In this document: piece by piece, positions 1-22,452 of the stretch
How positions within the stretch are numbered: position 1 is the first letter of the stretch
Layout of the letters: every line of letters starts with the position of its first letter
Source of the DNA: Candidatus Nanohaloarchaea archaeon
GTDB lineage: Archaea; Nanohalarchaeota; Nanosalinia; Nanosalinales; Nanosalinaceae
DNA: 22,452 nt
Direction: 5' to 3'
Assembly (NCBI GenBank): GCA_042218325.1
Contig: JBDGRE010000025.1
Span: forward strand, 1-22,452
Notes under the pieces: generated by a model
Databases searched by the model: none
Told to the model about the DNA's origin: nothing
Seen by the model: the letters and a program-made list of their open reading frames with translations, nothing else
Translations under genes and position numbers: made by a program

Positions 1-2
1 GT

Positions 3-1232
3 GTCAACAATTACCTCGAGAAACCGGTCTGCGGCGACGACCAGAGGGAGTACCTGCTCGAGGAACTTGGAGAGGTGAACAACAGCCGGCTCTACGACGG
101 CGGGTACGGCTGCGCCATATCACGAACCCACTGCGTGGTCCGGGGCGGCGTGGACAGGATAGTGTCGGAGGAAGAGTACCTTGACACCCGGGAGCCTGAC
201 GAAACTGTGGGTAGATTGAAACAGGACAGCGAGATATGCTACTACGACACATCCTTCGCCAGGCAGGGCATCTGGATGGACCAGGATTACGCCCAGCAGA
301 TGTGCAGGAGCAACACTCTCTACGGCTCTGTCGGCGTAAGGTGGTTCAACCAGGACTACATCAAGAACTACCCTGAAGCGGTCAAAGGCGGCGTCGATGA
401 CGACTGGAACCAGTTCCTGTCGGGTAAGGTATCCGGGCTGACCTCCGACCCCGACAAGGACTCCTACAGCTTCAGCTCGGAATCGCCCGTGCCCACTGGC
501 ACAAAGGATACAGACGTCGCAACGCTCGGCTTCTGCGGCGGAGACGACAGGGGAGAGTTCCTCGTGACCCAGCAGTGCAACGCCCGCCAGTGCCAGACCG
601 ATACATCGGTCATCGGGGTCGCGAAGGTTCCTGGCAGCTGCATACTCGACGGCTCCCAGTACCCACAGGTATCGCACAACGAGAGAAGGCTCTACGAGCC
701 CGGCGACAGCGTCACGTTCAGCTTCGGAGCATCGAACCGGGAGATAGCCTGCTTCGACGGGACCTGGTACGGCAACTGGCCTGTAGTGTTTGAACAGGAC
801 AAGATGGAGGTCGGGAAGGGTGAGACACGGAGGATAAGCTTCAAGGTCATCAACGTCGAGGAAAACGCGCAGAGGTACAGGGTCGAACTCGTCGACACCG
901 AGGTAGCCCAGTTCGCCGAGTTCGCCTCGAAGGATGGCAGCAGCTTCACCACCCGTGTCCCGGCACAGTCATCCAAGACTTTCCAGGTGGAGGTCTACGG
1001 GGGCGACACCTCGATAGGTTCCAGCAGCAGCTACGCAGACCTCAGGCTCCAAGCAGAAGCTGTAGACGCCGAGATATCCGGCGAGGACCGGGCAGGCATA
1101 AACATCGTCAAGAACCCACAGACAGGCAAGGGCAAGACCGACACCGGTCCGAAGAACGTGCCCGGCATCGGGCTGCTTCAGCTGCTCGTCATAGCTTTAC
1201 TGTCGACGTTCTTCGTCTTCAGCCAGAGTTAA
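3..1232 (+). CDS. Cys-rich cell-surface protein, C-terminal part (5'-truncated by the window), with PGF-CTERM-like anchor
   Basis: The frame is open from position 3 (VNNYLEKPVCGDDQREY...), so the true start is upstream. It has many Cys, a beta-rich Ig-like segment (ETRRISFKVINV...YRVEL...TFQVEV), a K/T/G linker and a terminal VPGIG plus hydrophobic helix (LLQLLVIALLSTFFVF). Confidence 0.75.
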   Translation, partial: VNNYLEKPVCGDDQREYLLEELGEVNNSRLYDGGYGCAISRTHCVVRGGVDRIVSEEEYLDTREPDETVGRLKQDSEICYYDTSFARQGIWMDQDYAQQMCRSNTLYGSVGVRWFNQDYIKNYPEAVKGGVDDDWNQFLSGKVSGLTSDPDKDSYSFSSESPVPTGTKDTDVATLGFCGGDDRGEFLVTQQCNARQCQTDTSVIGVAKVPGSCILDGSQYPQVSHNERRLYEPGDSVTFSFGASNREIACFDGTWYGNWPVVFEQDKMEVGKGETRRISFKVINVEENAQRYRVELVDTEVAQFAEFASKDGSSFTTRVPAQSSKTFQVEVYGGDTSIGSSSSYADLRLQAEAVDAEISGEDRAGINIVKNPQTGKGKTDTGPKNVPGIGLLQLLVIALLSTFFVFSQS

Positions 1233-1234
1233 AT
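1229..1234 (+). promoter_or_regulatory. Probable TATA box for herA (leaderless or short-leader transcript)
   Basis: TTAAAT overlaps the upstream stop codon, about 25 nt before the ATG at 1258; there is no Shine-Dalgarno. Confidence 0.45.
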
Positions 1235-1257
1235 CCGTTTCCCGGCCATGTCCTGTT

Positions 1258-2709
1258 ATGGAAGGAACCGTGATAGCCCGGCAGGACACACCTACCTCCC
1301 GGGAGTTCTTCTTCGTCCACGACGGCGCCTCGAAGGGGTCGTACGTGGAGTACAGCGACCAGGGCGAGGTCATCGCACGGGTCAGCGAGGTATACAAGGC
1401 AAACGAGTACTTCGAGAACGCGGAGAGCGTCTCCGAGAGCGACGTCCGCGAGAACTTCCCGGTGGACGACTGGGAGGTCAGCATCGCGAAGGCCGAAATC
1501 ATGGGAAAGTTCCAGGACGGCCGGATACAGAGGGTCAACTCCGCGCCGGCGCCAGGCACCGAGCTCGAGAAAGCAGAGCCCTCCCGGGTGAAAGAGTTCC
1601 TCGGCCTCATAGACGGCGGCCTGGAGCTCGGCGAGGTCCAGCAGCAGGACGTAACCGCCTCCTTCGACCTGACCGATACGCTGCAGAAGCACTTCGCGAT
1701 ACTCGCACAGTCGGGAGCCGGAAAATCTTACACCGCCTCCGTGCTGCTGGAGGAACTGCTCGACCGGGAGCACGCGCCCGCGATACTTGCCATCGACCCG
1801 CACGGCGACTACGTCAGCTTCGCGCAGGACGACAACTACATGGCGGAAGTGAAGGTCTTCCGCGACAGGGACATCTCGATAGCCGCGAACAACCTGTCCG
1901 CGGACCACATAGCAGGTTTCTTCACCGGTAACTTCTCCTCCGTCCAGCGCCAGGAACTCAGGCAGGTTTTCAAACGGCTGAACCGTGGCGACAACACGGA
2001 TTTCGGCCTGGAAGACGTTATAGCCCGGGTCGAGGACAAGGAGATGAACGACAAGACCAAGTACTCGCTGCTGCGGAAGCTCAACCAGCTGAAAGGCATG
2101 GGGATCTTCGGCAGGAGCGACGCGCCCAGCGCCCGCGACCTCGAGCCCGGCAAGCTCAACATCATCGACCTCTCGGAAACGATCGACCACCAGAAAAAAC
2201 AGATAATCACGGGCTACTTCGGCAAACGTTTCTTCCACCTCCGCAGGCAGGAACGCGTCCCGCCGTTCCTGATGCTGGTAGAGGAGGCCCACAACTTCGC
2301 ACCGGAGTCCCAGCCGTCGCCTTCGAGGACAGTCATACAGAAGCTGGCGCGGGAGGGACGCAAGTTCCACGCCTCGCTGGGCCTCATATCGCAGCGACCG
2401 GTAAGGCTCTCGACGACCGCTCTGTCCCAGTGCAACACCAAGTTCATCCTCCGCGTCACCAATCCCAACGACCTCGAGCATATCTCGCAGTCGAGCGAGG
2501 GCATCACCTCGGCGGTAAAGAACCAGATACCCGGCCTGAAGACGGGAGAGGCCATAGTTATCGGCGAGGCCGTCAACTACCCGACCTTCATCGACGTCAG
2601 AGAAAGGCGGTCGGAGGAGTCCGAGTCCGGCGAGGGGCTGGAGGACGCGCTCCAGGACTGGCAGGAAGAACAGCAGCAGCGGGAGAAGGACGCCGACGCC
2701 TTCATGTAG
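1258..2709 (+). CDS. herA: HerA-family bipolar DNA helicase/ATPase
   Basis: N-terminal HAS-barrel-like region, Walker A AQSGAGKS, IDPHGDY, Walker B LMLVEEAHNF, arginine finger REGRKF and ISQRP; located next to mre11/rad50. Confidence 0.88.
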   Translation: MEGTVIARQDTPTSREFFFVHDGASKGSYVEYSDQGEVIARVSEVYKANEYFENAESVSESDVRENFPVDDWEVSIAKAEIMGKFQDGRIQRVNSAPAPGTELEKAEPSRVKEFLGLIDGGLELGEVQQQDVTASFDLTDTLQKHFAILAQSGAGKSYTASVLLEELLDREHAPAILAIDPHGDYVSFAQDDNYMAEVKVFRDRDISIAANNLSADHIAGFFTGNFSSVQRQELRQVFKRLNRGDNTDFGLEDVIARVEDKEMNDKTKYSLLRKLNQLKGMGIFGRSDAPSARDLEPGKLNIIDLSETIDHQKKQIITGYFGKRFFHLRRQERVPPFLMLVEEAHNFAPESQPSPSRTVIQKLAREGRKFHASLGLISQRPVRLSTTALSQCNTKFILRVTNPNDLEHISQSSEGITSAVKNQIPGLKTGEAIVIGEAVNYPTFIDVRERRSEESESGEGLEDALQDWQEEQQQREKDADAFM

Positions 2710-3231
2710 CTACTTCATCCCTTCGAGGTCGTTGACAAGCGTGTCGAGCCGGACCTGCCGACCGTTACCCAGGACGAGTTCGTCCCTGACCTTTCCCAGG
2801 TATGCTACCGGGTAGTTCTGGCAAACCTCTCTGAGCGCCCTGTCCTTTTTCTCCTCGGAATTCGAGCCGTTAAGCACTGATAATATACCGTCAGGGTTAT
2901 CCTCGCGGAACATGGAGAACACGTCACCGGCCCTTTCCCCGCTTGTATCCACGAATTCCTCCGGTTGACAGTAGATGGATTCCAGGGATTCGCGGTAGGC
3001 GTCGTTCTGGTATACAACTATAACCTCGTCCAGCCCGAGGTTTTCCTGCGCCCGGCGGAAATCTTCAAAGTCCCTGCTTGGGGACATGGACCGGTGTACC
3101 TCTGTATCCGGGAAGAAGAACTGTGCCTGCCCGATAGCCTTCAAGAGTTCATCATCGTTGACGTAGACGTAGTCCGGCTCTCCTGACCGGTCCTCGAAAT
3201 AGACCCGCTGTCCGCCGAAATCGGTCTTCAC
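2710..3231 (-). CDS. Hypothetical protein (173 aa), translationally coupled to rad50
   Basis: The GTG start overlaps the rad50 stop (GTGA) and has GAGGT upstream. The product is acidic like the rest of the proteome; no family recognised. Confidence 0.65.
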   Translation of the reverse strand: MKTDFGGQRVYFEDRSGEPDYVYVNDDELLKAIGQAQFFFPDTEVHRSMSPSRDFEDFRRAQENLGLDEVIVVYQNDAYRESLESIYCQPEEFVDTSGERAGDVFSMFREDNPDGILSVLNGSNSEEKKDRALREVCQNYPVAYLGKVRDELVLGNGRQVRLDTLVNDLEGMK

Positions 3232-5492
3232 CTTACCTCTTCCACCTTCGTCAGCCCGGTCTCGGTGTTTTTCTTCTCGAACTGATAGAGTTTCCCGGTC
3301 GCCGCGGATTCCAGCGCGGGGTCGTGGGTGACGACAAAAAGCTGGTCGATAAGCTCCGAGGTCCTGTCCCGCAAAGTCTCCGCGAGCTCTTCGACCGCGC
3401 TGCTGTCGAGGTTGTGGGTCGGTTCGTCGAGTATCAGCAGCTGGAGCTTCGGTGAAAGCGCGAAAGTCAGCGCCAGCCGCATCACCAGGGCCGCGGAGTG
3501 GCGTTCTCCGCCCGAGACCTCTGCCTCGGCCGATATCCAGCTGTTGTCCGCATCGAGCAGCTGGAGCAGGTAGCCCTCTTCCGCGTTCAGCCGGATGGAG
3601 TAGTAGTCGTCGTACGGGTAGACCTGGCTCCAGATATCCTCCATCAGCTGGTTCAGCCGCTGCACGAAACGTTCCCGCAGCGTCACCTGCGTATCCTCCA
3701 GCGCGACCTTGTAGTCGTGCACGAAGTCCAGCAGCCGGTCGGTGCGGTCCAGTTCTTGCTCCAGTTCCTCCAGCTTCTGCTGGCGCTGCTCCAGCTGTTC
3801 CAGCCTCTTCTGCTTCTCCTCCAGAAGCTCCTCGCGTGACTCCAGAGTGTTCTTCTTCACCGACAGCTTCTCACGGGCTTCCGACACCTGGTCGCGGAGC
3901 TCCTCCAGTCTATCGCTATCGAACTCTATCTCGTCCAGTTTTTGCTCCACGGCCTCCAGCTTCTCCTGCCTGTCCTGCTTCTCCTCTTCCAGCTCCCGGG
4001 CCTCGACAGCCTCCTTCATCCGTTCCTTTTTCTCCTCCAGGCCCTCGACCTGTTTCTGCTCCAGCTCTTCCTCGAGTTCCTCGTGCTCCTGTTCCAGCTC
4101 TTCACGCCTTTCCCGCACCTCTTCCAGCTCATGTTCCCGGTCCTCCAGCTCTTCGCCGGCGTTCTGGTACTGCATCAGCCGGTCCCTCTTCTCCTCGAGC
4201 TCGTCCTGCTCATCCTTTTTCTGTTCCAGCTCCTGCCGCAGCTGCTTCTCCTGCGATTCGAGTTTCTCTATCTCCTCTTTTCTCTCCTTTACGAGCTGCT
4301 GGCGGTGCTCACTGTCCATCTTCTGGCCGCAGGTCGGGCATTCTCCGTCAAGCTCCTCCAGTTTCTCCAGGCTCTCCTCCAGCTCCTTTCTGCGGGTGTG
4401 TATCTCGGTACCCTGCTGCTTGACGTCCTCCGACCGCTGCTCCAGCTCCTCCAGCTTCTCTTCCACTTCTTCCAGCCGCTCGTACTTCTCCACGTTCTGC
4501 TCCAGCTGTTCTATCTCGTCTTCAAGTTCGTTCTCTTTCTCCCCGGCCCGGTCCAGTTTATGCTCCAGCCGCTCGATCCTGTCCTCGAGTTGCTCTATCT
4601 CTTCCTCCAGTTCCTCCAGTTCCTCCAGCTGTTTCTCCGGGTCATCCGGCATCTCGAGGCCCTCAAGCTTCTGCTCCAGCCGCTCGACCAGCGACTCGAG
4701 ACGTGTCTCCAGCCTCGTCTTTTTCTCCTCCAGCTGCTCCGCTTCTTCCTTCTTATCCTCAAGCTCCTCGAACTCATGTTCCAGCTCTTCCTTCCTCTGC
4801 TCCAGCTGCTCTATCTCTTCCTCCAGGTCTTCCTGCTGCTGTTCCAGCTCTTCAACCTCTTCTTCCAGCTGCTCTACCTCGCCCTCGTCAAGTTCTTCTT
4901 CAAGCTCGTCGAGCTCGTCCTGTTTCGCGTCCAGCCGATCCTTCAGCCGGTTCTCCACATTCACCACAGTCTTCCGGGCGTCCTCGAACCTGTCCAGCTT
5001 CAGCAGCTCGTCGACCTTCTCCTTCCGTTCGCCGGGCGTCATCTCCATGAACACGTCGAGATGGTTCTGTCTTGAATAAACGGCGCGGGTGAACGAGTCG
5101 AAATCCATGCCCAGCAGCTTCTCCACCTGCTCGGTCACCTCCTGCGTCGAGGGCGCCTCGATCAACTCCCCGGATTTCCTGAGTTCGCTCCTTTTGGTTC
5201 CCCCGTCGCGGACGATGTTTCTCTCCACCGTGTACTCCTCTCCGTCGAGCGTGAGCCACACCTCGACCCTGGCTTCCTCCTCCTTCGACGGGGAGCGGCG
5301 TATGACGTCATCGAGCGTGACCTCTCGCGAGTTCAGCGCCGGCGTGGTGCCGTAGAGGGCAAAGGTTATGGCCTCAAGCACGCTCGATTTCCCGGAGCCC
5401 ATCGTACCTATCAGCGCGTTTACTCCTGACGAGAACTCGATCGAGGTCTCGTGGTGCGACTTCCAGTTCTCCAGCTCGACCTTCTCAATCAT
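3228..5492 (-). CDS. rad50: DNA double-strand break repair ATPase Rad50
   Basis: Walker A GTMGSGKSS, Q-loop, long acidic coiled coils with a central zinc hook CPTCG, signature VSGGE, Walker B/D-loop LLILDEPTHNLD and H-loop VVTHD. Confidence 0.95.
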   Translation of the reverse strand: MIEKVELENWKSHHETSIEFSSGVNALIGTMGSGKSSVLEAITFALYGTTPALNSREVTLDDVIRRSPSKEEEARVEVWLTLDGEEYTVERNIVRDGGTKRSELRKSGELIEAPSTQEVTEQVEKLLGMDFDSFTRAVYSRQNHLDVFMEMTPGERKEKVDELLKLDRFEDARKTVVNVENRLKDRLDAKQDELDELEEELDEGEVEQLEEEVEELEQQQEDLEEEIEQLEQRKEELEHEFEELEDKKEEAEQLEEKKTRLETRLESLVERLEQKLEGLEMPDDPEKQLEELEELEEEIEQLEDRIERLEHKLDRAGEKENELEDEIEQLEQNVEKYERLEEVEEKLEELEQRSEDVKQQGTEIHTRRKELEESLEKLEELDGECPTCGQKMDSEHRQQLVKERKEEIEKLESQEKQLRQELEQKKDEQDELEEKRDRLMQYQNAGEELEDREHELEEVRERREELEQEHEELEEELEQKQVEGLEEKKERMKEAVEARELEEEKQDRQEKLEAVEQKLDEIEFDSDRLEELRDQVSEAREKLSVKKNTLESREELLEEKQKRLEQLEQRQQKLEELEQELDRTDRLLDFVHDYKVALEDTQVTLRERFVQRLNQLMEDIWSQVYPYDDYYSIRLNAEEGYLLQLLDADNSWISAEAEVSGGERHSAALVMRLALTFALSPKLQLLILDEPTHNLDSSAVEELAETLRDRTSELIDQLFVVTHDPALESAATGKLYQFEKKNTETGLTKVEEVR

Positions 5493-6657
5493 CTATCTCG
5501 ACCTCGTCCAGCAGGTCGACCGCCTCATCCGCGTCTCCCTCCTCCAGCAGCTCGAAGAACTGGTCCCGGTCGACCTCCACATCCGTGTCGATTTTCTCCC
5601 GGAGGATATCTTTGCCCTCCTCCACTGCGTCGACGTCCTTGATATCCGTGTTTTCCGTGTCATGGTCGCCTGATAGCGACGAGTTGATGTTGAGGAACAT
5701 GGAGCCCCGGAAGAGCTGCTTCAGCTCCCGGGGGTTGACCCTTCCCGGGGTCTCCCCCGTTATCTTCAGGTTCACCAGCGGTTTTTCATCCGCGTCGGCG
5801 ACCTCCTGCAGCTCCTGCCGGGCCTTCTCCTTGATATCGCTCCACGGCTCTCCCGAGACCTCCAGCTCGATGTAGTGCACCTCCCGCGGCTTCTCCAGCG
5901 GCACGAACTCCAGCTCGTCTTCCCGTGTGTCGAGCCGCAGGAAGCCCTTGTCCTTCTCGGCCTCGACCTTCCGCATCTGCGTCGTGACCGTGGAGCCAGG
6001 CAGCACCAGCGGTTTATCCTCGTCTTCCCTGAACCTGTCCAGGTTGTACCAGTGGATGTGGCCGTTGACGATCAGGTCGAAACCTTCAGGCAGATCCTCC
6101 AGCGCGAGGTAGTCCTCGTCGCCCGGCGTATAGACGAAGCCCTCGATGGACTGGTGCAGCACCAGTATGTTGAACGCCCCGTCGACCGGCTCCGGGGAGA
6201 ACTTCCTCATCACTTCTTTCGCGTACTCCTCGGGTACCCCTGACATGCCGTGGACCGCGACTTTCTCCCCGTCTTTCTCGAACTCCACCTTCTCGTTGTG
6301 GAGGTGGTAGAGGTGTCCCATGTTCGACATCAGCTCGATGGGATTGGTGTAGCTGCTGGGACGTCTCTCGTGCGTGCCGTGTATCGTTACCACGGGTATT
6401 CCGTCTCCGTGCATCCCGAGATTTTTATCCGCCTCGACAGTCCGCTCACCTTCCATCGCCACAGAGAGAACGTCGGCCGCGCGGTCCAGCACCTCCTGCT
6501 TCGGTATCTTCCGGTCGAATATGTCGCCCGGCAGGATTATGAGGTCGGCGTCGAGGGAACGCTCGAAGGCCTCCTCCGCGTTCCTGAACGCGTCCTCTCC
6601 CCGCTCCTCTCCCCAATTGTAACCGAAATGTGTGTCGCTGATTATGGATACCTTCAT
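5485..6657 (-). CDS. mre11: DNA double-strand break repair nuclease Mre11
   Basis: Phosphoesterase motifs SDTHFG, GDIFD, HGTHE, LHQ and GHIH; overlaps the rad50 start by 8 nt. Confidence 0.93.
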   Translation of the reverse strand: MKVSIISDTHFGYNWGEERGEDAFRNAEEAFERSLDADLIILPGDIFDRKIPKQEVLDRAADVLSVAMEGERTVEADKNLGMHGDGIPVVTIHGTHERRPSSYTNPIELMSNMGHLYHLHNEKVEFEKDGEKVAVHGMSGVPEEYAKEVMRKFSPEPVDGAFNILVLHQSIEGFVYTPGDEDYLALEDLPEGFDLIVNGHIHWYNLDRFREDEDKPLVLPGSTVTTQMRKVEAEKDKGFLRLDTREDELEFVPLEKPREVHYIELEVSGEPWSDIKEKARQELQEVADADEKPLVNLKITGETPGRVNPRELKQLFRGSMFLNINSSLSGDHDTENTDIKDVDAVEEGKDILREKIDTDVEVDRDQFFELLEEGDADEAVDLLDEVEIDD

Positions 6658-6690
6658 CTATCAAAACGCGGGCGATGAAATCTTTTATCG

Positions 6691-7251
6691 CTACTCCAGG
6701 GAGGTGCCGTTGCTCAACCTCTGCGCGGCCCTCGGGCTCCTGTCCGGCAGCACATACGCGTCCTCGAACTTCACAAGTATGGACTTCACACGGTAGAAGT
6801 TCTCTGCCTCTTCCACCTTCCTGTCGAAGATGAACGCGGGCACGTACTTGATGTTGTACTTCTGTATGAGCTCCTGGCCGCGTTCGCTACGGTAGTCCAC
6901 CTCGTTGTATCTCGTGTTGAAGATGCGGTCGGACGCGGTCCGGAACTTCTCGTAGGTGCAGTTGTCGCACGTCACCACCGTTATGGGGACTTTCGTCCGG
7001 TGGTCAAGCGAGTCCCAGTAGAGATAGCCCGAGAAACCGGAGGAAGCTACCAGGATACCCAGCAGCAGGCCGATGGCGAACGACCGGTTGAGATGCGCCG
7101 AGATCCGGTCACGTACCTTCCCGAGGTCGATCTCGAACTCCTCGCCCGGCTCCACGCTGCCGGAGTGCTCCATCTCGATGTGCTCCTGGAAGGTCTCCCG
7201 GGAGCCGAAATGCTTGCCGCACTCCGGGCAGCGGTGCTGCTCCACGTCCAT
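6691..7251 (-). CDS. C2H2 zinc finger + single TM helix + CxxC thioredoxin-like domain protein
   Basis: CPECGKHFGSRETFQEHIEMEH (C2H2), hydrophobic FAIGLLLGILVASSGFSGYLYW, then VVTCDNC and QELIQKYNIKYVPAFIF (thioredoxin-like cis-Pro region). Confidence 0.75.
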   Translation of the reverse strand: MDVEQHRCPECGKHFGSRETFQEHIEMEHSGSVEPGEEFEIDLGKVRDRISAHLNRSFAIGLLLGILVASSGFSGYLYWDSLDHRTKVPITVVTCDNCTYEKFRTASDRIFNTRYNEVDYRSERGQELIQKYNIKYVPAFIFDRKVEEAENFYRVKSILVKFEDAYVLPDRSPRAAQRLSNGTSLE

Positions 7252-7271
7252 AACCAGAAAATAGCGGCGAC

Positions 7272-7345
7272 GGGTTAAAAAGGTGCCCGGCAGCCTCCAG
7301 CCTCTCAGTCAACCGGCAGCGGGACCGGGAAAGCTTGAAATAACT
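7272..7345. promoter_or_regulatory. Divergent promoter region
   Basis: Minus strand TTTTTAAC about 25 nt before the ATG at 7251; plus strand GAAAGCTTGAAATA (BRE/TATA-like) about 25 nt before the ATG at 7367. Confidence 0.5.
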
Positions 7346-7366
7346 GGCGACTCGCTACTCATCTTT

Positions 7367-8842
7367 ATGGGCCAGCAACTCGGAGTTACGGCGGACAAGC
7401 AGAAGAACCCCTCGGAATGGTACACCCAGGTCGTCAAGAAGGCGGACCTTGCTGACTACGCACCTGTCAAGGGATGCATGGTGATCAAGCCGTACGGCAT
7501 GAAGCTCTGGGAATCCATCAAGCAGGAGTTCGACCAGAAGATACAGGACACCGGCGTCGACAACGCCTACTTCCCTCTGATGATACCGGAGAGATATCTT
7601 GAGAAAGAGGCCGACATCGTAGAAGGGTTCGCACCTGAGGTAGCATGGGTGACCCACGGAGGCGATGAAGAACTGGAGGACCGGCTCGCGATCAGGCCGA
7701 CCTCGGAATCCATAATATCCGAGTTCATGGCAAAATGGGTGCGCTCCCACCGCGACCTGCCACTGAGGCTCAACCAGTGGGCGAACGTCGTCCGCTGGGA
7801 GGCAACAGACACGAAGCCCTTCTTCCGCACCCGCGAGTTCCTCTGGCAGGAAGGCCACACGGCCCATGCCACGAAGGAGTCCGCGGACGAGGAGGTCATG
7901 CTGAGGCTGGAGCAGTACCAGGAGGTCGTCGAGGAGCATCTCGCGATACCTTCGCTGCTCGGCTACAAGCCGGAGCACGACAAGTTCCCCGGTGCGTATT
8001 ATACTACAACCATAGAGACGCTGATGCCCGACGGCAAGTCGCTGCAGTCCGGTACTTCCCACAACCTCGGCCAGGACTTCGCGGAGGCGTGCGACATCAC
8101 TTTCGAGGACGAGAACGCCGAGGAACGCCTATGCTGGACCACGAGCTGGGGTCTCTCCACACGCACAATCGGCGGCCTGATAATGGCCCACGGTGACGAC
8201 GATGGCCTGAGACTGCCGCCGTCGATAGCCCCGGTACAGGTAGCGGTAGTCCCGATTTACCAGGAGGACAACCGCGTAGAGGTCATCGAATACGCATCAG
8301 GAGTCGCGGAGGAACTTGAGGACGCGGGGATACGCGTGGAGTTCGATGACCGCGACCACCAGACGCCGGGCTACAAGTTCAACGAGTGGGAGCTGAAGGG
8401 CGTACCGCTCCGGCTCGAGATAGGCCCGAACGAGATAAAAGGCCGGGAGGTAACCGCGGTACGGAGGGATAACGGCGACCAGGAGGTCCTCGACCTCGAA
8501 GAAGTGAAGGAGAGGACAGGAGAGCTACTCGACGACGTACAGGAATCGCTTTACCAGGAGCTGGAGGACTACCTCGAGGAGAACATCCGCGAAGCGGAGT
8601 CGAAACAGGAGATACTCGGCACCATCGGAAAGAACAGGGGCTACGTCAAGGCCCGATGGTGCGGCGAAGAGCGGTGCGAGGAAGAGGTCAAGGACGAGGT
8701 CGCGGCGGAGATAGTTATCCTGCCGTTTCGCGAGGACTCTGAACCTGGCACGTTACAGGACGGAGAGGACTACATAGAAGGAAAGTGCGCGGTCTGCGGC
8801 GAAGACGCGAAGCGCTGGGCCTACTTTGCGAAAAATTACTGA
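7367..8842 (+). CDS. proS: Proline--tRNA ligase (archaeal/eukaryotic type)
   Basis: AIRPTSE, QWANVVRWE, FFRTREFLWQEGHT, QSGTSHNLG, TTSWGLSTR, anticodon domain WELKGVPLRLEIGP, C-terminal Zn motif and terminal YFAKNY. The start is moved to the ATG at 7367 (MGQQLG), just after a TATA-like box. Confidence 0.97.
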   Translation: MGQQLGVTADKQKNPSEWYTQVVKKADLADYAPVKGCMVIKPYGMKLWESIKQEFDQKIQDTGVDNAYFPLMIPERYLEKEADIVEGFAPEVAWVTHGGDEELEDRLAIRPTSESIISEFMAKWVRSHRDLPLRLNQWANVVRWEATDTKPFFRTREFLWQEGHTAHATKESADEEVMLRLEQYQEVVEEHLAIPSLLGYKPEHDKFPGAYYTTTIETLMPDGKSLQSGTSHNLGQDFAEACDITFEDENAEERLCWTTSWGLSTRTIGGLIMAHGDDDGLRLPPSIAPVQVAVVPIYQEDNRVEVIEYASGVAEELEDAGIRVEFDDRDHQTPGYKFNEWELKGVPLRLEIGPNEIKGREVTAVRRDNGDQEVLDLEEVKERTGELLDDVQESLYQELEDYLEENIREAESKQEILGTIGKNRGYVKARWCGEERCEEEVKDEVAAEIVILPFREDSEPGTLQDGEDYIEGKCAVCGEDAKRWAYFAKNY

Positions 8843-8890
8843 AAAAGTTCCTCGACATCCACTTAAAGACTGGACAGCATCTCAGGGGCA

Positions 8891-10171
8891 GTGCTACTGG
8901 CGGATATCGACTACCTCGTCACGCAGAATCCTGACAGGGAGATACTTGAAGACGTCGATGTCTTGGTGAGGGACGGCGAGATAGCGGCGGTAGGCCGCGA
9001 CATCTCCGCGGACGGCGAGGTCATCGATTTTTCTGGAAAGGCCGTGATACCGGGCCTCGTGAACGCACATACCCACGCACCGATGACCCTGCTCCGCGGC
9101 ATATCGGACGACAAGCCTCTGCAGGACTGGCTCAAGGAGGACATATTCCCCGCGGAAGAGAAACTCGACGAGGAGGACGCGTTTGTCGGGGCTTTGCTCG
9201 CCTGCTCGGAGATGCTCAAGACCGGTACCACCTGCTTCAACGAGATGTACTTCCACGTCGACGCGGTGGCGAAGGCGGTCAAGACAGCGGGCGTGCGCGC
9301 CGTTATAGGCCGGGGACTGACCGATATCGACGGCGGAAAAGAGGAGAAGATGGAGCAGGCACAGGGATTCATAGAGAGGAACCTGGACAGCTCCCTGGTA
9401 ACGCCATCCGTCGCGCCGCACTCGGTCTACACCTGCTCGGACGAGCTTCTCGTGGAGGCTAAACAGCTTGCAGAGCGGTACGGCCTGCTGTACCACATAC
9501 ACGTCTCCGAGACCCGCAGGGAAAACCTGGAGTTCCGCGTTGAGAAAGGAGGACCTACGCCGGTCCAGTACCTTTACCGGGAAGGCCTGCTCGACGGTAA
9601 CACGGTACTGGCCCACGGCACGCATCTTTCAGGAGAGGACCGGCAACGGGTAGCGGAATCGGGGGCAGGCGTCGCCCACAACCCGGCAGCCAACCTCAAG
9701 CTCGGTTCCGGCGTGGCAGGTGTAGCAGAGATGGTAGAGGACGGTATAGGTGTAGGTATAGGGACGGATGGCGCCGCATCCAACAACAGCATGAACCTGT
9801 TCGAGGAGGCTAAGCTCGCGTCGCTCCTCCAGAAAGAGCGTGACCCAAGGAAGCTTCCGGCCCAGAAAGTGCTCGACATGCTGACTATCGACGGGGCGCG
9901 GATGCTCGGTCTCGCCGGAGAGATAGGCTCCATAGAGCCGGGGAAGAAAGCGGACCTCGTGACGGTCTCTCTCGACAGGCCCGGCATGACTCCCCGTCAC
10001 GGGAAGAAAGGCCTTCTCTCGGATCTTGTTTTCTCGTTCAACGGCGAAGTCGAGGACGTGCTCGTCGACGGCAGGCAGGTTGTCAGGGAGGGAGAAATAC
10101 TCGGGTTGGATACGCGGAAACTCTCTGAAATGACGCAAAAGAAGGCGGAAGAGCTCTCCCCGGGACAGTGA
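8891..10171 (+). CDS. Metal-dependent amidohydrolase, MtaD-like (5'-methylthioadenosine/S-adenosylhomocysteine deaminase family)
   Basis: PGLVNAHTH, APHSVY, HIHVSE, LAHG, HNPAANLKL, GTDGAASNN and GKKADL; GTG start about 25 nt after CTTAAAG. The substrate is inferred. Confidence 0.85.
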   Translation: MLLADIDYLVTQNPDREILEDVDVLVRDGEIAAVGRDISADGEVIDFSGKAVIPGLVNAHTHAPMTLLRGISDDKPLQDWLKEDIFPAEEKLDEEDAFVGALLACSEMLKTGTTCFNEMYFHVDAVAKAVKTAGVRAVIGRGLTDIDGGKEEKMEQAQGFIERNLDSSLVTPSVAPHSVYTCSDELLVEAKQLAERYGLLYHIHVSETRRENLEFRVEKGGPTPVQYLYREGLLDGNTVLAHGTHLSGEDRQRVAESGAGVAHNPAANLKLGSGVAGVAEMVEDGIGVGIGTDGAASNNSMNLFEEAKLASLLQKERDPRKLPAQKVLDMLTIDGARMLGLAGEIGSIEPGKKADLVTVSLDRPGMTPRHGKKGLLSDLVFSFNGEVEDVLVDGRQVVREGEILGLDTRKLSEMTQKKAEELSPGQ

Positions 10172-10212
10172 TAGCCTCATCGAGTGGTCGCAGGGAGGAC
10201 ATCTGACAGCTA

Positions 10213-10271
10213 TTTAAATGTAGCCCTGTAATCCATTGATAGTTGGTGTTTTAGCCACCGTTTCTTGGTGA
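10213..10271 (+). promoter_or_regulatory. TATA box and Shine-Dalgarno for psmB
   Basis: TTTAAAT at 10213-10219 and GGTGA at 10267-10271, 7 nt before the ATG. Confidence 0.55.
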
Positions 10272-10278
10272 GATAACA

Positions 10279-10920
10279 ATGCAGACGCAAGAAGTCGACA
10301 AGGACATGGACGAGATGAAAACAGGAACCACGACGCTAGGCGTAGTGACAGAAGAAGGTGTGATACTCGCCGCGGATAGAAGGGCAAGCATCGGGCACCT
10401 GGCGTCCTCGAAGAACGCCAAGAAAGTGTACAGGCTCGACGACTACATAGGCCTGACGATCGCCGGCAGCGTCGGCGACGCGCAGAAGATAGTAAGGATG
10501 ATGCGCTCCCAGCTCAAGCTCCACAAGCTTGAGACCAAGGAGCTGTCCGTGAAAGGAGCGGGAACACTGCTCGCGAACATACTGCACGGCCACAAGATGA
10601 TGCCGTTCATGGGCCAGTTCGTGCTCGGAGGCATCGACGATAACGGTGGAGTCCTATACGACCTTGACCCGCTTGGAGGTCTCATGGCGAACGAGAAGTT
10701 CACCGCAACGGGCTCGGGCTCGACCATGGCATACGGTCTCCTTGAGGACGCGTGGGAAGAAGGCATGGATCACGAGGAGGCGAAGGACCTTGCTGTGCGC
10801 GCGATACAGTCTGCCATGGAGCGTGACACCGCCTCCGGAGACGGCATAATGGTCGCCGAGATAACGGAGGAAGGGTTCGACCTGCTTCAGGAGAAGGAGA
10901 TAGAATCCCGGCTCGTATAA
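10279..10920 (+). CDS. psmB: Proteasome beta subunit
   Basis: Propeptide ending KTG|TTT (catalytic Thr1), AADRRAS, AGSVGDAQ, TGSGS and RDTASG. Confidence 0.97.
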   Translation: MQTQEVDKDMDEMKTGTTTLGVVTEEGVILAADRRASIGHLASSKNAKKVYRLDDYIGLTIAGSVGDAQKIVRMMRSQLKLHKLETKELSVKGAGTLLANILHGHKMMPFMGQFVLGGIDDNGGVLYDLDPLGGLMANEKFTATGSGSTMAYGLLEDAWEEGMDHEEAKDLAVRAIQSAMERDTASGDGIMVAEITEEGFDLLQEKEIESRLV

Positions 10921-10963
10921 GGACGGGTTCAAGCGAAAATTTATGAACGAAGGATAGATAGCT

Positions 10964-12844
10964 ATGGAAGAACTGGAAGACGTAAAGGAATTTCTGCCAC
11001 CAGGCGCAGAAGTAGAAGACATCAGGTTCGAGGCATCAGATATAGTGATATACACCTCGTCCAGAGAGTTTTTCCTTGACCACTCCGATACGGTCAAGGA
11101 GATGGTCTCCGAGCTGAAGAAACGTGTCGAGGTAAGGCCTTCAGGCAAGCTGTTCATGTCGCCAGAGAAGGCCGAAGACAAACTATACGACACCGTTCCG
11201 GAGAAGGCTAGCGTGGAGAACGTTATCTTCCAGCCGTCTCTCGGTAAGATGATAATCAGGGCCGAGAACCCGGGCGAAGTCATCGGCGAACACGGGTCCG
11301 GGCTCGACAGGATAAGAGAAAAGACGCTGTGGTCTCCGCAGGTCGAGAGAGTGCCGGCTATCGACTCGAAGATCGTTGACAGGGCACGTGAGCTGACCGT
11401 TGAGGACCCGGAGTTCAGGAAGGATTTCCTCCACGAGGTCGGAAAAGATATACGGCTGGAGAAATCCACCGGCGACGAATGGGTCCGTATATCTTCTCTT
11501 GGAGGTTTCAGGCAGGTCGGGAGGAGCTGTGTTCTTGTGCAGACCGAGGAATCGAACGTGCTGCTCGATGCCGGTATCAACCCTGCGGCGGAGCCTGGCA
11601 GCCAGGAGAACTATCCTTACCTCGACGCGCCGGAGCTCGACCTGCAGGATCTCGACGCGGTAGTGCTTTCACACGCGCACATGGACCACTGCGGCATGAT
11701 ACCGTACCTGTACAAGATGGGTTACGACGGCCCGCTTTACTGTACGGAACCGACCAGGGACATGATGATAATGCTCGCGCTGGACTACATCGGCATCGCA
11801 CACTCCGAGACCGCGGAGGCGCCGTACGACTCCAGCGCCATCAAGAAAGCTGTAAAACGTACTATAACGCCTGACTTCGGCGAGGTAACGGACATCACGC
11901 CGGATATAAGATTGACGCTGAAGAACTCGGGGCACATCCTTGGCTCCGCGCTGACGCACCTACATGTGGGGGAAGGCCTGCATAACATCCTTTACACAGG
12001 GGACTACAACTACGACAAATCGGAGATGCTGCGGCCCGCGGATACCAACTTCAAGCGGGTCGAGACCATGATAACCGAGTCGACCTACGGGGGGAAGGGT
12101 GACAGGCAGCAGCCGCGGGAAGAGGCCCAGAAGAAGTTCCTCTCCAAGGTGAAGCAGACGCTGAACAAGGGCGGCAAGGTCATCGTCCCGGTTTTCGCCG
12201 TCGGAAGATCGCAGGAGATACTCGGGCTTCTCTCGGATGAGCTGGACAGGAGCTACTTCGACTACCCTGTCTACCTCGACGGCATGATCAAGGACGCCAA
12301 CGCGCTCCACACAGCTTACCCGGAGTTACTGTCGAAGAAGGTGCAGAACAAGGTGTTCAGCGAGGAGGAGACCTCGCCTTTCATGCACGACCAGCTGCAC
12401 TCTATCGGCTCCCACAGTGAACGCGAAAAAGTATTCGGGGAAGGCCCGTGCGTCATACTGACTACCTCTGGTATGCTTACCGGCGGCCCGGTGCTCTCCT
12501 ACCTGAAAGAGTTCGCGCCGGACGAGAAGAACGCCATGATATTCGTCGGTTACCAGGCCTCAGGCACGCTCGGGAACAAGATACAGAACGGCCGTTCATC
12601 GGTCAATATCGACAACCAGCGCGTCGATGTCAATCTTGATGTGTCGACGGTCAGCGGTTTCTCGGCGCACAGCGACAGGCAGCAGATAATCAACTACTGC
12701 AAGAACCTCCGCTCATCGCCGGATGAAGTTCTCTGCAACCACGGGGAGGAGTCCAAGTGCTTCTCACTCGCATCGACTCTCCACAAGGTGCTGCATATAG
12801 ACACTGAGGCGCCGCAGAACATGGATGTCACCCGGGTACACTGA
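10964..12844 (+). CDS. fttA: aCPSF1 / transcription termination factor FttA (KH + metallo-beta-lactamase + beta-CASP ribonuclease)
   Basis: N-terminal KH region (PGEVIGEHG), LGGFRQVGRS, HAHMDH, GHILGS, ESTYG, FAVGRSQE, FSAHSD and HGE; the position after psmB is conserved in archaea. Confidence 0.95.
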   Translation: MEELEDVKEFLPPGAEVEDIRFEASDIVIYTSSREFFLDHSDTVKEMVSELKKRVEVRPSGKLFMSPEKAEDKLYDTVPEKASVENVIFQPSLGKMIIRAENPGEVIGEHGSGLDRIREKTLWSPQVERVPAIDSKIVDRARELTVEDPEFRKDFLHEVGKDIRLEKSTGDEWVRISSLGGFRQVGRSCVLVQTEESNVLLDAGINPAAEPGSQENYPYLDAPELDLQDLDAVVLSHAHMDHCGMIPYLYKMGYDGPLYCTEPTRDMMIMLALDYIGIAHSETAEAPYDSSAIKKAVKRTITPDFGEVTDITPDIRLTLKNSGHILGSALTHLHVGEGLHNILYTGDYNYDKSEMLRPADTNFKRVETMITESTYGGKGDRQQPREEAQKKFLSKVKQTLNKGGKVIVPVFAVGRSQEILGLLSDELDRSYFDYPVYLDGMIKDANALHTAYPELLSKKVQNKVFSEEETSPFMHDQLHSIGSHSEREKVFGEGPCVILTTSGMLTGGPVLSYLKEFAPDEKNAMIFVGYQASGTLGNKIQNGRSSVNIDNQRVDVNLDVSTVSGFSAHSDRQQIINYCKNLRSSPDEVLCNHGEESKCFSLASTLHKVLHIDTEAPQNMDVTRVH

Positions 12845-12931
12845 CTGTTGTACCTATAGGATACATCATAGGTTTACTCATAAGCATGTCTTCCGCAATG
12901 CACGTTACGCCTCTGGGGAGGGGATCGACTT

Positions 12932-13234
12932 ATGCCAAAAGGTTTCGATGTCTACAAGAGCAGGATGGAGGACTGGGAGCTTCTGGAGAGGAAACAGGCC
13001 TTCGCTGAGAGGGGTGTACCCGTGGAAATCGATTACGGCAGAGATTTCGCCTATGTAGCCTTTCCGACCTCTTACAGCGACCAGGTGAACGGAGAGGTCG
13101 AAGATATGCGGCTGGTTAGGGAGAACGCCGACGAAGCCTTCGTGACCTCCTGGCTGAATCTCCGTGAGAGGGAGCTTGCGAGGCTCAACGGCGAATTCGA
13201 TGCTGTGGAAGCGCTTGAGGCCTCTGCTGACTAG
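12932..13234 (+). CDS. Hypothetical protein (100 aa)
   Basis: ATG preceded by GGAGGGG; acidic composition; fills the gap between neighbours; no family recognised. Confidence 0.6.
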   Translation: MPKGFDVYKSRMEDWELLERKQAFAERGVPVEIDYGRDFAYVAFPTSYSDQVNGEVEDMRLVRENADEAFVTSWLNLRERELARLNGEFDAVEALEASAD

Positions 13235-13237
13235 ACA

Positions 13238-13260
13238 ACCTTTTTTACCCTTCTTTTTCT
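13238..13260 (+). terminator. U-rich tract: probable terminator and/or TATA element for the next gene
   Basis: AACCTTTTTTACCCTTCTTTTTC lies just after the stop at 13234 and about 25 nt before the ATG at 13271. Confidence 0.4.
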
Positions 13261-13270
13261 ACTGTTAGAT

Positions 13271-13513
13271 ATGGTATACGAGAAGGAATGCGCGGAATGC
13301 GGCAAACTGATAGACTTCGGCGGTAGAGACCGTGAAAGGCTGCCGGAGAACGCTGTCGAGTTCGATGGCAAGATATACTGCAGGGAGTGCGTAAAGGACT
13401 TCGTCCAGTTCGGTACCGGTGACGTCATGGCCCGTATAGAAAAGATAGAGGAGGCGCTGAAGGAGATAGAGGACGAACTCGGCCTGGAGCGCCACCTCGA
13501 CATGTCAGGATAG
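13271..13513 (+). CDS. Small Cys4 zinc-finger protein with C-terminal short coiled coil
   Basis: CAECG...FDGKIYCRECV, followed by the heptad-like ARIEKIEEALKEIEDEL. Confidence 0.75.
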   Translation: MVYEKECAECGKLIDFGGRDRERLPENAVEFDGKIYCRECVKDFVQFGTGDVMARIEKIEEALKEIEDELGLERHLDMSG

Positions 13514-13533
13514 AATAAGAGAGAAAAGAGGTT

Positions 13534-14037
13534 TCAGGCCTCGAGTTCCTGGTCGAACTCTCGTACCTGGTGCTTGAACTTGAGTAGCAGGTCCTCTGTC
13601 TGCGAAAGAGACTCCTCGAGAGACTGCTTCTCGTCCTGGAGGTCGCTTACCTTTCTCTCCAGGGAGTGCTTCTCCGTCTCGACCTCGGCCTTCTCGTCCT
13701 TCATGCTCTGCAGCTCGTCCTGCAGCTCCTTGATCTCTTCTTCCTTGTCGTCTATACGTTCCTGCAGCTTCTCTCGCGTGGAGCGTAGGTCGTCGACGGT
13801 GTCCTCGAGCTCCTCCTTCTCGTTCTTCAGTTCCCGGACCTTGTCCTGCAGGCGCTCCATCTCCTGCTTGATGTCAAGCGCCTCGTCGGCCTCATCCTGG
13901 AAACGGTCGATAAGCGCGTTAAGTTCCTTCGCGCGCTGGTGCGGATGTTCCTGTCCCTCGTGCACGTTTCTTCCTTTTTCGCTGTCGAACTCGTCCCCGC
14001 AGATAGGGCACTGGTACGTTACGTCATCGTCAGAAAT
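13534..14037 (-). CDS. C2H2 zinc finger + long coiled-coil protein (apparent ATT start)
   Basis: The frame extends 24 codons above the ORF-track GTG to give (I)SDDDVTYQCPICGDEFDSEKGRNVHEGQEH. AGGTGA lies 6 nt before the ATT at 14037 and an in-frame TGA closes the frame just upstream. The rest is an acidic heptad repeat. Confidence 0.8.
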   Translation of the reverse strand: MSDDDVTYQCPICGDEFDSEKGRNVHEGQEHPHQRAKELNALIDRFQDEADEALDIKQEMERLQDKVRELKNEKEELEDTVDDLRSTREKLQERIDDKEEEIKELQDELQSMKDEKAEVETEKHSLERKVSDLQDEKQSLEESLSQTEDLLLKFKHQVREFDQELEA

Positions 14038-14067
14038 CTTTAATCACCTTATAGTAAAACCCTGTAA

Positions 14068-14406
14068 TTACTCGTTTTTAAACTTTTGCGCCCTCTTGAG
14101 CGATTTTATGGCCTCGCTGATCTGGGAGTCAAGGTCATCGAGATCCGTGCCGTGTGACAGTTTCAGCTTCTTCTCGTGGACGATATCCGAGGGGCTCCAC
14201 TGCCCCGGGTAGTCGTAGTCATTGTCGTCCCAGTCGAAGTCGTCCAGCTCCTCCACGATGATAGTCTCCAGCTTCTCCACGAGCTGCACCAGCTTCTCGT
14301 TCGCCTCTTCGAGCTTCTCGTTCTCGGTCCTGAGTTCCTCTATCTTCTCCTGGCCCTTCTCCAGGGTGTCCAGAATGTAGACGTAGTCCTTGTCACCGGT
14401 CTCCAT
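14068..14406 (-). CDS. Hypothetical coiled-coil protein (112 aa)
   Basis: N-terminal heptads (LEKGQEKIEELRTENEKLEEANEKL), an acidic-aromatic linker (DDFDWDDNDYDY) and a C-terminal helix; TTAAAT about 25 nt upstream. Confidence 0.7.
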   Translation of the reverse strand: METGDKDYVYILDTLEKGQEKIEELRTENEKLEEANEKLVQLVEKLETIIVEELDDFDWDDNDYDYPGQWSPSDIVHEKKLKLSHGTDLDDLDSQISEAIKSLKRAQKFKNE

Positions 14407-14446
14407 AACCGTTGCTTCGGGAAAAGAGGATTTAATGGTGTCGGCT

Positions 14447-15079
14447 CTACCGGTAAACTATCCTGATGTTGTCGCCGTCACGGACCATATAGCTCTCCGG
14501 GTTCTCGATCTCCTGACCGTTGACCTTGACCGTCAGGTTTCCTGGTTCCTCCGAGCCGGGACAGCTCTCCGGCTCCGTGTAACCCATGATTCCGGAGTTC
14601 GAGAACTGGCCGCCGAGCTGGTCTACAATCCAGTCGAGGGTGGCCTGCTCCCTGCTCTGCCTGACGCCTTCGAGGTGGAAACGTGTCTCCCCGTGTGTGT
14701 GGGCGAGGATAGGCCCGCCCTGCAGCGTCTTGCTGTCGCCGCACACCTTTATCGTGTAGGGCGCGTGCCAGTGAACCGGCTCGCCGACTCCTATAGAGGA
14801 GTTGGTCGGGCCGGATGCGAACACGTCCGTGTTCTGGTACGCGTAGAAACCTCCTGCCACGAGACCAATCGCGAGTACTGCGGCGGCAGCTGCTGTCTTC
14901 AGCTTCTGTTTCTTCTTCAGGCTGGCGACGCGGTCTTTCTCCTGCAGCTTGTTCAACCGGTTCTTCTTGTCATCTTTCTCGTGGCCGGACATATCGTCCG
15001 CGTGCTCGTCGAGCTCGTGCTCCAGTCTATCTTTCTCGGAGCTGAGCTCTTTGCTGCAGTAATCGCATCCTTCTGCCAT
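14447..15079 (-). CDS. C2H2-like finger + TM helix + His-motif extracytoplasmic domain protein
   Basis: CDYCSKELSSEKDRLEHELDEH, a basic patch, TM AAAAVLAIGLVAGGFYAY, then VHWHA, AHTHG, FHLEG and a beta-grasp-like tail VKVNGQ...YMVRDGDNIRIVY. Confidence 0.75.
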   Translation of the reverse strand: MAEGCDYCSKELSSEKDRLEHELDEHADDMSGHEKDDKKNRLNKLQEKDRVASLKKKQKLKTAAAAAVLAIGLVAGGFYAYQNTDVFASGPTNSSIGVGEPVHWHAPYTIKVCGDSKTLQGGPILAHTHGETRFHLEGVRQSREQATLDWIVDQLGGQFSNSGIMGYTEPESCPGSEEPGNLTVKVNGQEIENPESYMVRDGDNIRIVYR

Positions 15080-15094
15080 CTATATTTATTTGCC

Positions 15095-15145
15095 TGCGGG
15101 ACAATTAAATAGGTTTGAAATCTCTACCACCACGCTTTTTATTGA
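15095..15145. promoter_or_regulatory. Divergent promoter region
   Basis: Minus strand TTTAATTG about 25 nt before the ATG at 15079; plus strand CTTTTTATT about 25 nt before the ATG at 15165. Confidence 0.5.
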
Positions 15146-15164
15146 GCATAGAGTGGTTTAACTC

Positions 15165-15926
15165 ATGGCAGAGTACCCCAGTCTCGACGGAAGGACAGCT
15201 ATCGTAACCGGGGCCGCATCCGGTATCGGCCGTGGGATAGCCCTCAAATTCTCCGAGAACGGCGCGAACGTTGTAGTCGCGGACATCGACTCCGAGCCCA
15301 ACCAGGGCGGGACGCCAACTCATGAGGAAGCGGAAAGCGCCGTCTTCGTCGAGACCGACGTCAGCGATGAAGAGTCGGTGCAGGAACTTGTGTACCGGGC
15401 CGCGGAGGAGTTCGGCAGTATCGACATCCTCGTGAACAACGCCGGCATCCACTTGCCCGGCAGCGTAACTGATACAGATGAAGAGGGATGGGACCAGACC
15501 ATTGATGTCAACCTGAAAGGGGTATTCCTCTGCAGCAAGCACGTCATAGAACACATGGAGCAAGAGGGAATAGAGGGCGATATAGTCAACATCGGCAGCA
15601 TCGCGGGCCTTGTCGGCTACGGCGAGAACGCGGCCTACTGCGCCTCGAAAGGAGGAGTGGTGGAGCTCACAAGAGAGATGGCTCTCGATTACGGCGGCGA
15701 CGGTATAAACGTGAACGCGGTCGATCCGGGCGTTATCAAGACGGCGATGACGGAAGAGATGAGAGAAGACCCCGACGTCCAGCAGTTCATCGAGTCGAAC
15801 ACTGTCGCACCGCGACTCGGGGAGCCGGGGGACATCGCCGAGGCCGTCGCGTTCCTTGCCTCGGGAAGCAGCGACTTCGTGATGGGAGAGAACCTTGTAG
15901 TAGACGGGGGCTGGACGGCGAAATAA
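15165..15926 (+). CDS. Short-chain dehydrogenase/reductase (classical SDR, probably NAD-dependent)
   Basis: TGAASGIG, VADI (acidic residue suggests NAD), NNAG, catalytic S...YCASK, PGVIKT and VDGG. Confidence 0.93.
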   Translation: MAEYPSLDGRTAIVTGAASGIGRGIALKFSENGANVVVADIDSEPNQGGTPTHEEAESAVFVETDVSDEESVQELVYRAAEEFGSIDILVNNAGIHLPGSVTDTDEEGWDQTIDVNLKGVFLCSKHVIEHMEQEGIEGDIVNIGSIAGLVGYGENAAYCASKGGVVELTREMALDYGGDGINVNAVDPGVIKTAMTEEMREDPDVQQFIESNTVAPRLGEPGDIAEAVAFLASGSSDFVMGENLVVDGGWTAK

Positions 15927-15944
15927 GAAATCGTGGTATGTCTT

Positions 15945-16310
15945 TTACTGGTCCTCGACCTGGTCGCCGCTTCTCTCGATACGGGCGTAGCCGGGACAGA
16001 CGACTATCCAGTCTTCGTCGACGCCGGCCATGTCGCCCTCAATATTCTTGACGGTCTTCTTCAGGCGCTTGACCGCGCGCTTGAGGTCTGTCATGTCCTT
16101 GCCTTTCAGCGGTGCGATGTTTATCCATACGATGTGGTCGTTCCTTAGGTGCTCCTGTATGCCGTCGACATCACCGAACTCTTCGAGGGTTGCGGCCCGG
16201 ATGACCACCTGGTCGTCACCTTCCGCCATCTCTGCGTCAAGTTCGACGAAATCGTCCTCTATTACCTGTTCCTCGGATCTGCTGTCCGACTTGAGAAAAT
16301 CGAGCGCCAT
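15945..16310 (-). CDS. sepF: Cell division protein SepF (archaeal FtsZ membrane anchor)
   Basis: Short N-terminal amphipathic segment MALDFLK, acidic linker, and core ...LRNDHIVWINIAPL...LKRAVKRLKKTV..IEGDMAGV..DWIVVCP. Confidence 0.85.
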   Translation of the reverse strand: MALDFLKSDSRSEEQVIEDDFVELDAEMAEGDDQVVIRAATLEEFGDVDGIQEHLRNDHIVWINIAPLKGKDMTDLKRAVKRLKKTVKNIEGDMAGVDEDWIVVCPGYARIERSGDQVEDQ

Positions 16311-16382
16311 AATTTTTCTTACCTCTTGGTTATAAGCAGTTCTCTCATCTTTTTATAGCTTTTAGTCCCGCTGCCCCCGCCA

Positions 16383-16631
16383 TCAATCTGTAAGGCCCTC
16401 TACCTTTGAGGCCAGGTTCCATATCTCGGTACGAGTGTGCTGCTTGATGTTAGGGTCGTTCGATATCTGGTCGAGAAGCGACGCCGCCGTATTTACGCGG
16501 ACGGAAAGATCTTTGTCGTCGTCCTCCAGCTTGTCGGCCGCGTCTTTCAGCATCTCCGAAACGTTGGAAGGCATAGAACTGTCGGATGCGAGGTCTCTCA
16601 TCCTCGCCGTGACAGAATCAAGGTTCGGCAT
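16383..16631 (-). CDS. UPF0147 family protein
   Basis: DSSMPSNV...LSVRVNTAASLLDQISNDPNIKQHTRTEIWN matches the archaeal UPF0147 pattern. Confidence 0.85.
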   Translation of the reverse strand: MPNLDSVTARMRDLASDSSMPSNVSEMLKDAADKLEDDDKDLSVRVNTAASLLDQISNDPNIKQHTRTEIWNLASKVEGLTD

Positions 16632-16642
16632 GAGGCCATCAC

Positions 16643-16978
16643 CTATCCCATCATCCCCTGCGAGAACTTCTCGCGGGTTTCCTCTACGTCTTCCTCGATA
16701 CGGTCCTGTTTCTTCTCCAGGCTCTTCTTCCTTACCTCAAGGTCCTCGACCTTCTCCTCAAGCTCGTCCCTGAGTTCGTCGCGGTCTTTCTGGACGAATA
16801 TAGAACCTATCGAACGGTACACGTCGCCACCGTTCTCATCCTCGAGCTCGTCAAGAGCGCGCTGCGCTTCCTGCAGTTCTTCCTCGGTTTCCTCTTTCTG
16901 TACGACTATCTGCTGGAGCTGCTGCTGTTTCTGCTGCATCTCCATTATCATCTGCTGTGCTTCTTCCTGGTCTGTCAT
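16643..16978 (-). CDS. pfdB: Prefoldin beta subunit
   Basis: Two coiled coils around the hairpin VYRSIGSIFV; expected superoperon position; AGGTGAT Shine-Dalgarno. Confidence 0.92.
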   Translation of the reverse strand: MTDQEEAQQMIMEMQQKQQQLQQIVVQKEETEEELQEAQRALDELEDENGGDVYRSIGSIFVQKDRDELRDELEEKVEDLEVRKKSLEKKQDRIEEDVEETREKFSQGMMG

Positions 16979-16982
16979 AGTA

Positions 16983-17201
16983 TCACCTTGTGATTATCTT
17001 TTCCGCGAGCATGGACAGCCTGAAAGCAGTGTCCGTCGCGCCTCTCAGCGGGCCGAGCCCGCCTGTCTCAATACTTATCTCGAGTTCAATTTTCTCTGTC
17101 TGGAGCTGGTAGCTGACCCGTTCGTCCGTGGTGAGACTGGGTTTCAGCACCCCGTGGAGCACGGAAGGCTTCTCCGGCTCTATCTCCAGCGTCGTTTTCA
17201 T
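16983..17201 (-). CDS. pcc1: KEOPS complex subunit Pcc1
   Basis: 72 aa with LKP...LEISIET..LGPLRGATDTAFRL; lies between rpo12 and pfdB as in other archaea. Confidence 0.75.
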   Translation of the reverse strand: MKTTLEIEPEKPSVLHGVLKPSLTTDERVSYQLQTEKIELEISIETGGLGPLRGATDTAFRLSMLAEKIITR

Positions 17202-17202
17202 C

Positions 17203-17343
17203 CTATTCTGCCTTTACAACGTCAGGGTTCTCGGAACGCTTCTTCAGCAGCACCCTATGGGAGCACTTCGGGCAGATTATCTTCTCCTCTACCGGGTCGA
17301 TGTCGACCTCTTCCTCGCACTTCACGCATACGTATCCTGCCAT
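17203..17343 (-). CDS. rpo12: DNA-directed RNA polymerase subunit Rpo12 (P); not in the ORF track
   Basis: Hand translation gives MAGYVCVKCEEEVDIDPVEEKIICPKCSHRVLLKKRSENPDVVKAE (46 aa): a zinc ribbon with the CPxCxxRVLLKKR motif, directly after rpl37ae. Confidence 0.93.
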   Translation of the reverse strand: MAGYVCVKCEEEVDIDPVEEKIICPKCSHRVLLKKRSENPDVVKAE

Positions 17344-17628
17344 CTATTCCTCACCCTCGTCTTCGACTGCTTCCTTCGCTTCCTCGAGTTCTTCCGTTCC
17401 TACCTGGAGCGCACGCCTGAGCGACTCTTCGGCCCCAGTGTCCTGCTCGTACGCACCGCCAGCGACCTTCCTGTCGCAGCTATTGCACTCCCAGATGCCG
17501 GAGGCTCTTCTTTCGAGTTCTTCGCCGCAGTCCGGGCATTCACCTGTTCCGGTCTCCGCGGCGTCGACGTTCTTCCTGATCTTGTTTCCGTACCTTGCGC
17601 CGAAGCGCTTGGATGGTCTTCCTATCAT
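17344..17628 (-). CDS. rpl37ae: 50S ribosomal protein L37Ae (eL43) with acidic C-terminal tail
   Basis: RFGARYG..IRK, CPDC...GIWECNSC...AGGAY; start placed at the ATG at 17628 after an AGGTGA Shine-Dalgarno. Confidence 0.95.
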   Translation of the reverse strand: MIGRPSKRFGARYGNKIRKNVDAAETGTGECPDCGEELERRASGIWECNSCDRKVAGGAYEQDTGAEESLRRALQVGTEELEEAKEAVEDEGEE

Positions 17629-17674
17629 TTGAGTTGTCACCTATTATAGAGATTAAAGGGGTGGGAAAGCTTTT

Positions 17675-18466
17675 TTACTCTCCCGTGGCCCTGTCGAGCT
17701 TTTCCCGCAGCATCTCTGTCATCTCCCCCGCCATTTCGACGGTGTCCATGATCTCCTGCTGCGTGTAGGGTTGCTCCTCTCCCTTCTGCATCGCGACGAT
17801 GTTGCCGTTCTCCAGGAGCGAAACTGTCAGTCGGGCGTCCTGGGCGTCCTCCTCTTCCCCGGTCGTGTCCCAGAGAAGCGTGTCCCCGATTTTGTGACCG
17901 GTCACCGTTACGGGCTCCTTGACGAGCGGCACGTCCATAGCCTTCTCGTCCCGGTCGATCGTCCCTGTTTCCTCGTCGTACTCGGGGATGAAACCGGTCT
18001 TGAGCGCGGCCATCGCGCCGAGCGATGCCGCATTTATAAGGTTGCCGTCGTCGTTGAGCACGTGCACGTCGATGAAGAGCGTGTAGACTTTCTCGCCTTC
18101 CTCGATGCAAAGCTTCTCGAGGTCGACAGCCTCGGCTTCACGGATGCCACGGTCGACCACCCGGGCTAGTTCCACTCCTGGCTCCTGCGGGGGGCCTGAC
18201 TCGTATTCGCGGGCCGCCATCGGGGCGAGCTCCGCGTTGGTGACGAGCGTACCCCTCCCGGGCCTGTCATCGTAAGGTTCCTCGACGTCGACGCTGAGGC
18301 CGACCACGACCTGTGTCTTGCCGATGGAAACCTTCGCGGAGCCTTCCGCGGTGGTCGGGATGTAGTCTGCCTCCACCTTGATGTCACGCCATTCGTCGAG
18401 TTCACGGTCGTCGAGACGTTCACCGTCCGCGACCATCTTCCTGATGCTTTTCTCGTTGAGTTTCAT
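17675..18466 (-). CDS. rrp42: Exosome complex component Rrp42
   Basis: GERLDDR...AEGSAKV.IGKTQV, ELARVVDRGIRE and DDGNL; start at the ATG at 18466 (MKLNEK) after GAGGTGA. Confidence 0.95.
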   Translation of the reverse strand: MKLNEKSIRKMVADGERLDDRELDEWRDIKVEADYIPTTAEGSAKVSIGKTQVVVGLSVDVEEPYDDRPGRGTLVTNAELAPMAAREYESGPPQEPGVELARVVDRGIREAEAVDLEKLCIEEGEKVYTLFIDVHVLNDDGNLINAASLGAMAALKTGFIPEYDEETGTIDRDEKAMDVPLVKEPVTVTGHKIGDTLLWDTTGEEEDAQDARLTVSLLENGNIVAMQKGEEQPYTQQEIMDTVEMAGEMTEMLREKLDRATGE

Positions 18467-18467
18467 C

Positions 18468-19202
18468 TTACTTTTCACCTCCTCTGACTTCTTCAAGTTT
18501 TTTAAACAGCGCCTCGCGCTGCTGCTCGTACAGCTGCTCGCATCCGTCCTTCGCGAGCGAGATGCAGTCGTCGAGCATCTCCCTGTTGATGTCGCCATCC
18601 ATCTGCAGCAGCGTTATCTCGTCGCCGCCGTTGATGACCGCGATCGGGATGTCAGCGTTACCGTGCTTGTCCTCCTTGCCGTTGACGTCGAGCACCGCGG
18701 TATCGTTGACTACTCCCGCTGCGCATGCGGATACCAGGCCCTTCATGGGGATACCTGCGTCCGCAAGTGCGAGTGCCGCGGCGTTAATACCCGTTACACG
18801 GGTTCCGCCGTCGGACTCGATGACCTCCATCGAGATGTCGATGCCGGCCTTCGGGAACTCCTCCAGCTCTACGGCCGGTTGAAGCGCTCGCTTGGCGACG
18901 AGACCTATCTCCTTCGCCCGCCTGTTGGGACCGGGTCTCATCCGGTCGTCGACGGAGAACGGTGCCATGTTGTACCTCATCTTGATGACTGCGCGGTCGC
19001 TTTCCTGCAGGTGCTTCGGGTGAAGCTCCTGGGGTCCGAATACGGATGCCACTACCCGCGTGTTGCCGGTCTCGACCATCGCGGAACCGTCGGCCTCGTC
19101 CAGGACGCCGACCTCCATTCTGGTCTCGCGGACATCGTTGGGTTCACGCCCGTCCACGCGCTTTCCTTCGCTGTCGATGAACTCTATGTCTTCTTCTGTC
19201 AT
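18468..19202 (-). CDS. rrp41: Exosome complex exonuclease Rrp41
   Basis: RVDGR, ADGSA, YNMAPFS..DR..PGPNRR, DGGTR, ALADAGIPM and ED..G.AD; start at the ATG at 19202. Confidence 0.96.
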   Translation of the reverse strand: MTEEDIEFIDSEGKRVDGREPNDVRETRMEVGVLDEADGSAMVETGNTRVVASVFGPQELHPKHLQESDRAVIKMRYNMAPFSVDDRMRPGPNRRAKEIGLVAKRALQPAVELEEFPKAGIDISMEVIESDGGTRVTGINAAALALADAGIPMKGLVSACAAGVVNDTAVLDVNGKEDKHGNADIPIAVINGGDEITLLQMDGDINREMLDDCISLAKDGCEQLYEQQREALFKKLEEVRGGEK

Positions 19203-19203
19203 T

Positions 19204-19893
19204 TTACTGTCCCTCCTCAAGCTCTTCTTCGAGCCAGTCAGCCATCTCCTGCGTCAGCCCCGATGTGTGGGCCTCGCGCTCGATCTTACGGACTGCCCGT
19301 GCGGCGAGGTTCTCGTATTCGCCTCTTATCCAGACAAGTCCGTTCTGGCCGACTATCATTTTGGTGTTGGTCTTGTTCTTGATCTGCTTGATCATGGTTC
19401 CCTGCTTGCCGATGACTCTCGGCACCTTGGAAGGCGGTATCTCGATGATGCGTCCGCCTGAAAGCTTCCTGCATCTCTTGTCCATCATGGACAGGTTGAC
19501 GTCCATGCCCTCCGATACGGAGGTGACCTTGACGACTATCGCGTCGCCGACGTCGTAGTAGTCGGTGAGCTCGTCCTCGTCCAGGTCGATGTACTCGTCT
19601 ACCGCTGTGTCGATCTTCAGCATCCCCTCGTAGGGCGATGCAAGGTCGACGTTCCAGCTGGAGTAGCTGACGCGGGATACCTCGCCGATGACGATGTCGC
19701 CCTCCTGCGGGATGTATCTCCCGGCCATCGGGGTGACGTCGACTCGGCTGTCAGAGAACCTGACTGTTCCGACGTATTTAGAGTAGATTTTATCTCCTTC
19801 CTGGAACGTGCCGTTGCCGGGACGGATGTCTTCCTCCTCGGTAAGCACGTCACCAGGTGCGACTAGGCCTGAATCTTCTGCAACACGTGACAT
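19204..19893 (-). CDS. rrp4: Exosome RNA-binding cap protein Rrp4
   Basis: VAPGD, YIPQEGDIVIG (S1), KVPRVIGKQGTMI (KH), GQNGLVW and AHTSGLT; start at the ATG at 19893. Confidence 0.96.
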   Translation of the reverse strand: MSRVAEDSGLVAPGDVLTEEEDIRPGNGTFQEGDKIYSKYVGTVRFSDSRVDVTPMAGRYIPQEGDIVIGEVSRVSYSSWNVDLASPYEGMLKIDTAVDEYIDLDEDELTDYYDVGDAIVVKVTSVSEGMDVNLSMMDKRCRKLSGGRIIEIPPSKVPRVIGKQGTMIKQIKNKTNTKMIVGQNGLVWIRGEYENLAARAVRKIEREAHTSGLTQEMADWLEEELEEGQ

Positions 19894-20006
19894 TTTTAGT
19901 TTACCTCTTGAGTTCTTCTTCACACAGAATAGGAATCTGCTTTATATACAGCAAACCGGGGCAAAACTTTTTAAATACAATCTGCGCCTGCCGGGAAGTC
20001 AGTAAC

Positions 20007-20693
20007 TTACAGCTCCCGGACTTCTGCCTTGCCGGAGGTCATCTCCTGCAGCTCATCTACCAGCTCGCTGAGCACGCCCGCGGGCAGCGTCATCTGGCAC
20101 ATAAAGTACTCGTTGCCCCATTCCTCCTGCTCCATCTCGCCGACGCCCTGGAGCTTGTCGTACGCGCGGCCCGCGCTGTCCGCGGGTATCCTGATGGCGA
20201 CGGTCTTCTCCTCGAGCGAGATCGGGATGATGGGCCGTATATCGTCTACGGCCTCCTGGAACTTCTCCTCGACGTCCGAGTCCCAGTTGACGTGGAAGCC
20301 TGCTTCCTCCAGCGCGTTCTCGATGCGCTGCGGTGGGTGCGGGTTGCCTGTCTGCGGGTCTTGAGCCCGGCGGGCTATCATGTCGATGACCTGTCGGCGC
20401 TTGTCCTCCCGCATCTCCGCCTTCTGGTCGGTCGTGAGCTGCATCTCCCCTTTCTCGAATATCTGCTCGGCGGCCTCCATCACCTGCCGTGTACCGAACT
20501 CGTCCTCCAGTTCATCGGCCGAGGCCCGCTCACCCTCGCCGGCATCGGTAAAGATCTCCTGGACGAAAAGCATGCGCTGTATATCGTGGTCCTTGCCCTC
20601 CAGTTTGGCCTCCTTCGCGAGGTCGGGTTCTACAAGTATCTCGAAGTCTTTGTCGTTGGAGTACCTGACCTTGATGGCGTCGGACGTTTCCAT
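20007..20693 (-). CDS. Ribosome maturation factor SBDS/Sdo1 homolog
   Basis: FEILVEP, IFTDA..GERAS, GEMQLT..Q, DPQTGNPHPPQRIENALEEA and a C-terminal RRM-like domain. Confidence 0.95.
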   Translation of the reverse strand: METSDAIKVRYSNDKDFEILVEPDLAKEAKLEGKDHDIQRMLFVQEIFTDAGEGERASADELEDEFGTRQVMEAAEQIFEKGEMQLTTDQKAEMREDKRRQVIDMIARRAQDPQTGNPHPPQRIENALEEAGFHVNWDSDVEEKFQEAVDDIRPIIPISLEEKTVAIRIPADSAGRAYDKLQGVGEMEQEEWGNEYFMCQMTLPAGVLSELVDELQEMTSGKAEVREL

Positions 20694-20726
20694 GGACCAA
20701 AAACTGTTACGGAGCTTTAAACCGGT

Positions 20727-21437
20727 TTATGCTCCGTGGCCGCGCTCTTCGAGCTCTTCCGGCTCGACTCTCTCGTAGCCTTCTTCCGTGTCGACGGTCG
20801 CCAGCTCGATGTTCTCGGTCTCTATGTCCTCTTCCCCGGCCTTCAGGGCCTCGACCGCGAGGTCGATGGCTTCTTCCTGCGAAAGGTCTTCATCCCATTC
20901 GGCCTCGAGGTGTTCCGTGGCCTCGCTTCCGCCTTTGCCTATGGCGACTGCGTTCCACTGGTTGAGCGTTCCCGAGGGATCGGTCTGGTAGACCTGCGGC
21001 TCGCCGTCCTTGACGCCTCCCGAAAGCGTGGAGACACCGTAAGGCCTTACGCCGCCGTACTGGGTGAACTGCTGGCACCGGTCCGCGACGAACTTTGCAA
21101 GCACATGTGTAGGGATGGCCTCGTCGTAAGTCATGACGTAGCGCTGCGCCTCGTTCCTGGATTCCTCGACCAGGGTGCGGCCGTCTGCCACGAGACCCGA
21201 GGTCGCGATACCTACATGGTCGTCGACCTTGAAGACCTTCTCCGGGTTACGGACCCTGAGGTCCTGCGTGCTCCGGGTCGCGGCTATGACCACACCTTCC
21301 TCGTATGCTATTCCTAGAGCTGTCGCTCCTTTTTTGACTGCTTCCTTCGCGTATTCTACCTGGAACAGCCGGCCGTCAGGCGAGAAGATGGTCGCTCCAC
21401 GGTCGTACTGTGCCTGCTGCTGTTGGGACATCTGCAT
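20727..21437 (-). CDS. psmA: Proteasome alpha subunit
   Basis: YDRGATIFSPDGRLFQVEYA, SGLVADGR, TQYGGVRPYG, TDPSG and AIGKG. Confidence 0.97.
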   Translation of the reverse strand: MQMSQQQQAQYDRGATIFSPDGRLFQVEYAKEAVKKGATALGIAYEEGVVIAATRSTQDLRVRNPEKVFKVDDHVGIATSGLVADGRTLVEESRNEAQRYVMTYDEAIPTHVLAKFVADRCQQFTQYGGVRPYGVSTLSGGVKDGEPQVYQTDPSGTLNQWNAVAIGKGGSEATEHLEAEWDEDLSQEEAIDLAVEALKAGEEDIETENIELATVDTEEGYERVEPEELEERGHGA

Positions 21438-21446
21438 CTTTGAATT

Positions 21447-21496
21447 TCACCTAGAACCTGTACCAGTATTATCCAGTAGAAACCTTATAAGGGTTT
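21447..21496 (-). promoter_or_regulatory. psmA promoter (near-palindromic BRE/TATA) and Shine-Dalgarno
   Basis: AAACCTTATAAGGGTTT at 21480-21496 and AGGTGA on the minus strand at 21452-21447. Confidence 0.55.
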
Positions 21497-21559
21497 GAGC
21501 CTCCTGCGGCCCGGCCGGTACCCGGCACATTTTATACTGCCACCTGCAAAGACCTGCCC

Positions 21560-22175
21560 ATGTCGCAGCTCAAGATAACGCGGAGCGAGAGGGAGGAGCT
21601 ATCGGAGATCGACGAGAAGGAGTTCCCCAAGCACACCACGCAGATACTCAACATCGCTGTCAACAACGCACAGGCGAACAGGCCGCACACGGTCGGCTCG
21701 ATGAACGCCTTCGAGGAGGAGTTCCAGGAATCCGGCAGCGGTTTCGAGGAATGGAAGGAGTTCTACCAAGAGAAAAAGGACGGCGAGGAGCGTATAGACG
21801 AGGCCGTTGAGAAGACGGTCGAGATGCTCGAGAAGATTAGGGACGCCATGGCGGAGATAGACAGGGAGATGATACGTGACTACGTGGAGGACCTCGTACT
21901 GAACCAGACGTACGTCGGTTTCAACATACAGCGGGTCATACTGAAGAAGGTGGCCAGCGAACACGGCCTCGACTAGAGGTTTTTCGGGCCCTGGGGACGA
22001 GTCGAAGGGTATCGACGGGTACATCGGCGAACAGCCCGTCTCCATCAAGCCGGAGACCTACAGGAGGAAGAACCTGCAGGAAGAGATAGACGTGCCGATT
22101 ATCTACTACAGGGAGAACGACAACAAGACCCTCGTCGTGGACACCTCCGAGCTCGACGAAGAGCTCGAGGCCTGA
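21560..22175 (+). pseudogene. MjaI-family type II restriction endonuclease, disrupted
   Basis: The N-terminal part FPKHTTQILN.A..NAQANRP..VGSM...EEWKEFY ends at TAG 21974-21976. The family C-terminal motif DESKGIDGYIGEQPVSIKPETY...EEIDVPIIYY continues in the +1 frame to TGA 22173-22175. Confidence 0.8.
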
Positions 22176-22221
22176 AACCCCGGAAGCATTTTTTAGGTTA
22201 ACACGCCTACCTGTTTTTGAG

Positions 22222-22411
22222 GGTCCACTAGCTCAGGGGTTAGAGCGCCGTCCTTATAAGGACCTCGCACAGAAAACATGTGCCGGAAAGGCCTGTGCGT
22301 TGCCTCCAACTGCCGCAGCAGTCGGCAGTGCTGACCGGCTCTGCCGGTCGACGGGCTGATGCCCGTCTTTAAGAGAGGCGGTGGTCCCGGGTTCGAATCC
22401 CGGGTGGACCA
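22222..22411 (+). tRNA. tRNA-Ile(UAU) with a 117-nt intron at 37/38
   Basis: Acceptor GGTCCAC/GTGGACC plus A73, D-stem GCTC/GAGC, anticodon stem CCGTC/GGCGG, loop CT-TAT-A|A and T-arm CCGGG-TTCGAAT-CCCGG. Exons are 22222-22258 and 22376-22411; CCA is not encoded. Confidence 0.92.
22259..22375 (+). other. tRNA intron with bulge-helix-bulge-type junction
   Basis: Central 4-bp helix CTTA (22253-22256)/TAAG (22370-22373), flanked by 3-nt bulges TA|A and AG|A that give canonical 37/38 cut sites. The intron-side outer helix is weak. Confidence 0.85.
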
Positions 22412-22452
22412 AACTCCTCGCAGAGTTTGATCATGCGCTTAAGGCTCCAGCG

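Follow-up and report, generated by a model that had tools for sequence, protein, structure and literature searches.

Archaeal tRNA introns are commonly viewed as short spacers holding just the splice motif, and archaeal introns circularise. In eukaryotes, the intron of tRNA-Ile(UAU) is needed for pseudouridylation of the anticodon by Pus1. The closest described phenomena to the locus presented here are the tRNA-Ile(UAU) intron of ARMAN and the intron transposition of the Thermoproteales. The pre-tRNA-Ile(UAU) of ARMAN-2 (Ca. Micrarchaeum) is reported to carry a 25-nt intron at position 37/38 (Fujishima et al. 2011, PMC3239211). In the Thermoproteales, highly similar introns in tRNA genes for different isoacceptors are attributed to spread at the DNA level, by a mechanism given as unknown (Fujishima et al. 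2010, as summarised in PMC4090602). The same review, from 2014, gives medians of 12 to 25 nt and a range of 11 to 129 nt for archaeal tRNA introns and describes a box C/D guide carried by the euryarchaeal tRNA-Trp intron (PMC4090602). Small single-subunit splicing endonucleases with an extra loop in DPANN archaea are reported to accompany a marked rise in disrupted tRNA genes (PMC5829648). For the phylum considered here, tRNA introns were found in the main texts of the literature for only one genome, within a tRNA census.

The window, i.e., the whole stretch of 22,452 nt that was analysed, contains near its end a tRNA-Ile(UAU) gene that resembles the ARMAN-2 gene, as the latter is reported, in belonging to a small DPANN archaeon without TiaS, in reading AUA by a UAU tRNA, and in having an intron at 37/38 that an archaeal endonuclease would cut. 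It differs in that the intron is 117 nt long and combines a family-conserved covarying hairpin with an inserted repeat, the strict splice motif not being its most stable fold; moreover, the endonuclease is of the single-subunit type (182 aa) here versus the three-unit enzyme described for ARMAN. As reviewed for the Thermoproteales, introns of closely similar sequence occur in tRNA genes for more than one isoacceptor (here Val, Thr, and Arg). Unlike in that account, however, what is shared is a cassette within an older intron instead of an entire intron together with its splice motif, and copies in both orientations lie in tRNA leaders and trailers and at sites away from tRNA genes as well. Like the euryarchaeal tRNA-Trp intron of the review, this is a long, conserved archaeal intron at 37/38, but it has no C box (the closest sequence, CUGAUGC at 22356-22362, deviates at 2 positions and does not occur in two of the related copies, G007 and G010), its CUGA motifs are unconserved, and a terminal C/D stem is lacking. 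With eukaryotic tRNA-Ile(UAU), the locus has in common the anticodon, the retention of an intron in all orthologues, and the requirement that AUG not be misread; the splicing system and the intron structure differ, and any intron-dependent modification is hypothetical for the archaeal tRNA.

The tRNA gene spans positions 22222 to 22411 of the window on the forward strand (Rfam tRNA model, 47.7 bits), with the insert placed after CUUAUA. ARAGORN run with its intron option (aragorn -i) called a tRNA-Ile(tat) with a 117-nt intron at position 38; without that option, it returned a wrong call, a tRNA-Leu at 22338-22411. The intron boundaries were fixed by aligning the exons with those of 39 orthologues, which gave a 5' exon at 22222-22258 (tRNA positions 1 to 37, with the anticodon TAT at 22255-22257), an intron at 22259-22375, and a 3' exon at 22376-22411 (tRNA positions 38 to 73). 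Both the Rfam alignment and aragorn -i placed the insertion between tRNA positions 37 and 38, as is canonical for archaeal tRNA introns. An independent copy of the stretch was present in a 187-nt contig from one DNA run, identical to 22225-22411 (0 differences). The DNA runs with the stretch were salt-lake metagenomes, and contigs of four DNA runs included other strains that shared the exons but carried different, shorter inserts; because contigs break at the tRNA, those of the four runs contained no filled or empty cassette allele for this strain. A 16-mer of the exon-intron junction was found in nanohaloarchaeal records (Nanohaloarchaea, Nanoanaerosalina); it is near-palindromic and had many chance bacterial matches. 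The genome itself amounts to 1.07 Mb in 35 contigs, with 55% G+C and an estimated completeness of 96%.

Immediately 3' of the tRNA lies a trailer hairpin (AACUC-CUCGCA-GAGUU, 22412-22427, forward strand); its sequence AACTCCTCGCAGAGTT, in the 22412-22452 region, recurs without change in the tRNA-Asn intron of the same genome, where it makes up the 16 nt that follow GCCG (C25:6890-6905). The last 41 nt of the window are also the end of contig C9 (G000:C9:14456-14510, G000 being this genome), and the two contigs therefore adjoin. Less than about 150 nt downstream of the tRNA, on the reverse strand of C9 at approximately 14330-14430, are two partial copies of the 3' end of this tRNA (..TTCGATTCCGGGTGGACCA and ..ACCGGGTGGACCA), which look like scars left by integration into the tRNA-Ile(UAU) gene.

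A preliminary description of the locus had presented the intron as a candidate new structured RNA made of four 7-bp stems, and all four stems can be read from the sequence at the coordinates given there. In hairpin 1 (22266-22299), CGCACAG (22266-22272) pairs with CTGTGCG (22293-22299) and encloses a 9-nt A-rich 5' bulge, AAAACATGT (22273-22281), and a 3-bp tip with a GGAAA loop, GCC-GGAAA-GGC (22282-22292). Stem 2 was described as ACTGCCG (22309-22315) pairing with CGGCAGT (22323-22329). Hairpin 3 (22333-22349) consists of GACCGGC (22333-22339) and GCCGGTC (22343-22349) around a UCU loop, and hairpin 4 (22350-22367) of GACGGGC (22350-22356) and GCCCGTC (22361-22367) around UGAU. Folding the intron alone yielded exactly these four hairpins, with a minimum free energy of -56.8 kcal/mol compared with -40.5 ± 3.7 kcal/mol for 200 dinucleotide shuffles (z -4.44), none of which was as stable. 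Together with the Rfam tRNA match and the aragorn -i call, this bears out a long, highly structured intron in the UAU tRNA. Motif reading likewise agreed that a canonical C/D layout is lacking. A search against Rfam gave no match at the gathering cut-off, and an E-value search returned the tRNA only, all other hits having E values of at least 0.074 and lying below their gathering thresholds; the intron thus matches no known Rfam family, as had been supposed.

Comparison across the phylum separated what the fold had joined. The tRNA-Ile(UAU) gene was found throughout 70 genomes of the phylum, and the 40 orthologues extracted all had an intron at this site, 37 to 146 nt in length (median, 59 nt). 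Hairpins 2 to 4 occurred at this place in only 4 of these 40 introns, namely, those of this genome and of G061, G010, and G007, and congeners were without the cassette. The variable lengths and this restricted occurrence speak against the four stems as one structured RNA, and nothing in the comparative data supports the further proposal of a guide, a scaffold, or a functional circular RNA. The intron most likely consists of two parts that differ in age and distribution, to judge from the sequences compared: a conserved 5' domain (part 1, 22259-22305) and a hairpin cassette (part 2, about 22307-22369).

Part 1 begins with N-GGAC-CU and the first strand of the 7-bp stem; a bulge on one side, rich in A, and a short tip, frequently with a GNRA loop, come next, and then the return strand and GUU-GCCU. 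When 23 sequences at genus level were aligned by MAFFT without a model, each of the 7 pairs in stem 1 had changed on both sides, and 93.0% of the cells were paired. R1, a covariance model trained on the intron part alone of 23 sequences, matched 38 of the 49 further genomes in family f1, always in a tRNA-Ile(UAU) intron, and 1 of the 20 genomes that lie outside f1, with one match per genome (two in G006); a phylum-wide search over the same 70 genomes brought no further match. The 40 orthologues above leave out six R1 matches (the second G006 copy, G051, G047, G046, G049, and G055). When 36 copies (13 of them outside the seed) were aligned to R1, an alignment that was fitted to the model and therefore leans towards structure, all 7 stem 1 pairs covaried and 98.8% of the cells were paired, as opposed to 27 to 44% when partners were slid by 1 to 3 columns; none of 500 shuffles attained the covariation score. 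Covariation among orthologues, the check that had been proposed, was thus found at every pair of stem 1 in hairpin 1, the conserved core of the domain; for hairpin 2, neither possible pairing covaried in 5 aligned copies, and hairpin 3 gave 2 of 7 pairs. Unpaired bases were constrained as well, the first three of the bulge being A in 33, 35, and 36 of the 36 copies. GGAC and GCC showed no covariation, although the neighbouring stem 1 covaries, and GGA was invariant (36/36).

Two other introns of the genome did not show this degree of conservation. With tRNA-Ile(UAU) as the query, matches in many genera ran through approximately 50 intron bases at 82 to 96% identity; with tRNA-Ile(GAU) (135-nt intron) or tRNA-Trp (139-nt intron) as queries, family matches were nearly all confined to the exons, and for tRNA-Ile(GAU) the exon matches overlapped in several subject genomes, i.e., the intron is absent there. 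The domain is also not complete everywhere: in genus g15 the intron measures 37 nt and forms a simple 5-bp hairpin that lacks the A-rich bulge and the tip, and the tip has been lost in several genera, so the full part 1 domain is dispensable. Part 1 is an intron domain maintained by selection across some 19 genera, with covariation as well as unpaired bases that do not vary; the tRNA concerned is the one that takes the place of the agmatidine system for AUA.

In the bulge-helix-bulge motif of archaeal tRNA introns, the splice sites sit in two 3-nt bulges on either side of a 4-bp central helix, with further helices beyond them; here the central helix and the 3' bulge are present, and two pairings are available on the 5' side. 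UAAG (22370-22373) pairs with C32-A35 of the exon to form the 4-bp central helix CUUA/UAAG, followed by the 3' bulge AGA, which contains the 3' splice site (AG|A; the whole element spans 22370-22376). GGAC (22260-22263) lies beside the 5' splice site, and GCCU (22302-22305) pairs with its GG.C; in short orthologues, GCCU or UCC abuts the central helix, and GGAC/GCCU is therefore identified as the intron-side helix of the splice motif. With cloverleaf and central helix enforced, the conformer that kept all four hairpins intact had an energy of -93.7 kcal/mol (at 37°C and standard salt parameters, as for all conformer energies here) and formed the local helix GG.C/G.CC; in it, the 61-nt cassette lies opposite the 5' bulge, so that the 5' splice site is not in a strict bulge. 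A strict-motif conformer, with GGAC/GUCU beside the central helix, reached -87.2 to -87.7 kcal/mol with hairpin 4 partly melted, the GUC of hairpin 4 overlapping this alternative helix. The unconstrained minimum was -98.1 kcal/mol, with the cloverleaf broken. We assume that the tRNA-Ile(UAU) intron would be spliced from the predicted folded form. Many tRNA-Ile(UAU) introns (G003, G065, G017, G002, G006, G061, and G060) are closed at their 3' end by another recurrent hairpin, CCAGC-loop-GCUGG with GUCUUAAG after it, which provides a canonical GGAC/GUCU helix.

The genome encodes one splicing endonuclease, EndA (182 aa), with N-terminal and catalytic domains (PF02778 and PF01974), as well as RtcB (PF01139). 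The RtcB match is split (profile positions 1-128 and 47-426) inside one open frame of 963 aa (G000:C1:101540-104257), which suggests a putative intein. No match to the TiaS domain PF08489 was found in this genome, which is about 96% complete; four archaeal control genomes did match. A UAU-anticodon tRNA is thus present without TiaS, and aragorn also listed one CAU tRNA. Codon use per 1,000, in 396 open reading frames of at least 300 codons, was 23.9 for AUA, 23.5 for AUC, and 3.4 for AUU. AUA as a major isoleucine codon in a genome without TiaS is an unusual pattern among archaea. Since so many AUA codons must be read and the agmatidine enzyme that usually serves them is missing, tRNA-Ile(UAU) is in heavy demand.

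We consider it probable, if far from certain, that this is an ordinary protein-spliced intron composed of an old, selected, clamp-forming hairpin domain and a selfish cassette that is tolerated by the endonuclease. Part 1, old and family-specific, would supply the intron-side helix GGAC/GCCU beside the 5' splice site, locked by the 7-bp stem; it would hold in shape a splice motif that is weak and A/U-rich, the central helix, CUUA/UAAG, having one G-C pair. This clamp role is something we infer. Part 2 would be a copy of a three-hairpin repeat that spreads as DNA within the phylum, into the introns and flanks of tRNA genes and a few further sites, and that was inserted here after GCCU and ahead of UAAG. 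The one endonuclease, of 182 aa, would tolerate it, and RtcB would rejoin the exons. In this proposal, hairpins 2 to 4 presumably have no function of their own. The sequence comparison also exposes what the proposal does not cover: a purely structural clamp does not account for the near-invariant AAA and the non-covarying GGAC/GCC. The conformer with four intact hairpins, in which the 5' splice site is outside a strict bulge, counts against the proposal as well.

Such constraint on unpaired bases would suit a reading of part 1 as a cis-acting maturation element, the intron recruiting or positioning a modifier of the UAU anticodon or withholding the tRNA from translation meanwhile, in the manner of the pseudouridylation of eukaryotic tRNA-Ile(UAU) or of the C/D guide of the tRNA-Trp intron. 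We regard this as unlikely, though several observations point its way: the domain is confined to tRNA-Ile(UAU), with one copy in each genome, the introns of tRNA-Ile(GAU) and tRNA-Trp show no such conservation, and the intron is kept in 40 of 40 orthologues. With TiaS absent and AUA a major codon, accurate reading of AUA versus AUG matters. Moreover, GGAC is complementary to exon bases G29-C32, and RNAalifold chose that helix, invariant in 22 to 23 of 23 sequences, so a second conformation is possible. An intron in tRNA-Ile(UAU) is reported for ARMAN as well (PMC3239211) and likewise for Korarchaeum (PMC6000648). Against such an element stand the dispensability of the full domain, given the 37-nt intron of g15 and the losses of the tip, and the lack of C/D or H/ACA boxes and of a two-sided guide pocket. 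A narrower form of the idea, in which part 1 would be a cis signal making modification or proofreading of the UAU anticodon intron-dependent in TiaS-less, AUA-rich archaea, strikes us as distinctly improbable; if true, it would be an archaeal counterpart of the intron-dependent anticodon modification in eukaryotic tRNA-Ile(UAU).

Returning to the proposal of a clamp domain plus a tolerated cassette, the case for the second component rests in the dispersal of part 2. The cassette starts with the hairpin 2 region (22307-22329), and hairpins 3 and 4 are its units 2 and 3. Related copies repeatedly form hairpin 2 by another pairing, CAACUGC/GCAGUUG, present here as an overlapping hairpin with one A·C mismatch (CAACUGC-CGCA-GCAGUCG, 22307-22313 with 22318-22324); across 5 aligned copies this pairing held in 34 of 35 cells versus 31 of 35 for the stem described previously, which is perfect in this genome. 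In hairpin 3, 2 of 7 pairs had changed on both sides (5 copies). A BLAST search with 22300-22375 detected related sequence in 8 of the 70 genomes, in introns of tRNA-Val, tRNA-Thr, and tRNA-Arg, upstream of one tRNA-Ile(UAU) gene, and in the interval separating two protein genes; the core of hairpins 2 and 3 was 88 to 94% identical in the tRNA-Val, tRNA-Thr, and tRNA-Arg introns of other genomes. The core hairpin pattern CAACUGC-N4-6-GCAGUUG occurred at 42 sites in 23 of the 70 genomes, compared with 4 sites for the reversed control pattern. Of these sites, 18 fell inside aragorn-predicted tRNA genes (16 in the intron), 4 more were inside tRNA genes by manual reading of truncated or complex genes, 9 lay within 100 nt of a tRNA gene, often 0 to 3 nt from its end, and 11 were elsewhere; in all, 31 of the 42 were in tRNA genes or no more than 100 nt away. 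Copies had both orientations relative to the tRNA, and the loops were frequently UACG or CGUA. In this genome, the cassette is single-copy, and a strict perfect-complement scan for SAACU hairpins recovered 2 unrelated sites. An exact 20-mer of the cassette core was present in 0 viral contigs and in 6 metagenome contigs, the latter in unrelated contexts with no tRNA and at about the level of chance.

Filled and empty sites could be compared at one protein-coding junction. In genome G038, the same three-hairpin cassette separates a class-V aminotransferase gene from a NifU_N gene, with 15 nt of the junction present as a direct repeat on its two sides. Other hairpin arrays occupy the aminotransferase/NifU_N junction in G040 and G034, with flanking repeats of 17 and at least 16 nt, respectively, and G027 has a single junction with no insert. 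The stop/start junction of the two genes (L029 1487-1584; L232, L233, and L236) is overlapping and is split by different hairpin arrays in three genomes. Because the junction is duplicated (15 to 17 nt) at each array, both genes keep their ends, and the contrast between filled and empty sites argues for insertion at the DNA level. We infer DNA-level mobility of part 2 on these grounds, and the earlier suggestion of a relic of a mobile element fits hairpins 2 to 4, given their dispersed copies and their presence in 4 of 40 orthologous introns. To our knowledge, no mobility enzyme or mechanism has been described for the hairpin cassette. A tRNA-associated hairpin repeat that enlarges introns by insertion would offer a testable route for intron growth, and for the sharing of sequence between introns, outside the Thermoproteales.

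The same dispersal can be read in another way, namely, that hairpins 2 to 4 and the CAACUGC family are functional RNA elements under selection, serving as stability or processing signals at leaders, trailers, and intron ends. The proximity of 31 of 42 sites to tRNA genes, many of them abutting mature ends or splice sites, could reflect a role in processing instead of selfish spread, and compensating changes that keep hairpins 3 and 4 paired in a few copies could indicate use at the RNA level. The frequent UACG or CGUA loops and the placement of the hairpin between CUGA and GUGAUGA-like boxes in tRNA-Thr, tRNA-Lys, and tRNA-Met introns of families f3 and f4 would suit this reading too. It is hard to reconcile with copies in both orientations relative to the tRNA, with the presence of the hairpins in only 4 of 40 orthologous Ile introns while congeners lack them, with copies after protein genes and in a gene junction with duplicated flanks, and with the single copy in this genome; we therefore doubt it. 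As for the f3 and f4 introns themselves, these are long (129 to 225 nt; L211 1855-2149, L212 1423-1652, L213 1458-1660, and L209 1298-1599) and have CUGA before the CAACUGC hairpin and GUGAUGA- or CGAUGAU-like boxes after it, which may be C'/D'-like motifs or embedded C/D RNAs.

That the whole 117-nt intron is one stable, perhaps circular, noncoding RNA whose four hairpins act together has in its favour the very stable fold and the circularisation of archaeal introns, but with lengths of 37 to 146 nt, the four-hairpin form in only 4 of 40 orthologues, and two parts that are distributed differently, it is very improbable. Two guide classes were considered and rejected: for a box C/D guide, CUGA occurs at 22331-22334 and 22356-22359 but RUGAUGA is missing, the copies in G007 and G010 lack the motifs, and Rfam gave no match; for an H/ACA guide, hairpin 1 has only a one-sided bulge and is followed by UUGCCU.

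Long folded introns are not peculiar to this tRNA. aragorn predicted introns in 25 of the 41 tRNA genes of the genome, 12 to 143 nt in length with a median of 74 nt; two of these predictions, Stop(tta) and Lys(ttt) on contig C16, look doubtful. Among the 24 introns of at least 30 nt that were scored, 7 had z values below -3 (median, -2.3), and the tRNA-Ile(UAU) intron ranked fourth (z -4.2 with separate shuffles). Such introns are therefore the rule in this genome, and the tRNA-Ile(UAU) intron is unexceptional among them. The phylum as a whole has unusually many and long tRNA introns, the median of 74 nt here contrasting with the 12 to 25 nt given in the review (PMC4090602).

Several other tRNA introns share sequence among themselves. 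The 5' intron motif NCCUCAAG followed by a hairpin is common to Gly-UCC, Leu-UAG, Gln-UUG, and Pro-CGG, and CCGAACU followed by a hairpin is common to Arg-GCG, Leu-CAG, Asn-GUU, and Lys-CUU. Bases 92 to 168 of the tRNA-Ile(GAU) gene (G000:C5:26369-26579), within its 135-nt intron, had matches of 78 to 86% identity at other loci (genomes G001, G054, G023, G057, G005, and G010) and, judged by these matches, appear to be another dispersed intron module. The 139-nt intron of tRNA-Trp (G000:C31:54308-54520) contains GUGAUGA and CUGA motifs and may retain a box C/D guide.
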